This document shows, piece after piece, positions 1 to 64,000 of a DNA stretch of 64,000 bases. Position 1 is the stretch's first letter. Every line of letters begins with the position of its first letter. The stretch covers positions 3,040,001 through 3,104,000 of the forward strand of contig CBDIID010000003.1 in assembly GCA_965279515.1 (NCBI GenBank). Reading direction: 5' to 3'. Position numbers and translations under genes: made by a program. The stretch is from Turneriella sp. GTDB taxonomy: Bacteria; Spirochaetota; Leptospiria; Turneriellales; Turneriellaceae. The notes below the pieces were generated by a model. It did no database searches. It worked only from the letters and a program-made list of their open reading frames with translations, and was not told where the DNA came from.

Positions 1-317
1 GCTGGTTGTCTGACGAATCGCCGTGTTTTATTCCCGTGGCGCCGGTCGTCGATTCGATTGTTCGGCTCGATGGCAAGAATGTCATGCACTACGAAAACCG
101 GCAGGAGCTCAAGCGCGTGCAGACGCCGCAACTGATCCATTACCCGAGCTTTGAAGATAAGTTCAGCGCGGCGGTGAATGCGAACCGGTTGGCGATGGAT
201 TTTACCGACGAAGGTTCGCTCTGTCTATCGCTCGGCATGCCCGTGGGCAGTTTCGAGGGCGATACAGAGAATGTGAAAATTACGTTTCCGGAAGATTTGA
301 TTCCGGGGAAGTTGTGA
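1..317 (+). CDS. ispD: 2-C-methyl-D-erythritol 4-phosphate cytidylyltransferase, C-terminal part (5' end outside window)
   Basis: IspD motifs VQTPQ, TDEGSL and ENVKITFPEDL; stop overlaps next start (GTGA). Confidence 0.8.
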   Translation, partial: WLSDESPCFIPVAPVVDSIVRLDGKNVMHYENRQELKRVQTPQLIHYPSFEDKFSAAVNANRLAMDFTDEGSLCLSLGMPVGSFEGDTENVKITFPEDLIPGKL

Positions 318-1066
318 TCCCCGCCGTAATCCGCGCCGTCGTTGTTGCAGCCCTTCTGGGCGGGGCATGCACCCGTCATTCCCAGAATACTGTTGTGATT
401 GTTTCTGCCAACGCTGAATGGCGCGCGCTTCTGGCCGCGGTCAAACCTGAAAGTAGCGATCTAAAACCTTCGCCTTACGGTCAGTGGTTTGTTGGTAAGC
501 TGCCGAACGTAGAAAAACCGATCCTGTTCTTTCATGGGGGTTGGGGAAAGGTTGATGCAGCAGCATCGGCGCAGTGGGCGATATCCAAATGGAATCCACA
601 GCTCGTCGTTAACATCGGCACAGCGGGCGGATTTCCCGGGCGTGTGAAGGAAGGGGAAATTGTCTTCGCTACGCAGACCATCATCTATGACATCGTAGAG
701 CGTATGGGTAGTGCAACGGCGGCAATTCAGGATTATGCGACGAAACTGGATTCGCCGCCGCCTGGCCTCGCGGGTTTAGTTATTCCTTCGGCCATTTTAT
801 CGGCAGATCAGGATATAGATCCGCGCCGGGTTCCGGAACTCATGCAAACCTACAATGCCGTTGCTGCGGACTGGGAGTCAGCAGCGATTGCTCGAATCTG
901 TAAAAAGAACAATGTGCGTGTGATGGTATTGCGCGGGATTTCCGATGTGGTCGACGTGTCGGGCAGCCGCACCTATAATAACGCCGCGGATTTTGAAGCG
1001 CAATCAAAGAAGATTATGCTCAAGTTGCTCTCGTTTTTACCGCGGGTTATTTTCCCGCGTATTTGA
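314..1066 (+). CDS. mtnN: MTA/SAH nucleosidase family protein with lipoprotein-like signal peptide
   Basis: GGWGKVDAA, NIGTAGG, DWESAAIA, RGISD motifs; N-terminal hydrophobic stretch ending GGAC. Confidence 0.75.
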   Translation: MIPAVIRAVVVAALLGGACTRHSQNTVVIVSANAEWRALLAAVKPESSDLKPSPYGQWFVGKLPNVEKPILFFHGGWGKVDAAASAQWAISKWNPQLVVNIGTAGGFPGRVKEGEIVFATQTIIYDIVERMGSATAAIQDYATKLDSPPPGLAGLVIPSAILSADQDIDPRRVPELMQTYNAVAADWESAAIARICKKNNVRVMVLRGISDVVDVSGSRTYNNAADFEAQSKKIMLKLLSFLPRVIFPRI

Positions 1067-1775
1067 TAAACTCGCCGAAAACCCAGGCGCCTTTGTAAGG
1101 CAGAGATCGCTGCGGCTCACCAAAACCGCATTCATACCCGACAACTCTGACGAAATACCAGTAATTTTCCCAGTTGCCCACCTTAAGTTTGTTCACTGTT
1201 CGGGCAACGACCGCGACACCACCTTTTTTCGGCAGGGTTTCAATTGTTCCACCGTCACTATAGCATGTCCCTGCCTGAGACGCCGCGTCGGGGGCCGCGC
1301 GAAATTTAACAGCCGTCGTTGCGTGGCCGCTGGCTTCGCCCAAATAGATGACCGGTACAGAATCGATTTCGGTTTGTGAATTTACGGCAACGGTCGCCGC
1401 TTCATTGACGTAGGTTTCTTCGCCACAAACTAGCCAGTTATTATAGATTTTTTCGTTGCTGTCGATTTTCAGAGTGCATGGCTGGGCTAAGAGCGATACC
1501 GGGCAATAGTTATCTGCATCAGCCCCTTTGGGTGTTTCAATCTTCGTGACGCGTACCAGGTTCCCATTTTCGACCACGAACGAAAAGTTCACATCGCAGT
1601 GACAACCGGGGCCATGGCAGCTGGCGCGCCCTTTTGTTGCGTTTTTAAACAGTATGGTCTTAGAGCCGTTGGAATAAGCTGTTTTGGTCAGTAAGTCAGC
1701 GTTTACGGATATGCCGGAAAAACAGATAAATATACCCGCAAATTTCAAGAAAGATACCAGTTTCTTTTTAGTCAT
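1047..1775 (-). CDS. secreted hypothetical protein with C-terminal SH3b-like domain
   Basis: signal peptide; VKFRAAP...NYWYFV...GAWVFGEFI pattern; several Cys. Confidence 0.6.
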   Translation of the reverse strand: MTKKKLVSFLKFAGIFICFSGISVNADLLTKTAYSNGSKTILFKNATKGRASCHGPGCHCDVNFSFVVENGNLVRVTKIETPKGADADNYCPVSLLAQPCTLKIDSNEKIYNNWLVCGEETYVNEAATVAVNSQTEIDSVPVIYLGEASGHATTAVKFRAAPDAASQAGTCYSDGGTIETLPKKGGVAVVARTVNKLKVGNWENYWYFVRVVGYECGFGEPQRSLPYKGAWVFGEFIKYAGK

Positions 1776-1866
1776 ATAAACCTCTCTCTATACTGAATTC
1801 CGCAGGGCAAGATCATATCGGAAAAAATATTTCCCGCTAACCCAAAACACCAAGGATGTACTTCAA

Positions 1867-2220
1867 ATGGCTTACGACACAGCATTGGCTGCCCGAATCC
1901 GAAAATACCTCGAAGCGTTTCCGAAACTAAAAATTGAAGAAAAAAAAATGTTTCGGGGCGTAACCTTCATGATCAACGGAAAAATGTGCGTCAATGTGAG
2001 CGGAGAAAACATGATGTGCCGGTTTGATCCGGAGTTGCAAGCGGAGATCGCCCAGCGCAAGGGTTTTCAACCAATGAAGATGAAGGGGCGAGAATACAAA
2101 GGGTATTGTTATATATCGCCGGAGGGGTTTAAGACGAAAAAGGATTTTGAATATTGGCTGGGCATTTGCCTGGAGTTCAATGATAAGGCTAGGGCTTCGA
2201 AAAGAAAACGGAGGCGATGA
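1867..2220 (+). CDS. TfoX/Sxy N-terminal domain family protein
   Basis: MAYD...EKKMFRGVTFMINGKM...MKGREYKGY signature. Confidence 0.8.
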   Translation: MAYDTALAARIRKYLEAFPKLKIEEKKMFRGVTFMINGKMCVNVSGENMMCRFDPELQAEIAQRKGFQPMKMKGREYKGYCYISPEGFKTKKDFEYWLGICLEFNDKARASKRKRRR

Positions 2221-2227
2221 GGTTTTG

Positions 2228-2722
2228 ATGCATCTTGAACCAAGGGATGATGGGCCTAAAGGGTTGGAGATAAGACAGATCGAAACCGGAGAGAAAGCAC
2301 CTTATGACTTACTTCTTCTTGCAGATCCATCAAAAGAAGTCGTTGATCGGTATTTACAAACTTCGTACATTTATGTTGGGCAGATACAAGATGCGCTGGT
2401 TGGAGCTTTTGTATTAACTCCGGTTGATGCCGATAAGGTTGAAATCAAGAATATAGCCGTATTGGAAGGCCGGCAAGGCCAGGGAATCGGAAGTCTGCTC
2501 TTGCAAAACGCTGTCATCGTCGCAAAACAACGCGGTTTCAAATCAATCTGCATAGGGACAGCGAATGCCAGTATTGGCCAACTTTACTTATATCAAAAAC
2601 AAGGCTTTGAGATTTCGGAAATCAAAAAGAATTTTTTTATTGAAAATTATCGCGAATCTATATTTGAAAATGGTATTCAGTGTAAGCACATGATTATGTT
2701 GGAAAAATCTCTGCTTTTGTAG
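2228..2722 (+). CDS. GNAT N-acetyltransferase
   Basis: PYDLLLLADP, QGQGIG acetyl-CoA motif, LYQKQGF; start codon uncertain. Confidence 0.85.
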   Translation: MHLEPRDDGPKGLEIRQIETGEKAPYDLLLLADPSKEVVDRYLQTSYIYVGQIQDALVGAFVLTPVDADKVEIKNIAVLEGRQGQGIGSLLLQNAVIVAKQRGFKSICIGTANASIGQLYLYQKQGFEISEIKKNFFIENYRESIFENGIQCKHMIMLEKSLLL

Positions 2723-2750
2723 GTGGTCGCGACGGGGTAGGCAACTAGCG

Positions 2751-3314
2751 CTACTCCGCGCCTTCAAGCAGTAGTCGCGCGACCGCAATCGCCCCCTTAG
2801 GCATCTGCTCAATTGCTGTCTCGGCCGTCGTTGTTCCGGTTTCCCGCGCCGCCGCGATCACGCGTTTCGTTGAAACTTCGTAGAGCGCGGCGTAATGGTC
2901 GACATTCATCACCTGGCCGACCGAGCCTGCCTTCTCGGCCGTTACAAAAACAATGTAGTCGAACTTCACGCCAAAGCGGTTGCCGGCCTTGAGTGTGGCC
3001 GTCACCGCGAGCTGCGCAATCGGGTCGAGGCCCTTGGTGCCCTGGTTGTCGAGACCCAGCCGCGCGGCGGTTACGGGTAGTTCGAGCGCGGGCGCCGGCA
3101 TGAGCGGCAGCACATGGATCGAACCCGCGCCTTCGCCGGCGGCTTTACGGTAGGCGGCTTCAACAGGCGGCAAAGCCGAGACGCGGTCTTGCGCGGCGAC
3201 GAGAATGCCTTTGTTCTTCAGCGGAAATTTAGTTTTCGCGTCGGGATAACGTTCGACGGACTTACAGAATAGGAATACGGGTAAAATCGCGAGCAGGAAA
3301 TATTGTGGTTTCAT
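2751..3314 (-). CDS. hypothetical lipoprotein
   Basis: MKPQYFLLAILPVFLFC, spirochaete-type lipobox. Confidence 0.6.
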   Translation of the reverse strand: MKPQYFLLAILPVFLFCKSVERYPDAKTKFPLKNKGILVAAQDRVSALPPVEAAYRKAAGEGAGSIHVLPLMPAPALELPVTAARLGLDNQGTKGLDPIAQLAVTATLKAGNRFGVKFDYIVFVTAEKAGSVGQVMNVDHYAALYEVSTKRVIAAARETGTTTAETAIEQMPKGAIAVARLLLEGAE

Positions 3315-3350
3315 CAGGGATGCATCCCACTTAGGCGCCTGTCTGGAAAC

Positions 3351-3383
3351 AAAAAAGCCCGCCCTGATCACTCAGGGCAGGCT
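3351..3383 (-). terminator. Rho-independent terminator of the hsp20 operon
   Basis: minus strand AGCCTGCCCTGA-GTGA-TCAGGGCGGGCT followed by a T run, about 10 nt after the hsp20 stop. Confidence 0.85.
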
Positions 3384-3393
3384 CACCGTTCGC

Positions 3394-3774
3394 TTATTTC
3401 GCTGCGACGGTGATTGTCTTTTTGGCGCTTGCCTTGCGTGGCAGGTTCACCTTGAGCACGCCGTTCGCAATTTCAGCATTGATTGCCTCTGCGTCGACGT
3501 CTTCGCTGACGCGGAACGCGCGCTCATAGCTTGCGCGGCGGAATTCGCGGTGGATCTGCTGCTCTGTTTTTTGTTCAGAGGCAGATTGCGCTGTCGCCTT
3601 GAGTGTCACGATACCGTTTTCAAAGGTAACGTTGACATTCTCTTTGTTCGCACCCGGAACGTCTGCGTAGATGGTGTATCCCGCTTCGGTTTCAGTGATA
3701 TCGACTGCCGGAAGGTAGGTGACACCATTTGCCACCGGGCCTTTCTCCGATGTTTTCTTTTCTAATCCAAACAT
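3394..3774 (-). CDS. Hsp20/alpha-crystallin small heat shock protein
   Basis: PAVDITE, ADVPG, NGVLKVNLP; GGGGAG RBS. Confidence 0.92.
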   Translation of the reverse strand: MFGLEKKTSEKGPVANGVTYLPAVDITETEAGYTIYADVPGANKENVNVTFENGIVTLKATAQSASEQKTEQQIHREFRRASYERAFRVSEDVDAEAINAEIANGVLKVNLPRKASAKKTITVAAK

Positions 3775-3784
3775 AGTCTCCCCC

Positions 3785-4198
3785 TTATTTTGCAACAATC
3801 TCGATTTTGCGCGGCTTCGCCTCTGCGGCTTTGGGCAGCGTGACGGTCAGAATGCCGTCTTTGACTTCAGCGTTGACGCTGTCGCCACTGAGCGGGTGCT
3901 TAAAGCTGATGACGCGCTCAAATTTGCCGGAGGCACGCTCTTCGCGGCCATACTCTGCCTGATCGCGCTTGTTTTCACCGCGGATCGTCAGCTTGCGACC
4001 TTCGAGTTCGACAGTGACGTCTTCTTTCGCGAGGCCCGGAACGCGGGCTTCGATGACATAGGCGTCGTCGTTTTCGGCGATATTGACCGCCGGATAGTAG
4101 CCGCTCATACCGTTGGCAAAACTCCAGCGGAAGATGCGGTCGAATTCATTTTGGACCCCTGCGAGGTCGCTCCAGATAGAATGTGCTTTCACTAACAT
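3785..4198 (-). CDS. Hsp20/alpha-crystallin small heat shock protein
   Basis: YPAVNIAE, ARVPG, ERASGKFER, DGILTVTLPK; AGGAGG RBS. Confidence 0.92.
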   Translation of the reverse strand: MLVKAHSIWSDLAGVQNEFDRIFRWSFANGMSGYYPAVNIAENDDAYVIEARVPGLAKEDVTVELEGRKLTIRGENKRDQAEYGREERASGKFERVISFKHPLSGDSVNAEVKDGILTVTLPKAAEAKPRKIEIVAK

Positions 4199-4242
4199 TT
4201 TCCCTCCTAAAGGCCATTTCTGGCGTTTGTCTTTATTGACTG

Positions 4243-4296
4243 ATAGCACTCTATCAATCACAGTGCTAGTATAATTAAGAGTGTCGTGCCCGGCAA
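4243..4296 (-). promoter_or_regulatory. CIRCE (HrcA operator) overlapping a sigma70 promoter of the hsp20 operon
   Basis: ATAGCACTC-N9-CAGTGCTAG (4243-4269) versus consensus TTAGCACTC-N9-GAGTGCTAA; minus strand TTGCCG-17-TATACT (4296-4268). Confidence 0.85.
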
Positions 4297-4384
4297 ATTT
4301 TTTTGAGCAATAGCGAACTGAATTTTGACTCTTAATGCAAGAAAGACAGAGCTAGCTTACGCTTGGTTTGTCGGTTAATCGATC

Positions 4385-5749
4385 ATGAGTCGCATGGGGT
4401 ATCTGAATATTCTTTCGATCGTCTGCGTCATGCAGGCCTCTTGCCGTGGGTTTGGCAACTTTTGGGAAACCAAGGAGAAGGCAGGGAGTATTTACAGTTT
4501 TCGCTTCGAAGCAGGGTTAAATGGATTAGTCGAGAATTATGAAGGATCTATCTCCGGTAATATGATACGAGTCGCTCTACCTTATGGCATCGTTCATGCA
4601 GCGATAGCGTCCTTCACGACCGATGGTGGCGCACCATTTACAGTGTCGGGTGTCTCCCAGATTTCTGGCGAAACAGCGAATGATTTTAGGCAGCCATTGG
4701 TATACAGCGATGGTGTTGCGGAATACCGGGTCGAGGTGTATCCACTTGACCTGTTTGGCGACACCGGGCAAACGTTATGCTACACAGGTACCGGAGCAGG
4801 TGATGTGGCAACGGCCTGCTCGGGCAACGGGGGTGCTTACCCCGCGCAGGATGCGGATTTCCTGACCCCACGACCCCGAAGTTTTTTAACGGTGGAACAG
4901 CATCCGGTCTTCACTTCGGATTATACGACCAGAGATCGATTGACAGGGCTGGATTATCGCAGTTGCAGTGAAGGTCTGACCGGGGCCACCTGTACCGGCG
5001 CTGCGGTAGTGCTTGATTGGCAAACGGCTGCGGCCACCTGCCTCGCCTTGAACAATAGTAATTCAGGAGCTGGCTACGCGGGCCGCCGTGACTGGCGTAT
5101 TCCAAATCTGCGTGAATTGGCCGCCTTGATCAATCACCAGTCCGCGGCGCCGACCATCGATGCCCTATCCTTTCCCGCAACGGTGAACGGTCCATATTGG
5201 ACAGCCGACGAATATGCTCCGAGCACTGGCTACGGCTGGGGAGTGAGTTTTAATAATGGAACAGTTTTCAACAATTCGCAAAAGACTCTTACCCGGAGCA
5301 TCCGTTGTGTTGCCGGTAATCCTCCTCCCGCGGCGCTGCGGGAGGCAAAAGACGACGGCACGGTATTGGATCGCAGGTCGGGCCTTGTCTGGCAGAAGTG
5401 TTCCAGCGGCCTCGCTCTTCCGGATTGCAGCGGAGCGGTCGTGAACCTTGCATGGTCCGATGCGCTGAACTACTGCGTCGCACTCACGCTCGCGGGAATG
5501 AGCTGGCGTCTGCCCAATATCAACGAGTTGCTGAGCAGCGTCGATTACAAGTCCGCTGCGGCACCGCCCGTTGACGCGCAAATTTTTCCAGCAACTGCAT
5601 TAAACGACTACTGGAGTTCGACGACGCATAACTCGCTGCCGACCAACGCGCTCGCAGTCAACTTTAGCAATACAAATACAGGCGCGGCCGCATACGCTGC
5701 TAAAAATACCGTGTTGCCAGTCCGTTGCGTGGCGAACATCGGCCCATAA
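4385..5749 (+). CDS. DUF1566 (Lcl C-terminal) tandem-domain lipoprotein
   Basis: two repeats of D..TGL.W/Y...WR.PN..EL...YW...RCV; N-terminal lipobox-like QASC. Confidence 0.85.
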   Translation: MSRMGYLNILSIVCVMQASCRGFGNFWETKEKAGSIYSFRFEAGLNGLVENYEGSISGNMIRVALPYGIVHAAIASFTTDGGAPFTVSGVSQISGETANDFRQPLVYSDGVAEYRVEVYPLDLFGDTGQTLCYTGTGAGDVATACSGNGGAYPAQDADFLTPRPRSFLTVEQHPVFTSDYTTRDRLTGLDYRSCSEGLTGATCTGAAVVLDWQTAAATCLALNNSNSGAGYAGRRDWRIPNLRELAALINHQSAAPTIDALSFPATVNGPYWTADEYAPSTGYGWGVSFNNGTVFNNSQKTLTRSIRCVAGNPPPAALREAKDDGTVLDRRSGLVWQKCSSGLALPDCSGAVVNLAWSDALNYCVALTLAGMSWRLPNINELLSSVDYKSAAAPPVDAQIFPATALNDYWSSTTHNSLPTNALAVNFSNTNTGAAAYAAKNTVLPVRCVANIGP

Positions 5750-5793
5750 AATTCCGGATTGCCAGATCGCCTTGTCTTATGAGGCATGCCGTA

Positions 5794-6051
5794 ATGGGCA
5801 AAGCTTTGCATAACTTTCTGAATCCATCCCTCAACCATGACATTCGTACAATTCTGGCTGAAGAGCTTGCCACCTACGTACGGCGCATGTCGCGCATACG
5901 CGTCGTCGCAACGGTGATTCTGACGGCGATGGCCGGTTTTGCGGTTTTTCTTCTACTCTTGCCCGTCGAGAGCAGGCCATTCACGATTCTCGGCGCCGTT
6001 AAGGTACGCGGCAAACAGAAAGCGGTGAAGGTTTTTACCCTCACGCGCTGA
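5794..6051 (+). pseudogene. probable internally deleted class III adenylate/guanylate cyclase remnant
   Basis: 85 aa; one TM helix joined directly to LGAVKVRGKQKAVKVF, a typical cyclase C-terminal strand. Confidence 0.45.
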
Positions 6052-6061
6052 TAATTTATCG

Positions 6062-6541
6062 TTACGGCTTTTTGAGGACGACGAAGCTTACCCGGCGGTT
6101 AAGGGGGTTTTCGGTATTCGTTTCATCCATGATGGGGTTTGATTCTCCCATAGACCGGTACACGAGTTTGTCTTTATCCACGCCGCTCTTAGTGAGGGCT
6201 TCATAAACAAACTCCGCGCGCTTCAAGCCGATTTTTTGGTTCGCCTTTGTTGCGCCCTGTGTGTCGGCGTGCCCGCGTACTTCGACCACATATCCCTCGG
6301 GTATCTCAGCCACTACGGATTTCACAATAGGGATATCTGACTTTTCCCATTCAGCATACGCCGCTTTGCCCGGGGCAGCTTTCCATGCTTTGAAACCAAA
6401 CATCCTGGCCTGCTTTAAAGTCTCGTTCCACTGTACTATCTTCGGGTCGGTATCCCCGGAAGCACCTCTGACATTACCTTGACCCGACGAACATGCAACG
6501 GCGATCGTTGCAATCAATATCATTAAAATACTTTTCTTCAT
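6062..6541 (-). CDS. OmpA-family peptidoglycan-binding lipoprotein (Loa22-like)
   Basis: lipobox AVAC; GHAD..G, NQKIGLKRA, NRRV motifs; GAGGAG RBS. Confidence 0.85.
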   Translation of the reverse strand: MKKSILMILIATIAVACSSGQGNVRGASGDTDPKIVQWNETLKQARMFGFKAWKAAPGKAAYAEWEKSDIPIVKSVVAEIPEGYVVEVRGHADTQGATKANQKIGLKRAEFVYEALTKSGVDKDKLVYRSMGESNPIMDETNTENPLNRRVSFVVLKKP

Positions 6542-6697
6542 GTAAATCTCCTCGGCTGCAGATTTGTGAATTTCAGCCTGAAATCGCACAGTAGGCAATA
6601 AAGGGCCTTGCGACGATAATTTTACCATTTAGTTACGAATCACTGCCCTCCATAATCAATTTCTATGCCCATTGCATGGGAACAATTTTTGAAAAGC

Positions 6698-6725
6698 TTG
6701 ACGCGCATTCCGACGACCATATCCT
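6698..6725 (+). promoter_or_regulatory. putative sigma70 promoter for the ncRNA-slipin locus
   Basis: TTGACG-16-TATCCT, predicting a start near 6732, just before the 5' strand of the closing helix. Confidence 0.55.
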
Positions 6726-6733
6726 TCACCGCC

Positions 6734-7065
6734 GGTGCGGTAATCCTGCGGCGTCGAAACGCCGGGCGGTACCCCTGACGTGTCTTCGGGTATTCTGCGG
6801 AGCATCGTAGCGGCACCAAACTCTTGGGGTAGCGGGTTCGATTCCCGCCCGCAGCAATGCGTGTAGCTCACCGGCAGAGCACAAGACGGAAACCCGAAAG
6901 GGGAGCAAGTTCGACTCTTGCAACGGGCTGTGAACCTGATTTGTGGAGGGTGTCCGTCCCTAACCGGGCACGGCAGTGAGCCTGCCTAAAAAAGTTCGTC
7001 CGGACAAAGGGGCCGGCCCCTCGGGGCACCTGAAAGCTGGCTTTGTAAGTGGTGGATACCGCACC
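6734..7065 (+). ncRNA. structured ncRNA containing a circularly permuted (YrlA-like) tRNA-mimic domain and a second T-arm
   Basis: ends pair (GGTGCGGTA 6734-6742 / TACCGCACC 7057-7065); T-arm GCGGG-TTCGATT-CCCGC; GCAA-capped acceptor stem; D-arm GCTC-ACCGGCA-GAGC; second T-arm GCAAG-TTCGACT-CTTGC. Confidence 0.75.
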
Positions 7066-7173
7066 TGTTAAGTAGCGTCAGCTTCGGCCCGCGTTACAGC
7101 GCAGATGCTTAAGCGCACTTCCGCTGGTCGTATGTGGCTCCTTTGCCTGGATCAGATTATTTTGTGGGGAAAT

Positions 7174-8277
7174 ATGGCTGTAACGATTGAGCAAGACGAA
7201 GTTGGAATTTATTTCCGCGATGGCATCTATAAAAAATTTCTGCTGCCGGGCAAACATACGCTCCCGTTTTTCGGCAAAAAGCTCGTCGAGCTGCATAAGG
7301 TCGCGCAGGAATTCAAGTCATCCAAGAATCTCGAAATTCTTGTCAAAGATGAAAAGCTGGCGAAGCTGCTCGACATTGTCGACGTCGCCGACCACCAGAT
7401 AGCGCTGTATTTTGCCGACGGGCATTTTCAGAAAATACTCAAACCGGGTAAGACAGCATTCTGGAATATGTTGCGCAAAAATACCTTCGAGGTTATCGAT
7501 TTTTCGAAACCCGATATTCCCGCCGAAATTCATCCCTCTATTCTCGCGCATGCAGAGACGGTAGCACACCTGCAGACTGTGAGCGTCGCTTCGTTCCAGA
7601 AGGCGTTGCTGTTCTTCAACGGTAAGTTCGAGCGTGTATTGGAGCCGGGAAAATATTATTTCTGGAATGGGCCGACCAAGGTCACTGCCGAACTCGTCGA
7701 CCTGCGGCAGCAGCAGCTCGACATGACGGGCCAGGAAATCATGACGCAGGATAAGGTGACGCTGCGGCTGAATTTTATCTGTCTTTACCGCATCATCGAT
7801 CCGCTGACAGTTTTTCAAAATATCAAGGAATATGAAAAGCAGCTCTACATTCAATTGCAGCTGATCTTGCGCGAGTATGTCGGCATGCTGAAGCTCGACG
7901 AGCTTCTTGAGAAGAAAGAAGAAGTCGGGCAGTTCATTCTGGAAAAACTTAAGAAGAACGCCGGCGGCTGGGGTATTGAATTTATCGGCGCCGGCGTGAA
8001 AGATGTCATCTTACCAGGTGAGATCAAAGATATTCTCAACAAAGTCATCGAAGCGGAAAAGCGTGCGCAGGCCAATGTCATCACACGCCGCGAAGAGACT
8101 GCCTCGACGCGTAGCCTGCTGAATACCGTAAAACTCATGGAAGATAACCCGCTGCTTATCAAACTCAAGGAATGGGAGCAGATTGAAACCGTTGCGGCGA
8201 AAATAGGCAGCATCTCCGTTTCGAGTGGTGCCGATATTTTGCAGCAGCTGGGTAAGATACTGACTCCCGAAAAGTGA
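7174..8277 (+). CDS. slipin family SPFH/band-7 protein
   Basis: three N-terminal repeats (..LYF.DG.F.K.L.PGK), QEIMTQDKVTLRLN, KDVILPGE, RREETASTRSLLNT. Confidence 0.88.
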   Translation: MAVTIEQDEVGIYFRDGIYKKFLLPGKHTLPFFGKKLVELHKVAQEFKSSKNLEILVKDEKLAKLLDIVDVADHQIALYFADGHFQKILKPGKTAFWNMLRKNTFEVIDFSKPDIPAEIHPSILAHAETVAHLQTVSVASFQKALLFFNGKFERVLEPGKYYFWNGPTKVTAELVDLRQQQLDMTGQEIMTQDKVTLRLNFICLYRIIDPLTVFQNIKEYEKQLYIQLQLILREYVGMLKLDELLEKKEEVGQFILEKLKKNAGGWGIEFIGAGVKDVILPGEIKDILNKVIEAEKRAQANVITRREETASTRSLLNTVKLMEDNPLLIKLKEWEQIETVAAKIGSISVSSGADILQQLGKILTPEK

Positions 8278-8340
8278 TCTTGTCGCCGTTCCAGCGGCGA
8301 AAGGCTTGACATCGCGCGCTCTCAGCGCATGCGATGAGCC

Positions 8341-9216
8341 GTGGATAAAGACGATAAAATTGCCCTTGTGACGGTACCTGTTGCGGTTGCCATTGGCGCA
8401 GGGTTCGCCTGGGCGGGTGCATCGGTGCCCGTATTCTCGATCGGTAAATTTCCCGTTATCTACATCTGCATCGCTGCCGCATTTGTTATCCAATGGCTCG
8501 CGTTCGTGCCCGCCTATCTTTTCAAAACCGAAAAATTTTACGATTTTACGGGCAGCATCACCTACCTGTCGATCACGCTCTTTGCCATCAAAATGAATCC
8601 GCATAGCGACCTGCGCTCGCGCCTCATCGCCAGTTTCATCGCAGTGTGGGCAATCCGCCTGGGGTTTTTTCTTTTTTCGCGTATTCTCAAAGCCGGCGAA
8701 GACAGCCGCTTTGTCAATATCCGTGGCAAGTTTCTGCGCTTTCTCATGGCCTGGACGCTGCAGGGTTTGTGGGTTACCTTTTCGCTCGCGGCAGGTCTCA
8801 CAGCTCTCACTTCTCTTCCTGTGCGCATGGACGTATTCGGTTATGCCGGGGCCGGCCTGTGGTGTGTAGGATTTCTCCTCGAAGCGCTGGCTGACTTCCA
8901 GAAAAGCCGCTTTCGCCGTGAGCCGTCGAACAGAGGCCGTTTTATCTCGTCCGGGCTCTGGGCCTGGTCAAGACATCCTAATTATTTTGGCGAGATCGTA
9001 CTTTGGACAGGCATCGCCGTGATGGCGTTTCCCGTCTTGCATGGCTGGCAGTATGCCACGCTGGTGTCGCCTGTCTTTGTAACTCTGCTGCTCACGAAGA
9101 TCAGCGGCATTCCGCTGCTCGAAGAAGCGGCTGACAAAAAATGGGGCGGTCAAAAGGAATACGACGATTATAAACGCCGCACTTCGGTGCTGATTCCCTT
9201 ACCACGGCGCAGGTAG
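8341..9216 (+). CDS. DUF1295 / steroid 5-alpha-reductase-like membrane protein
   Basis: EDSRF, ADFQK, GLWAWSRHPNYFGE, SGIPLLE motifs. Confidence 0.88.
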   Translation: MDKDDKIALVTVPVAVAIGAGFAWAGASVPVFSIGKFPVIYICIAAAFVIQWLAFVPAYLFKTEKFYDFTGSITYLSITLFAIKMNPHSDLRSRLIASFIAVWAIRLGFFLFSRILKAGEDSRFVNIRGKFLRFLMAWTLQGLWVTFSLAAGLTALTSLPVRMDVFGYAGAGLWCVGFLLEALADFQKSRFRREPSNRGRFISSGLWAWSRHPNYFGEIVLWTGIAVMAFPVLHGWQYATLVSPVFVTLLLTKISGIPLLEEAADKKWGGQKEYDDYKRRTSVLIPLPRRR

Positions 9217-10122
9217 ATCAAAGCGCCACGTTGCGCCGAGTTGAACCGATATGCTGAAAGGCACGAGGTTAATGGGCGCGGTGCTCAGCACATTGCCCGA
9301 CACATCGGTCGCTGTGGGAGCATTGCCGGTAACGGCGGCAGAAATTGCATGTTCGACCCGCACGCTGCACAATCCGAAAATCTGCCGCGTGATGGGAAAG
9401 TTCGCCCCCACGCTCAAATACAGTGCGACATAGGTAGGAGTGCCATAGCTGTTATTCGTCAATGTGCCGGTGGCCGTATTTACCGTGAGCGGGGCCTTGG
9501 TGAGATTCACTGCGGTGAGCAGCCCCGGTTCGATGAAAAAAATACCCGAATGCGAACGATGGCCGAGGCGCACGTCGAGATAATCCATCGCCCAGGTACC
9601 ATTTCCCGTAATGCCTTTTTCGATAATACCACTGATCGGAATGTTCCGGCGCGCATAACCGAGACCAAAAACCAGCGCGTGGTTGCCGCCGTAATACCAG
9701 GCGCTGGTGCCGGCAATTTCAAAACCGTAGCTGTAGTCGAGTGTGGTCCCCAGCGGAAAATTACTGACGAGTCCGCTGGGCCAGAGCGCGCCGAAGCTGC
9801 CGGCAAGGCCGACATGCAGGCCGTGGTAGGCGCTGCCTGATTCCTGCGCCGGCAGCTCGATTTTCATGGCTGCTTCGGGCGTCGGATCGTTCTTCACAAT
9901 TGAGGGATGCGACCAAATTAAATTACCTTCGTCGTCATGGAGCGTCAGAATTTCGCTGCGGTTCAAAACGATTTCGGCCGCGCCCTTGGGTTGTATGGCG
10001 ATTTCTTTTTCGCTCTGGCGCACAAGCGCCCCATCGATGCGGCCATTTTGTGTGAACACGGTCGCCGCATTGACGGTGCTGCAAACTACCAGACAAAAGG
10101 TGATCGTTGACGCGGCGTTCAC
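9199..10122 (-). CDS. hypothetical outer-membrane beta-barrel protein
   Basis: signal peptide; amphipathic beta strands ending LGATWRF. Confidence 0.5.
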   Translation of the reverse strand: MNAASTITFCLVVCSTVNAATVFTQNGRIDGALVRQSEKEIAIQPKGAAEIVLNRSEILTLHDDEGNLIWSHPSIVKNDPTPEAAMKIELPAQESGSAYHGLHVGLAGSFGALWPSGLVSNFPLGTTLDYSYGFEIAGTSAWYYGGNHALVFGLGYARRNIPISGIIEKGITGNGTWAMDYLDVRLGHRSHSGIFFIEPGLLTAVNLTKAPLTVNTATGTLTNNSYGTPTYVALYLSVGANFPITRQIFGLCSVRVEHAISAAVTGNAPTATDVSGNVLSTAPINLVPFSISVQLGATWRFDLPAPW

Positions 10123-10180
10123 TTTACAAGCGGCTCGCCGCAGGCGGACACGGCGTCAATCGTAGACCCGGTTGGGCTTG

Positions 10181-10579
10181 TTAAAGCCAATTTTCAACTT
10201 TTAATCCGTCAATTCGGCGGAACTCAGCTTCATTGTTTGTGATTAAGGTGGCATTGAGCGACATTGCATGGGCGGCGATTAGCATATCATAGGGGCCGAT
10301 TACTTTCCCCATGGCCTCCAGTGATGCTTTGATATCGCCAAAAATAATTCCGGCTTTTTCATTGAACTCATAGGTTTTCAAAGGTATGAGAAATTGCGCC
10401 AAGGCTATTTGGTTTTCAGACTTCTTCATACTTTTCGCAATTCCGTACTGAAGCTCTGCATAGGTAATAGCAGAGATGCCGATTTTACCCTCTAATTTCG
10501 CAGTCTTGAATTTATCAATGAGGGCAGTGGATCGTTTTCCAATGATATAGATACAGATATTGGTGTCGAGCAAATACAT
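10181..10579 (-). CDS. vapC: type II toxin VapC (PIN-domain RNase)
   Basis: YLLDTNICI, EL.YG, IGPYDMLIAAHA, TNNEAEF; start overlaps vapB stop. Confidence 0.93.
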   Translation of the reverse strand: MYLLDTNICIYIIGKRSTALIDKFKTAKLEGKIGISAITYAELQYGIAKSMKKSENQIALAQFLIPLKTYEFNEKAGIIFGDIKASLEAMGKVIGPYDMLIAAHAMSLNATLITNNEAEFRRIDGLKVENWL

Positions 10580-10812
10580 CAAAAGGTGGGTCGATCCTGG
10601 TCTTTGGGTTGTTGGCGGCCACCTTCAAAGAGATCGTCACTGAAACCGTTGAGTGCGCCTTTCATTAGATCCCATGTATCTTTGGATTTAGGGATGAGCA
10701 TGACGATGTTGGAGTGTTTGGTTATATAGACTTCTTTGCCCTTGAACCGGTATTCCTTAGGGAGCCTGACGGCCTGGCTTTCCCCGTTTTTGAAAAGTTT
10801 TGCAATATTCAT
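10579..10812 (-). CDS. vapB: type II antitoxin VapB (AbrB/VagC fold)
   Basis: AKLFKNGESQAVRLPKEYRF. Confidence 0.93.
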   Translation of the reverse strand: MNIAKLFKNGESQAVRLPKEYRFKGKEVYITKHSNIVMLIPKSKDTWDLMKGALNGFSDDLFEGGRQQPKDQDRPTF

Positions 10813-10829
10813 ATATACTAAGGTATATA
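10812..10829 (-). promoter_or_regulatory. putative VapBC autoregulatory operator
   Basis: inverted repeat TATATAC-taag-GTATATA abutting the vapB start codon. Confidence 0.55.
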
Positions 10830-10877
10830 CTTTTTTCAGGGCGGCAATTATTTATACGAAAATTTTTCCTCAACCAC

Positions 10878-11657
10878 CTATTCTTTACCCAGCCGCCGCG
10901 CAAGTTCGAGCGCGGTCTCAAGGCCGCCGCCTGAGGCAAACCCCGCGAAGCGCACCACGCCCTGGCGGTCAATGACTGCCAGCGTCGGGTAACCCTGCAC
11001 ATGGTATGACATCGTCACGTCGTTCGATGCATCGATGAGAATCGGGTAGGGTGGTTTTTGGCCTTTGTAGAAAGCCTGCACGGTGGGGATGTCTTCCGTT
11101 GTGATGCCAATGACTTCGACGCCGGGGTTCATCCCCCCTTTTTTGAATTCTTCGAGCGCGCGGCGCACACCTTCACAGGGGCCGCACCAGGTCGCCCAGA
11201 AGTCGATGATATAGACCTTGCCTGTCGCCGGCGCAAACGTCGTGGCAGCGCCATAGACGGGCAGGGCAATTTTCGGCGCCGGTTTGCCCCTGAGCGCAGC
11301 AATTTCGTGCCGCACGCCGAGGGCGATTTTCACCGTCTGCACTTTACCCGCCCTTTCGTATTCAATCGCCGTCAGCGTTTCGGCGGCGTATTTGCGGATT
11401 TCCTGCACCAGCTGCTGCGGCGAATTTATGGGAGTGCCATTCACCGTGAGAATCAGGTCACCGACCTTGAGCCCCGCGCGCTGCGCCGCGGAATCGGGTA
11501 ACACTTTATGTATCAGCACACCGCGCGGGGCAGGCGCCGGAACGACACCCAGAAGAGCTGGTTTCGTTTCGGGGACTCCCGCTTTATCTGTGGCGGGCAG
11601 GTTCGGCATAAAGAGCACCGCGAGAAAAAAAAGACAACCGGGAATAAAAGTCTTCAT
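10878..11657 (-). CDS. secreted PDZ + TlpA-like thioredoxin fusion protein
   Basis: signal peptide; PDZ GLKVGDLILTVNG; DFWATWCGPC. Confidence 0.85.
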   Translation of the reverse strand: MKTFIPGCLFFLAVLFMPNLPATDKAGVPETKPALLGVVPAPAPRGVLIHKVLPDSAAQRAGLKVGDLILTVNGTPINSPQQLVQEIRKYAAETLTAIEYERAGKVQTVKIALGVRHEIAALRGKPAPKIALPVYGAATTFAPATGKVYIIDFWATWCGPCEGVRRALEEFKKGGMNPGVEVIGITTEDIPTVQAFYKGQKPPYPILIDASNDVTMSYHVQGYPTLAVIDRQGVVRFAGFASGGGLETALELARRLGKE

Positions 11658-11716
11658 AACTTCTGGATTCTGTTTTGACGCGCGGGCTGCAACGATTGTT
11701 CGTAAAAGCCTTGCGG

Positions 11717-12418
11717 TCAGAGGCCATACCAGGCAAAACCCGGCGGAGCACAATCGGCCGCGTATTCGATCTGCAGAACCCTGCGGTGCGCCTGCGTCTG
11801 CGACGGCCGCGAACGGTGGATGAGCAGAGCTTTGAAGAGAAAGGTGCTGCCTGCTGCGAGATCAGGACAAAGCGCTGGTGTTGTTTGTGTTATTTGTTCC
11901 AGGGCCTCGGGTGTTGAAATGCCATTGCGGTGCGAGCCAGGAATAAATTCGAGCGCGCCGTTTTCAGCGCTCTGCTCATCGAGGCTGATGCGCACGATCA
12001 GTACACCGTCGAGATATTCGGCGTCGGGAATAATCTGCGGAATGCCATGCGCTATTTCGTAGTTGCTGTCAGCGTTGCCCGGTGCAACCGGCAGGCGCAG
12101 ATTCTGGTGCCAGGGAATCTGCCAGTTACTGTCGGCGGTTTTATCAAGGAAAAAAGCCGCAAAGGGACGAGCCTTGCTGCCCAGTATGTCGCGTATCACG
12201 GGTGCAAGAGCGGGATGGTTTGCGACAGACGCCACGGCCGGGCTGGCGCGCAACAGATTCTGTGGTTTGCCTGGCGCCGCCTTTTTTTCGAGGTCTGTCA
12301 TTTCAGATAAGAGATATTCGATTCCCTGCCGGGACAACATGCCGTTGAGTATGGCAAAGCCGTGCTCAGCGACTTGTTGTTCCAGATTCCCCCGGATCTC
12401 TGTTGTTTCAGCGACCAT
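11717..12418 (-). CDS. phytanoyl-CoA dioxygenase (PhyH) family protein
   Basis: FLDKT..NW.IPWHQ, ENGALEFIPGSH, LIHRS, RRVLQIEY; start uncertain. Confidence 0.8.
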   Translation of the reverse strand: MVAETTEIRGNLEQQVAEHGFAILNGMLSRQGIEYLLSEMTDLEKKAAPGKPQNLLRASPAVASVANHPALAPVIRDILGSKARPFAAFFLDKTADSNWQIPWHQNLRLPVAPGNADSNYEIAHGIPQIIPDAEYLDGVLIVRISLDEQSAENGALEFIPGSHRNGISTPEALEQITQTTPALCPDLAAGSTFLFKALLIHRSRPSQTQAHRRVLQIEYAADCAPPGFAWYGL

Positions 12419-12908
12419 TCGCGCCGCCTGTTGTCGTAAACCAACCATGGCTACGTTCAAGATGCTCTTTGGGCAAGTCGGCGACCAAATCTTTTGCGAG
12501 ATCGGCGAGCGTCATCGTGCGCAGCGTGTCGCGCCAGGCCTCGTCGGCCCGGTACATGGTGCGCGCGATGGCACAGGTGCCGCTTTTGCCGGCGCCTTTT
12601 TTCAGGCAGGGATTATTCATGCGGATCTCTGTGCATTTAAAAGTTGTGCGCGGGCCTTCGATAGCTTCGACGACATCGAGAAAAGAAATCTTTTCGGCCG
12701 TTCGCTTCAAGCGGTAGCCACCGGTAGGGCCGAGTGTCCCCTCGAGGATATCGGCCTGCGCGAGCGCCTGCAACGCCTTCGAGAGATATTCTTTCGGTAC
12801 ACCGTGGAACTGCGCCAGGTCTTTGGTGGGAATATATTTACCGGGCGGCATCGCCGCAAGTATCGAGCAGCAATGCAACGCCCATTCGACCTGATTGCGG
12901 AGTACCAT
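12408..12908 (-). CDS. Rrf2 family regulator, RsrR-type [2Fe-2S] sensor
   Basis: E8/W9/H12 plus C92/C112; YLSKALQAL, GPTGGYRL. Confidence 0.85.
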   Translation of the reverse strand: MVLRNQVEWALHCCSILAAMPPGKYIPTKDLAQFHGVPKEYLSKALQALAQADILEGTLGPTGGYRLKRTAEKISFLDVVEAIEGPRTTFKCTEIRMNNPCLKKGAGKSGTCAIARTMYRADEAWRDTLRTMTLADLAKDLVADLPKEHLERSHGWFTTTGGANGR

Positions 12909-13378
12909 TAGTTGAGCAGCGCTTTGTCGAGCCCCAATAAAGCGTCCATACTGCCGGGTTCGGGGCGGAAGGCGACGCCGATGCGGTTCCAGAAATTGAT
13001 ACTGCCGACGGCGAATGTCAGGTCAGAGATTTCTTTCTCGGAAAAATGCGCCGACACCTTTTGGTAATCCCCATCGCTGACGCCGCCCTGGCCGATGCGA
13101 GTCAGCTGCTCGGCCCATTCGAGTGCCGCGCGTTCTTTATCGCTGAAGAGATTCGACTCATGCCATGCCGACAGGTGGTGCAGGCGGATTTCACGCTCAC
13201 CGCGCAGGTGAGCTTCTTTGACATGCATGTCGACGCAGAAGATACAGCCGTTGAGCTGCGATACGCGGATTTTCACGAGGTCGACGAGCGAGGCATCGAG
13301 GCTGGCACGCACGCTTCTATCGAGCGCTAACAGGGATTTCACCGGTTCGGGTGAGTGTTGGTTGTATTGTATTCTCAT
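12908..13378 (-). CDS. carboxymuconolactone decarboxylase / AhpD family protein
   Basis: RVSQLNGCIFCVDMH, ERAALEWAE, INFWNR; AAGGAG RBS. Confidence 0.88.
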   Translation of the reverse strand: MRIQYNQHSPEPVKSLLALDRSVRASLDASLVDLVKIRVSQLNGCIFCVDMHVKEAHLRGEREIRLHHLSAWHESNLFSDKERAALEWAEQLTRIGQGGVSDGDYQKVSAHFSEKEISDLTFAVGSINFWNRIGVAFRPEPGSMDALLGLDKALLN

Positions 13379-13391
13379 ATAAGCTCCTTTT

Positions 13392-13420
13392 TTATTAAGG
13401 ATATTTTATATCCTTAATAA
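13392..13420. promoter_or_regulatory. palindromic operator, probably bound by the adjacent Rrf2 protein
   Basis: perfect 13-3-13 inverted repeat TTATTAAGGATAT-TTT-ATATCCTTAATAA just upstream of the ahpD-like RBS. Confidence 0.75.
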
Positions 13421-13597
13421 TGGGGCGGCGAATTTTTCTGCATGCCCGGGCAACCTGGCAGGAATTCAGGCTTTAAAGATTTATAGAAAAAGATGTGACA
13501 TAATGTTCCGACTGCCCAACCTGCTCTTAGTGCCCAGCCGAGAGGTCAGAATCTCGCAAATCCTTTACACCCTATCGCAAAACCAGATTTTGCACCC

Positions 13598-13768
13598 ATG
13601 AAACGGACATGGCAGCCCGCAAACAAAAAACGTAACCGTACCCACGGGTTCCGTGCACGTAATGAGACAGCCGAAGGCCGTGAAGTCCTGCGCCGCCGCC
13701 GCCAAAAAGGCCGCTGGAAACTGACAGTTTCTGACGAACGCCGCCGCTGGGATATTGTGAAGCGCTAA
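13598..13768 (+). CDS. rpmH: 50S ribosomal protein L34 (not in the ORF track)
   Basis: [56 protein letters not shown]; upstream of rnpA. Confidence 0.95.
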
Positions 13769-13805
13769 AGAGGTGTTGAAAACACCTCGGAGCTGACTGT
13801 TGAAA

Positions 13806-13905
13806 CCGCAATGCGCGGAAAGCAGCAGAGCAACTTGCCGCGCAAGTTGCGGAGCGCTTTAGCAGCAGTTCGCCCCGCGAACTGCGAGGCTTTCCGTGCA
13901 TGCGG
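13806..13905. repeat. multi-branched palindromic element between rpmH and rnpA
   Basis: outer stem CCGC(A)ATGCGCGGAAAGC / GCTTTCCGTGCATGCGG enclosing hairpins GCAACTTGC-CGC-GCAAGTTGC and GCAGTTCGC-CCC-GCGAACTGC. Confidence 0.7.
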
Positions 13906-14447
13906 ATAACTTTCAACAGTCAGCTAAAATCAAAAAAGCCCGCGCTCAGTATTTCCTCAGTCTTAAATCCAAAAAAAGCATCGGGTCGCTGTTTAAAACC
14001 GGCGGCAAAGTCTTCGCCAAAAAGTTAATGCTGCGTTTTAACCGCAGCGACTTGCGCACACAGGCAGATCCCCCCTTTCATGTCGTGTTCGCCGTTTCGG
14101 CCAAGCTCGGCGATGCCCATGTGCGCAACCGCATCAAGCGCCGCCTGCGCGAGGCGTTGCACGAGATCATGAAAAGCGGTGCGGTGAAACAGGTGGGTTT
14201 TGACCTCGCGATTATTCCGAAAAAAGAAACGGCGGATGCAGACTTCGGCGACCTGTGCGCCGACCTGAAAATGGCGCTGCAGCGTTTGCCGAAGCACAAG
14301 GAGGTGCCAGGTGCGTCCGCCGCCACGGATGGCGTTCTTCGCGGCGCACCAAAGCACAAGGATGTGCCAGGTGCGTCCGCCGCCACGGATGGCGCTCTTC
14401 GCGGCGCACCAAAGCACAAGGATGTGCAAGGCCCCGTCAAAACATGA
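13896..14447 (+). CDS. rnpA: ribonuclease P protein component with repeat-derived C-terminal extension
   Basis: RNR motif VSAKLGDAHVRNRIKRRLRE; rpmH-rnpA-yidD order; start uncertain. Confidence 0.9.
   Translation: MHADNFQQSAKIKKARAQYFLSLKSKKSIGSLFKTGGKVFAKKLMLRFNRSDLRTQADPPFHVVFAVSAKLGDAHVRNRIKRRLREALHEIMKSGAVKQVGFDLAIIPKKETADADFGDLCADLKMALQRLPKHKEVPGASAATDGVLRGAPKHKDVPGASAATDGALRGAPKHKDVQGPVKT
14289..14427 (+). repeat. 60-bp tandem repeat (about 2.3 copies) in the 3' end of rnpA
   Basis: unit AAGCACAAGGATGTGCCAGGTGCGTCCGCCGCCACGGATGGCG(C/T)TCTTCGCGGCGCACCA encoding PKHKDVPGASAATDGALRGA. Confidence 0.92.
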
Positions 14448-14671
14448 AGCACATCTTTGTATTCCTGATCCGTTTTTACCAGTACACGTTCTCGGCGTTT
14501 CTCGGCGGGCAGTGCCGGTTTCACCCGACCTGTTCTGAGTATGCGGTGGAATGTTTTGAAAAACTGCCACCGCACCGCGCCTTTATTCTCTCGCTGTGGC
14601 GCATCTTGCGTTGCCAGCCGTTTGCGAAAGCGGGCTATGACCCGGTTCCGGAAAAAACGCCGCACAAATAA
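14444..14671 (+). CDS. yidD: membrane protein insertion efficiency factor
   Basis: IRFYQ, CRFHPTCSEYA, RILRCQPF..GYDPVP; ATGA overlap with rnpA. Confidence 0.93.
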   Translation: MKHIFVFLIRFYQYTFSAFLGGQCRFHPTCSEYAVECFEKLPPHRAFILSLWRILRCQPFAKAGYDPVPEKTPHK

Positions 14672-14769
14672 CGGCGCTGAGTTTTTAACTTGTCCCCCGA
14701 GCTCGCGCGGTTTAGCGGGCTTTTCCGCAAAAATTCGCCTGTCGCCGGGCCATGGTGTACCTTTGCGCC

Positions 14770-15672
14770 ATGAAAAAATGGTTGTCCCTACTTCTCATCA
14801 GTAGCGCCCTCTCGGCCGCTGTTGAAGACAAAGCGGGCTTGTTTTCCGCCAAAGCCATCACTTCAGCCAATGAGCAGCTGAATAAGGTGCGGATGGCAAC
14901 CGGCAAGGAAATTCTCATACTGACGGTGAACGACCTCGGCGGCAAACCGATTGTGGAACTTGCCCGCACCGAAGGACGCGCGAGACAACTGAATGGTATT
15001 ATTCTGGTGATTTCCAAAAAGCCGGCTCAAATCGAGCTCATGGCTGGCCGGAAAACCAGCATGGTGTTCCGTAAACAGCACCGCGACACCGTGGTGGAGA
15101 TCCTCAAAAAAAATCTGCGTAAAGCACCGGATGAAGCCCTGGCTGCGTCGGTGCAATATATGGCCGAGACCTTCAGTAGCGCGAATAGCGCGATGATGCA
15201 ACCCGACGGTCGGCCCCCGATCGGTCAACGCCCGGCTGTTGTCACGCACCGGGAATCGAGCTCTTTTGGTTGGGTCAAATGGCTCATCATCATCGGCGTC
15301 GTGTTCCTGATTATCCGCCTGATCTCTTACTTCATGAACCGCAACGCGGCGGCGAATACGGCAGCTCCGGGTGCCGGTATGCCCGGCCAGGGCGGTTTTG
15401 GCGGCGGCGGTTTTTTTGCCTCGCTGATGGGTGGTATCTTCGGCGCTGTCGCCGGCAACTGGATCTACGATAAATTCTTTGGCGACAGCCATGATCACTC
15501 TAACTATAACCAGGATTCTTACCGCGATTCAAACCAGGACTGGCGCAACGACGACAAGGGCGACTTTGATTCGGGTTCGGGCAGCGGCGGCGACTGGGGC
15601 AGCGGCGATGGTGGCAGTTCGGGTGACAGTGGTGGTGGTGATTCTGGCGGTGGCGGCGGCGATAGCTGGTAA
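14770..15672 (+). CDS. TPM domain protein with TM helix and Gly/Ser/Asp-rich tail
   Basis: signal peptide, VEDKAGLFS, TM segment, GGGDSGGGGGDSW tail. Confidence 0.75.
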   Translation: MKKWLSLLLISSALSAAVEDKAGLFSAKAITSANEQLNKVRMATGKEILILTVNDLGGKPIVELARTEGRARQLNGIILVISKKPAQIELMAGRKTSMVFRKQHRDTVVEILKKNLRKAPDEALAASVQYMAETFSSANSAMMQPDGRPPIGQRPAVVTHRESSSFGWVKWLIIIGVVFLIIRLISYFMNRNAAANTAAPGAGMPGQGGFGGGGFFASLMGGIFGAVAGNWIYDKFFGDSHDHSNYNQDSYRDSNQDWRNDDKGDFDSGSGSGGDWGSGDGGSSGDSGGGDSGGGGGDSW

Positions 15673-16752
15673 TTAACGCCGCAACGGCGGCAGTTGCCAG
15701 CGCGCGAAGGCGCGGAGTATCCATTCAGCCGGGCCGGTTGCAAAGTAGCGCAGCCAGAGCGCTGAGCACAGCGCCTCGAAAATAAAGATCAATACCGAAA
15801 CGCCGATGAGCGCGAGTGGGGAGATCCTATTATAGAGCCCCAGGCCGTAGCCGTGGAATAAAAAGCCCGCGATCAGGGATTGCAGCAAATAGTTCGTCAG
15901 CGACATCTGCCCGGCATTGCGGAATATGCTGAGCAGCTTTGCGCCGCGTCTCGTCTGCGCTGCGGTTAGAATACATTGTACATACGCGGCCGATAACACC
16001 GGCGCCGCCAGAGCCAGGGTCAGCATCGCCGATGCCATCAGGTGCTTCAGGTGCAGCGCCGAAGCGGTGGCATAAAAGGCGCTGCCGCCGAGCCCCAGCA
16101 ACGCGAGTAATAATGTGGATTTACCGATTCTGATGCGCGTCAGCAGATTCTCACGCATTGTTATGTAGCCGAGGCAGAACATCGCCAGCGCCGTGGGTAC
16201 ATTGAAGAGTGCGACGAAGCCGAGAGAGAGCGGGTAGACGCGCAGGTTGCTTTGTACGGCTTGGGTATAACCGGCAAGGTAGTTGGTTTTGGGAATGTCG
16301 GGCACCGCTTCAGACATGCGCCCCATGATAAAATAACCGATCGCTGTGAGTACCAGGCAGCAAGCTGCGGTGATGACCAGCGTGCGCGTCGTGCGGCGGC
16401 GCAGCGCCAGAAACACAAAACCCAGCAGCGCATAGCTGGCGAGAATATCGCCCGGAAAAAGCAGAATGGCATGCGCGACGCCGAAGAGCAGCAAGCCCAG
16501 AGAGCGGCGCATCAGCACGCGCGCCGGGGATTTCTCACCGATCAAAAAGAGACCGATGCCGAAGAGGAAAGAGAAGATCGGGAAAATCTTGCCGTCGAAA
16601 AAGCCCGAATTCAGGAATATGCCGAGCTGTGCCCAAACGTCTTTGGGTGGCTGGTAAAAACTTTCCCAGCTGCGTGCGAGCAGCGGCAGGTTGACGATCG
16701 CAATGCCCAGCAGGGCAAAGCCCCTGAGCTCGTCGAGGCCCGTTACGCGCAT
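15673..16752 (-). CDS. DUF418 family membrane protein
   Basis: LDELRGFALLGI, GKIFPIFSFLFG, GQMSLTNYLLQS, GPAEW. Confidence 0.88.
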   Translation of the reverse strand: MRVTGLDELRGFALLGIAIVNLPLLARSWESFYQPPKDVWAQLGIFLNSGFFDGKIFPIFSFLFGIGLFLIGEKSPARVLMRRSLGLLLFGVAHAILLFPGDILASYALLGFVFLALRRRTTRTLVITAACCLVLTAIGYFIMGRMSEAVPDIPKTNYLAGYTQAVQSNLRVYPLSLGFVALFNVPTALAMFCLGYITMRENLLTRIRIGKSTLLLALLGLGGSAFYATASALHLKHLMASAMLTLALAAPVLSAAYVQCILTAAQTRRGAKLLSIFRNAGQMSLTNYLLQSLIAGFLFHGYGLGLYNRISPLALIGVSVLIFIFEALCSALWLRYFATGPAEWILRAFARWQLPPLRR

Positions 16753-16765
16753 CGGTAAAACCGCG

Positions 16766-18004
16766 TCAGCGCGGGGTAGTATTCTCGGGCACCATGCGGT
16801 GGATAAAATACATCATAAAAATCGTGATCGCCATGGCGGCCACAACGACATAACCTAAAATATCGTAATTGGCGAGCGCGCCGCCGGGCAGCTTGACGAC
16901 GATGAGGCCGGCAATCGCCGCCGAGATACCGCCTGAGATCTGCTGCATCGCGGAACTCACACCCATGTAGGCGCCGCGGTCTTGCGGTGCGGGCACGCCG
17001 CTGATCAGTGTCGTCGCGCCGACAATACGCGCCGTTACGAAGATGAAGAGCAGCGCCGAGATGAATGTGATCATCGACAGCGAGGCCGAGGTGAGCTGGG
17101 TATAGATGATCGCCACAACCATCGCGCACAAGGAACCTATCGTGAAGAGCTGGTACTTGCCGAATTTATCGGCGATTCTGCCGGCGAGCGGGCCCGCAAT
17201 CAGTGCGGCGATGCCGGTGATGGTATAGATGACCGGCAGGTCTTTGGTGTCGACCTTGAGGTTACCGGCGAGAAAGGCGCTGCCAAAGGGCATCAGCATG
17301 AAGCCGCCGGTGGCCAGCAATGTCGTGGCCGCAAAACCGCGTACATAACGCGGGTTCGATGCGGTTTGGATCAGGTGCTGAAAGGCATTGCGTTCTGATT
17401 TAAGCTTGAGGTGCGCGTCGACCGGGCGCATCTTGAAGAGAATGACGAGACCGACCGGCGCTGCGACGCCGACGATCATCAGGAAAGACGAGTGCCAGCC
17501 GAAATGTTCGGCGAAATAAAGACCGAGCGGAATGCCGAGCACCTGGCTGGAAGCAAACGCCATCTGTACAAAGCCCATCACGCGGCCCCTGACCTGCATC
17601 GGAAAGAGGTCGGTAATAATTGCCGAGCCGATGGAATTTAAAACGCCGCCGAAGATGCCGGTGACAATCCGCGCTGCGAGCAGCAGATGGTAGGTCGGTG
17701 CCAGGCCGCAGAAAAGCGTGCCCGCCATAAAACCCGTGTAAAAAAACAGCAGCATCTTCTTGCGGTCGAATTTATCGGCGAAACCCGCGGCGAGAATGCC
17801 CGAGAGCCCGGCGCTGAAGGCATAGGCCGAGACCACCCAGCCGAACTGCGACGGTTCGATTTTCAGCGAGGGCATGAGAAAGGCGCCGAGCGGCGAGAGC
17901 ACCATGAAGTCGAGAATGACGGTGAACTGCAGAAAGGTGAGCATGGCGATGACGAATTTCTCATAGCCGGTGAAGGTCGGTTTTTGTGCTGCGGAGGCGT
18001 CCAT
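16766..18004 (-). CDS. MFS transporter
   Basis: many TM segments; motif A variants ADKFDRKK and GRIADKFGK. Confidence 0.88.
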   Translation of the reverse strand: MDASAAQKPTFTGYEKFVIAMLTFLQFTVILDFMVLSPLGAFLMPSLKIEPSQFGWVVSAYAFSAGLSGILAAGFADKFDRKKMLLFFYTGFMAGTLFCGLAPTYHLLLAARIVTGIFGGVLNSIGSAIITDLFPMQVRGRVMGFVQMAFASSQVLGIPLGLYFAEHFGWHSSFLMIVGVAAPVGLVILFKMRPVDAHLKLKSERNAFQHLIQTASNPRYVRGFAATTLLATGGFMLMPFGSAFLAGNLKVDTKDLPVIYTITGIAALIAGPLAGRIADKFGKYQLFTIGSLCAMVVAIIYTQLTSASLSMITFISALLFIFVTARIVGATTLISGVPAPQDRGAYMGVSSAMQQISGGISAAIAGLIVVKLPGGALANYDILGYVVVAAMAITIFMMYFIHRMVPENTTPR

Positions 18005-18084
18005 ACAGGAGCAAGCGGAGGCCGGAACAGAGCGTAACGTATTTTCGGTTGCCGCAGAGAGGCGTAAAATACAGAGTTGTAGCA

Positions 18085-18492
18085 ATGCAGCTCATTCAGG
18101 CCGCCTTCTCGCTGCCCGTCGCCGACCCGCAGCGCAGCCACAAATTCTACACACGCGTATTCAGCGCAGACCTTGTGGCGCTGGATGACAATACTGTCAG
18201 CATACAGCTACCCGGGGTCAGTGTCTTTTTCATCGAACGCGAAGAGTTCAACCTGCTGCTCAAACCCGCCGAAGTCGAAGCCGATTTCGCCACAGAAAAA
18301 TTCACCTCGATGCTGAGCGCCACCGTCACCACACGCGACGAAGCCTACGCCGTTCTAAAGGCAGCGGTTGAGGGTGGTGGGAGCGCCTGCGGCCAGGCGG
18401 TGCACTACCCCTGGGGCATGGCGGCGTATTTTAAAGACCCGGACGGGCATCTTTGGGAGATTCTGTGGAGGGATCCGAAGTTCAGAGAATAG
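18085..18492 (+). CDS. VOC/glyoxalase family protein
   Basis: LPVADPQRSHKFY, PWG..AYFKDPDGHLWE. Confidence 0.85.
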   Translation: MQLIQAAFSLPVADPQRSHKFYTRVFSADLVALDDNTVSIQLPGVSVFFIEREEFNLLLKPAEVEADFATEKFTSMLSATVTTRDEAYAVLKAAVEGGGSACGQAVHYPWGMAAYFKDPDGHLWEILWRDPKFRE

Positions 18493-18493
18493 G

Positions 18494-19518
18494 TGTTGTG
18501 CGAAATGCAATATGGACATAATTGATTTACTCAAAGAAATAAGCGATTCAGCTTCAAAGAATTTGCTGAACAATCTTCATTTTATACAGCATAATCTCTG
18601 CGCTCAATCTCTAGCTACGAAAACGTGGTCAAACTATTTACAGGCCAAAATTGAACATAAAGAACTTAATTGGACGGCGGATTATATCAAAGAAGTAGAA
18701 GATTATCGAGACGCCTCTAAAAACATATCTGCCGAAGAGGTTGTGAATGTACTCAACCATACAATCTTCATCAGTAGCTATCAAATCTTTGAGCTTGGAA
18801 TCTCGAAAGTCATAACTCAGCTGTTGCAGTTTTTTCCTGGGATTTTTGAAAAGTGCTACGGGCAGATTTCGATTGATGCAAAGCTCTTTCGAACGAGCGA
18901 AAGCGTAGACGAACTAAAGGGTATTGCTATCGCACGGATAATGAAGGATCATATGCAGGCCGGTAACATTAGCAATATCCTCTCTAAGGATTTTCAGAAA
19001 ATTTTTGGACTAAATTTAATGCTGAAATCTACTGATCTTCAGGAGCTATACTTGATCTCAAGATTGCGAAATATAGCAGTTCACAATAATTCTCACGTTA
19101 ATCATATCATACTTTCAGAGTTAAAAAGGGCCGGGATTGCTCATTCTTTCAAAGAGGGTGAAAGCATTCATAATTTCTTGCAAGAGAAGGCTGGTGACTA
19201 TGTGATATACTTGGAAGAGTTATTCGGAAAAATTATTGCGCAAATATGTAATGAGATTAAGCAAATCAGACAATACGACATAGCCTTACAGGAATAGCCA
19301 TATTGCACTTCGCACAACAGAATTTACCCGCTGCGCGCGCGACCACTTCGTTGGGTCGCGTGCTCGGCCCTACGCGCCAGAAGATCGCGGACAAAGCACA
19401 AGCGGGACGCTCGTTTTGTGCTTTCCCGCGGGCCGAGCCGTAGGCGGGTCTCTGCTTGCAGTGGCGCTCCGGTCAGATTGAGTGACGGAAAATGGCCATA
19501 GAGAATACAAAGTTGAGC
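18494..19518 (+). mobile_element. putative orphan integron-like gene cassette
   Basis: 22-bp inverted repeats (18494-18515 and 19298-19319, one mismatch) flank one AT-rich ORF; long imperfect hairpin from GCACAAC (19312) to GTTGAGC (19518). Confidence 0.55.
18512..19297 (+). CDS. putative HEPN-domain protein (possible RNase toxin or defence protein)
   Basis: helical 261-aa protein with SSYQIFE and RNIAVH (RxxxxH) motifs; visibly AT-rich relative to flanks. Confidence 0.6.
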   Translation: MDIIDLLKEISDSASKNLLNNLHFIQHNLCAQSLATKTWSNYLQAKIEHKELNWTADYIKEVEDYRDASKNISAEEVVNVLNHTIFISSYQIFELGISKVITQLLQFFPGIFEKCYGQISIDAKLFRTSESVDELKGIAIARIMKDHMQAGNISNILSKDFQKIFGLNLMLKSTDLQELYLISRLRNIAVHNNSHVNHIILSELKRAGIAHSFKEGESIHNFLQEKAGDYVIYLEELFGKIIAQICNEIKQIRQYDIALQE

Positions 19519-19598
19519 GAAGCGTCAGTCAACCCCATCTAAATTCCACGTACTCAGCAATATCAGCCCACTTTTCACTTTTCTGGATATTTTATCGC

Positions 19599-19623
19599 CA
19601 CCACATAAAATGTGGTGTATATT
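19599..19623 (+). promoter_or_regulatory. putative higBA operator and -10 box
   Basis: CACCACAT-AAA-ATGTGGTG followed by TATATT, 6 nt before the toxin GTG. Confidence 0.55.
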
Positions 19624-19629
19624 TGGCCT

Positions 19630-19913
19630 GTGACTCGAACGTTTGTTCGGACCAAGCTTTTTGATAAGCAAGCTGCTGGAGCCGGTCTGACGGAACGCAT
19701 ATTACATCGAATATTTGGAAAACCCGATGGTCTCTAGATGGTAAAGGCAAGAGTGGCGGCGTAAGAATTTACTATTTTGACTACATTGAGATTAGCCACA
19801 CGTTCTTGCTTTTGACTTATCCAAAGTCGGAGAAGGATAACTTGAGCAAAGCTGAGATTCACGAGTTAGCTAAATTTGTGAAGGAGATTAAGAATGAGTA
19901 CAGTATTCAATGA
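19630..19913 (+). pseudogene. disrupted RelE/HigB-family toxin
   Basis: frame 1 MTRTFVRTKLFDKQ... stops at TAG near 19737; another frame reads DGKGKSGGVRIYY...LLLTYPKSEKDNLSKAE; the central segment appears missing. Confidence 0.75.
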
Positions 19914-20214
19914 CTTAAAATCCAGTCTCTCTGAGGTTAAGGATTTTGTAGCGGGCAAAGCGCAGCTCAAGAAAAGAGTATTGTCCATAAGGCCCGTGCC
20001 ACACTATAAAGCAAAGGACATAGTTAGAATACGTAATAAGATTGGGGCTCCTCAAGTTGTTTTTGCTGAAATCTTAGGTACGCATCGTAGAACCATTGAA
20101 GCGTGGGAAAGTGGCCAAAATTCACCAAGTGGTGCGGCCGCCCGATTGTTACAAATTTTAGACGAAAAAACAGATATGGCGGAGAACTACTTATACGGGA
20201 CTCGCACGAATTGA
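19894..20214 (+). CDS. HigA-type XRE/HTH antitoxin
   Basis: IRNKIGAPQVVFAEILG..RTIEAWESG..PSGAAARLL; overlaps toxin 3' end. Confidence 0.85.
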   Translation: MSTVFNDLKSSLSEVKDFVAGKAQLKKRVLSIRPVPHYKAKDIVRIRNKIGAPQVVFAEILGTHRRTIEAWESGQNSPSGAAARLLQILDEKTDMAENYLYGTRTN

Positions 20215-20389
20215 CGTTGTTACTGCCGACAATAAATTTTTCGCGCAGCGCTGCGTGCTCTTCTTAGGCCTCTTTCTTCGGTGCGGCTGCGGCCAGCTTT
20301 CTTGACGCGAATCGGCTTTACAGATTGATTTAGCGATCTAAGCGTCAAAAACGTCAGCGTAAAATTCACCTTCGCCAAAAACAATAAGA

Positions 20390-21100
20390 ATGAAAAAAAA
20401 ATATTGCATCCTGTTTTTACTCGCCTTTGGCATTGCCAGCAAAGGAAATTCCGTGAAACCCGCCGCCACGGAACAATATTATGTGATGACAACCTCGGGT
20501 CTGAACCTGCGGCTTGCACCCGATAAGCGCGCACAGGTGATCAGCACCATTCCGTTTGGAACGAAAGTTTCGACGTTAAAATGGGCAGAGCTTGAAGCTT
20601 CGCCCAAAACCGAAGTTGTCAACGGCTTAAAAGGCAGTTGGGCGCCTGTAACATATGACAACAAGGTGGGTTATGTGTTCTCCGGATATCTCTCACGAAT
20701 GCCCGCGCCGAAACCCGGGCGCTGTGCCATCGATGCGTATTTTGATGATAATTACGGGATATCCAAACCGGATGTGGAAGAGATGAACGTACGCTCTGAC
20801 GAAGCAAAGAGTTTCGGCAATGAATTGAAGAACTTTAAGAGAATTCGGCGGACGTATCGTCAAAATATAGTTCTGATCCAGGAAGGAGCCGACGATTTTT
20901 GGCTTCAAACCTACACCTTCAAGGATAGGACAATCCAGGAATTGTATCTTTTCGGGAGTGCCTGCATGAAGCCATCCACGCCAATCTTCCAATTGGACGA
21001 AAAAAAATCCATGCAGGTATATGGTCAGGGACCTTGCAGTTTGAGAATCTTTTTGGATAGGAATGAATCCCCGACTTTAGAATGGTCTTGTAGTGGTTAG
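20390..21100 (+). CDS. secreted SH3b domain protein
   Basis: signal peptide; SGLNLRLAP, IPFGTKV, W..V.Y..KVGYVFSGYLS. Confidence 0.8.
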   Translation: MKKKYCILFLLAFGIASKGNSVKPAATEQYYVMTTSGLNLRLAPDKRAQVISTIPFGTKVSTLKWAELEASPKTEVVNGLKGSWAPVTYDNKVGYVFSGYLSRMPAPKPGRCAIDAYFDDNYGISKPDVEEMNVRSDEAKSFGNELKNFKRIRRTYRQNIVLIQEGADDFWLQTYTFKDRTIQELYLFGSACMKPSTPIFQLDEKKSMQVYGQGPCSLRIFLDRNESPTLEWSCSG

Positions 21101-21379
21101 AGGCCAAGCTTCGCCACTGCTCATTATTTCGCCCCATAAATTTTACAGGCTGCGCCATGCCAGCGCGGTAGTTCCACCGAAGAGGTTCATGCGTACGTTA
21201 GTTCTAAAGGCAAAATCGGCTTATTTGGCAGGTCCTTCGTTTGATCTGGATGCGCCCTATCAAAGCACATAGGCATTAAGTACATCTGCAGGCGATCAGA
21301 GAGCTGAATTTGTTTACAAGAGCCGCAGCATAATAACAGCGCCCACGCTGTTTTGGACCAGATAAAAAGGAGTTCAAAT

Positions 21380-21826
21380 ATGCACAAATTGGCTAAAAAC
21401 AGGATTATTGTTGAAAAAGGTGTAGATGAGGTGTTTAACTACGCCGCAAACCTGGAGAATTTTTCCGCATGGTTTCCCGGGGTTGTATCCATCACATCGG
21501 CGAATAATTTAAAATTTATGGAGAAGGGAAAAAAATACCGGGAAAATTTCTCTTCGTTGGGTTCCCAAAAGAAGGTGATCATAGAAGTCAAACATTGCTC
21601 TATGAGGGAGCAGCTCATTACGGAATCAGAGTTCTTACCCATACTCCCACGTATGGAAATAGCCTTTCAGAAACTTGACGTGAACCGGACTGAGGTCATT
21701 TGGTCCATGTTCAGCAGAAATAGTCGTCTTCCCTGGTTGCTTTTCTTACCGTTGGCAAAATGGATAATGCACAGCAGGTCGAAAAAGGGGTTGAGGCGAT
21801 TAAAGGAAATTATGGCCGGGGCCTGA
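21380..21826 (+). CDS. SRPBCC/START-like family protein
   Basis: VDEVFNYAANLENFSAWFPG; C-terminal helix LRRLKEIM; AAGGAG RBS. Confidence 0.75.
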   Translation: MHKLAKNRIIVEKGVDEVFNYAANLENFSAWFPGVVSITSANNLKFMEKGKKYRENFSSLGSQKKVIIEVKHCSMREQLITESEFLPILPRMEIAFQKLDVNRTEVIWSMFSRNSRLPWLLFLPLAKWIMHSRSKKGLRRLKEIMAGA

Positions 21827-21989
21827 ATTTTCTCCGCAGTTGATTAGCCGCAATCAATACATTCGCTCGGTCATTCGTGACCGGGCGAATATACCCGGTA
21901 AGGTTATATGGAAATATTTACGAGCCGCGAGCCGGCACGACCACATTGTATGACATTGTCGCCGGTCTCATCTCGCCGATACGGAACAT

Positions 21990-22799
21990 CTAATTTAGCG
22001 CCGGGCGGGAATTCACCAGGTACAGAATTAAAAAGTAACCTATGCAGAGATCGGCCACAACATGAGCGATATAGGGCGCAAGAATTCCTTTTGTGCGCCA
22101 CCGCAAATAACCCAGCATAAGTCCATAGATTAACACCATGCCGTAGCCCATGAAGCCGTTGGGAAACCCCGAGGCAAAATGGATTGCCGCAAAGGCCGAG
22201 CCTTGAAGTAGAAAAACCAAAGGTTGGGCCGCAAACGTGTTGCTTAAAGATTCCTGGAGGATTCCACGATACACGACTTCTTCAGCAAAGGCGTTGACAA
22301 ACGCAAATGCGGGTATCGCCAGCGCTAAGACAATCCATAAGGGGTATGTTAAGAATGCCTGCCCCATGTTAAGCCCTATCCCCAGATTATTTGTCCAAAA
22401 TCCCCAAATCAGGAGCGCGGCTGTCGATAATATTCCCGTTAATACAATGAAGATTAGTGAAGGCGAATCGATATTTCCTTTCTTAAGCCATCCTACCGGG
22501 GAATTCGGGGACCTAAACAAAAACAAGAGGCCGATTGTGACCGCAAACGGTAGCAGAAAGGGTAAAGCCGGAAGACTCTTGAGAATGGTTGGCGCTGCCA
22601 ACCAGTAAGTATTTAGCAGACAGAAAAGTAAAGCTGTCGGCAAAATATTCCACGCTTTCCAAAAGACAGCGATGAGAGTTATGCAGAAAAAGGCGATGGA
22701 CCCCAGTCCCGGATATTGCCCGATCGCAACCACATGGGCGAGAACAACGCAAACAACCATGCCTGCTTTCTCAAAAGAAGCTTTAGACCAAGTGATCAT
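21990..22799 (-). CDS. CPBP (CAAX/Abi) intramembrane protease
   Basis: EEVVYRG, FAAIH, H...D motifs; start uncertain. Confidence 0.85.
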   Translation of the reverse strand: MITWSKASFEKAGMVVCVVLAHVVAIGQYPGLGSIAFFCITLIAVFWKAWNILPTALLFCLLNTYWLAAPTILKSLPALPFLLPFAVTIGLLFLFRSPNSPVGWLKKGNIDSPSLIFIVLTGILSTAALLIWGFWTNNLGIGLNMGQAFLTYPLWIVLALAIPAFAFVNAFAEEVVYRGILQESLSNTFAAQPLVFLLQGSAFAAIHFASGFPNGFMGYGMVLIYGLMLGYLRWRTKGILAPYIAHVVADLCIGYFLILYLVNSRPALN

Positions 22800-22998
22800 C
22801 TTTGTTTCCAGATGGTCACACGAAGGGCAGAGCTTTGCCATGTCAACTTTTAGGCGGCGGATATCCCTATGAGGCGTGGAGAAAACACGCTTCAAAGATT
22901 TTTCTGCTTTGACGCGGCACGCACGGCAGGCGCATTTGGCCCGCCGCGCCTTAAACCTCGGGAGAATCCTGTATTGCCGACCAGACGCGCTTACTCTT

Positions 22999-23430
22999 AT
23001 GAATATCTTACCATATAACAATCATGCCCACCGCGCGATGGTAATCTCACTATGGAACGAGGTGTTTAACTATAGTTCTCCGCAAAGTAAACCCGAATTG
23101 ATAATAGATAAGAAGATCCATATAAAAGACGGGTTATTCTTCGTCATGATAGATGGGTCTGACGTAACCGGCACAATCCTGGCTGGATATGACGGTCACA
23201 GAGGATGGCTGTATTCTCTCTGCGTCGCCGCAAAATCTCAAAAAAAAGGCGTTGGCACGGCACTGGTAGAGCATGCGGAGGCGGCATTAATAAAATTAGG
23301 CTGCGTTAAGATCAACCTCCAGATCGTGTCAGACAATGCCGAAGTGGTTGGTTTTTACGAAAAGCGTGGCTATAAAACAGAACCTCGCATAAGCATGGGA
23401 AAACTGATCACAGGTAATTTATCGAAATAA
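22999..23430 (+). CDS. GNAT acetyltransferase (YpeA-like)
   Basis: AGYDGHRGWLYSL, QKKGVG, GCVKINLQI, FYEKRGY. Confidence 0.88.
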   Translation: MNILPYNNHAHRAMVISLWNEVFNYSSPQSKPELIIDKKIHIKDGLFFVMIDGSDVTGTILAGYDGHRGWLYSLCVAAKSQKKGVGTALVEHAEAALIKLGCVKINLQIVSDNAEVVGFYEKRGYKTEPRISMGKLITGNLSK

Positions 23431-23440
23431 CGCGCCGATG

Positions 23441-24394
23441 CTAATACCGATCGCCCGCAACCCCTTGGTGAATCAACGCTTCCAGACGCTCCAGATGCGC
23501 CGTGCTGAGAGTGATGTCTTGTGCCCGCCAGTTTTCTTCCAGGCGTTCGGTTTTTCGTGTGCCTGGTATTACGGCAAGCTGAGCGTCGCGTGACAGAAGC
23601 CAGGCCAGCGAGACCTGGGCCGCTGTAGCCCCGATGTCTTTTGCCACCTCGTCCACGAGAGCCGTCAGTTGGCTGTTCTTTGCCATTGCCTCTTCGCTAA
23701 ACCGCGGATTCGTCAGTCTCCAGTCTCCGGGAGTAAGATCGCTTTGCGACCGGATTTGCCCGGATAAGTAACCGCGCCCCAGAGGACTATAAGCAACAAA
23801 TCCGATGCCCAGTCGCCTGATCGTCGGTAAGATTTCGGTCTCAACTTCCCGCGACCATAAAGAGTACTCGGTCTGCAGTGCGCTTATGGGATGGACCCCG
23901 TGGGCGCGCGCAATGGTTTCCGGTTCCGCTTCGGATAGACCAATGTGGCGCACCTTCCCTGCCTTGACGAGTTCGGCCATAGCACCTACGGTCTCCTCGA
24001 TGGGTGTCTTGGGATCTACACGGTGCTGGTAGTACAGGTCGATGTAGTCGGTTCTTAGACGCTTGAGTGAAGCATCGCAACTCGCCTTTACATAGTCCTT
24101 GCTTCCGTTAATCCCTTGCCAGCTGCCATCCTCACCCCGGGAGATGCCGAACTTAGTCGCCAGGATAATCTGATCACGCCGCCCCTGAAGTGCTTTCGAG
24201 AGTAACACTTCATTGGTGAATGGGCCATACATGTCGGATGTATCCCAGAATGTGCAGCCCATAGCCACCGCGCGATCCAGGACGCGAAGATTTTCGGTTT
24301 CCGAAGAGGCGCCATAAAATTCCGACATCCCCATACAGCCCAAACCTACGGCGGGAACGCGCAGGCCCTGTGTTCCAAGACTAACCTGTTTCAT
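23441..24394 (-). CDS. aldo/keto reductase
   Basis: GLGCMGMS, DTSDMYG, LATKFG, DLYYQHRVDP, AYSPLGRG. Confidence 0.93.
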   Translation of the reverse strand: MKQVSLGTQGLRVPAVGLGCMGMSEFYGASSETENLRVLDRAVAMGCTFWDTSDMYGPFTNEVLLSKALQGRRDQIILATKFGISRGEDGSWQGINGSKDYVKASCDASLKRLRTDYIDLYYQHRVDPKTPIEETVGAMAELVKAGKVRHIGLSEAEPETIARAHGVHPISALQTEYSLWSREVETEILPTIRRLGIGFVAYSPLGRGYLSGQIRSQSDLTPGDWRLTNPRFSEEAMAKNSQLTALVDEVAKDIGATAAQVSLAWLLSRDAQLAVIPGTRKTERLEENWRAQDITLSTAHLERLEALIHQGVAGDRY

Positions 24395-24415
24395 ACGATG
24401 TTACTCCCCGTCTGA

Positions 24416-25168
24416 TTAAGACAGCGTGCCGCCCGAGGCTTCGATGCGTTGTGCATTGACCCAGCGCGCATCTTCGGAAAGCAGCGATGCAACGAGGGGA
24501 CCAATATCGTCGGGAACGCCGGCGCGTCCCAAGTTGGTGATCGAAGAGATCATCTTGTTGAGCTCGGCGTTATCGCGTACTGCCCCGCCGCCAAAGTCGG
24601 TTTCGATCGCTCCGGGCGCCAGAGTATTGGCGGTAATGCCGCGCGCACCCAATTCTTTTGCCAGGTAGCGCGTGAACACCTCTACGCCGCCCTTCATCGT
24701 CGCGTAGGCTGCATAGCCCGGAAATGTAAAGCGTGTGAGGCCGGTAGAAATATTCAGAATTTTTCCCTTGTCGTTCATCAGAGGCAAGAGCTTCTGCGTC
24801 AGAAAGAATGGCCCCTTCAGGTGCGTACTCACCATTTGATCGAATTGCTCTTCAGTCGTATCCTGGAATGCCGCATGGACACCAAAACCGGCGTTATTTA
24901 CCAGAAAATCGAATTTCTCCTGACCCCATTTCTGCTTCAAGAGCCTGTGCACTTCGCCGGCAAAATCCGAGAAGGACGCCATGTGCGTCACATCGAGTTT
25001 TAGTGCCGCTGCTTTTCCGCCCGATTTTTCAATTTCAGCCACCACCTGCGCGGCGTCGCCGTGCTGCTTGTGGTAAGTTACAATCACACCCACGCCTCTT
25101 TTGCCGGTGTGGATTGCCGCACTTTTGCCTAATCCCCGGCTACCACCCGTAATTATCGCTATTTTCAT
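24416..25168 (-). CDS. short-chain dehydrogenase/reductase
   Basis: TGGSRGLG, NNAG, YATMK. Confidence 0.93.
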   Translation of the reverse strand: MKIAIITGGSRGLGKSAAIHTGKRGVGVIVTYHKQHGDAAQVVAEIEKSGGKAAALKLDVTHMASFSDFAGEVHRLLKQKWGQEKFDFLVNNAGFGVHAAFQDTTEEQFDQMVSTHLKGPFFLTQKLLPLMNDKGKILNISTGLTRFTFPGYAAYATMKGGVEVFTRYLAKELGARGITANTLAPGAIETDFGGGAVRDNAELNKMISSITNLGRAGVPDDIGPLVASLLSEDARWVNAQRIEASGGTLS

Positions 25169-25278
25169 ACTATATCTCCTATTCCCGACTCGCTCAATGT
25201 AGTTCGATTATAGTTTAATAAAGTTAAACAAATTAAGCAATTTTAATTCACTGTTCATTTTATATAAATAATTAAAAT

Positions 25279-26196
25279 ATGCCAATTATGGACAAAATTG
25301 CAGCCATCAAAACCTTTGTGCGCGTCGCCGAGCTCGAAAGTTTCAGCCAGGCCGCCGAGAGTTTGAACCTCGCGAAGGCCTCGGTCACCATCACGATTCA
25401 GGCGCTCGAAACCTTGCTGGGCACAAAACTTTTGGAGCGCACGACGCGTAGCGTGCAGCTCACTTCAGAAGGAAAAACTTTTCTCGAGCGCAGTAAGGAT
25501 ATTCTCAGCGACCTGGAAGATATGGAAACGATGTTTGCCAGCGATGGTGCACAAATCACGGGAAAAATCCGCGTCGACATGACGGGCCCGATGGCGAGAA
25601 ACACGGTGATTCCCCGGCTGCCCGAATTCTTAAAAAAATATCCCGGAATTGAAGTCGAACTCAGCAGCACCGAGAGGCGTGTCGACCTTATCCGCGAAGG
25701 CATCGACTGCGTCGTGCGGGGCGGTAAGTACAGCGAACCGGGGCTGGCGGAACGACCGCTCGGCGAACTGATGCAAGTGAATGTCGCCAGCGCGTCTTAC
25801 CTTGCGGCCTACGGCACGCCCAAAAACCTGGCGCAATTGAAATCACATAAGCTGATTTTTTTTCATCCCATTCTGGGTGCACCACAGCATGGTTTTGAAT
25901 ATTTTGACGGCGAAAAATACCGCGAGATCAAAATGGGGGGATTTATTTCCGTGAATAGCGCTGATTCGTATAAGGCAGCCTGCCTTGCAGGTCTCGGCAT
26001 CTGCCAGACTCCGCACATTGCGGTGGTGAACGAACTGAAGTCGGGCAGTCTTAAAGAAATCCTGCCGGAATTCAGGGCGGAACCTATTCCGCTGAAACTG
26101 GTTTATCCGCAGCGCCGCATGCTTGCCAAGCGCGTCCGCGTGTTCATCGACTGGTTAGAGCCGGTGCTGAAGCGGCAGCAAGGTTCTGTCTGTTGA
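25279..26196 (+). CDS. LysR family regulator, divergent from the SDR-AKR pair
   Basis: N-terminal HTH SFSQAA..L, LERTTRSV; DLIREGIDCVVR. Confidence 0.93.
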   Translation: MPIMDKIAAIKTFVRVAELESFSQAAESLNLAKASVTITIQALETLLGTKLLERTTRSVQLTSEGKTFLERSKDILSDLEDMETMFASDGAQITGKIRVDMTGPMARNTVIPRLPEFLKKYPGIEVELSSTERRVDLIREGIDCVVRGGKYSEPGLAERPLGELMQVNVASASYLAAYGTPKNLAQLKSHKLIFFHPILGAPQHGFEYFDGEKYREIKMGGFISVNSADSYKAACLAGLGICQTPHIAVVNELKSGSLKEILPEFRAEPIPLKLVYPQRRMLAKRVRVFIDWLEPVLKRQQGSVC

Positions 26197-26371
26197 CCCG
26201 ATAGTGCAAACAATATGATCTGACCCGGTTCGCGTTTTAGTTTCCGGACCTCGGCGACAAGGTCGTCTTGGCCCAGTCTGGGCACCGGCCTTTCACTCGC
26301 GGAAAAAATCTGAATAAACGCAACTTTTTCTGGACTCGGGAGTATACTGCAAGGTTTACCTTGCTCAAACT

Positions 26372-26851
26372 ATGAAACAAAGAATCAATTATCAAACTCA
26401 CATCGCCGATCTCTCCAAATATCTCTATGAAGCCAGCGCAAAACTTAGTGCCGGTAGTTTAAGCCAGACGCTGCTCGACCTGGTTTATTACCGCGTCTCA
26501 CTCATCAACGGTTGCGCCTTTTGCGTCGATATGCACGCTAAAGAGGCCAAGATTCGCGGTGAGCGTGAGCTGCGCCTCTACCATGTGCCAATATGGCAAG
26601 ATTCGCAACTGTTTAACGAAAAAGAACGCGCGGCGTTAAAATGGGCCGATGCAGTCACTTTGATCACCGACGGACACGTTCCCGATGATGTTTACGAGGC
26701 GGTGCATGCGGTTTTATCGGACGCAGAGCTCTCTGAACTGACATTCGCCATTGGCCTGATGAATTTCTGGAATCGCCTGACGATCAGCTTTCGTGTGCAG
26801 CCAGGGTCTGCCGATACGATGCTGAAGTTAGACAGAGCTAACCTCAATTAA
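26372..26851 (+). CDS. carboxymuconolactone decarboxylase / AhpD family protein (paralog of 12908-13378)
   Basis: RVSLINGCAFCVDMH, ERAALKWA, MNFWNR. Confidence 0.88.
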   Translation: MKQRINYQTHIADLSKYLYEASAKLSAGSLSQTLLDLVYYRVSLINGCAFCVDMHAKEAKIRGERELRLYHVPIWQDSQLFNEKERAALKWADAVTLITDGHVPDDVYEAVHAVLSDAELSELTFAIGLMNFWNRLTISFRVQPGSADTMLKLDRANLN

Positions 26852-26887
26852 TGTGCATCAGCCCGGCTTCTTTATTGCTCGGGAAAA

Positions 26888-27256
26888 TTAGCGGAGCCTG
26901 GCAGCCTGTCTGCGGAAATCAGAGATGTTTTTCCGCAAACTGCTCTTCACTGTTTTTAAGCCGCTAATCTGTGAATCGACAGATGCTATTTTAGTTTCGA
27001 GAATTTCGATTCCTTTGGCGCAATCGCAGCCATTTTTCTTCATGGAAACTAAAACAGCCAATATCTCGCGCAAGCCAAAATGCAGGGAGCGGAGTTCTTT
27101 GATAAATACCAACCATTTCACATCTTCTTGCGAATAAACCCTGTAATTATTATACTTATTTGATCTCGGCGGTTTCGTGATGAGACCAAAATTCTCGTAG
27201 TAGCGTATCGTATCTTTGGAGATCCCGGTCTGTCGTGCCAGTTCACTGATGCGCAT
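26888..27256 (-). CDS. MerR family regulator
   Basis: MRISELARQTGISKDTIRYYE, NNYRVY; C-x-C near dimer helix. Confidence 0.88.
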   Translation of the reverse strand: MRISELARQTGISKDTIRYYENFGLITKPPRSNKYNNYRVYSQEDVKWLVFIKELRSLHFGLREILAVLVSMKKNGCDCAKGIEILETKIASVDSQISGLKTVKSSLRKNISDFRRQAARLR

Positions 27257-27448
27257 TACTGAAAAATAATAAATCGACTCCATACAAACAAAAAATAATC
27301 TCATGAAATATGAAACCATTTTGCCGATCAACTATATATTTCGCTCAACGGGCGGACGCACCATGGGAGGCGAAAAACAGGATCAATGCCACACGACGAC
27401 TATTAGAAGTGACATGCTGCCAGACCTACACATCGGGGTAGCAAAACC

Positions 27449-28240
27449 ATGCGCCGTTTTCTGATTTCCCTCACAGTTGTCATAACCGCTCTTACAGGAG
27501 TGCTTGTTACACTGCGCTGTGCAATTTCCCGGCCGGCGATTTTTCCCGCGCCGAAATTTAAAATCGATCCGCAGCTGCCGGGCGGCGGGATTGTCACTGT
27601 GAAGGGTGAACGCACCGCGTATGGTTATTATGCGAAGGGTGGTAAAAAGCTCGTTGTGTTCTTCCATGGCAACGGCGAGGTGATGGGCTCAATGAGCGAT
27701 CTCGCGGCGAAGATGCTCGCGCAGGGTATGAGCATTCTCATGGTGGAATACCCGGGTTACGGGTATGCCGCAGAATTCAAGGCGACCGAAAAAAATCTCT
27801 ACGATGACGCGGCGGCATTGCTGCAACTCATGCGCGAGCAGTACGGGCATGCAAGCGAAGATACAGTGCTCTGGGGATTCTCTCTCGGCACGGGGGTCGC
27901 CGTCGAAATGGCGGCGCGGAATTTCGGGACGCGGTTAATCCTCATGGCGCCCTTCACCTCTACACCCGATACCGCGCAACACCACCTGTTCTTTGCCGCG
28001 CGTTGGTTGATCGTCGACGATTTTAATAACAAGGCCAAAGCACCGGCTATTCAGATACCAGTACTGATTTTCCACGGCGTAAACGACAGCGTGATTCCCT
28101 TTCGTATGGGAAAAGAATTAGCGTTACTTTTCCCCCGCGCTGAATTTATTCCGGTGGCCGGCGCTGATCACGCCGACCTTTTTATGCATTTGGGGCCTGA
28201 GCCCTGGCAAAAGATCCAGCGCTTCGCCGCGGGTCAGTAA
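27449..28240 (+). CDS. alpha/beta hydrolase
   Basis: FFHGNGE, EYPGYG, GFSLG nucleophile elbow, HGVNDSVIP, GADH. Confidence 0.88.
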   Translation: MRRFLISLTVVITALTGVLVTLRCAISRPAIFPAPKFKIDPQLPGGGIVTVKGERTAYGYYAKGGKKLVVFFHGNGEVMGSMSDLAAKMLAQGMSILMVEYPGYGYAAEFKATEKNLYDDAAALLQLMREQYGHASEDTVLWGFSLGTGVAVEMAARNFGTRLILMAPFTSTPDTAQHHLFFAARWLIVDDFNNKAKAPAIQIPVLIFHGVNDSVIPFRMGKELALLFPRAEFIPVAGADHADLFMHLGPEPWQKIQRFAAGQ

Positions 28241-28488
28241 GCCGACGTACCGCGGATCGATTTGTTTTCCTGGCGTTTCAGGCAGGTCTGGTAGGTGTTC
28301 TCACAACCGCGGTCGCAGGCGCCGACAGGCTGCGTCGCGAGGCGGGTTTGTGAAAAATTAGCGTTGGTAATCACACATCTCTGCTGGCATTCGGTGTTGT
28401 TCTGTTCGCAGATTTCAGTCATCTTGTCGGTAGATTGGCAGGCGGCCAAAAGGCCGGCGACGAGGGCGATTCCCAGAATACGGTACAT
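28234..28488 (-). CDS. small Cys-rich lipoprotein
   Basis: MYRILGIALVAGLLAAC lipobox; six further Cys. Confidence 0.65.
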   Translation of the reverse strand: MYRILGIALVAGLLAACQSTDKMTEICEQNNTECQQRCVITNANFSQTRLATQPVGACDRGCENTYQTCLKRQENKSIRGTSAY

Positions 28489-28560
28489 GCGGATTTCAAC
28501 CGATATCGTATCTGAATCGACAAGCGGTTTCTCTCTCCAACATGGCCCGCCTCCGGCACC

Positions 28561-29433
28561 ATGCAATTTACCGTAAAACAAAACGCCACGCTGATGGATT
28601 TTCTCATGAAGGCGCTCGACGGCAAAAGCCGCACGGGTATCAAAGCCATGCTCGCGAAGCGCCTCGTCTCCGTAGACATGCAGGTCACGACGCAGTTTAA
28701 TCTCACGCTGACTCCGGGCCAGATTGTCGCGATCGGCAAAAGAACAGCCGCCGAACCCGTGACGCTCCACGGGGTGACGATTGTCTATGATGATGACGAT
28801 CTTGTGGTGATCGAAAAAGCCGCCGGGCTTTTGTCGGTACCCACCGACACAGGCAGCGAGAAATCCGCACACAGTATTATTGGTACACACCTCAAGAGGC
28901 TCAACCACAAGTCGCGCCTCTTTATCGTGCACCGCCTCGACCGTGAAACATCAGGCCTCATGATGTTCGTGAAGCATAAAGAAATACAGAGACAACTGCG
29001 CGAAAACTGGCAAGAGAGCATTCTCATGCGCAGCTATGCCGTTGTGGTCGAAGGCGTTGTGGCGAAGGACAAAGGCAAAATTATTTCGTGGTTACAGGGC
29101 ACCGACGGCCTGCGCACCTATTCGAGCCAGGTCGAGGGCGACGGGCAAAAAGCCATTTCGCACTATAAGGTTGTGCGCCGTGGCGAGGCCAATACCTTAC
29201 TCGATGTCGAACTCGAGACGGGCCGCAAGAACCAGATTCGCGTGCATATGCAGGATCTCGGACACCCGGTGGTGGGGGATGACAAATACGGCGCGGCGAC
29301 GAACCCGATCAAACGCCTTGGGTTGCACGCGCAGATGCTGAAATTTTCTCACCCCGTGTCGGGTCAGGCGATGGCGTTTGAGTCAGAGACGCCGAAAGAG
29401 TTTTTGCGGCTGTTCACGGCGCCTAAAAAATAG
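28561..29433 (+). CDS. RluA/RluD family pseudouridine synthase
   Basis: VHRLDRETSG, ETGRKNQIRVH, GHPVVGD.KYG, LGLHA. Confidence 0.93.
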   Translation: MQFTVKQNATLMDFLMKALDGKSRTGIKAMLAKRLVSVDMQVTTQFNLTLTPGQIVAIGKRTAAEPVTLHGVTIVYDDDDLVVIEKAAGLLSVPTDTGSEKSAHSIIGTHLKRLNHKSRLFIVHRLDRETSGLMMFVKHKEIQRQLRENWQESILMRSYAVVVEGVVAKDKGKIISWLQGTDGLRTYSSQVEGDGQKAISHYKVVRRGEANTLLDVELETGRKNQIRVHMQDLGHPVVGDDKYGAATNPIKRLGLHAQMLKFSHPVSGQAMAFESETPKEFLRLFTAPKK

Positions 29434-29545
29434 CAGTTTTATTGCGAAATGATCTTCACAGATTTGCGTCAGCTTGTCGGTCGACCGGCGCGCAATAAAG
29501 ACCCAAAGAACTTTGCTTGTCAGCGGCTTTTTCCGGACTTGTTCT

Positions 29546-29965
29546 ATGAAATATCTACACGCCATGGTGCGCGTCCGCAATCTTGAAAAGGCCCTCGCCT
29601 TTTTTAAGGACGCGCTGGGTCTCATCGAAAACCGACGCAAAGATTATCCCGAAGGGCGCTTTACGCTCGTCTATCTTGGTGCGCCAGAAAACCGCGATGC
29701 CGAGGTCGAGCTGACGTATAATTATGACGATGAAGATTACGGTGGATCGCGTAATTTCGGCCACCTGGCTTTCGAGGTCGACAATGTCTACGAGGCCTGC
29801 GAAAAATTACAAAAACATGGTGTGACCATCAACCGCCCGCCGCGCGACGGCCGCATGGCTTTTGTACGTTCACCCGACCAGATTTCCATCGAGCTGCTGC
29901 AAAAGGGAGATCCCTTGCCGCCCGCCGAGCCATGGAAGTCGATGCAGAATACCGGCAAGTGGTGA
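29546..29965 (+). CDS. gloA: lactoylglutathione lyase (glyoxalase I)
   Basis: [35 protein letters not shown]. Confidence 0.88.
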
Positions 29966-30414
29966 CGGTCAGAAAAGCCGAACGCGGCGATTACCTGGCG
30001 GTAGCTGACCTCGACCGCATGGTCTGGCTTCCATACCCCAACGGCAATCACTTGCCAGATGGCGAGCATACTTGGCGTCATTGGATTGAAGATGCGGTTG
30101 TTGTCGTGCTCTGCGAAGCCGAAGTGATTGCCGGAGCAGCGCTGGCTTTTCCGCGGCTCGATGGTGGTTTCTGGTTGCACAAGATTTTCGTCGCCGCGAC
30201 TCACCGCAAGCAGGGGGGCGGCCGGCTGCTGATGGAGGGCATCCTCACCGAAATCGATAACCATCAGGCGGATTGTTATCTCACGGTGAACCCGGCGAAT
30301 GAACATGCAGTGGCGCTTTACCGTAGTTTCGGCTTCGCCGCAGCTGCCGTGACCGACGGCTATTACCGTAAGGACGAACCCCGCTACGAGATGCGGCGGC
30401 CTAAACTTACTTAA
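29962..30414 (+). CDS. GNAT acetyltransferase
   Basis: [30 protein letters not shown] overlap with gloA. Confidence 0.8.
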
Positions 30415-30772
30415 GCCCGTCGGGCAAGATCAATTCGCCGCTCTCTTTATGAATGCGGATAGCCGGCTCGATATAGGCATTGATCGTCTTATAAGGATAA
30501 CTTTCGCGCGAGACATGGTAGTGCTCGCCCAGGAGAATAATCTGGTCAGCGGCCGGCTTCTTGCACCAGCTCTTGTCGGGCCGCCGTTCGCAGCGCAATC
30601 TGAAAACCGCTTCAAGATGGGGCGCGGCGAGTTTCATCGCCTGCGCGGGTGAGATTTTAGCGCGAGCTGTGCTTTCGTCGCTTGCCGAAACCATTTCGGG
30701 GCTTGCGCAGCCCGACAGTGCTATTAGGAGCACAGCAAAGAGCGTAACAATGTTTAAGCTATAAATCCGCAT
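30407..30772 (-). CDS. hypothetical lipoprotein
   Basis: hydrophobic N-terminus with lipobox LSGC. Confidence 0.55.
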   Translation of the reverse strand: MRIYSLNIVTLFAVLLIALSGCASPEMVSASDESTARAKISPAQAMKLAAPHLEAVFRLRCERRPDKSWCKKPAADQIILLGEHYHVSRESYPYKTINAYIEPAIRIHKESGELILPDGLK

Positions 30773-30776
30773 ATGC

Positions 30777-32324
30777 CTACCAGTCGATCGGTTTATAGTC
30801 TTTGAGAAACTTGCCCCAGATATGCTCGCCCGTATTGATGCCATAGAGAAACGGATCGCAGACACGCGCGGCGCCGTCGACGATATCCAGCGGCGGCTGA
30901 AAATCATGCACTTTTTGTTTGAGTTCGGCCAGCTGCGCGGGATCTTCATCGGTGACCCAGCCGGTGTCGACCGCGTTCATATAGATGCCGTCTTTCGCAA
31001 GATCACTCGCCGCGGTGTGCGTCAGCATGTTGAGCGCGGCTTTCGCCATATTCGTGTGCGGGTGGCGGTCTTCTTTTTTGAAACGGTGGAACTTACCCTC
31101 CATCGCCGAAACATTGACGACGTGTTTTTTTCCGGTCAGGTTTTCACGCATGAGGCCGATCAGGCGGTTGCAGAGCACGAACGGCGCGACGGCGTTCACG
31201 AGCTGTAGTTCGAGCATCTCGGCCGTATCGATTTGGCCGAGCTTCAGCCGCCAGCTATTCGTCGTGCGCAGGTCGACCTGCTGCAGGTCGGCGTCGAGCT
31301 TGCCCGTGGGGAAAAGCGGCTCGGCGGGTTTCAGCTCATCGTGGTTGTAGGGTATCTGCGATAGCGCCGCTGACTGCCGTATGCCCACTCCCGGTGCCCG
31401 TTCTTGCCACAGCGCGGGAACAGCAGTGGAAGAAGCCAGCTCGGGCGGCCGTTTCGCCGCCAGCTGATTCTTGCACGCCTCAAAGTCCTCGAGAAGCGCG
31501 CGCGCCTCAGAGGGAATATTTTCTGGTGGCATGAGTTCGGCCGCCATCAGGTGGCTGTAGAATGCCGGCGGCCTGCGCACGGTTTGTGCGGCGTTATTAA
31601 TCAAGAGATCAAGACTCTGGTAACGCGAGATAAAATAATCGCAAAAGATTTCAACGCTCGGCGTGTGCCTGAGATCGAGGCCGTGAATGTGCAGCCGGTC
31701 TTTCCAATGGGGGAAATCCGCCTCTTTGCTGAAGCGTACCGCCGCATCGACGGGAAAACGCGTCGTCACGATCACACGCGCGCCTGACTGCAGCATCATC
31801 AGCGCCGACTGGTAGCCGATCTTGAGGCGCGCGCCGGTGATGAGCGCAGTCATGCCGGTCAGGTCAGCGCGCTGAAAACGTTTCGCATAGTTGAACTCGG
31901 CGCACTCGGGACACATGGCGTCGTAGAAATGATGCAGCTTCACGAACTCGGCTTTGCAGATGTAGCAGTTGCGCGGCGAGGCGAGGTCGGGCTTGTTGCC
32001 CTCCTGGCCGGTGGGTGCGCTGAGCAATTTCTGGGGGGCGCTGAATACTGTTGCCTGCCTCGCCGCGCGGATGCCCGTCTGTGCGCGGGCCTTGCGTTCG
32101 CGCTGGGCAATCGCCAGGCGCTCGTGCTTACGCGTCTGCCGCCGTCTCTGCCGTATAGTGCCGCGGTCAGGGTGTGAGAGTAGCCCGCAGAGTTTCATGA
32201 GCTCGATGCGTTGGGTTTCATCAAGGCCCGTCCAGGCAGAGGGGTCACCTGAAAGCAGGCTGAGAATTTCAAGGGTACGCCTCAGTTCTGCGGAGGTAAA
32301 ATCTACTTGGGAAATTTCAGACAC
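30777..32324 (-). CDS. atypical SDR-family oxidoreductase with N-terminal CxxC..CxxC module
   Basis: [44 protein letters not shown]. Confidence 0.8.
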
Positions 32325-32386
32325 TGCGTTTCCGTAGCGGAGAACTTTGTTTCGAGCAGGCCGTAAACCCTGATTTGATACCGGTT

Positions 32387-32773
32387 TCAGGAAATTTTAG
32401 GCAAGCCCAGCGCGTCGAAAATGCCGTTCATCAGCGCCTTGCGATCGTATGGTTTCGAGAAGACCCGGCTGGCGCCTTTGGCAATACACTCTTCTTCCGT
32501 GACATCGGCGAAACCGGTGAGAAAAATGACCACGGGGATTTTCGGATCAATCTTGCGGATTTTTTCCAGCAGGCTCATGCCGTCGCCGCCTGGCATACGC
32601 ATATCAGATAAAACGAGATCGATCTTTTGTTTCAATACCAATTCAAATGCCTCTGCGGCGCTGGCAGCAGATAACGTCTGGAAGCCCTGCCGTTTGAAAT
32701 CGAAGACCAGCATCTTACGGATATCTGGCTCATCATCGACGATTAAAATTGTAAATTTTTCTAAACCTTCCAT
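32387..32773 (-). CDS. single-domain response regulator
   Basis: VDDE, SDMRMP, LTG, SKP. Confidence 0.92.
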
Positions 32774-34092
32774 AAGTCTCCCCGCGGCACCTTCATGCCT
32801 GCCTGAATTTCTATTGCCGGTAACCTCAGCACAAAGCAGGTGTTAGCATATCCGGCATCCATCTCTAGTTCACCCTGGTGCTCGTGCACAATTCCCAAAG
32901 AAACACTGAGGCCCAGGCCTGTACCGGTTCCTATTTCCTTTGTTGTGAAAAACGGTTCGAAAATTTTCGCGCGCACCGCATCGGCAATACGGGGGCCCGA
33001 ATCGACGACGCGTATTTCGAGCCAGTGATCCTTCTGAGCCACTGCAATCTGCACCCATTTATCCGCTGCATCGGCAATCGCGTCGTAAGCATTTTGCAGT
33101 AAATTTAAGAGAACCTGGGAGATCTGTGTTTCACGGCCAGTGAAAAATAAATTGCCGGGAATTTCATCGATCAACAATTTCACGCCATGGTTTTTGAACC
33201 GTTCCTGGCAAAAACTCACGGTGTTCTCAATCAGCCGGGTGACGTTCACCGGCTGTGGTGCGTCTTTGCTGCTGTCGCGGGAAAAAACCCGAAGCCCTTG
33301 GACAATTTTTGCAATGCGGTCGACCGTTTTTTCGTTCGTCGTTGCCATCTCTCTCACGGCTTCTGCATCGACGGGATGTTCAGCGGCGAGTTCGGCGATC
33401 TGCGAAGACAGGGTCTTAATAATCGCCAGCGGATTATTGATCTCATGGGCGATGCCGCCTGCCATTTCACCCAGCGCCGTCATTTTACTGCTCTGCATTA
33501 ACTGCGCTTTCATCTCGTTCTCTTTTGCAAGGAAACGATTAAACACATGAACCATTTCCACCAGAAGCGATGAGCTCATTGCCATGACGCTCGCAATAAT
33601 GCAGAACTGTACAGGCTCAATTGGCACCGGGGCCATCCAAAAATTCGCGGCGGCAAAATTACTCAGCCAAAAGAGCGTCTGCAAGTACCCGAATATTCTC
33701 CTTTGCGACCAGAAAGTGAAAAAAGTTCCACCGGCAAAATTCATCACCAGATACGCAGGCCAGTAATGCTGAAATGGCCCATCGGTTGCAGAGAAGGCGA
33801 AAAATGTGAGCACACCGTTGAACAAAAACACCCGGAAAACCTCCAGTCGAATACGGTTCTTAACCCGGTTGGACAGCTGTGTCAGTGCGAGATTTACCAA
33901 AACAAAGCAGCTCAGATAAACGAAGGTGATCCAGCTGCTGAGACCCTGAAGAGAGGTCAGCAGCGCCAGCAGAGCCATGGCAACGGAGAAGAGCCCGAAA
34001 CAAAGATCGAGAACTTTCAGGATCTCCTGGTACCCGGCGCTGCGCAGGCCTTCCGCTAATTTTTCTTTTCCGTCTTTTTGTTCACTGCTCAA
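32761..34092 (-). CDS. membrane sensor histidine kinase
   Basis: several TM helices; AHEINNPL, NLLQNA, DSG, FFTTK, GTGLGL. Confidence 0.92.
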   Translation of the reverse strand: MSSEQKDGKEKLAEGLRSAGYQEILKVLDLCFGLFSVAMALLALLTSLQGLSSWITFVYLSCFVLVNLALTQLSNRVKNRIRLEVFRVFLFNGVLTFFAFSATDGPFQHYWPAYLVMNFAGGTFFTFWSQRRIFGYLQTLFWLSNFAAANFWMAPVPIEPVQFCIIASVMAMSSSLLVEMVHVFNRFLAKENEMKAQLMQSSKMTALGEMAGGIAHEINNPLAIIKTLSSQIAELAAEHPVDAEAVREMATTNEKTVDRIAKIVQGLRVFSRDSSKDAPQPVNVTRLIENTVSFCQERFKNHGVKLLIDEIPGNLFFTGRETQISQVLLNLLQNAYDAIADAADKWVQIAVAQKDHWLEIRVVDSGPRIADAVRAKIFEPFFTTKEIGTGTGLGLSVSLGIVHEHQGELEMDAGYANTCFVLRLPAIEIQAGMKVPRGDLWKV

Positions 34093-34169
34093 AATAGCGC
34101 ATGCCTTGGAGATAGCTCAGTTTTTGAATAGGGTTAGGCGCCCCGTCAACAAAATCAGAAATTGTCGCG

Positions 34170-34529
34170 ATGAAGCTGAATCCCCTCACGCTCGAAGAGC
34201 AACGCGTCATTATTCACAAAGGCACTGAACGCCCGGGTACGGGTGAATACGAGCACAACAAGGCCGCAGGCACCTATGTCTGCCGGCAGTGCGATGCAGA
34301 GCTCTACCGCAGTGAAGACAAGTTCGAGTCGGGCTGCGGCTGGCCCAGCTTCGACGACGAAATCGCGGGCGCGGTCGAACATGTGCCCGACGCCGATGGC
34401 CGCCGTACCGAAATTGTCTGCGCGGCCTGCGGTGGACATCTGGGCCACGTTTTTAAAGGAGAACGCTTTACAGCCAAGAACACGCGCCATTGTGTGAACT
34501 CCATATCGATGAAATTTATACCGAGGTAA
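34170..34529 (+). CDS. msrB: methionine-R-sulfoxide reductase
   Basis: GTERPGTG, CxxC pairs, GCGWPSF, HLGHVF, RHCVNS. Confidence 0.93.
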
Positions 34530-34532
34530 TTT

Positions 34533-35141
34533 ATGAAAAAATCCCTGTTATTTCTTTTTCCACTTTTGACGGCTTTTGCGGCAGGCGGCGAAGGTTTTAC
34601 GCAAAACCATCTGGGCCTGCTCAAACAATATGCAGGATGCACCTCGGCGGCGGCAGACAAGCTCTGGTGCCGCTTCACAGGTTTTACGGCTGCGGAAAAG
34701 TCTGCCGCGCCGAATCCCGGCGTCTACCTGGGTGTGACAACTTTTGTGCAGACCAATGGCGGCTCGGCTGCGACGCTCGGGAAATTCAGCCGTGTGTCGA
34801 GTCTGGCGGTGCGCAAATCGGGAGCCGAGTCCGTTGCCTTAATTGCAACCATCAATCCGCAGAATGACACCGGTAAGGCAGAAGTCGCGCGTCTCTTACC
34901 CCTCGTGCGTAAACAAATCGAAGGCGGCGCAAAACCTGAAATCAAAGAGCCGGGGCTCTCAGGTTATATCAGCTCACTCCCCGAGCGTGCAAAATACCCG
35001 ATGGTGCAGCACAAGAACGGCTTCACCCTGAACGGCGGCTCGAAGGCCGACCTGCGCCGCGTCGGCGGCGTCTGGGTTTCGATCGAAGTGCCGCAGAAAA
35101 ATCCCGCAGGCATCTGGATCACGGTGTTCGCGGCAAACTAG
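34533..35141 (+). CDS. secreted hypothetical protein
   Basis: signal peptide; GAGG RBS; 4 nt after msrB. Confidence 0.6.
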   Translation: MKKSLLFLFPLLTAFAAGGEGFTQNHLGLLKQYAGCTSAAADKLWCRFTGFTAAEKSAAPNPGVYLGVTTFVQTNGGSAATLGKFSRVSSLAVRKSGAESVALIATINPQNDTGKAEVARLLPLVRKQIEGGAKPEIKEPGLSGYISSLPERAKYPMVQHKNGFTLNGGSKADLRRVGGVWVSIEVPQKNPAGIWITVFAAN

Positions 35142-35847
35142 CTGCGAACGCGAAACCGGTAAAAGCTTTCAGGTAAGCCTCTTTTTCAAACTCAAATGGC
35201 CCGACGGCTGGGTAAGCGATATCGTCGCCCGGTGCATCGCCCAGATCGGTAACGTCGCCCGTATCGATGACCAGTTTTCCCGATTTCAGATCGTGTAAGA
35301 AGACATAGTCGAATTCATTCTCATGCGCTGCATAGGCCGAAAGCAGCGCATAACTGCGATTCTCTTTCTGCCACAGTTCAAAGACCTTGTTACCCGTGCG
35401 GCTTTTTTCCGAGGACATATACGCCGCGAGCCGGGGTGGGTTGTTGTCAAAATTACGCCAGGTGACACTGTGCGCTTTTTCGACAACCTGCACGGTCACA
35501 TTGCCGCATTCGAGGTCGCCGCACTCGGGGCAGCCATAGAGATGTACCCGCCGCCGCTCATAATATGCCGGCACCCGAAATGTCAGTTCCTGCAGACGGT
35601 TACGCCCCAAATCGAACTGGTCGAATGGGTCGGCCGGCATATTTTTTCCGACGGGGAAATCCGCAAGGCGCACCATGCCTGCCAGATCGCGCAGATCGAT
35701 TTCGAACAAATCGCCCAGCGATTTTCCATTCACAATAAAATCGATGTACTCTGCGGGGCGCCGGTTGCCAGCCATGTCGGTATTTTGGCGTGCCCCGTCA
35801 GGCTGCGTTTCGAGACGGCGCCTCACGGCAAGGGCCAGAGTATCCAT
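35119..35847 (-). CDS. hypothetical protein with CPECGDxxCG motif
   Basis: DFIVNGKSL, LYGCPECGDLECG, GPFEFEKEAY. Confidence 0.6.
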   Translation of the reverse strand: MDTLALAVRRRLETQPDGARQNTDMAGNRRPAEYIDFIVNGKSLGDLFEIDLRDLAGMVRLADFPVGKNMPADPFDQFDLGRNRLQELTFRVPAYYERRRVHLYGCPECGDLECGNVTVQVVEKAHSVTWRNFDNNPPRLAAYMSSEKSRTGNKVFELWQKENRSYALLSAYAAHENEFDYVFLHDLKSGKLVIDTGDVTDLGDAPGDDIAYPAVGPFEFEKEAYLKAFTGFAFAASLPRTP

Positions 35848-35947
35848 ACGCTGGTTTTGCCAATCTTCGCGGCGACGCAATCTTTTTTGCAGAAGGTTAG
35901 GACGAATCGGGCTTGAATGTCTCACGATTATTTAAGAAGCGGTATCT

Positions 35948-36592
35948 ATGCAGAATACAATGCCTATGGCCTCCATGGCCCTTTTCCTTTTATTCTCAAA
36001 TGTCTCCGCCGAAGATGTTCCCGCCGGCGAAGAGCCGCAACGCATCGTCACGAAACGTGCGGTATTCGCCGTCTGGCCGCCGAACGGCGCCTTCTATAAA
36101 GGCGATGTCATCGACGAGAAAGATGGCAAGAGCCTGATCCAGTGGGCACCGGGTAATGGCGGCACGCTCGAGCCGTCTTGGGTAGAAAACGACAATGTCT
36201 TCGGCACGCTCGAAGCTCTGATGCACGAAGGCAAAAAGCCGCGCGAGGTCTATGCGATGTACAGCACGGGTTATTATTATAAAGGTATTGCGATTCTCGA
36301 TCGCGATGACAAGACCCTGGTCTACTGGGCCGATGGCTCGGCACCGATGTGGGTGGCTAAAAAAGATGTCCGACCACGTAAGGGTCATGGGCTCAAAAAA
36401 GATATGATTGCCGACCGCGAACTGACCCCGGCCGAGAAAGCCAAAGCGGCGAAGGCCGACGGGCAATACAAAAAAGACCGCGCGGCACAGTTTATTCCAC
36501 AATGTAAAACCTACAGAACGCAATTGGATTGTATGCGTACCTTCGACCCCTGCACGTGGACGGGATCAGGCTGCAACTACCGCGGTTATTGA
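35948..36592 (+). CDS. secreted protein with two Tudor/Agenet-like repeats and a Cys-rich tail
   Basis: VFAVW..GAFYKG..IQW..G..WV and [38 protein letters not shown]. Confidence 0.55.
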
Positions 36593-37095
36593 TGAAAAAA
36601 GCAGTACTGGCCGGCGGTTGTTTCTGGGGTCTCGAAGAGCTCATGCGCAGCCAACCCGGCGTGATCGACACCGAATGCGGTTATTGCGGCGGCCCGAATG
36701 AAAATCCCACCTACCGCAACCACGAGGGCCACGCCGAGGCGCTCGAGATCACTTACGATGAAACAAAGACCAGTTTCAGAAATCTGCTGAATTTCTTTTT
36801 CCAGATCCATAACCCGACGACAATGAACCGCCAGGGCAACGACATCGGTAGTTCATACCGCTCGACGATCTTCTACGCAAATGAGGATGAAAAGCGCGAG
36901 GCGCAGGAATTTATCAAAATTGTCGATGCCTCGAAGCGCTGGCCCAAGGTCGTTGTAACGACATTGGAGCCTTTAGGAGCCGAGCACGGCGCCGCCGGTA
37001 AATTCTGGCCCGCCGAAGATTACCACCAGGATTACCTGCAGAAATCACCCAACGGCTATACCTGCCACCGGATTTATTTCAACAGCTACATTTAG
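36592..37095 (+). CDS. msrA: methionine-S-sulfoxide reductase
   Basis: [34 protein letters not shown] overlap. Confidence 0.95.
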
Positions 37096-37117
37096 TCGCT
37101 TGGGGTTGCTTCCGGTT

Positions 37118-38617
37118 TTAGAACAGCAGGTTCATGCTGAGAATATGAATATGCACGGTTTCGGCCGTGGGCAGGTATGCCGCGCCCGGTAGAAACGCAC
37201 CATAAGCATAGAACATCTTCAGGTCTGAAGTAAAATCATAAACCAGTTGCGCATCGAGGCCGTGGCCGACATCGGCCTTGGCGACGATGGCGTTCGGGTC
37301 AGAGATCGCATTGTCGGCGTTTTGCTTCATGTAATAACTATACTTGAGTACTGTCGTGAAGTTGCGTCCCCAGTGAAAATGCATCAGCGGTTTAAACTGG
37401 AAACCAACGCGAAAGACGTGTAGGTTGCTGAGCTTGGGCTTCAGTGCCAGGCCGGCAGAATAATAGCCAAAATAGAAGAAATTCTGGTCGGTACCCGATT
37501 CGTTTTCCTGCGAGGGGTTTGCCGGGTTTGAACCCGTGCCGGCTTTGACCTGCCGCCCCGAGCCGGTCGCATACTGGAAAATCAATCCCGGTTTCAGGAG
37601 CGACTCCGCAAAAGGGATATCATAGTTGAGGTCGAGGGTGACCCCCCATGCGCGGACCGACGCCTTATCGCTGGTATTCGTGAGCGTATTGACTTTGTTG
37701 TACGTGGTGCCGGTCTCAAAAATGCCCTCGGTGAAATAACGCACGCGGGGCGTGGCGATAAATCCCGAGAAGCCCAGGCCGAAGTAGAGCGGGTTAAAAG
37801 TGAATTGCTGCCCGGCTTTGCTGCCTGTGCTGGTATCGGTAACGGCGATGACAGATTGGTTGAGGTCATAGCTGTAAAATGCCAGGGCGTATGCGGATGA
37901 ACCCAGGAATTGGGGAGACTGCACTTCGAGAGAGGTAAAAATCCGTTTTCCGGCATCGGGCAGGTTGGCGTCGATCGTGCGGCCCGGCGTTACATCATAG
38001 ACTCCCTTTTGTGCCACCTGGCCGCTGAAACCGCAGCCGCCGAGAGAAATCGTGCAGCCCGAATACTGGGCTGAGTAAGAGGCCATCGCCGTGATGCGCG
38101 CGAAGCGGAACGTGCCGGTGTATTCGGCGCCGTCGGCAAAGTTCGCAAACAGCAGGCCGCGGCCCGTGCGATAAAATGCACGCCCTGCCGTGAGTTTGTG
38201 GTTGCCGAAATTAAACTCCCCGTTCAACAACTCCATCGCATAGAGCCCTGTCGATGCATCGGTGCCACTGCTGCGCTGGGCGTCTGTCAGCGAATTATTA
38301 TAAGCATAGCTGACACGCCCGCGCAGGTTCAGCACATATTGCTCATTCCACATATAACGGAAGTAAGGCCGGTAATTGCCGAGAAAATAACCCTTTTTGA
38401 GGCTTGCCGAATCACCGATGAACGTGTTCGCTGCCGACAAGCCATACTGGTAAATATGCGGGGCAATATTGCCCTTGCCCGTATCCAGCGGTTTCAGCTC
38501 TTCGAGCGGAACGAGTTCGTTGCGGGCTGCAAAAATAGCTGCCGGGCTTATGGCGGCGAAGAATATTAGTGCTCCGGAAAGCCGGCGCAGGCTTACCCAT
38601 TTCGTTTTTAAAACCAT
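37118..38617 (-). CDS. outer-membrane beta-barrel protein (alginate-export-like)
   Basis: signal peptide, aromatic-rich beta strands, C-terminal Phe. Confidence 0.55.
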   Translation of the reverse strand: MVLKTKWVSLRRLSGALIFFAAISPAAIFAARNELVPLEELKPLDTGKGNIAPHIYQYGLSAANTFIGDSASLKKGYFLGNYRPYFRYMWNEQYVLNLRGRVSYAYNNSLTDAQRSSGTDASTGLYAMELLNGEFNFGNHKLTAGRAFYRTGRGLLFANFADGAEYTGTFRFARITAMASYSAQYSGCTISLGGCGFSGQVAQKGVYDVTPGRTIDANLPDAGKRIFTSLEVQSPQFLGSSAYALAFYSYDLNQSVIAVTDTSTGSKAGQQFTFNPLYFGLGFSGFIATPRVRYFTEGIFETGTTYNKVNTLTNTSDKASVRAWGVTLDLNYDIPFAESLLKPGLIFQYATGSGRQVKAGTGSNPANPSQENESGTDQNFFYFGYYSAGLALKPKLSNLHVFRVGFQFKPLMHFHWGRNFTTVLKYSYYMKQNADNAISDPNAIVAKADVGHGLDAQLVYDFTSDLKMFYAYGAFLPGAAYLPTAETVHIHILSMNLLF

Positions 38618-38618
38618 A

Positions 38619-39377
38619 TCAGAGCTTTTCTATCACCAGTACGTCGCGGGCCTTTTCAAAAACATCCTGTGAGATTTTTTCGTAGAGGTGCTGAAAATTC
38701 AAGAAGTCCTCGGGGTTTCCAGAGAAGTTGAGATCGCCGGCGGAGTAACTGCTGGCTTGCTCGCCCGCTGTGGAAAATTGCTGAGAAGTCATCGTCGAGC
38801 CGCCTTCGCGCCTCGCCACTTTATCGGCAGTCACTGTTTCGCCACCGGTAACGCGTGATTTACCACCTTCGGGAACAACACTCTTGCTGCGTGCCCGGTC
38901 GATGATATCCGAAGCGGATTCAAGCATCTTAATCTCGCAGCCCTTGTCGGGCGAATAGCTGATCTCCTGGATGGTGCCGCGCACACCGGCAACGACTGTG
39001 GGTGTACGCACCTGAAAATAATTCCGTTCCGCAGGTTGCTTATAGTGTGCGATCTGGGCGACAACGCGGCCTGTGCGCAATCCCATGACGGTTTGTGTGC
39101 CATATGTACCGGAGCCGTAACTTTCCAGATTCACGTGCGTCAGCGAATGCAACGTCAATTTGCTGCCATTATGGAAGATGATCACTGCCTGGCCGCGCGG
39201 CCCTGTTTCGAGATCGGTGTCTGGTGGCAGGGAAACGCCGATTTTTGCAGCTTTCCATTGCCCCCCCTTCAGCTTGTACTGAACGTTACCGCTCAGGTAT
39301 TCGAATTTTGCCACTGCTTCGGCGTGAAGGCCGGTAGCGAGTAAGAAGAACGGTATAATCAATAATTTCATTTGCAT
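38619..39377 (-). CDS. FecR domain protein
   Basis: ETGPRGQA.I...GS.L, FQVRTPTVVAGVRGT. Confidence 0.8.
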   Translation of the reverse strand: MQMKLLIIPFFLLATGLHAEAVAKFEYLSGNVQYKLKGGQWKAAKIGVSLPPDTDLETGPRGQAVIIFHNGSKLTLHSLTHVNLESYGSGTYGTQTVMGLRTGRVVAQIAHYKQPAERNYFQVRTPTVVAGVRGTIQEISYSPDKGCEIKMLESASDIIDRARSKSVVPEGGKSRVTGGETVTADKVARREGGSTMTSQQFSTAGEQASSYSAGDLNFSGNPEDFLNFQHLYEKISQDVFEKARDVLVIEKL

Positions 39378-39381
39378 CTCC

Positions 39382-39867
39382 TCAATGGTTTGAGCTCCAC
39401 TTTTCTTTTTCTGCCCTATATTCCTCAGCCGCGCCGATGGCGCCGATAAGCTGCTCACCCGAAACGGGATTGTTTTCGCTGTAACGGTATGCGAGAATGC
39501 CGGCCTCTTGCACATCGCGCAGCGCGTAGCGGTTCCACTGCGTCAGGCGAAATAATAATCCCCGACTCACATTGAATCCTTTGAGGATAGCAAAGGCCAG
39601 TGTACCGCGGTCGAGTGCATCGTGGGCTTGCTGGTGTTTGATCAGCCCTTCGCTGCGCGCCTCGGCAAGGCGTTTTGCCTCGTTCGGATATTTCGCGTAA
39701 TCGCCGCGCGTCATCAAAATCAAATCGACGAGATCCTGAACCGTTGCAATGGGGCGTTCCGCGATCTGGCGGTAATGCGCCATCTCATTGTGACTGTCAG
39801 CGGTGATGATGGGCCTGGTGGCAAAAGGTACAAAGGCTAAGAAAAACAATGCGGTATAACGCTTCAT
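39382..39867 (-). CDS. secreted hypothetical protein
   Basis: signal peptide; tightly packed with neighbouring genes. Confidence 0.6.
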   Translation of the reverse strand: MKRYTALFFLAFVPFATRPIITADSHNEMAHYRQIAERPIATVQDLVDLILMTRGDYAKYPNEAKRLAEARSEGLIKHQQAHDALDRGTLAFAILKGFNVSRGLLFRLTQWNRYALRDVQEAGILAYRYSENNPVSGEQLIGAIGAAEEYRAEKEKWSSNH

Positions 39868-40856
39868 GGCGTGGGCTGTGCTCCGAATACAGTGTAGTTG
39901 AGCCAGAGAGCCGAAGGCGTCCGGTTCGCAAGAATATACATATCCGAGGGTAATCCTGCCCCGGCTGAGGCTGAGAAGACGAGCAAATCACCCGCAGCCT
40001 GGCTGGCCTGAAATGCGGTGGCGCTTGTCAGAAAAAGCTTACTCTGCGTCAGGGTCTCGCCAAAGTTCTTCATCACCGGCCCTGCAGATGTCGCCGTATG
40101 TGCGCGCAGCGTGCCGGCGGTATCGGTCACCAAAAAACCTTCAGCGATGCCGATTGCAGACGCGCGCACAATGCTGATATTGACAGCGGAAGCCATCGCC
40201 GTATTGGTGAGGGTATTTGTCGGGCAGAACGGAATGGCGCTCGTCGAATCATAGCGCGAAATCGGCCCCGAAGCCCCGGCGGTGGAAATCATCAGGCCGG
40301 TCGCGTCGATGCCCAGCATGGTACCGGCATAGCAGTTATAAGCCGCAATGGCGGGCAGCGAGGCGCCGACATTGATCGGCACGGCAGAAACCGGTGAGAC
40401 AGCGCCTGTGGTGCTGATGATGCCAGCCGTATCCTTGACGAAGACGGTGATATTGTTACCACTGGCATTTGCTGCGAGCCGCAGCCGGGTGGAAAAATTT
40501 AACGCCGAAGCGTTTGCGGTGACGGGCTGCGGGGCATTAAATGCCGGCAGCTTTCCGTTATTGGTGTATGCCGAAACAGAAGATGCGATGAAGATATTGT
40601 GGTTAGTGCATGCAACGGAGCAGGTGCGCGTCGAAGCGAAAACCAGCGCCAATGAACCGTTGCTCAGTTGCAATACGATCGGATTATAGTCGTCGTAGCC
40701 AGAAGCGGAAACGGGATTACCGTCGCTCAGCAGAAAACTCGCCTGTGGCAGGGGTGCGGCCTGTTCAGAATTATGCGCGCATGCCCCACCCGCAAGCAAG
40801 GCGGTGAGAAAAGCCGAGGCAAGAATCAGTAATTGCTGATGGTAGGCCCTTGTCAT
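39864..40856 (-). CDS. hypothetical lipoprotein
   Basis: lipobox-like GGAC; PD40-like DDYNP..LSNGSLALVFASTR. Confidence 0.55.
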   Translation of the reverse strand: MTRAYHQQLLILASAFLTALLAGGACAHNSEQAAPLPQASFLLSDGNPVSASGYDDYNPIVLQLSNGSLALVFASTRTCSVACTNHNIFIASSVSAYTNNGKLPAFNAPQPVTANASALNFSTRLRLAANASGNNITVFVKDTAGIISTTGAVSPVSAVPINVGASLPAIAAYNCYAGTMLGIDATGLMISTAGASGPISRYDSTSAIPFCPTNTLTNTAMASAVNISIVRASAIGIAEGFLVTDTAGTLRAHTATSAGPVMKNFGETLTQSKLFLTSATAFQASQAAGDLLVFSASAGAGLPSDMYILANRTPSALWLNYTVFGAQPTP

Positions 40857-40947
40857 GCCGTATTGTAACTTGTTCTGCACAAATTACAATTCGCCACAAT
40901 ACGTGAGAAGGCAAGTATTTATACGTGGTTGGCGAAGATGTTCGGCG

Positions 40948-41370
40948 TTACTTTGTGCATTCCCACGCGGTCTCTTGCCAGTCGGCTTCGCCCTTGTTCT
41001 TCCACTTACCCCGCAGGTTAGTCGGCTTCGGTGTCATGCGTTCTATCGAAACCTTGAATTCAAAACTACCTGAGCCACCCTTTGCCTGTTTCCATGTGCC
41101 GGTAAAAACGTTGTTCTTCACGGTTCCGGTGACGGTCCCCTTTTTATAGATATAGGTTCCGGTCACTTTACCCTTATTGTCGTTCAGGGTCATTTTGCCA
41201 AAATCGCCGCAATCCCATTTGCCGGCAATGCTCTTCGAAAAACCGCCTTGGGGTTTGGCTTCGACCATGCCAGGGGATATGTCTGCGGGTTTCTGCTCCA
41301 TGTCAGCCTGTGCGCCGAGCAGGGAGACGCATGCCATTGTAGTTAAACTGAACATCATTGTTTTTTTCAT
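40948..41370 (-). CDS. secreted hypothetical beta-rich protein
   Basis: signal peptide; repeated G.W motifs; GAGGGGG RBS. Confidence 0.6.
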   Translation of the reverse strand: MKKTMMFSLTTMACVSLLGAQADMEQKPADISPGMVEAKPQGGFSKSIAGKWDCGDFGKMTLNDNKGKVTGTYIYKKGTVTGTVKNNVFTGTWKQAKGGSGSFEFKVSIERMTPKPTNLRGKWKNKGEADWQETAWECTK

Positions 41371-41417
41371 CCCCCCTCGGTAGAGCCGCGGGGGACCCCG
41401 TCAACCGTATAAAGCAC

Positions 41418-41454
41418 TCAGGTTATACCCCCCATTCGGGTGGGTATAACCTGA
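41418..41454. promoter_or_regulatory. long inverted repeat in a divergent intergenic region
   Basis: TCAGGTTATACCC ... GGGTATAACCTGA (13-bp perfect arms). Confidence 0.5.
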
Positions 41455-41499
41455 AGATTACGCTATGCGAATGCGGAATTTTTCAAACCGTAACTCGTC

Positions 41500-44037
41500 G
41501 TGCAACGCGCCGCCTTACATACCCTTGCCGAGGTCCCTATTGTCACGCAATGGGACTATTTCTGGGACATGCTACCTTACGCAGTTCCGGGATTTATTAC
41601 TTTTACGACTGGCGTCTTTCTCGCCTTAGTCTGTCTTACCCGCTTCTTTCGCGAATCCCGGACGCGGCGTGATTATTTGTACCGCGATGCGGCGATGATG
41701 CTGTTCGGTTTCGGTGTGCTGGGATTAGTATTTGCGATGCGGGCGGTTATCCAGGACGAGGCTTTTCTGCTGCGCTGGAACAACCGGGTGCAGTGGCTCG
41801 CGAGCCTGATCTTTCCCGGTACGCTCGGTTTTGTATACCGGTTTCTGGGTAGCCGTCACAAGGCCCTGCAATATTGGCTCTACGCCGGTTGGGCGTTGGT
41901 GGCTCTATGCTTCGTTACCGGCTTCCTGAATTTGTTTCTGCTCAACGATTGGGCTTATTATCCCTTTGGCAAATATCCGAAAGGGTCGATCTATGCGAAA
42001 ATCTGGATACTGGTCGGCAGCGTTGGTTCTTATTATACATTTTTGCTTCTGCTTCTGAACTGGAAAAATAAAAAGAGCCGCGGCGAGAAAATGATTATCG
42101 CCGGCATCTTCCTGTTAATTCTGCTGACAACTTCGAATGGACCGAGCCAGTTAGGCATTCGTTTTTATCCGTTGGGTGTCTTCAACTTTATCCCGATGTT
42201 TCTCGTGCTCGCGGGCATTCTGCTTTCGGATTTCCTCAGTCTCAATGAATTTCTTTTTGAGCGCAGTGGTCTCTTCTATGCCGTGACATTTTTCATCGCA
42301 CTGATTTTCTTAGCCCTTGCGTTTACCATTGCATTCGGCCTGCAACCGGAGTTCTTTAATCCGGTACGAATATCCCTCTACCTGGTTATGGCCGTGATCT
42401 CGCTCATCGCGATTCTGGTTCTCGCTATTACTATCGCTGGCATCAACCCCCGCAGCCCCGTAAACCAGCTCGCCGCGGCCTTTCTGTTCTCGGTTGGTTT
42501 ACTCGAAGTCATTATGGTGCTCTCGGCGATACGCATGCCGGTACTGTACTTCCAGCGTATTCAGCAGCTGATCTATTTATTTTTCGTATTTGCGCCGGCT
42601 TTGGGGCTCCACGCCATGTACGTCGTCTATGGTCTCAAACCGCCATGGATCGTCTATGCGGTCGATGTGCTGGTTGTGATTTGTTCGATACTGACGCAAA
42701 CACCGTGGTATTATGTGGGTATGTATCAATTCAGTTTCGGGCATTTCGCCGCGGCAGGGCCCGGCGGTGACTTGTTTTCTGCCACAGCTGCGATTGCCAT
42801 CACGCTGGGCATTTGGGTCTGGCTGAAACAGCGTAAGAAAGCCGCAAACAAACAGGCCACTTATATTGTGCTCTCGTTTATTCTCCTGGGCATCCTCATT
42901 ATTACCAGCGTGCCGGCGCTGCAGGGTTTCGACATCTTTCCGCTTTCGGGCATGCTGGCCTTGCCTGCCGGCGTTCTGGCCTATGGCCTTTCAAAGCACG
43001 GGCCTTTGACGATGCAGGGCCGCGCCTTTGCTATCAACCGCCGCATGGCGATCTTTCTTGTGCTCTTTGTCATCGTTGCGTTGCTTCTGGTCTTTGTCAC
43101 ATTACGAGCACAGAGCGAAAGCCGGGCGGGTATCCTCTACGCGCTGTTTCTCGTCATACCGCTGTTTCTTTTCGGCTACCTGATCCTGTTTCTTTTCACC
43201 AAACCGCTGACCATCGACATCGATTCGAGCTTCGACATGCTCGAGCAAGAAAAACAGGTCTCGAACCTGCTTCTGCTCAACATTTTGCCGGCATCGGTTG
43301 CCGAAGAGCTCAAAGAGCAGGGCGAGGTGAAGCCGATTTTTTATGAATCGGCCACTGTGATCTTTACCGATTTTGTCGGCTTTACGCGTACGGCCAGCCA
43401 GATGCAGCCACAAGAACTCATCGAACAGCTGAACCGCATCTTCTATCAATTCGACGCCATTAGCCAACGCTACGGGATCGAGAAAATCAAGACCATCGGC
43501 GATTCATACATGGCGGCCGGCGGCCTGCCGCAAAAAAATACCACGCATGCGCTCGATGTCTGCCTTGCGGCCATGGAACTCAAGCGCATGACGGAACAGA
43601 CACTACAGCTTTTGGCGGAAACCGGCGGAGCATTGTGGGAGCTTCGCATTGGCATACATACCGGGCCCGTGATGGCGGGTGTTGTCGGCCAGCATAAATA
43701 CGCCTATGACATCTTCGGCGACTCGGTCAACATTGCGAGCCGCATGGAAAGTACAGGTACGCCCGGGGAGATCAATATTTCCGAAAGCACCTACAACGAG
43801 GTGCAATATCTGTTTGATTGCGAACACCGGGGCAGGTTGCCGATAAAAAACCGCGGCGAAATCAATATGTATTTTTTGCGCGGGCTCAAGCCCAGGTATG
43901 TAGACGCTAACGGCGTCCCTAACCAGCGTTTCCGCGACATCTATAAGAAATTACAGGTCGGGGCGCGGCTGGTTCCCAGAGGGGCTAAATCGGCGCCCGA
44001 AGAAGATTTTTCGCTAGCGACAGAATCCCCCGCATAA
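41500..44037 (+). CDS. multi-TM class III adenylate/guanylate cyclase
   Basis: LLLNILP, FTDFVGFT, KIKTIGDSYM, RIGIHTG, YDIFGDSVNIASRMES; start uncertain (41500 or 41569). Confidence 0.92.
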   Translation: MQRAALHTLAEVPIVTQWDYFWDMLPYAVPGFITFTTGVFLALVCLTRFFRESRTRRDYLYRDAAMMLFGFGVLGLVFAMRAVIQDEAFLLRWNNRVQWLASLIFPGTLGFVYRFLGSRHKALQYWLYAGWALVALCFVTGFLNLFLLNDWAYYPFGKYPKGSIYAKIWILVGSVGSYYTFLLLLLNWKNKKSRGEKMIIAGIFLLILLTTSNGPSQLGIRFYPLGVFNFIPMFLVLAGILLSDFLSLNEFLFERSGLFYAVTFFIALIFLALAFTIAFGLQPEFFNPVRISLYLVMAVISLIAILVLAITIAGINPRSPVNQLAAAFLFSVGLLEVIMVLSAIRMPVLYFQRIQQLIYLFFVFAPALGLHAMYVVYGLKPPWIVYAVDVLVVICSILTQTPWYYVGMYQFSFGHFAAAGPGGDLFSATAAIAITLGIWVWLKQRKKAANKQATYIVLSFILLGILIITSVPALQGFDIFPLSGMLALPAGVLAYGLSKHGPLTMQGRAFAINRRMAIFLVLFVIVALLLVFVTLRAQSESRAGILYALFLVIPLFLFGYLILFLFTKPLTIDIDSSFDMLEQEKQVSNLLLLNILPASVAEELKEQGEVKPIFYESATVIFTDFVGFTRTASQMQPQELIEQLNRIFYQFDAISQRYGIEKIKTIGDSYMAAGGLPQKNTTHALDVCLAAMELKRMTEQTLQLLAETGGALWELRIGIHTGPVMAGVVGQHKYAYDIFGDSVNIASRMESTGTPGEINISESTYNEVQYLFDCEHRGRLPIKNRGEINMYFLRGLKPRYVDANGVPNQRFRDIYKKLQVGARLVPRGAKSAPEEDFSLATESPA

Positions 44038-45415
44038 GCCCCGCTGCGGTGAGGCAGAAGATGAGCCCGGCGGGTACATACCATGTCCACGCCAGCGGCG
44101 AGAAGATTGCAATAAGCGCCATGCCCGTCGCCGACGCGAGAAATCCCACTAGGGCGGATGCCTGGCCGACACGGCTAAAAGCCAGAATGTAAAGGCCCAC
44201 GATGCCGCCCGCGAGTATCGACGCGAGTTTTAAGGCAATCACCACGACGGGGCTTTTCTGATCGGTGAAGAGTAATGCGATCAGCATAATCGCCGCCGCC
44301 CAGATCAGGGTCAATGCGCGTGAGAGCCTGAGGCGCCTGCGTTCGTCGTTCACGGCGTAGTTCGGAAACAGGTCAAGCAAGGTCGACGAAGCGAGTGAAC
44401 TTAACGTTGCTGAAAGCGTGGATTGGCCCGTCGCAAAGATCGCCGCGAGCACGAGGCCGACGAGACCTGCGGGCAAATGTTTGATGATGAATGTCGGGAA
44501 AATGCTGTCGCTCGAGGCGAAAGGCGCACCCTTGAAAAAAACAAACAGCCAGACGCCGATGATGAGAAAGAGCAGAAATTGCAGGTCGACGAGAATACCG
44601 CTGGTGATCATCGCCTTCTGCGCATCTTTCAGGTTGCGGCAGGCCAGCGATTTCTGCACGATGAGCTGGTCGGTGCCATGCGACGAAACCGCCAGCAGTG
44701 CTCCGCCGATAATACCAGCGATCAGATGAAAGGGCTCCTTAAAGAAGGATGTCCAGCCGTTCGCAAAACCCGATGCGAGAAACTGGAATTTTTCCGCGGG
44801 CGCTGAAGAGAGATCCATGCCGCTTGCCTGCAAAACAAAAACCGCGGCAAATGCGCCGGCGAGATAGACACCCGTTTGGATAAACTCCACCCACATCGCG
44901 GCGCGCACCCCGCCGAAAAAAGTATAGGGCAGCGTGAGTAGCGTAAAGACCAGAATCGATGTGGTGATCGACCAGCCGCTGATGAGCGACAGGGGCAATG
45001 CTGTGGCATAGAGTCTCACACCCGTGCCTAAAAGGCGGGTAATCTGGAAGAGTACAGCCGCAAGGCGCCGCATAGGCACGCTATAGCGGTGCTCGAGAAA
45101 GGCATAGACCGTTTCGATATTGCCTTTGAAGTACGCGGGCAGTAAGACAAAGGCCACGATGATGCGCCCGATGACATAGCCGAAGGCCAGCTGCATGAAG
45201 GTGAGATTACCCGTGTAGGCAAGCCCGGGTATCGAGATGAATGTCAGGCTCGAGGTTTCGGCGGCGACGATCGAAGCGGAGATCACCCACCACGGCAGGG
45301 TGTGTTCGCCCGAAAAAAAATCCGCGGTGCCCTTTTGGCCGCGGCCTGCCACAAAGCCAACAAGCTGCAGCACAGCAAAGTAGCCGATGAGGACCACGAA
45401 GTCGAGTGTGTTCAT
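43985..45415 (-). CDS. sodium:solute symporter (SSS) family transporter
   Basis: SIVAAETSSLTFISIPG, SHGTDQLIVQ, QSTLSATLSSLAS. Confidence 0.88.
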   Translation of the reverse strand: MNTLDFVVLIGYFAVLQLVGFVAGRGQKGTADFFSGEHTLPWWVISASIVAAETSSLTFISIPGLAYTGNLTFMQLAFGYVIGRIIVAFVLLPAYFKGNIETVYAFLEHRYSVPMRRLAAVLFQITRLLGTGVRLYATALPLSLISGWSITTSILVFTLLTLPYTFFGGVRAAMWVEFIQTGVYLAGAFAAVFVLQASGMDLSSAPAEKFQFLASGFANGWTSFFKEPFHLIAGIIGGALLAVSSHGTDQLIVQKSLACRNLKDAQKAMITSGILVDLQFLLFLIIGVWLFVFFKGAPFASSDSIFPTFIIKHLPAGLVGLVLAAIFATGQSTLSATLSSLASSTLLDLFPNYAVNDERRRLRLSRALTLIWAAAIMLIALLFTDQKSPVVVIALKLASILAGGIVGLYILAFSRVGQASALVGFLASATGMALIAIFSPLAWTWYVPAGLIFCLTAAGLMRGILSLAKNLLRAPI

Positions 45416-46374
45416 GCGGTGGTAATGACGACGTTCCCGATCTTACTGCCAGTCATCACATAGCTATACGCTTCGGCGATTTGTCGCAGCGAATACGTTC
45501 TGTCGATGAGGGGCTTAAACTTTCCCTGTACCAGCAGGTCTGAGATAAAACGGATGCTACGCGGGATATCCGCGGGTACGGGAAATTTAACTTTTTTGCA
45601 CGGGAACAAAGCGGTCAGCAGGGCAAGAAACGGATTCTGGACATAGGGCCCGAGTTCCGAGGAGATGTAGATACCTTTTTCTTTGAGCAGCGGTTTACAT
45701 TTTTTGAAAGTGCTTTTACCGACGGCGTCAAAAACATAGTCAAACTTTTCAGGAATCTTTGTGAAATCTTCGGTTTGATAGTCGATGACGCGCGTAGCTC
45801 CGAGTGAGCGTAGACGCTCCAGATATGCCGTGCCGCAAACCGCCGTGACTTCGAGACCGAGATGGTTTAGAAACTGGACCAAGGCGGAGCCGATACCCCC
45901 CGTTGCGCCGTTAACCAGAACACGCTGGCCTTTTGTCGCCTTGACTTTGGTCAGGAAGTTATAGGCATAATGTGCTGCTTCCAGGCTCGCAACAGCTGTA
46001 ATCAGATCGATGCCCGCTGGCACCTTCGCCACCGCGGCTTTCTCTCCAATCACCATGTACTCAGCCTGTGAAGCTAAACCCTGGTCGTTGAAGCCAAAGA
46101 CTTTATCGCCAACCGCAAACGCAGCGACCTGATCGCCTTTAGCCACCACTTCGCCGGCGAAATCGGTTCCCGGTACGGGCAATTTGGGTTTGAAGAGGCC
46201 GGTAAAAAAACGCATGATGAAGGGTTTGCCGGTCAGTACTGCGGCATCTGTCCTGTTGACGGTTGTTGCCTGTACCCTGACGAGCAGTTGACTTGCCCCT
46301 GGTATTGGTTTTTCGATTTGCCTGACGGTAAGGCAATCGGGGCCGCAGTATTGATCTCTGTACGCAGCTTGCAT
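45412..46374 (-). CDS. NAD(P)-dependent MDR oxidoreductase (zinc-independent)
   Basis: TVNRTD, GTDFAGEV, NGATGGIG, VIDY, FDAVG. Confidence 0.88.
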   Translation of the reverse strand: MQAAYRDQYCGPDCLTVRQIEKPIPGASQLLVRVQATTVNRTDAAVLTGKPFIMRFFTGLFKPKLPVPGTDFAGEVVAKGDQVAAFAVGDKVFGFNDQGLASQAEYMVIGEKAAVAKVPAGIDLITAVASLEAAHYAYNFLTKVKATKGQRVLVNGATGGIGSALVQFLNHLGLEVTAVCGTAYLERLRSLGATRVIDYQTEDFTKIPEKFDYVFDAVGKSTFKKCKPLLKEKGIYISSELGPYVQNPFLALLTALFPCKKVKFPVPADIPRSIRFISDLLVQGKFKPLIDRTYSLRQIAEAYSYVMTGSKIGNVVITTA

Positions 46375-46415
46375 AGATTGGATGTGCAAGAGCCGAAGTG
46401 GCGCTGCCGCGCAAC

Positions 46416-48569
46416 CTAAAATCTGATTTCGACGCCGAAATTGGGTAAAATGGGAATCCTAGGTTCGAGAGGTTCGAGGGTGGGGTTAACTCCTTCCTGG
46501 TATGGCCGCGAATAATTAAATACCTGCTGCCCCTGGGGCGCCGAATTGGTCGCATTTACAACTTCGAAATACCATCGCCATGATCCCCAGGAACGAATGC
46601 GTTCCTGACTATAGCGGATACTGATGCGATGGGCAAGAGGGTAGTGTGCCGAACGCGAAGTATCGTAGACCGGATAAAACCCGGAAGAAGTCGATGAATC
46701 CCGTTGCGAATCTTTGATCGGGAAATAGGCGAACCCCGAGTAAATATCCGCTCGTAACGACAAATTATGGATGCCGTGGATGTAACCCGCGACGAGTTTT
46801 ATATTATGCGTTTGGTCGTACTCGCTTAGCTGGTCACGCGTAACACTGCGGCTCAGTGTATAACTCGCCCAACCATAAAAATCGTGCTCCCCTGTACCGT
46901 CACTCGCCTTACGGACTGAAAACTCGGCTCCCATATTCTTGGTCGCATACCGGTTGCCAAACTCAGGTGTATAACTTTGTCCGTAGTAAGCGCCGATTTG
47001 CCGGTAAATATCATTTAAGTATCCCTCGACTTTGAAATCCCAGAGCTTATATTTTTGTAATACTGCAAGACTACGATGCACCGCCTCCTCAGGTTTGAGA
47101 TTGGACGAATTGCTCAGAACTGCGAAACTGGAGGAGTACGTATCGAGATGGGCCATGTTGACCTGGGCAAAAGATTGATACACTCCGCCAGCTGCTTCGA
47201 GCGTCGTTCCCGTGGAAAAATCGTAACCCATGAGCCCGCGCGGTCCGATAGCGAGGTGCCGACTTACGGGCAGATAATCCGCCCTTACCCCTGGGACCAT
47301 TCGCAAAGAGCCAAATTGGAATTTATTCTCAACATAACCAGATGGCACATGATGAACACTATGATTATCATACTGGCGTTTGGGTGTTATGTATCCTTGG
47401 CCAGAAACCAAAACAGAAGAACTATAGTCTAAAAAATTACCCGAAGCGGCCAGGTAATAGAGCGAATATTCCAGTCCCAGATTTAAACGAGCGCTGCCTT
47501 CAAGCCACTGGATAGAAAAGTTGTTCTTGATGCCAGCGAGATTGGGCTGGCTTTTAGCGTAACCGCTAGTATCCGTGGTTTCGTAGTTAAAGCTGCCCCG
47601 ATCTGCGACGAGCGTATTAAAGAGAAGCACATGGTTCTTCATTTTACGCGACGGTTCATAGTCGTAATAGAGGCCCTGAGAGTGAGCAGAGATCTCCCAT
47701 GCAGTGCCCGGTTTGATGTACTTGAGATCTGAATCAAAGTAAGATTCTCCCGAACTGGCGCTGCGCAAGACCTCAACGATGTCGTAGCTTCCCAGCGCGA
47801 GAAAAGTCAGGCCGTGTTCACCCTTTTGATCGAGAACGATCTTGCCCTTTAGCTGATAGTCATAATATTGCGGCAGCGCGATGAAGGTATCGCCCGTAAT
47901 CGCTTTATAGATAGGAGGTATGATGAGCGGCAGATAGCCGACGCGCCCGGCCGTGATCCAGTAACCTTCGGGTCGATTGTCTCCGCCGGGCCATGGTGCT
48001 TTGAGCAGAAAATTCGCGGAAACCAGACCGATGTCGATCACGGCGCCAAACTTGTCGACGTCATCAATCGTCTTAAATTCCAGAACGGCTCCTGTGGCGC
48101 CGCCATAAGTCACTGGAAACGCCGAAGCGTAAACGTTCGCTTCCTTCACGATGTCGTTGTTCAGCACCGAGTGCAATCCGCCGAAATGCTGCGGCCGCGG
48201 AATCGGAATGCCGTCGACAAAAAAACGGTTCGCTTCATTACCTGCGCCGCGTATCACGAGATTGCCGAGCAGTGCGTCGGTGCGGGAAATACCAGCTAGA
48301 CTCGTCAGCGCGTTTAGCGCATCGCCGAACGTCGCCGGCGTGTTTTTTATCTGATCGCCTGTGAGCGTGACCCTGCCGGCGGTCTGTTTATCAGCTTCAC
48401 TTTTAAGAACGACCTTGCGCCCCGTCTTCACGGGCAACTCGTCCGCTGCATCGAGCGCTAAAGCAGCGCTCGCCAACAGGAAAAAATATTTCAGATATCT
48501 GAGATTAATAGAGATAAAAAGCCGCGGCCTTTTTCCGGAACTCTGCCTCTTCTTGCTGGTAGCTTTCAC
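46416..48569 (-). CDS. TonB-dependent receptor
   Basis: plug IRGAG..NRFFVDG...HFGGL, YGGATG; barrel ending GVEIRF; true start probably downstream of 48569. Confidence 0.82.
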   Translation of the reverse strand: MKATSKKRQSSGKRPRLFISINLRYLKYFFLLASAALALDAADELPVKTGRKVVLKSEADKQTAGRVTLTGDQIKNTPATFGDALNALTSLAGISRTDALLGNLVIRGAGNEANRFFVDGIPIPRPQHFGGLHSVLNNDIVKEANVYASAFPVTYGGATGAVLEFKTIDDVDKFGAVIDIGLVSANFLLKAPWPGGDNRPEGYWITAGRVGYLPLIIPPIYKAITGDTFIALPQYYDYQLKGKIVLDQKGEHGLTFLALGSYDIVEVLRSASSGESYFDSDLKYIKPGTAWEISAHSQGLYYDYEPSRKMKNHVLLFNTLVADRGSFNYETTDTSGYAKSQPNLAGIKNNFSIQWLEGSARLNLGLEYSLYYLAASGNFLDYSSSVLVSGQGYITPKRQYDNHSVHHVPSGYVENKFQFGSLRMVPGVRADYLPVSRHLAIGPRGLMGYDFSTGTTLEAAGGVYQSFAQVNMAHLDTYSSSFAVLSNSSNLKPEEAVHRSLAVLQKYKLWDFKVEGYLNDIYRQIGAYYGQSYTPEFGNRYATKNMGAEFSVRKASDGTGEHDFYGWASYTLSRSVTRDQLSEYDQTHNIKLVAGYIHGIHNLSLRADIYSGFAYFPIKDSQRDSSTSSGFYPVYDTSRSAHYPLAHRISIRYSQERIRSWGSWRWYFEVVNATNSAPQGQQVFNYSRPYQEGVNPTLEPLEPRIPILPNFGVEIRF

Positions 48570-49677
48570 GATAGGTTTCCAGATTTTCAGCGTTTTCGGT
48601 ATTCAGGCGAAAACCGGCCGAGCCGGTTAAGAGGTCGATCGCGAGAACATCGGCGACATATTCGTAGGGCTCGCGCCTCCAGTCAAAGTTTTTCGGCCAA
48701 AGGTCGTGTGCGGTTTTGACCATGGCAAGGCCGGTATAATACGATTCGAAGACGGTTACATCCGTCACATGCACAAACACACCGCCGCAGGCCTGGTCCT
48801 GGAATTTGTGGAATGTCGGCTTAAAATAGAGCGGGCGAAAAAAAACGCCGGGGATAGCCTGCGCATTTAAGGCTGTGGCGTATTGTTTGGGATCGATAAA
48901 CGGCGCGCCGATGATTTCGAATGGGCGTGTGGTACCGCGGCCTTCGGAAATATTGGTTGCTTCAAAAAGGCAGGTGCCGGAATACACAACGGCGGTATCG
49001 ACCGTCGGCATATTCGGTGAAGGCTGCACCCATGTGCCGCCCGTCTCGCCATAAGACATCCCCCTTTGCCAGCCTTCGAGGCGGATAATTTCGAGATCTG
49101 TATTCCATTGTTCTGTGCGGTTAAGCAGCGAGGCGATTTCACCGATTGTCAGCGAATGCCGCACGGCGAGCGGGTAGGCACCGACAAAAGATTCGCAGCC
49201 TTCATGCACGATGCCGCCTTCGACAACCTTACCGCCGAGCGGGTTCGGGCGGTCGCAGACGATTACACGGATGCCGCGTTTTGCCGCTGCCTCGATGCAG
49301 AACGCCATCGTATAGCTGTAAGTGTAATAACGACAGCCAATATCCTGGATATCGACGACGAGCGTATCGATGCCGTCGAGATCAGAGGCGGATGGCCTCA
49401 GTTGTTCTTTGGTCTGGCCGTAAAGGCTGATGGCCTTGAGTCCCGTGAAGCTATCGGTTTCGTGAGCAACGGTAATTTGGTCCTGCTCGGTGCCAAACAT
49501 GCCGTGTTCAGGCGCGAAGATTTTTTCGGGCCTGAAACCCTGCGCCATAAGCGCCTCGAACAGGTATTTGCCGTTCGTCGCAACGGAGCTCTGGTTAACG
49601 AGCAGCGCAAAGCGCCGACCCTTAAGATATTTTCCGGGATCGGCGGTCAGCCGATCGACGCCAAAAGTGACGGACAT
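48505..49677 (-). CDS. namZ: exo-beta-N-acetylmuramidase NamZ (DUF1343)
   Basis: FAPEHG, SLYG, DIQDIGCRYYTY, DRPNP, SPNMP, SEGRGTTRPFE. Confidence 0.88.
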   Translation of the reverse strand: MSVTFGVDRLTADPGKYLKGRRFALLVNQSSVATNGKYLFEALMAQGFRPEKIFAPEHGMFGTEQDQITVAHETDSFTGLKAISLYGQTKEQLRPSASDLDGIDTLVVDIQDIGCRYYTYSYTMAFCIEAAAKRGIRVIVCDRPNPLGGKVVEGGIVHEGCESFVGAYPLAVRHSLTIGEIASLLNRTEQWNTDLEIIRLEGWQRGMSYGETGGTWVQPSPNMPTVDTAVVYSGTCLFEATNISEGRGTTRPFEIIGAPFIDPKQYATALNAQAIPGVFFRPLYFKPTFHKFQDQACGGVFVHVTDVTVFESYYTGLAMVKTAHDLWPKNFDWRREPYEYVADVLAIDLLTGSAGFRLNTENAENLETYRESYQQEEAEFRKKAAAFYLY

Positions 49678-49690
49678 CGTTCAGCGCTTT

Positions 49691-51142
49691 CTAGCGTCTG
49701 AACATGCCGACGATCAGATTGATCTGGCGCATCACCCATTTTGTGTAAGGAGGGAACAGGTTGCTCGTGACGCTGAATTTGTCCGTGAGCACCGCGCGTT
49801 CGTGTGAAAAGGCGCGAAAGCCGTAAACACCGTGCGAGTTGCCGATGCCGCTGTTGTTCACGCCGCCAAAGGGCAGGTTCGCATGCAGAAAGTGCACAGC
49901 GCTTGTGTTGATGCAGGTACCGCCGGCGCTGGTGTTCCTGAGAATCTGTTCTGTGCGCTTTTTGTTTTTTCCAAAGATATAAAGCGCCAGGGGTTTCGGC
50001 CTGCCATTGATGTCGTCGATCACAGTGGCTACGTCAGAGAACGGAATAATTGGTAAAAGCGGCCCGAAGATTTCAGAATGCATGATGTCCGATTTTTTCG
50101 AAACATTGTCCAGGAGTGTCGGCGCAATAAAATTATCCGCGGCATTCGTTTCGCCGCCGGCTACCACGAGCGCGCCCTTGGCCTTCGCATCATCGAGCAG
50201 GTGTTTGACGCGCTTGAAATGGCGGCCATTGACGATGCGGCAATAGTCGGGATTTTTTTCCTGGACCTGGCCGTTCTCGCCATAGACAGCCGCGATGCGT
50301 TTCTGTGCCTCTTGCACGAATGCGGTTTTGACATCTTCGTGCACATAGAGTAAATCGGGCGCGATGCAGGTTTGCCCGTTGTTGGCGAACTTACTCCACA
50401 TGATATTGCCCGCGGCCTTTTTAATATTGGCGGATTGATCGACGATGACAGGCGATTTGCCGCCGAGCTCGAGCGTCACCGAACTCAGGTTCTTCGCGGC
50501 GGCCGCCATGACGATCTTGCCGACGCCCGGGCTGCCGGTAAAGAAGATGTGATCGAAAGGCAGCTTCAGCAGGTTTGTCGAGACCTTCTCGTCACCCTGG
50601 AATACGGCAACTTCATCAGCAGAAAAAACTTCGCCGACGATTTTTTCCATCAGCTGCGACATGTGTGGTGTAAACTCAGAGGGTTTGATCATCACCGTGT
50701 TGCCGGCGGCGATCGCCGAGACCAGTGGGCCGAATGTGAGATTAAACGGATAGTTCCACGGTGAAATGATGAGGCAGACACCTTTGGGCTCGGAGCGCAC
50801 ATGGGCGACGGTACCAAAGAGCGGCAGTGTCATCGGCGCGGGTTTGGGGCGCATCCATTTTTTCAGGTGTTTTTGCGCATCTTTGATCTCGATGAGCACC
50901 GGGAAAATCTCGGTGAGATCGATTTCAGCTACGGGTTTTTTGAAGTCAGCGTAACCCGCGGCGTAGATATCCTTTGTATGCGCGACGACGGCTTCACGCA
51001 GGCGTTTCAGTTTCTGGATTCTGCTCGCGGCATCAGATGTGCGCAGCGCCAGCGCCTTTTCTCTTTGCTGCGCGAAAATACCCTGCATATCGGGTGCCGC
51101 AGGTTGTTTTTTCGCGGTGGGTTTTTTTGTCTTGGCCTTCAT
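49691..51142 (-). CDS. aldehyde dehydrogenase (ALDH3-like)
   Basis: SPWNYP, FTGS, LELGGKSP, GQTCIAPD, EIFGP. Confidence 0.93.
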   Translation of the reverse strand: MKAKTKKPTAKKQPAAPDMQGIFAQQREKALALRTSDAASRIQKLKRLREAVVAHTKDIYAAGYADFKKPVAEIDLTEIFPVLIEIKDAQKHLKKWMRPKPAPMTLPLFGTVAHVRSEPKGVCLIISPWNYPFNLTFGPLVSAIAAGNTVMIKPSEFTPHMSQLMEKIVGEVFSADEVAVFQGDEKVSTNLLKLPFDHIFFTGSPGVGKIVMAAAAKNLSSVTLELGGKSPVIVDQSANIKKAAGNIMWSKFANNGQTCIAPDLLYVHEDVKTAFVQEAQKRIAAVYGENGQVQEKNPDYCRIVNGRHFKRVKHLLDDAKAKGALVVAGGETNAADNFIAPTLLDNVSKKSDIMHSEIFGPLLPIIPFSDVATVIDDINGRPKPLALYIFGKNKKRTEQILRNTSAGGTCINTSAVHFLHANLPFGGVNNSGIGNSHGVYGFRAFSHERAVLTDKFSVTSNLFPPYTKWVMRQINLIVGMFRR

Positions 51143-51178
51143 AAGCGAGCCTTTGGGCGCCCGCTTCGGCCGTAAAGG

Positions 51179-53689
51179 CTATTTGGACTTCATCACCGTC
51201 ACGCCATCCCAATCCTGCGGTGGTGCCTTTTTGATATAGGCCGTGCAGCGTTCGATGAACATCTCGCCGATCGGGTCTTCAGGGAAGGTCTTTTTGAGTT
51301 CGCTATAAAGGCTGAGCGCCTTTTCGAATTCGCGACCCATGTATGCGTTGAAGGCGCTCTCGGTGAGTTTCTGTGATTTCAGATCGTCCTTGGTCGGTGC
51401 AATATCGGCGTCCGCGGGTAATCCTGCTAGCAGCTGATAGATCTTCACGCCGCGGCTCTTGCCTTTGACGGCAACCACGTCGATCGGCCTGAAGCAGAAT
51501 TGGGATTTCACCTTTTCATACGTGCTTTCACCGACGATGATAGTCGTGCCATAATACTTGTTGATCGCCTCAAGCCGTGAGGCGAGATTCACCGAGTCAC
51601 CGAGCACGGTATAATTCATGCGGTCGCTCGAACCCATATTGCCGACGCTGACATCTCCCGAGCTGATGCCAAAGCGCGTGTAGAGCTCGGGCTTACCGTC
51701 CTTAATCCATTTTTTATTGAGATCGTTGAGCTTTGCGACGCAGAGCAGCGCAGCTTTGCAGCTATGGTATTCTTGCTGGTCGTCAGCGTTCGGAGCGCCC
51801 CAGAAGCTCATGATGGCATCGCCGATATATTTATCAACAGTGCCCTGTTGCTCGAGAATAATCTGCGTCAGATTATCGAGATACTCTGAAATGTGGATCA
51901 GCAGCTCTTCGGTCGTCATGCTCTCCGAAATAGTCGTGAAGCCCGCGATGTCGGTGAACATCATCGTGAGGTGGCGTTTCTCCCCGCCGAGTTCGGCGCC
52001 CTTGCCAGAGGCGATGAGTTGTTTGACCAAGGTGAAAGGAACAAACTTACTGAATGATTTGAGGCCGTGTTTCATGGCGGCGAGTGCATCGGCGATCAGG
52101 GCAATTTCGTAAAAAAATGAACGGTGTCTGACTGATTCATCGATGTCGAGATTCTGAATCCGGTTCATATCCTGCGCAATGAGTTTCAGAGGCGCGAGAA
52201 TGCGGTGCGCCGCGAAAATAATGGCGCCGATCGAGAGTATGAGTATCGCAAGTGAAATCAGCGTCACGTGCAAAATCGTTGTCTTGAGTGCGCCAATGAA
52301 GTCGTTTACGGGTACGAGAATTCCGATCATCCATTCTTTGCCGTAACTATCCGGGAAATCCTGGAAACTCGCAAGGTATTCGTCACCCGTCGCGCTGAAG
52401 CGCACGTTGTATGTGTAATTGATCGAATCCAGAACGTCGTCCACGGTGGGAATAACTTCAGGCGGCAGGTTCGCGTTGAGCGTAATTGTCTTCTGCTCGT
52501 CATTCAGGGTATAGACTTTATCGAATGCCTTACGTGGCTCGGCTTCGAGTTTTTTAACGGCTTTATGGTAGTCCTGGTAGTTGAGTTTCTTCGGAATGTT
52601 TTTGCCGTCGCCCAAGTTGGATTTCTCTTTGTATTTCCGGAATGCGGCCGCCAGCGCGGGATTTCCCACTTCGTCGACCTTGGCGAACCTGCATTTGGGC
52701 GGCGCTTCTTTGACACCGGCTTCATTGCCCGCCTTTTTCTGGCGTGCGAGTTCTTTGGCGGTCTTTTCTTTCTTTTTGGGTTCTTTTGCCGGCGCCGGAG
52801 TTGGTGAAGGTGTTGCCTGCGGTGTAACCTCTGACGACTTTTCTTCGCAGCGCGTGATCTTATCCATATCGGGATACGCGATCACCTGACCTTCCCCATC
52901 GACAATAAAGGCCATGCCGTTTTGCCCGACCGTGAGGCGTGAAGAAATGCCGTCCTTCAGCGAAAGCGCGATGCTTGCCGAAATGACAATTTTGGTCTTG
53001 CCCTGTGCGTCGCGGATAGCCTCCACATTGGCGGTTCCGAATTCACCGTTCTGGTAAATCCGCACATCGGTCCAGGTATTGCCCTTGGCCTTGTCGGCAT
53101 CCATATACCATACCTTCGTGCGCGCGTCATAATTGATTTTCGCCGCAGGAACATCTTCGCGGTCGATCACCTGCATCTTCTTGTTCATATAGAGGTAATA
53201 TTCAACACCGCCGGGGCGATCTACGTAATGCGAGCGAAACGCCACTTCGGGCGGCAGCGGCTTAGCCTTATTGACACTGTATTTGGGCTCGTCGAAAATC
53301 TTGCCCACCATCAGCAACGAGCCCGTATTGTCGCCGGCGCTGATGGCGAAAATTTCACGCTGCGCCCTGAGCTGCCCCGCCATCACTGAAAATAATTTCT
53401 CATAATTGCCGCGCACCGAATTGACTTCTTTGAAACCCCAGGTCGTGGCCGTCACGGTTCGTTTTGCTGTACCCAGGTAGCGCAGCACGTCACGGCGCAT
53501 GCTGCGGTTTGTCGACTTCATCATCTGCCACGCTGATTTGAGCGCGCCATCGGAAGTCTCCACGTAAGTGTAAACAAGGGTAAAGATCGAAGATATGGCG
53601 AGCAGCAACACAACCAAGGTCGTAATAGCCAGCTGCAATTGGCTTTTGCCCCGGGTGAATAATTTAGTGACGTTAAACTCTTCTTTCAT
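51179..53689 (-). CDS. adenylate/guanylate cyclase with periplasmic Cache-like and HAMP domains
   Basis: two TM helices; FTDIAGFT, DKYIGDAIM, YTVLGDSVNLASRLE, WDGV tail. Confidence 0.92.
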   Translation of the reverse strand: MKEEFNVTKLFTRGKSQLQLAITTLVVLLLAISSIFTLVYTYVETSDGALKSAWQMMKSTNRSMRRDVLRYLGTAKRTVTATTWGFKEVNSVRGNYEKLFSVMAGQLRAQREIFAISAGDNTGSLLMVGKIFDEPKYSVNKAKPLPPEVAFRSHYVDRPGGVEYYLYMNKKMQVIDREDVPAAKINYDARTKVWYMDADKAKGNTWTDVRIYQNGEFGTANVEAIRDAQGKTKIVISASIALSLKDGISSRLTVGQNGMAFIVDGEGQVIAYPDMDKITRCEEKSSEVTPQATPSPTPAPAKEPKKKEKTAKELARQKKAGNEAGVKEAPPKCRFAKVDEVGNPALAAAFRKYKEKSNLGDGKNIPKKLNYQDYHKAVKKLEAEPRKAFDKVYTLNDEQKTITLNANLPPEVIPTVDDVLDSINYTYNVRFSATGDEYLASFQDFPDSYGKEWMIGILVPVNDFIGALKTTILHVTLISLAILILSIGAIIFAAHRILAPLKLIAQDMNRIQNLDIDESVRHRSFFYEIALIADALAAMKHGLKSFSKFVPFTLVKQLIASGKGAELGGEKRHLTMMFTDIAGFTTISESMTTEELLIHISEYLDNLTQIILEQQGTVDKYIGDAIMSFWGAPNADDQQEYHSCKAALLCVAKLNDLNKKWIKDGKPELYTRFGISSGDVSVGNMGSSDRMNYTVLGDSVNLASRLEAINKYYGTTIIVGESTYEKVKSQFCFRPIDVVAVKGKSRGVKIYQLLAGLPADADIAPTKDDLKSQKLTESAFNAYMGREFEKALSLYSELKKTFPEDPIGEMFIERCTAYIKKAPPQDWDGVTVMKSK

Positions 53690-53761
53690 GATTGCCTTGG
53701 CGTGCGCGCCGACTCGCATGAGTCACGGCCATGCGCACCCGTCAAACCATTTTGGCCGCGA

Positions 53762-54511
53762 TCAGCGGCCTAATGCCTGGATCTCGGGGCTGAGGAATTT
53801 GGACCAGTGCCAGGCGTCGATGGCGACGGCGCGGTTCACAGCCGCATAACTTTCAGGTGTGCCGCAATCATACCAGCGGTCTTCGTGGATATACGCGCAG
53901 ACTTTTTTTCCGGCGGCAATGAGGCCCGTGTACCCGGTATAGACGATGCTTGAAGGTTCTGTCTTAAGGTATTGAAAGAGCAACGGCTCAAAGACAGCAA
54001 TGCCGGCATAGAGGTGGTGTCCGCTACTCGCCGGGCTGAAAGTCCGGTTGATATCGGTAATTTCATCGTTTTCACCGATGCTGATCGGGGCAATGTCGTT
54101 CGCCTGCGCGTGCGGCACCGTGACAATTGTCAATGCCGCCTGCCGCGCTTCATGGAACCTGAGCAAACGGGGGATATCCACATCGGCGACAATGTCGGCG
54201 TTCGCCAGCAAAACGGGCGCGTCAGCGATAAAATCTTCGCACCGCTTCACGCCACCACCGGTATCCAAAAGTTCTTTTTCGTGGGAGATCTTCAGTTCCC
54301 AGGGATGCCCGACGCGGTTCAGAATGCGATCGATGCTTTGCGGAAAGTGGTGTGTGTTCACCGCCAGCTTCTTCACGCCCGCGGCATAGAAAAAATTCAG
54401 CGAATACGCAAGCATCGGCAACCCGGCAACGGGCAGCGCCGGCTTCGCCGTCTTGTCCGTTAAAGGTTTTAGGCGCGTGCCACGACCCGCCGCAAGCAGA
54501 AATCCGTTCAT
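53762..54511 (-). CDS. murU: sugar-phosphate nucleotidyltransferase, MurU-like
   Basis: LAAGRGTRLKPLT..AKP, LLDTGGG, WYDCGTPE; near an amgK-like gene. Confidence 0.7.
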   Translation of the reverse strand: MNGFLLAAGRGTRLKPLTDKTAKPALPVAGLPMLAYSLNFFYAAGVKKLAVNTHHFPQSIDRILNRVGHPWELKISHEKELLDTGGGVKRCEDFIADAPVLLANADIVADVDIPRLLRFHEARQAALTIVTVPHAQANDIAPISIGENDEITDINRTFSPASSGHHLYAGIAVFEPLLFQYLKTEPSSIVYTGYTGLIAAGKKVCAYIHEDRWYDCGTPESYAAVNRAVAIDAWHWSKFLSPEIQALGR

Positions 54512-54924
54512 CACCATTCCCCTGAGTCTTTCCAATTCTGCGTCGGTTTTTTATTCGCGCGTTTCGCCGCCGCTTTCCGTTTTGCCTTGCGCTTGCGGTC
54601 GAGCTTCGCCAGCCGCTTTTTCTTGTGCGCCGGATTTTCTTCGGCGCGCGCGTCGCGTTCACGTTGTTCGAGCTTTTCGCAGAGCATGACGCGCGCCGCA
54701 TAGCGGTTCATGCCCTGGGTGCGGTGCGTGCTGCATTTGATGTCGATGCTGCTGGGCTTATGCGAAAGACGCACGGCCGTCGAAACCTTGTTCACGTTTT
54801 GACCGCCCTTGCCGCCGCTGCGGATAAATGATTCGGTGAGATCGGCTTCCTGAATGCCCAACTTGGCCATACGCGCCGCCAGGGCGGAAATTTTGCCCGC
54901 CGACACAGGTAGGGAGACTGCCAT
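54511..54924 (-). CDS. peptidyl-tRNA hydrolase / release-factor-like protein (ArfB-like)
   Basis: [12 protein letters not shown] (GGQ motif) and basic C-terminal tail. Confidence 0.82.
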
Positions 54925-55040
54925 TTTGAGTGATGTTCGAGCCTTTTGTCAGTCAACGTGTCACGCCGATTTAGCGTGTGTTTTGCCTGAGCCGGTATCC
55001 CGGTTTACGCCATAACTTGCGGCCGGCTGATATCGCCATT

Positions 55041-55244
55041 ATGCCATACGTGAATATTCAAATTACGAAAGGCGCCACGCGCGACCAACGCGAGCAGCTG
55101 GTGCGCGAGGTGACAGATTCTCTGGTGCGCATCCTGAATAAGAAGCCCGACCACACGCATATTGTGATTCAGGAAATCGAAGAAGACCACTGGGGCTTCG
55201 GCGGCATGCTCACCGAAGATTATAAAAAGAAGAACCCGGGTTAA
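55041..55244 (+). CDS. 4-oxalocrotonate tautomerase family protein
   Basis: N-terminal M-P, HIVIQE..HWGFGG. Confidence 0.88.
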   Translation: MPYVNIQITKGATRDQREQLVREVTDSLVRILNKKPDHTHIVIQEIEEDHWGFGGMLTEDYKKKNPG

Positions 55245-55256
55245 AGTCGTCAGCAG

Positions 55257-56252
55257 CTATTGCTGCTCGATAAAACTTTCCAGGCGAAAGGTGATCCCCC
55301 GTAGTTTGACATCTTCGCCCGTGATGTCCGCGAGCATCTGCCAGGCTGGCTCCAGATAGGATTCAAAATCGGCGCGGCCGAGGGCCGCCTGCCTGCCGAA
55401 TGTACCCATCGCCTTGACAAGCCGCTGAAAGGCGCTGAGCCGCAGGGCTTCATCAAATTCGGTCCGCGTTTGGCGGTGGATCTCCCGACCGTTTTCAAAG
55501 GCGAAATCCGCAAGCCTGGCACGCAGCGTTTTTTCGATCGGCGCATAGGCATCATAAAGAAGAGAACTGAGATCGTATTGGAAAAGACCAAGGCGGGCAT
55601 CCTGAAAGTCGATGATAAATTGGCGATTTTCGAAGACCATGATATTGCGCGAATGGTAGTCCCGGTGGGTGAAAACCTTGTGCGCCGGCGCTGCGAGCGT
55701 TTCTGCAATGCGGTTAAACTCGCTGCGCATCGGGAATAAATCCGCATCATCAAGCTTAACGCCGTAATAACCCAGAAGCGTATGCTGGATAAAAAACTCG
55801 AATTCCCAGTTCAGCTTGGCGGCGTCAAAACTGAGGCCGAATGCAGGGCAGCGGCCATCAGGGGATAATCGCTGCCAGCGAAACATGTGCTCGATGGCCT
55901 GCTGGTACAGAACCTCTGTCTGCCCGGGATTTTCGCGCAGCATTTGATTGAGGCTGATGTCCCCTAAATCCTGCTGCACCATGACACCTAGACTGGCGTC
56001 TGTGTAGATTATTCCGGGTACTGACACCCCACCCTTTTTAAGGAAGGTTTGGATTTCACCCACTAACGGCATATTGGTGTGTGCGGTTGTGGCATCTTCG
56101 TGGACACCCACGAGTGTTGTGCCGTCGGCCAGCGCCAGTCGGTAGTAGCGCCGAGACGAAGCCTCGGGCACGAGGGGGCGTACTTCTTTCAATGCGGTGG
56201 ACCGCCCGGCGCTTTGGAGCGCTTTGGCAAAAATTTCCCGTGCGTCGTTCAC
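55257..56252 (-). CDS. amgK: anomeric MurNAc/GlcNAc kinase AmgK-like phosphotransferase
   Basis: EASSRRYYR, QDLG, HRDYHSRNIM, IDFQDARLG, YDLSSLL, QRLVKAMGTF; start taken at GTG 56252. Confidence 0.78.
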   Translation of the reverse strand: MNDAREIFAKALQSAGRSTALKEVRPLVPEASSRRYYRLALADGTTLVGVHEDATTAHTNMPLVGEIQTFLKKGGVSVPGIIYTDASLGVMVQQDLGDISLNQMLRENPGQTEVLYQQAIEHMFRWQRLSPDGRCPAFGLSFDAAKLNWEFEFFIQHTLLGYYGVKLDDADLFPMRSEFNRIAETLAAPAHKVFTHRDYHSRNIMVFENRQFIIDFQDARLGLFQYDLSSLLYDAYAPIEKTLRARLADFAFENGREIHRQTRTEFDEALRLSAFQRLVKAMGTFGRQAALGRADFESYLEPAWQMLADITGEDVKLRGITFRLESFIEQQ

Positions 56253-56286
56253 GTAATTGCGCGCGGGAAAAAGCCACGCCCGGTCA

Positions 56287-57429
56287 ATGAATAATACCAC
56301 CTCACGCAACTCCGCCCTCGATCTTTTGCGCGGCCTGACGATTGCGCTGATGATCGTCGTCAACAACCCCGGGGACTGGAAGCAGATGTTTTCCATATTG
56401 CGGCATGCCGAGTGGGATGGCTTTCTGGGGGCCGATATTGTTTTTCCGCTCTTTCTATTTGTCTCAGGCTTTGCGGCGGCGCTCAAGATCGCGAAAATGC
56501 AGCCCGCCGGCCCTCACTGCGCGTCGGCTCTGACGCTGGACGAAGCCGAGCCCAAACCCTACTATCTGCCACTCATGCGCCGCGCGGTGATTCTATTTGC
56601 GATCGGTCTTTTTCTCAACGCCTGGCCGTTCGGGCTTTTGCCAGGTAGTGAGTTTTCGATTTCTCACCTGCGCATTTGGGGTGTATTGCAGCGCATCGCG
56701 GTTTGTGTGCTCATAGGGGGATTGATCCTTTATCAAGTCAAATCGGTTCGTGGTACAATCATCGCCCTTATCGTACTGGCTGTTCTCTATGAAATGGGTA
56801 TGAGGCTTCCTCTCATACAAACCGGCGAAGGAAATTTCGGGCGCAGCTTTGCCCTCGCCGATAATTTTGCGCGCTATGTCGATACCAGCGTCTTGCCGGC
56901 GGCGATGCTCTACAAGGTGAAGAAAATCCCCTTCGACCCCGAGGGGCTCTTTACCACGCTGACGGCTACCATGACTTTCATCGCCGGAGCGCTGTGCTAT
57001 CGTTTGCCGCAGCGGCGGCTGGTACTTGGCCTGGCGCTGATTCTCGCCGGCGCCGCGTTCGCCTGGGTCGAGCCGGTGAATAAGAATCTCTGGACGCTCA
57101 GCTATGTTCTGTTGACAGGCGGTGCGGGCGTCATGCTGCTATCTTTGTTGGAGAGGATTAATTTCGCTGCCAGTGGTTGGCGATCCCGCATCACGGACCC
57201 ATTCATCCGCATGGGCAAAAACCCGCTGGAAATCTATATACTGAGCGGTATAGTGGGTAAAACCCTGGCTTTGACAAAAATGGCTTCTGGATTGAGTTTG
57301 AAGGTCATTCTCTTCAGCTGGATGGCCTTCTTACCGGTTTCAGGCCAAGTTGCGTCGTTTTTATATTCTTTGATTCTGCTGATTGTACTGGCATGGCTGA
57401 CCCGGTTTATGCGGCGCTTATCCGCTTGA
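56287..57429 (+). CDS. NagX / HGSNAT-like membrane acyltransferase
   Basis: LDLLRGLTI..MIVVN, HAEWDG..ADIVFPLF, GVLQRI, DPEG, NKNLWT. Confidence 0.85.
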   Translation: MNNTTSRNSALDLLRGLTIALMIVVNNPGDWKQMFSILRHAEWDGFLGADIVFPLFLFVSGFAAALKIAKMQPAGPHCASALTLDEAEPKPYYLPLMRRAVILFAIGLFLNAWPFGLLPGSEFSISHLRIWGVLQRIAVCVLIGGLILYQVKSVRGTIIALIVLAVLYEMGMRLPLIQTGEGNFGRSFALADNFARYVDTSVLPAAMLYKVKKIPFDPEGLFTTLTATMTFIAGALCYRLPQRRLVLGLALILAGAAFAWVEPVNKNLWTLSYVLLTGGAGVMLLSLLERINFAASGWRSRITDPFIRMGKNPLEIYILSGIVGKTLALTKMASGLSLKVILFSWMAFLPVSGQVASFLYSLILLIVLAWLTRFMRRLSA

Positions 57430-57459
57430 CCGGCTCATTCAGCTGGTGCAGTAAGTGCT

Positions 57460-57939
57460 ATGGAAATCCGGAACCTATTAGCGATTGCATTGTTGGTGCT
57501 GACATCAGCAGTCTTTGCCAAAGCCAAATTCATTAACAAGGACACGCTCGAGGTCGTCGCCCAAGGCAAGGCGCAGAAATCCGGTTCGGCGACGCGCGAC
57601 GAGGCGGGTTGCAAAGAGGCGGCGCGCAGCGAAGCGCTACGTATCGCCATCGAGACACTAGTCGACATGAACTGGCCGAATGTCAAGGGCAAGGTTTCGC
57701 GCCAGAAGTACGGGGAAAAAGTTATCCAGACGACAGAGGGCAGCATCAAAGGCGGGCACGTAATCGCCGCGAGCTTTGACGACAGCACCGACCCCGTGAC
57801 GTGTACGGTAACGCTGCGGGTCGAACGCCTGGACCCGGCGGCGACGCACAAACGTGTGATGCAGGCCTTGGACGCCGAGGCCAATAGCAAAAAGGAAATT
57901 CTCGCGACGCCATCGCCGAAAAAAAACGCACCGAAATAA
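57460..57939 (+). CDS. secreted hypothetical protein
   Basis: signal peptide ending AVFA; two Cys. Confidence 0.55.
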   Translation: MEIRNLLAIALLVLTSAVFAKAKFINKDTLEVVAQGKAQKSGSATRDEAGCKEAARSEALRIAIETLVDMNWPNVKGKVSRQKYGEKVIQTTEGSIKGGHVIAASFDDSTDPVTCTVTLRVERLDPAATHKRVMQALDAEANSKKEILATPSPKKNAPK

Positions 57940-57997
57940 TTTGCCCGGCAAATGTGTTCTGCCTTGACGCGCGGTTTTCATCGCCGTACGCGCTGAC

Positions 57998-59908
57998 TTG
58001 AACTACCTCTCCGTAGAAAAACTCAGTAAAAGTTTCGGTGTAAAACCGCTGTTCGAGCAAATCTCCTTTGGCCTCGATGCGGGCGATAAGAAGGCGCTCA
58101 TCGCAAAAAACGGCGCCGGTAAGTCGACGCTCATGCAGGTACTCGTCGGCCGTGAACCGCCAGACGCGGGGCGGGTCATACTCAAAAACGGCATAACCAT
58201 AGCCTACCTCGATCAATCCGACAGCTTAGATGAAGCCATGACGATTCTCGAGACCATCTTCGACCAGTCGCGGCCGATGATGCGCACCCTCGCGCGTTAT
58301 GAAGAGGCGATGATTTCGGGCAAGAATATCGACAATGCCATCGCTGAGGTCGAAGCCGCCAACGCATGGGATTACGAACGCAAAATTAAGGGTATTCTGA
58401 CGCGGCTGGGTATCACGAACCTCACGGCGAAGATTGCCTCGCTTTCGGGCGGCGAGCGCAAGCGTGTGGCGCTGGCGCATACGCTGATCGAAGAAGCCGA
58501 TGTGCTGATTTTGGATGAGCCGACGAACCATCTCGACCTCGATATGATCGAATGGCTCGAGAGTTATTTGCAGCGCGAGAGTATCACGCTGCTTTTGGTA
58601 ACCCACGACCGCTATTTTCTCGAGACGATTTGCGATGAGATTCTCGAACTCGATAACGGACAGCTCTATACCTACCACGGCAACTATTCGAACTTTCTCG
58701 AAAAGAAGGCGGAGCGCGAAGAGAGTGAGCGCAAGTCGATCGACACCGCACAGAACAAGATGCGCCGCGAACTTGAATGGATACGCAAGCAGCCGAAGGC
58801 ACGCACAACGAAGGCAAAATACCGGGTCGATGCTTTCGAAGATTTGAAGGTCGCGGCGACGGCGCGCAAAACAGAAAAACTACAGACGCTCGATACCGAG
58901 ATGACGCGTATCGGCGGCAAAATTCTCGATATCACTAACCTCGGAAAAAGTTTCGGCGAGCGCAAGATCATCGAGGGCTTCGAGTATAAATTCCTTAAGG
59001 GTGACCGTATCGGTGTGATTGGCAAGAATGGCACGGGCAAATCGACCTTTCTGAATCTGGTAACGGGGCTTTTGCAGCCCGATACCGGCAAGGTAGAAAA
59101 GGGAGAGAATACTGTCTTTGGTTATTACCGTCAGGCAGGCCTCGACTTCCGCAAAGACGCCACGATTCTCGAGGTTGTGCGCGATGTCGCCGAGGCGATT
59201 CCGCTGGCTAAAGGCAAGTCGCTGACGGCAGCACAGCTGCTCGAACAGTTCTTATTCCCGCCAAGCACACACCGCCAGCTCGCCACGCGGCTGAGCGGTG
59301 GCGAGAAGCGACGCCTTTATCTTTTAACGATTCTCATGAAGAATCCAAATTTTCTGATTCTCGATGAGCCCACGAATGATCTCGACATCGCGACGATTGA
59401 CGTGCTCGAAGACTATCTGCAGAATTTTCCCGGCTGCCTTTTGGTCGTCTCGCATGACCGCTACTTCATGGATAAACTCACGCAGCATCTCTTCGTGCTG
59501 GATGCCGACTTCAAGGGCTTCTCGGACCAACCGCCGGCCGGCTCGAGCCCTGACGCATCGATGCGCCTGGGGCATATCACCGATTTCAACGGCAATTATT
59601 CCGATTACCTTGCGGTCAAAGAAGCTCAGGAAAAAAGCGAGATCGCTGAGCAGAAAAGCCAGCAAAAATCACGCGAGAAGAAAGAACGTGAAAAGCCGAA
59701 GGGTCCGACAATGTCGCAGATCAAAGAGCGTGAAGGTCTCGAAAAGGAAATCCCGCTATTGGAAGCAAAGCTCGCGAGCCTCACAGCAGAGCTTGCCACG
59801 GCCGGCCTGCCCTTCGAGCGCACTGCGGCTTTGGGGCGCGAGATCGACGCCTTGAATCAGCAAATAGAGTCGAAGACTAACCGCTTTTTGGAGCTTGTCG
59901 AACCCTAA
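57998..59908 (+). CDS. ABC-F family ATPase (Uup-like)
   Basis: two ABC domains (NGAGKST and NGTGKST, LSGGE, LDEPTN, HDRYF), no TM, C-terminal coiled coil. Confidence 0.93.
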   Translation: MNYLSVEKLSKSFGVKPLFEQISFGLDAGDKKALIAKNGAGKSTLMQVLVGREPPDAGRVILKNGITIAYLDQSDSLDEAMTILETIFDQSRPMMRTLARYEEAMISGKNIDNAIAEVEAANAWDYERKIKGILTRLGITNLTAKIASLSGGERKRVALAHTLIEEADVLILDEPTNHLDLDMIEWLESYLQRESITLLLVTHDRYFLETICDEILELDNGQLYTYHGNYSNFLEKKAEREESERKSIDTAQNKMRRELEWIRKQPKARTTKAKYRVDAFEDLKVAATARKTEKLQTLDTEMTRIGGKILDITNLGKSFGERKIIEGFEYKFLKGDRIGVIGKNGTGKSTFLNLVTGLLQPDTGKVEKGENTVFGYYRQAGLDFRKDATILEVVRDVAEAIPLAKGKSLTAAQLLEQFLFPPSTHRQLATRLSGGEKRRLYLLTILMKNPNFLILDEPTNDLDIATIDVLEDYLQNFPGCLLVVSHDRYFMDKLTQHLFVLDADFKGFSDQPPAGSSPDASMRLGHITDFNGNYSDYLAVKEAQEKSEIAEQKSQQKSREKKEREKPKGPTMSQIKEREGLEKEIPLLEAKLASLTAELATAGLPFERTAALGREIDALNQQIESKTNRFLELVEP

Positions 59909-59939
59909 GGGTTGACAAGCGCCGCGGCAATGCAGACGG

Positions 59940-60383
59940 ATGTCCATGTGCGGTGCGACCGCTTGTTCTCTTCAAAAAGACCTGGACCAGATCAACGATC
60001 TCGCAGGCTCCCTGCTTTCGCGCGACGGCTATGACCGTTGGAGCCATGGTTCGCCCGAAGAGAAGGCGGCAAATCTCGAAGCGATGGATCGCGAAGATCG
60101 GGAAATCAAGAAGCTCAGGGATAAGCTCACAATTCGAATCCTGGAGCTGCGTGCAACAGACCCTGCGGCGGTGGTCGAATGGGCTTCGGCGCATGAGGCG
60201 CTTTTAACTGACTTCATCAGGGCGAAGAGCGTTGATGCGGAGAAAAACGGTACGGAGATTTACGTCGCGCAGGGCGAGCTTGAGGCATGGGGCAAGCTGA
60301 GAAACGGTGAAGTTTCTACCGTCGATCAAAATGTCTACTACGTGCACTACAATCCGGAATTGTCCCGCTCTTATTTCGGTTGA
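59940..60383 (+). CDS. hypothetical protein
   Basis: ORF fills the gap with plausible composition. Confidence 0.5.
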   Translation: MSMCGATACSLQKDLDQINDLAGSLLSRDGYDRWSHGSPEEKAANLEAMDREDREIKKLRDKLTIRILELRATDPAAVVEWASAHEALLTDFIRAKSVDAEKNGTEIYVAQGELEAWGKLRNGEVSTVDQNVYYVHYNPELSRSYFG

Positions 60384-60418
60384 TGGTAAGCTACCGGAAT
60401 GAAAGACGCCAATGCACC

Positions 60419-60790
60419 ATGCCGGAAATCGATCTCGTTTACGAACAAGACAGATACAACCGCTATGGTGTTATAATCCGCGAAAACGAAATTGTGACTT
60501 ATTGGCTGGGGCCGCGCGATCTCGGTGCGGTGAGCAATTTCAGCATCGGTGCCTTTCTTGAAAATCCGCCAGGCTATATACCGGAAGATGTCGTAAGACA
60601 AGTCGCCGCTATCGTCGCCGGCTGGAGTCCGCCGCAGCAGCAGGGTATCGCTGAAGAACAACGTGCAGAAAGGCAGAAGATGGTATTGCAAAAGGAGCAG
60701 GCGCAACGCGAAGCGAAAGAGGCGCGAGAGACAGAGCAACGTCGAACCTCCATATGGAATTTGCCCGACCCCTGGCGCAAGGCGGATTAA
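60419..60790 (+). CDS. hypothetical protein with C-terminal coiled coil
   Basis: ORF ends 3 nt before the MFS start. Confidence 0.5.
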   Translation: MPEIDLVYEQDRYNRYGVIIRENEIVTYWLGPRDLGAVSNFSIGAFLENPPGYIPEDVVRQVAAIVAGWSPPQQQGIAEEQRAERQKMVLQKEQAQREAKEARETEQRRTSIWNLPDPWRKAD

Positions 60791-60793
60791 CCC

Positions 60794-62038
60794 TTGCCAA
60801 AACTCATTCCTTATTTTCTCATCACGTTTCTCAACATGGCGGGTTTCGCGCTGATTTTTCCCGTCATGCCCGAGATGCTTGACTACTTTCAGAAAACCGT
60901 ACCCGAATCGGGCCGCTGGCTCGATGCGGCGGCGAACCTGCTTTTTCCCGCGCAGGCGCCGCAGCAAATGCGGCTGGTTTTTCTCGGTGGGCTGATTGCG
61001 CTTGGTTATTCGCTGACCGCTTATTTTGCTTCGCCGCTCTGGGGCCGCTTATCTGACCGCTACGGCCGCCGCCCGATCATCTTTATTTCTACCGCTGGCA
61101 TGCTGGTGGCGACCGCAGTTTGGATCTTCTTTGCGGGGGCCGGTGTGTTGTTTTTTTCGCGGCTTTTTGCCGGTTGTTTTTCAGGCAGTTTGGGTGTGGT
61201 GAGCGCGGCGATTGCCGACGTCAGCAATGAAGAAGAGAAGGCCGAACGTATGGGCTACTTTGGCGCGGCCTTGGGTGCCGGTATGCTTTTGGGGCCAGTG
61301 CTCGGCGGATTGCTTTCGTTGCTCGAACTTCCGCTCTGGCACAAATATTCACACTTGGCCATCGCGACCTGTGTTCTTTATCTTGTGGAGCTCATGCTCA
61401 ACCGGCTTTGGACTCAGGAAACTTTGGAGAACCGGCAGAATGTGCGTAGCCGGCTACGCTTTTTTCCTGCGGTATTCTCACTGCCGGGCCGTGATTTCAA
61501 ATTGCTCTGGGTTATCTATGTTCTCTATTGTATCGTGTTTTCGGCGATTGATTTTGTCATGCCGTACTTTTACCGCCTCGAATTTTCACTCAGCCCTGCG
61601 CGCATAGCCCTGGTCTTTCTGCTAATCGGTTTTGTACTCGTGTTGGGGCAGGCGCTCTTCGCTGGTCCGGCTGTGAAGCGCTGGGGCTACAAACGCGTGC
61701 TTGTGCTGAGCCTTACGGCCATGCCGTTGCCGTTAATCCTCGTGGGATTTACTCCCCCGTATTTTCTTCTTTCACTCTTGGGCATTGTGCCAATTGCCCT
61801 GTGTGGCTCATTCTTCATGCCCGTGGTACCGGGACTCGGCACCACCATCGCGCCGCCCGATCAAAAAGGGTATTATATGGGTATTCTCGACGCGGGGCGC
61901 GCGCTGGCCTTTGCCATTGGGCCTGTCATGGGGGCCTTGCTCTATTTCTTTCTGGGGGCGAAAGCCGGCCTAATCGCTATGGCCGCAGTGATTTTGGTCG
62001 CCGCCTTGATCGCCGCAAGAATCAGGCAGTCTCGTTAA
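60794..62038 (+). CDS. MFS transporter (TetA/DHA1-like)
   Basis: WGRLSDRYGRRP, GAALGAGMLLGP. Confidence 0.88.
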   Translation: MPKLIPYFLITFLNMAGFALIFPVMPEMLDYFQKTVPESGRWLDAAANLLFPAQAPQQMRLVFLGGLIALGYSLTAYFASPLWGRLSDRYGRRPIIFISTAGMLVATAVWIFFAGAGVLFFSRLFAGCFSGSLGVVSAAIADVSNEEEKAERMGYFGAALGAGMLLGPVLGGLLSLLELPLWHKYSHLAIATCVLYLVELMLNRLWTQETLENRQNVRSRLRFFPAVFSLPGRDFKLLWVIYVLYCIVFSAIDFVMPYFYRLEFSLSPARIALVFLLIGFVLVLGQALFAGPAVKRWGYKRVLVLSLTAMPLPLILVGFTPPYFLLSLLGIVPIALCGSFFMPVVPGLGTTIAPPDQKGYYMGILDAGRALAFAIGPVMGALLYFFLGAKAGLIAMAAVILVAALIAARIRQSR

Positions 62039-62088
62039 CATAGCATGTTTCTCCAAGGCGATGCCGCAGGTTATCATTAGCTTGAACC

Positions 62089-63261
62089 ATGCTGTTTTTC
62101 TACGCCAATAGTTTTTTGACCTTGCTGATCGGCAACATGTTTGTCTATGCGATGATCATCTTTTCACGCGCCTCCAGTGGTTCCGATGCGATTGCCGGTT
62201 TTGTCTATGCGGGTAATCTCGTGCCGCCGCTGATTCTGGGGCTCTACGCGGGCACGTTGCTCGATCGTTTCCACCGCAAAACCGTGGTGATGATCGCGCA
62301 GACATCTTTTATTCTGACCGGTACGATCATGATGTGGCTCACGGCAAATCATTCCGCGGTTCTGACCCCGGTTATGCTTATTGGCGTGATGGTTATCAAT
62401 GGCATCGGTTTGAGTTTTATCATTCCCGGCCGCCTCGCCCTGCTCGGAGATCTTGTGCCGGCGGAGAAAATCCCGCAGGAAAGCATGAAGATTCAGATCA
62501 TGATTATGCTTGGCTTTGGTCTGGCGCCCTTTGTCGTCGGTTTTCTGCGCCGGCATTATGAATGGCCCGTGGTCTTCGGCACGATCGCGGTGATCTATGC
62601 GTTGGCTACTCTGCTGCTGATTCCCGTCAAAACAACGGCAGGTAGGCGCGATGCCGCCGAGTCACCGTGGGCGAGCCTCAAGCATGGTCTGCGTTATGTG
62701 CGCAGCCAGCCGATGATTCTGAGTCTACTCGCCGCAACCTATGTCGGGCTTTTTCTTGTAGGGCCGCTGCAGGTGCTCATGCCAGAATTTGCCCGCAGCC
62801 GCTTGCATCTCAACGATGCGGAACGCGGTTCGCTGATGACCCTGCTGGGTGTCGGGCTGCTTTTGGGGGGCGCCTTGGCGCAGTTTCTGGCGCACCGTTT
62901 GCGCCGGGGGCTAATGATCGTTTCGGGCGCGGGGGCTTCAGGGCTGGCAATGTTCTTTATTGCGGATTCGCAAAGCCCGGTTTTCGTGGCTGTGGCGCTT
63001 TGCCTGGCGGGTATCTTTGGTGGCCTGATGAGTACGCTGATACCTGCGGCGTTACAGCAGCATACGGCGGATGCCTCGCGGGGACGCGTCATGAGTATCT
63101 ATAACATCGTTTTCCAGAGCGCTGTGGGGTCGGCGGCCATTGGCCTGTCGCAGCTGTCGCGCGCGACCAATATCAGTTTTGCCATTCAGGCCGGTGGTCT
63201 CATGATCGTGGGCGGTGCCGCGCTGTGTTGGTTATTAAGACCACTGCGCACGCTACGCTGA
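62089..63261 (+). CDS. MFS transporter
   Basis: AGTLLDRFHRK, SLKHGLRYV, RGRVMS. Confidence 0.88.
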   Translation: MLFFYANSFLTLLIGNMFVYAMIIFSRASSGSDAIAGFVYAGNLVPPLILGLYAGTLLDRFHRKTVVMIAQTSFILTGTIMMWLTANHSAVLTPVMLIGVMVINGIGLSFIIPGRLALLGDLVPAEKIPQESMKIQIMIMLGFGLAPFVVGFLRRHYEWPVVFGTIAVIYALATLLLIPVKTTAGRRDAAESPWASLKHGLRYVRSQPMILSLLAATYVGLFLVGPLQVLMPEFARSRLHLNDAERGSLMTLLGVGLLLGGALAQFLAHRLRRGLMIVSGAGASGLAMFFIADSQSPVFVAVALCLAGIFGGLMSTLIPAALQQHTADASRGRVMSIYNIVFQSAVGSAAIGLSQLSRATNISFAIQAGGLMIVGGAALCWLLRPLRTLR

Positions 63262-63316
63262 CCCCGTCGCCGAAACAATTGCATTTACGATGGTGGTATG
63301 AAATTCCCTGTTGTGC

Positions 63317-64000
63317 ATGCTGCGCTGGTCTGCTCTGATTCTTTTGCTTCTGACCGCATCGCTTGCCGCCGATTCACCCGATGCGCAATGCGAGCCCAAT
63401 GCACTGATTGCTAAACCGGATTTTCAGGTTTCGGTGACGTCGGCCTACCGTGCGGCCGAGGGCGGCTATGAAGTTACCGTCAAAAATAACGAAAAATTCC
63501 CCGTCTATCTCGACATGCGCATGACAAAACTCGTGAATCTCACCTCGGCCAAGGGAAAATCTTTTGTTGTGCCGGTCGCCGCAGAAAGCGAAATCGTCGC
63601 CGTGCATCTGCGCGTGAGAAATCCTGCTTTGGCTGCCAATTTTAATTACACGTTCGACACCTATCTCAACGATGTGAAGAATACAAAACACAATCCCAAA
63701 ACCGAATACGAGCTGCCGTTTCAGGCGGGATTTTCGTCGCCGATTCTGCAGGGGTATCGCGGTAAGTTTTCACATAACACCGAAATTAACCTGCATGCGC
63801 TCGATTTTGGTATGCCGCGTGGCACGCCGATTCTCGCCGCGCGCGACGGCATGGTGATTGCCTCACGCAGCGATATGCGCAGCGGTGGGATCGATCCCTC
63901 TTTGTTGAATTCGGTGGATAGCGGCGGCAATCTGGTCATGGTGCTGCATGACGACGGCACTGTGGGTCATTATTACCACATGCGCTGCGGCAGTATTACG
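63317..64000 (+). CDS. M23 family metallopeptidase (runs off the 3' end of the window; not in the ORF track)
   Basis: signal MLRWSALILLLLTASLA; SH..NLHALDFGMPRGTPILAARDG, GNLVMVLHDDG..YYH. Confidence 0.85.
   Translation, partial: MLRWSALILLLLTASLAADSPDAQCEPNALIAKPDFQVSVTSAYRAAEGGYEVTVKNNEKFPVYLDMRMTKLVNLTSAKGKSFVVPVAAESEIVAVHLRVRNPALAANFNYTFDTYLNDVKNTKHNPKTEYELPFQAGFSSPILQGYRGKFSHNTEINLHALDFGMPRGTPILAARDGMVIASRSDMRSGGIDPSLLNSVDSGGNLVMVLHDDGTVGHYYHMRCGSIT

Follow-up and report, generated by a model that had tools for sequence, protein, structure and literature searches.

A covarying three-domain RNA with a permuted tRNA-like core precedes a predicted anchorless, vault-like slipin gene in Turneriella sp.

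What kind of RNA, if any, lies in front of the slipin gene of Turneriella sp., and do the RNA and the protein belong to one system? The locus lies within the window analysed here, a stretch of 64,000 nt from a genome that is 99.99% complete, for which a first-pass annotation had proposed a long, hairpin-rich, tRNA-mimicking RNA of an undescribed class. Comparison of related sequences indicates that the RNA is real, that it spans about 6731-7131 (~400 nt) and that it is composed of three covarying domains. Together with the slipin (Band-7/SPFH) gene that follows, predicted to encode an anchorless and, as judged from a structure model, vault-like protein, it is a variant of a kind of system already predicted: as relayed in a 2018 preprint (10.1101/312249), Burroughs and Aravind in 2016 predicted b7a-tRNA, and occasionally YrlA, beside Band-7 genes, a prediction unvalidated as of that preprint. 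The term “undescribed class” can thus be used only with a qualifier: no Rfam family reaches its threshold here, but YrlA or tRNA-like RNAs beside Band-7 were predicted in 2016, according to the same partial account (10.1101/312249).

The case for the RNA rests on comparison, since predicted energy, Rfam thresholds and ARAGORN gave no signal. Its folding energy is ordinary (z = -0.12 versus chance), the window holds no Rfam family at gathering level, ARAGORN reports no tRNA gene at the locus, and the Rfam tRNA model scores 15.4 bits against a threshold of 29, the RNA having no strong resemblance to authentic tRNA; no further copies were found elsewhere in the genome. Slipin relatives were drawn from 55 genome loci, 75 metagenome loci and a phylum search (19 of 401 genomes), giving 134 loci in which the start is intact and the sequence before it extends for at least 450 nt; removal of near-duplicates left a set of 87 from Spirochaetota, Bacillota, Planctomycetota and others, in which gut clostridia are over-represented. 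Because kin loci are not independent, the shuffle counts below overstate the signal, and slid controls weigh more. Upstream of these slipin homologs, where a covariation check had been proposed, domains I, II and III each covary.

Domain I (6731..6818, +) is a three-way junction defined by covariation. Its P1 joins 6731-6746 with 6797-6814, the strands' own pairing being predicted at -17.3 versus -11.6 kcal/mol for cross pairing and falling in the top decile at 31 of 52 loci (two controls, 7/52 and 11/52). P2, at 6749-6764, is the CGGCGT-CGAA-ACGCCG hairpin noticed at first pass and is seen in most loci. P3 (6768-6774 with 6788-6796, with a 2-nt bulge) has 94.8% of cells paired over 41 sequences, which were chosen by motif score or by hand and so lean towards the motif; 36 cells are changed on both sides, none of 500 shuffles reached this pairing, and slid controls gave 14-68%. 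MAFFT misplaced four genus rows in this alignment; the pairs hold when counted in register over 53 loci, the genus included. A search with a short P3 model returned a best E of 0.11, too weak for use. In all four genus sequences the domain measures 86-88 nt, and its paired ends are followed by an unpaired ACCA (6815-6818), an arrangement that resembles, by analogy, an acceptor end.

Domain II begins with a core (6822..6886, +) that both the YrlA model and covariation present as a circularly permuted tRNA elbow. A closing helix (6822-6826/6882-6886) encloses a T arm (6832-6848), a sealed acceptor hairpin (6849-6863) and a D arm (6866-6880), and the permuted domain in the window contains no anticodon arm. 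The YrlA model (RF02553) matches 6821-6888 over model positions 20-89 of 114 with 33.3 bits (E 2.6e-5), short of its gathering score of 69 bits, and no Rfam family covers the region at its threshold. In 13 loci, selected because their D arm is clear, pairing reaches 98.8% of cells and each of the four acceptor pairs has changes on both sides; none of 500 shuffles matched the observed pairing. This covariation bears directly on whether the region might be a relic without function, left by an integration site or by the collapse of a tRNA array. Such an origin would accommodate the T-then-D order, which arises naturally where tandem tRNA genes join, as well as the ARAGORN result and the ordinary folding energy. 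The four covarying acceptor pairs already largely refute it, and domains I and III are not tRNA-derived yet covary across phyla; a mere remnant is therefore highly improbable.

A second reading prompted by the core is that the RNA is a YrlA Y RNA of the usual kind, acting together with Ro60. The likeness is genuine: T arm, acceptor hairpin and D arm come in the same permuted order, the T and D loops are tRNA-like, and the YrlA model matches below its threshold. At ~400 nt, however, the RNA is three to four times as long as Y RNAs, for which the paper defining YrlA gives 80-130 nt (PMC4201824). The Ro60-binding motif GNCGAAN0-1G near the 5' end is not conserved: the one stretch that comes close to it, within the loop of P2, has no final G and is not the same in three relatives from the genus. 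No Ro60/TROVE gene lies within about 4 kb, and TROVE (PF05731) has no match in the complete genome (a control search matched 2/14). Elsewhere in the class, there are ten slipin-bearing genomes, all 99% complete and several with bases withheld; TROVE is absent from all five of those tested and from 5/5 less complete slipin-bearing genomes. With no TROVE in this genome or in the ten related slipin-bearing genomes searched for it (five of each group), a conventional Ro60-bound Y RNA would be very surprising.

The remainder of domain II (6893..7029, +), delineated from alignment and folds, is its variable part. It comprises a GAAA hairpin (6893-6902, the CCC-GAAA-GGG of the earlier reading), a second T arm (6905-6921, which with 6832-6848 accounts for the two T-loop hairpins recorded before) and small hairpins at 6950-6971, 6972-6986, 6994-7005 and 7016-7027, the first three of which fit the family alignment better than the TGTCCG/CGGACA pairing once proposed. 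L001 has lost the second T arm by deletion, L002, L082 and L161 retain it, and the corresponding stretch in L290 and L083 contains a D arm plus an anticodon-type arm. Probably 6893..7029 is a worn second tRNA-like module. An anticodon-type arm is retained after the D arm in the middle domain of L290 (1190-1620), L083 and L076, which suggests that the 6950-6971 hairpin, putatively homologous to D/anticodon-type arms, is a worn version of it. The middle domain varies most among loci, from an intact tRNA upstream of slipin (four planctomycete loci) through a T arm with a worn D arm (many clostridia) and two modules with an anticodon arm (L290) to multi-module chains. In L296 (~1200-1530), four or more T arm-acceptor hairpin-D arm modules in a row are followed by domain III and slipin.

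Domain III (7033..7131, +) is a long covarying hairpin with an outer helix at its base. G7040-C7041 with G7123-C7124 is followed by a UUUGU/CC loop, a 7-bp helix (7047-7053 with 7113-7120), an internal loop in which GGAUACC (7054-7060) stands opposite UUAA (7109-7112), a G7061-C7108 pair and an inner hairpin (7062-7107). Of the 87 slipin loci, 66 offered an anchor in the form of a GGATACCG-type motif, and in 62 of these 66, from several phyla, sequence alone gave a second anchor downstream; the stretches between the two anchors are 83% paired in register versus 36-41% when slid. Under relaxed anchors, the 25 loci at first without domain III divided into 8 that showed it, 4 doubtful ones and 13 with nothing. 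An alignment of 28 sequences (4 from the genus, 24 mostly clostridial), selected for similar insert length, has 85.6% of cells paired and 22 of 25 pairs changing on both sides, with 0/500 shuffles and slid controls at 38-41%. The two conserved internal loops lie 7-8 bp apart, and the inner insert ranges over 40-142 nt. The domain is single-copy in the genome, and alone against Rfam it yielded only two chance matches.

Two other interpretations of these elements were discarded. The P3 strands and the 3' motif, considered as the two halves of a pseudoknot, did not covary, and domain III replaced this idea; a T-box likeness of the GGATACCG stretch, judged against what we take to be the T-box motif, was dropped, the stretch sitting in a two-sided loop and Rfam giving no T-box match. 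In clostridial loci (L136, L022, L028) a second conserved hairpin with TCCGC occurs inside the domain III insert, ~30 nt after GATACCG.

By comparison across loci, the most invariant bases of the RNA belong to domains I and III and not to the tRNA-like part. What the alignments define is a large structured RNA class whose conserved core is its two flanking domains, which match no Rfam family, and not a tRNA look-alike. A search of the main text of mostly open-access literature found no paper on domains I and III, which motif tables in the supplements of RNA-discovery papers may contain. The distribution of invariant bases weighs on the proposal of the first-pass annotation that the RNA is a decoy for anticodon nucleases, or more broadly for other tRNA-attacking toxins. 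The tRNA-like elbow, the anticodon-type arms of some relatives (L083, L076, L290) and RtcB neighbours in clostridial loci would all suit a decoy. The RNA here has no canonical anticodon arm, the acceptor end of its elbow is sealed, and the genome has no ligase to mend a cut RNA; since the permuted domain lacks an anticodon arm and the invariant bases lie elsewhere, the decoy reading is not supported and appears improbable.

The same architecture revises the outline drawn before, in which 6734-6746 paired with 7054-7065 to close a unit of ~330 nt. The complementarity is present (12/12 pairs here), but it is not conserved: 7/12, 5/12 and 5/12 pairs form in register in three genus relatives, cross-pairing over 53 loci is in the top decile at 5/53 (controls 5/52 and 5/53), and the helix is incompatible with P1 and with domain III, both strands having these other covarying partners. 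Judged from the alignments, GGATACC is one strand of an internal loop and not the end of a closing stem, and conserved structure continues past 7065 to about 7131. Predicted energies are equal here (-146.8 kcal/mol for the alternative helix, -146.6 for domain III), and as far as such models go a local alternative fold is possible in this genome; no conserved switch between the two was found in the genus relatives or the 53 loci. A structured, gene-linked RNA with a YrlA-like domain survives from the original proposal, with a different fold and 3' end.

Upstream, TTGACG (6698-6703) and TATCCT (6720-6725), 16 nt apart on the + strand, form a candidate sigma-70-type promoter with a start expected at ~6731. 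Both boxes are where they had been reported, but the scan is weak: the site has 9/12 matches, not above chance alone, and 4 sites were found versus 2.0 +/- 1.4 expected. TTGACG keeps a constant distance in 4/4 genus sequences, whereas the -10 box is not kept; 6698..6725 is likely a sigma-70-type promoter on these sequence features. A terminator-like hairpin with a T-rich tail at 6660-6682 (+), just 5' of it, would insulate the 5' end of the RNA. Four of ten listed sequencing runs were examined, each in contig form: three come from RNA libraries of three separate studies, in which DNA may be present, and the fourth is probably DNA. X1 gave contigs over 6741-6974 and 6945-7126, X3 one over 6824-7071 and X4 one over 6738-6924, all at 98-99% identity; the fourth run covers 6740-6930. 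Contigs from two studies have their first base at 6738 and 6741, no more than 10 nt from the predicted start and with no loose end, a weak hint in favour of the predicted 5' end. Read against the fold proposed here, eight contig substitutions comprise two that keep a pair (6771, 6848), three in loops (6960, 7020, 7046) and three in linkers. No close-identity contig over the slipin coding region occurred in the four runs, and contigs cannot rank parts of the locus.

The RNA is always 5' of slipin and on the same strand, and the gap from the end of domain III to the start codon is 38-65 nt in 35 of 50 loci and 100-199 nt in 10 of 50. Within the family, 5 of 20 genomes have RNA and slipin together (in the fifth, slipin is cut by a contig end) and 15 have neither. 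Searching with domain III only, a model that is insensitive, having missed 4/5 genomes in one set and most long-insert forms in another, gave matches in 6/121 class genomes and 6/121 genomes around G444; in 6/6 genomes newly found by this RNA-only route, slipin lay directly downstream. The linkage is not strict in reverse: L006 and L066 carry slipins (51-53% identical) without a recognisable RNA, the 800 nt before the gene containing neither a T-loop nor a D-loop nor the domain III motif. A search of viral contigs for a free-standing RNA gave 119 pattern matches, none of them lying within 450 nt of a T-loop or 3' core. Four viral-collection contigs (L281-L284) contain slipin relatives and may be host DNA flanking proviruses; in L281 and L283 a tRNA-like stretch lies upstream of slipin, in L281 also with the GGATACCG motif.

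This arrangement raises the most serious rival to a particle of RNA and slipin, namely a cis-acting leader controlling the message of slipin (and of rtcB where present). Slipin might bind domain III near the ribosome-binding site as autoregulation, or processing might occur at the tRNA elbow or ACCA, a free RNA then being a released leader; the two readings are compatible. A leader would explain the invariable upstream, same-strand position, the short distance to the start in 35/50 loci and the fact that the RNA was never found apart from slipin. The ATG, at 7174, indeed follows 108 nt after 7065, as first noted, and the scan found no terminator-like site between the RNA and the gene. The equal energies of the alternative helix and domain III would also suit it, but the helix is not conserved and no conserved switch was found. 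The last 150 nt, folded in 10 loci, share no helix over the ribosome-binding site, and the distance grows to 100-199 nt in 10/50 loci. About 400 nt in three domains is, moreover, large for a leader RNA. A purely cis-acting role is accordingly rather unlikely.

Neither Ro60 nor RtcB had been noticed nearby, and genome-wide searches agree: besides the TROVE result, RtcB (PF01139) has 0 matches (control 10/14), tblastn with two RtcB relatives found nothing, RlaP and the PF09414 RNA ligase are absent from the genome, and the relatives' WYL proteins have no match in it. Seven of the ten slipin-bearing class genomes likewise lack an RtcB match. Other relatives of the locus sit with RtcB (within 19 of 64 loci having at least 1200 nt downstream), RlaP and WYL-type genes (25 of 87 loci; weak WCX matches), and a slipin gene is co-regulated with rtcB according to the portion of PMC10272220 consulted. 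The 3 of 20 genomes of genus g10 that have slipin (G044, G287, G317) are also the 3 that have RtcB, but on different contigs. The module persists, as far as these genome sequences tell, without RtcB and Ro60. Relative to the b7a-tRNA/Band-7/RtcB system as outlined in 10.1101/312249, the locus shares a structured RNA directly adjoining a Band-7 gene and relatives that sit with RtcB; it differs in having no RtcB, a tRNA-like part that is permuted and takes up ~65 of 400 nt in an RNA not resembling authentic tRNA, and two extra conserved domains, which that account does not mention and the 2016 original may.

The slipin gene (7174..8277, +; 367 aa) is assigned by PF01145 at residues 143-308 (E 6.5e-34, 117.9 bits against a cut-off of 23.6). 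Three tandem beta-repeats (about 1-45, 64-110 and 131-178), similar to one another at hhalign probabilities of 98.5-99.0, are followed by the SPFH core and a long helix. The highest 19-residue hydropathy is 1.16 here and 0.88-1.67 across 30 members, and the protein is predicted from its sequence to be “anchorless” in the sense of having no transmembrane helix ahead of the SPFH domain. Canonical SPFH cages (stomatin, HflK/C, QmcA) share the core and helix; slipin differs in lacking the transmembrane helix, in an apparently triplicated first SPFH subdomain and in the RNA gene in front. The structure model (pLDDT 79.6) aligns end to end, loosely, with residues 322-719 of the major vault protein (rmsd 6-10, 10-11% identity), and on that model the two share a layout of beta-rich repeats, SPFH domain and long helix without a membrane anchor. 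Atlas matches of the repeats to Vault repeat clusters (0.83-0.86) serve as a lead only. The wide fold search barely covered residues 1-134. In sequence, slipin is closer to stomatin (archaeal match, E 2e-21) than to the vault protein; its repeats weakly match the N-terminal subdomain of HflK (E 0.6), and the 25 Pfam families listed for 30 slipin members include none of the vault. The consulted text of PMC13100048 gives the vault layout, with nine repeats in about 800 aa versus three in 367 aa for slipin, and calls vault repeats unique to vault. Full-length bacterial vault homologues are a different group from slipin, as far as 10.1101/872010 describes them. A non-coding RNA partner, implied here, would be a further likeness to the vault ribonucleoprotein; slipin has no TROVE partner. 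A search of the main text of mostly open-access literature found no vault-like slipin with an RNA partner, and the consulted parts of PMC7790460, PMC7159879, PMC2258279 and 10.1101/2023.11.10.566534 contain nothing on this locus.

These features are best explained by an RNA-slipin particle for translation stress, in which slipin would bind the RNA; we give this leading proposition about even odds. RNA and slipin would be transcribed together from one promoter, the first ~400 nt folding into the three domains indicated by covariation, and the anchorless slipin, by analogy with the SPFH family, may oligomerise into a soluble ring or half-cage, its three beta-repeats taking, on the structure model, the place of a membrane anchor as in the vault protein. 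Binding by slipin would involve the invariant segments of domains I and III, where the domain III loops, at their fixed 7-8 bp spacing, could form a protein-docking-like surface, and the exchangeable middle domain may show its tRNA elbow(s) to ribosomes or tRNA-handling enzymes in translation stress, with RtcB as an optional client and not core. A bolder and more doubtful version is a widespread bacterial mini-vault, an anchorless stomatin with three vault-like repeats that forms a soluble cage around its own ~400-nt three-domain RNA; that RNA would offer tRNA elbows to ribosomes that have stalled or to tRNAs that are damaged, with no need of Ro60 or RtcB. If true, it would offer a genetically tractable model, possibly an evolutionary way-station from membrane SPFH cages to the eukaryotic vault, and should slipin form a cage that contains RNA, the function of vault-type particles, long an open question, could be tested in a two-gene bacterial module. 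The predicted layout already departs from the rule, as stated in the consulted part of PMC13100048 (2026), that SPFH proteins other than vault are membrane-anchored. For the 2016 Band-7/tRNA-like prediction, the locus places the conserved core in the flanking domains and gives exact bases to mutate.

Several neighbours of the locus deserve mention. Two ORFs at 3394-4261 of the window, 2.5 kb upstream, presumably encode small heat-shock-like proteins; in two relatives from the genus (L001:718-1347; L002:2869-3333) the RNA has an HSP20 gene as its immediate upstream neighbour. A DUF1295 gene follows slipin both in the window and in L002. Farther downstream, ORF 13896-14447 (+), which we take to be an RNase P protein gene, has a C-terminal tail derived from a 60-bp tandem repeat (14292-14431; 2.3 copies, 96% alike).

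Follow-up and report, generated by a model that had tools for sequence, protein, structure and literature searches.

The 64-kb window, by which we mean the whole stretch of DNA that was analysed, holds on its forward strand a slipin gene and, shortly upstream of it, a structured RNA in which a rearranged tRNA shape is embedded. The features of the locus are as follows:

6698..6725, forward strand: predicted sigma-70-type promoter (TTGACG, 16 nt, TATCCT), by consensus match
6731..7151, forward strand: whole structured non-coding RNA of about 420 nt in three domains, with inferred ends; conserved, with frame-breaking indels
6734..6817, forward strand: domain I, with an outer helix (6734-6737/6814-6817), a hairpin (6750-6763) and a bulged helix (6767-6773/6789-6797), from covariation
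6822..6886, forward strand: circularly permuted tRNA cloverleaf (closing helix, T-arm, closed acceptor stem, D-arm), from sequence and comparison
6887..6921, forward strand: remnant of a second tRNA-like unit, with a hairpin (6893-6902) and a second T-arm (6905-6921), from sequence and kept in two of the three closest relatives
6999..7151, forward strand: domain III, a long irregular rod with two conserved internal loops, from comparison
7174..8277, forward strand: slipin (Band-7/SPFH) gene, 367 aa, Pfam PF01145

Across 6731-7151 each relative carries 8-9 frame-breaking indels, and short reverse-strand ORFs over the RNA were rejected for that reason. The TTGACG of the predicted promoter is kept in all three closest relatives, and the 3' end of the RNA falls about 22 nt before the slipin start codon. 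No Rfam family reached its cut-off for the RNA at 6731-7151 or anywhere else in the 64-kb window, and 12 related loci gave only three marginal tRNA matches at cut-off. Variants 95-99% alike are present in RNA-library contigs of three studies, over 6738-7126; the contigs start at 6738 and 6741 in two of these studies, which weakly hints at a 5' end near 6738-6741. In the four of six RNA runs that this comparison covered, the slipin gene is uncovered by the contigs apart from a 40-nt unrelated match, and because such contigs cannot show level this does not count as evidence. Farther upstream, on the opposite strand, two Hsp20 genes (3394-4261) are also found near the RNA in two close relatives; Lcl and OmpA genes, which separate the Hsp20 pair from the RNA here, were not seen in those two.

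Homologues of the protein are named slipin family and are about 367-375 aa long. An ATG at 7105 was rejected as the start codon: it lies inside domain III, and homologues fully cover the 367-aa form. A structure model divides the protein into three tandem beta-repeats, an SPFH core and a helical tail; the protein has no predicted membrane helix and no strong hydrophobic segment (hydropathy maximum 1.16). The best structural matches of the model were stomatin, prohibitin and HflK/C (Z 15-16), and residues 1-309 align to residues 322-675 of MVP with Z 10.3-11.8 and an rmsd of 7-9 A over 208-228 residues. Taken alone, the repeats matched the SPFH1 subdomain at Z 6.0 versus Z 3.4-3.5 for the MVP repeats, and a Foldseek search with the N-terminal repeats returned nothing at E 0.001. 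The modelled likeness between slipin and the vault protein is one of architecture, kinship not being established.

An earlier note on this DNA had described a circularly permuted tRNA cloverleaf, and all of its elements are found where that note had placed them:

6822-6826: TCTTG, 5' strand of the closing helix, which pairs with CAAGA at 6882-6886
6827-6831: variable loop GGGTA
6832-6848: T-arm
6849-6863: closed acceptor-like stem, comprising C6849, CGCA (6850-6853), a GCAA loop, TGCG (6858-6861), bulged T6862 and G6863
6864-6865: TA between the acceptor-like stem and the D-arm
6866-6880: D-arm, with GG at 6873-6874
6881-6886: A6881, then CAAGA (6882-6886), 3' strand of the closing helix

The order of T-arm, closed acceptor stem and D-arm, which had been likened to that of YrlA RNAs, is borne out: the Rfam YrlA model aligns over its positions 20-89 of 114. 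The claim that the molecule has neither an anticodon nor a CCA end also holds; the features of a tRNA gene (an open acceptor stem with a 3' end, an anticodon arm) are absent from the cloverleaf, ARAGORN called no tRNA in the 64-kb window, and the Rfam tRNA model scores the region at 15.4 bits versus a cut-off of 29. On a tRNA position numbering that we take to be the standard one, eight of nine tertiary contacts carry standard letters. The Levitt pair is C:A in this copy versus G:C in 20 of 23 homologues, and the acceptor-like stem is bulged where close relatives have six clean pairs; with these two blemishes, the copy at 6822-6886 may be decaying. The second T-arm (6905-6921) is absent from the earlier description. 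It contains another TCTTG (6916-6920), a second perfect complement of CAAGA at 6882-6886, which is missing from one of the three close relatives.

For comparison, 80 genome and 38 metagenome slipin loci were fetched; the nearest named relatives of the locus were Spirochaetes and Turneriella assemblies, and most of the others were Bacillota. The cloverleaf alignment comprised 23 copies hand-picked for the same layout, with three rearranged Clostridia copies and the Paenibacillus type left out. In these homologues 97.8% of cells were paired versus 83.2% in shuffles and 38-49% in slid controls, the sequences being related and layout-selected, so that the shuffle counts are not probabilities. Both sides change at 12 of the 20 pairs, including four of five in the closing helix, and the D-arm and closing helix, whose formation the original reading required, are thereby supported by covariation. 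Energy models do not single out the cloverleaf and were not used as support. In the isolated 65-mer (6822-6886) it is the minimum-energy structure, yet it is no stabler than shuffles (z -0.47); the fold energy of 6725-7155 against shuffles gave z -0.28. Support for the closing helix is wholly comparative, because a single-sequence energy model gives it no weight in the full-length RNA (probability 0.00). A pattern scan for the T-arm-then-D-arm geometry returned two sites in the 4.9-Mb genome, 6822-6886 (closing helix 5/5) versus the junction of two real tRNA genes (1/5), and no occurrence in a 3 x 2 Mb Markov control. The rearranged tRNA shape at 6822-6886 is real, and it is one module of a larger RNA; its topology alone is already known.

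The remainder of that larger RNA was aligned in the same manner. Domain I was 93.4% paired over 20 homologues, with changes on both sides at 8 of 13 pairs, the outer helix being left out of the count and the 6750-6763 hairpin of the source copy being misaligned by two columns; domain III was 89.4% paired over 48 homologues, with changes on both sides at 10 of 12 pairs. Covariation, as read from these alignments, supports all three predicted domains of the ~420-nt RNA, and the flanking domains are more constant across the family than the cloverleaf. The internal loops of domain III (7042-7046 with 7121-7122, and GGATACC 7054-7060 with TTAA 7109-7112) are nearly invariant. Of 115 slipin loci, many of them related or duplicated, a script located the domain III core in 93, with one placement wrong; five metagenome loci that had almost no sequence upstream, or none, had been excluded. 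A possible 12-nt pairing of 6734-6746 with 7054-7065 was considered and rejected, having a probability of 0.00 and not being kept in relatives.

The tRNA-like module itself varies widely. Once duplicates and loci with too short an upstream sequence were set aside, 78 loci remained. Of these, 70 have a T-arm and eight have none; a T-arm followed by a D-arm occurs in 55, two T-arms in 32, and an anticodon-arm-like hairpin in 29, TTT being the commonest anticodon (10 of 38 matches, some of the matches being chance). Judged by these sequences, the cloverleaf is dispensable within the RNA family. In Paenibacillus copies the D-arm is followed by a full anticodon arm, the order expected if a tRNA were opened at its variable loop; Clostridia copies carry two tandem tRNA-like units. 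In close relatives, the linker at 6882-6921 resembles an anticodon loop left stranded, with a long variable arm after it; judged by tRNA-Ser layouts, this suggests the remnant of a long-armed tRNA. An origin from tandem tRNA genes fits both the Paenibacillus and the Clostridia forms, and the permuted module likely arose from the junction of two such genes; a tandem tRNA gene origin has also been proposed for YrlA, in the part of 10.1101/312249 available to us. Several individual leaders illustrate the range. In L017, L023, L060, L004 and others, permuted units are located 220-235 nt into the 330-nt stretch that precedes the domain III core; their anticodon arm is intact and its anticodon varies, TTT being the most frequent. 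Such units are possible decoys for anticodon nucleases. The leaders of L013 and L080 have lost the first tRNA-like unit by deletion between two T-arms, with domains I and III intact, and those of L071 and L110 have domains I and III and no recognisable T-arm or D-arm.

We used the domain III model to search 150 other Spirochaetota genomes for the RNA. Slipin was present in seven of them and the RNA in five, all among those seven, with none in the 143 genomes that lack slipin; a laxer search added a sixth, and the slipin gene of the seventh lies near a contig end. A Fisher test for this co-occurrence gave 4e-8, a figure that is overstated, kin not being independent. Within the family, the RNA and slipin occur in the same five of 20 genomes, these five having trained the model. 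A further 150 genomes around G171 gave one clear match, upstream of slipin, and one weak match that we read as chance. The model found no match at the slipin loci of E. coli, Burkholderia, Photobacterium and Subdoligranulum, so some slipin loci lie outside the family as modelled. The Photobacterium locus (L139:2650-2990), which gives ARAGORN calls, has two tRNA-like genes in normal order and a possible diverged domain III that the model missed; the E. coli locus (L137:3150-3490) is preceded by T-arm-like hairpins and followed by a nucleotidyltransferase gene. No slipin relative was found in viral contigs or phage records, and of 41 pattern matches in viral contigs none was confirmed by the RNA model.

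In four genomes (G123, G175, G176 and G177) the 1.5 kb downstream of the full RNA holds no slipin gene, and in each the slipin gene is on another contig without a leader; in G123 it sits behind its own promoter-like site and the RNA stands alone. None of the four stand-alone copies has lost domain III or the permuted cloverleaf (closing helix 5/5), and in each a U-tract directly follows domain III; domain I-like motifs were recognised by eye. Because G176 and G177 share a gene upstream, a binning error is less likely, but the two count as a single lineage, so the stand-alone copies represent about three lineages. Among five further genomes with a leaderless slipin, the RNA is elsewhere in three and gave no match in the other two, G178 and G179, even on the laxer search. 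No match was obtained either in G048, whose slipin gene is about 300 nt from a contig end. Action in trans is favoured, because four genomes hold a stand-alone RNA with a U-tract away from a leaderless slipin.

Genes of RNA repair recur around the related loci. RtcB lies beside 46 of 114, two WYL genes beside 52 and 51 of 114, and Hen1, a Pnkp-like kinase, RlaP and a release factor beside a few; RtcB occurs somewhere in seven of the 14 RNA-bearing genomes searched for it. The source genome gave no match to RtcB, nor to WYL, Hen1, Pnkp-like or RlaP, so RtcB would be only an optional partner. A slipin gene in the translation-stress regulon of Anabaena is de-repressed 42-fold together with rtcB, according to the accessible text of PMC10272220, and the portion of PMC9938897 available to us is a further source for this association. 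It is from the RNA-repair neighbours and this co-regulation that we draw a link to stress.

Beyond the three-domain fold, the slipin link across phyla, the absence of Ro60 and the stand-alone U-tract copies, which comparison of the sequences establishes, we give about even chances to the reading that the RNA is slipin's partner and displays an unchargeable tRNA elbow under translation stress. The RNA would be transcribed from the promoter at 6698-6725, in the source genome probably together with slipin. The protein would probably bind the RNA at the two invariant internal loops of domain III. Slipin would oligomerise like other SPFH proteins into a predicted ring or cage; this would display the unchargeable elbow and capture tRNA-recognising enzymes during translation stress, the tRNA modules acting as bait or decoy for tRNA-cleaving, repair or rescue factors. 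The partner reading is weakened by the dispensability of the cloverleaf, by the possible decay of the source copy, by the missing RNA matches in G178, G179 and G048, and by the lack of RtcB, WYL, Hen1/Pnkp and RlaP matches in the source genome. A bolder form of it, for which we claim a rather low probability, is a vault-like bacterial RNP in which a cage of a soluble, repeat-bearing SPFH protein would be built on a dedicated ~400-nt RNA, docking at its invariant 3' rod, and interchangeable permuted-tRNA modules would bait enzymes that attack or repair tRNA. Such a particle, if real, would work without Ro60 and, in the source genome, without RtcB.

The partner reading is also weakened by the position of most copies directly upstream of slipin, where a cis-acting leader would be. 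Such a leader would sense tRNA damage or the level of slipin through its tRNA-like module and set transcription or translation of the downstream slipin gene. Several observations suit it: at most loci the domain III core precedes the slipin match by a short distance (median 68 nt), four of the five new model matches were directly upstream of slipin, and a U-tract can follow the outer helix of domain III (TTTT nearby in 20 of 92 linked loci). However, the RNA is intact and apart from a leaderless slipin in the four genomes described above, the ribosome-binding site at the source locus is about 15 nt beyond the predicted structure, and no conserved alternative fold was found. We regard a cis-acting role as rather unlikely.

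We hold about the same doubt toward a second alternative, in which the RNA is co-regulated with slipin but not bound by it, and acts as a free decoy that soaks up anticodon nucleases or other tRNA-binding toxins. The one or two tRNA-like units of the relatives and the anticodon-arm-like hairpins of 29 loci are consistent with this, and a decoy role has been proposed for YrlA in the text of PMC7790460 accessible to us. A free decoy, however, would account neither for the invariance of the domain III loops and their persistence in copies that have no tRNA module, nor for the tight co-occurrence with slipin, and the source copy has no anticodon arm.

A two-state switch appears very unlikely. The earlier note had suggested that CTGCGG (6795-6800) could pair with CCGCAG (6849-6854), and in this reading a normal-order tRNA-like fold would replace the permuted one. 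The pairing comprises six Watson-Crick pairs and forms part of the best fold of 6790-6900. With the pairing imposed, the fold energy was -161.5 kcal/mol, versus -151.0 kcal/mol with the cloverleaf and domains I and III imposed; these energies are not like for like, domain I having been left free in the switch fold. Against this, none of 22 homologues has an equivalent six pairs at the same offset and a search over 60 nt turned up six pairs in only one of them, the pairing has a probability of 0.03 in the free full-length ensemble, and it would disrupt the covarying helix of domain I. A conserved CTGCGG/CCGCAG switch is unlikely.

The YrlA label fares worst. YrlA is the best Rfam match of the cloverleaf region at low stringency (E 2.6e-5), and the tRNA-like part of the YrlA model aligns to 6821-6888; the score, however, is 33.3 bits versus a cut-off of 69, and the Rsr-binding stem of the model is unmatched. 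Seven homologous loci score 26-37 bits on the same model (RF02553). According to the part of PMC4201824 available to us, YrlA RNAs have a GNCGAAN0-1G Rsr-binding motif and sit within 4 kb of rsr. The stretch 6731-6832 contains no GNCGAA(N)G motif, which turned up in just three of the 78 loci; GTCGAAAC (6753-6760) comes close to it but is not kept in relatives. TROVE/Ro60 (rsr) gave no match in the 99.99% complete source genome (controls matched in two of 14), and none in the 20 family genomes searched, in any of the 19 RNA-bearing genomes searched (the source genome and 18 others) or among 28 cluster representatives of 811 neighbour ORFs at related loci. In the sample of 150 Spirochaetota genomes, TROVE is present in four others, distinct from those that bear the RNA. 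As the slipin-associated RNA is also about four times as large as a Y RNA, we find it hardly credible that this is a genuine YrlA Y RNA tethering Rsr/Ro60 to an effector, and that identity is largely refuted.

What the locus does share with YrlA (RF02553; the available parts of PMC4201824 and 10.1101/312249) is a T-arm before the D-arm, a loop-closed acceptor stem, entry through the anticodon stem and tRNA tertiary contacts; it differs in lacking an Rsr-binding motif and an rsr gene, in falling below the Rfam cut-off, in the much larger RNA that hosts the cloverleaf and in having slipin as the partner gene. A close precedent is b7a-tRNA: in 2016 Burroughs and Aravind predicted a tRNA-like RNA next to a Band-7 gene at RtcB loci (as related in the available part of 10.1101/312249, which adds that the prediction was unvalidated as of 2018 and that YrlA occasionally adjoins a Band-7 gene). 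As there, a tRNA-like RNA adjoins a Band-7 gene here and RtcB is beside many relatives. As far as these accounts go, however, b7a-tRNA strongly resembles an authentic tRNA and is adjacent to RtcB, whereas the unit at the source locus is permuted, without an anticodon and set within a ~420-nt three-domain RNA, in a genome without RtcB, and some copies of the RNA are unlinked from slipin. In Pelobacter carbinolicus, the accessible text of a 2012 paper (PMC3543383) describes Pcar_R0061, a mutant tRNA that precedes a stomatin-like gene, rtcA and rtcB. This too is a tRNA-like gene directly 5' of a stomatin-like gene; it differs in that the text describes one mutant tRNA within an RtcR operon and mentions no larger RNA, and the source locus has no rtc genes. 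An SPFH gene sits in the rtc locus of P. aeruginosa (PMC13086221, in the part available).

Vault ribonucleoproteins consist of the major vault protein, vault RNA and TEP1. The locus resembles them in pairing a soluble SPFH-domain protein that has tandem N-terminal beta-repeats with a non-coding RNA; it differs in that slipin has 367 aa with a short tail, scores higher against stomatin, HflK/C and prohibitin than against MVP, is accompanied by no TROVE protein and would form a cage by prediction only. Bacterial MVP homologues are discussed, with no RNA partner mentioned, in the available part of 10.1101/872010, and the available part of PMC6514570 has no mention of an RNA-slipin module. Our literature search found no description of the large scaffold, though Burroughs and Aravind 2016 may describe more. 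The pairing of a tRNA-like RNA with a Band-7 gene has been predicted before; the ~420-nt scaffold was not found in print.

What stands out is this uncatalogued scaffold, together with its stand-alone copies and the lack of Ro60 and RtcB. SPFH proteins are regarded as membrane scaffolds, and tRNA mimics of the Y-RNA type as partners of Ro60. Here a large RNA accompanies a soluble SPFH protein in both Spirochaetota and Bacillota, also where the two are unlinked, which points to a predicted RNA-protein particle. The invariant loops of domain III offer a handle for a binding test, and the stand-alone copies separate RNA from protein; the unvalidated b7a-tRNA prediction becomes testable, and the outcome could bear on the origin of vaults.

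ARAGORN found 39 tRNA genes and no tmRNA in the whole genome (G000). At 10181-10812, 2 kb downstream of slipin, lies a PIN/antitoxin pair of the VapBC type, a class of toxins that often cut tRNA.
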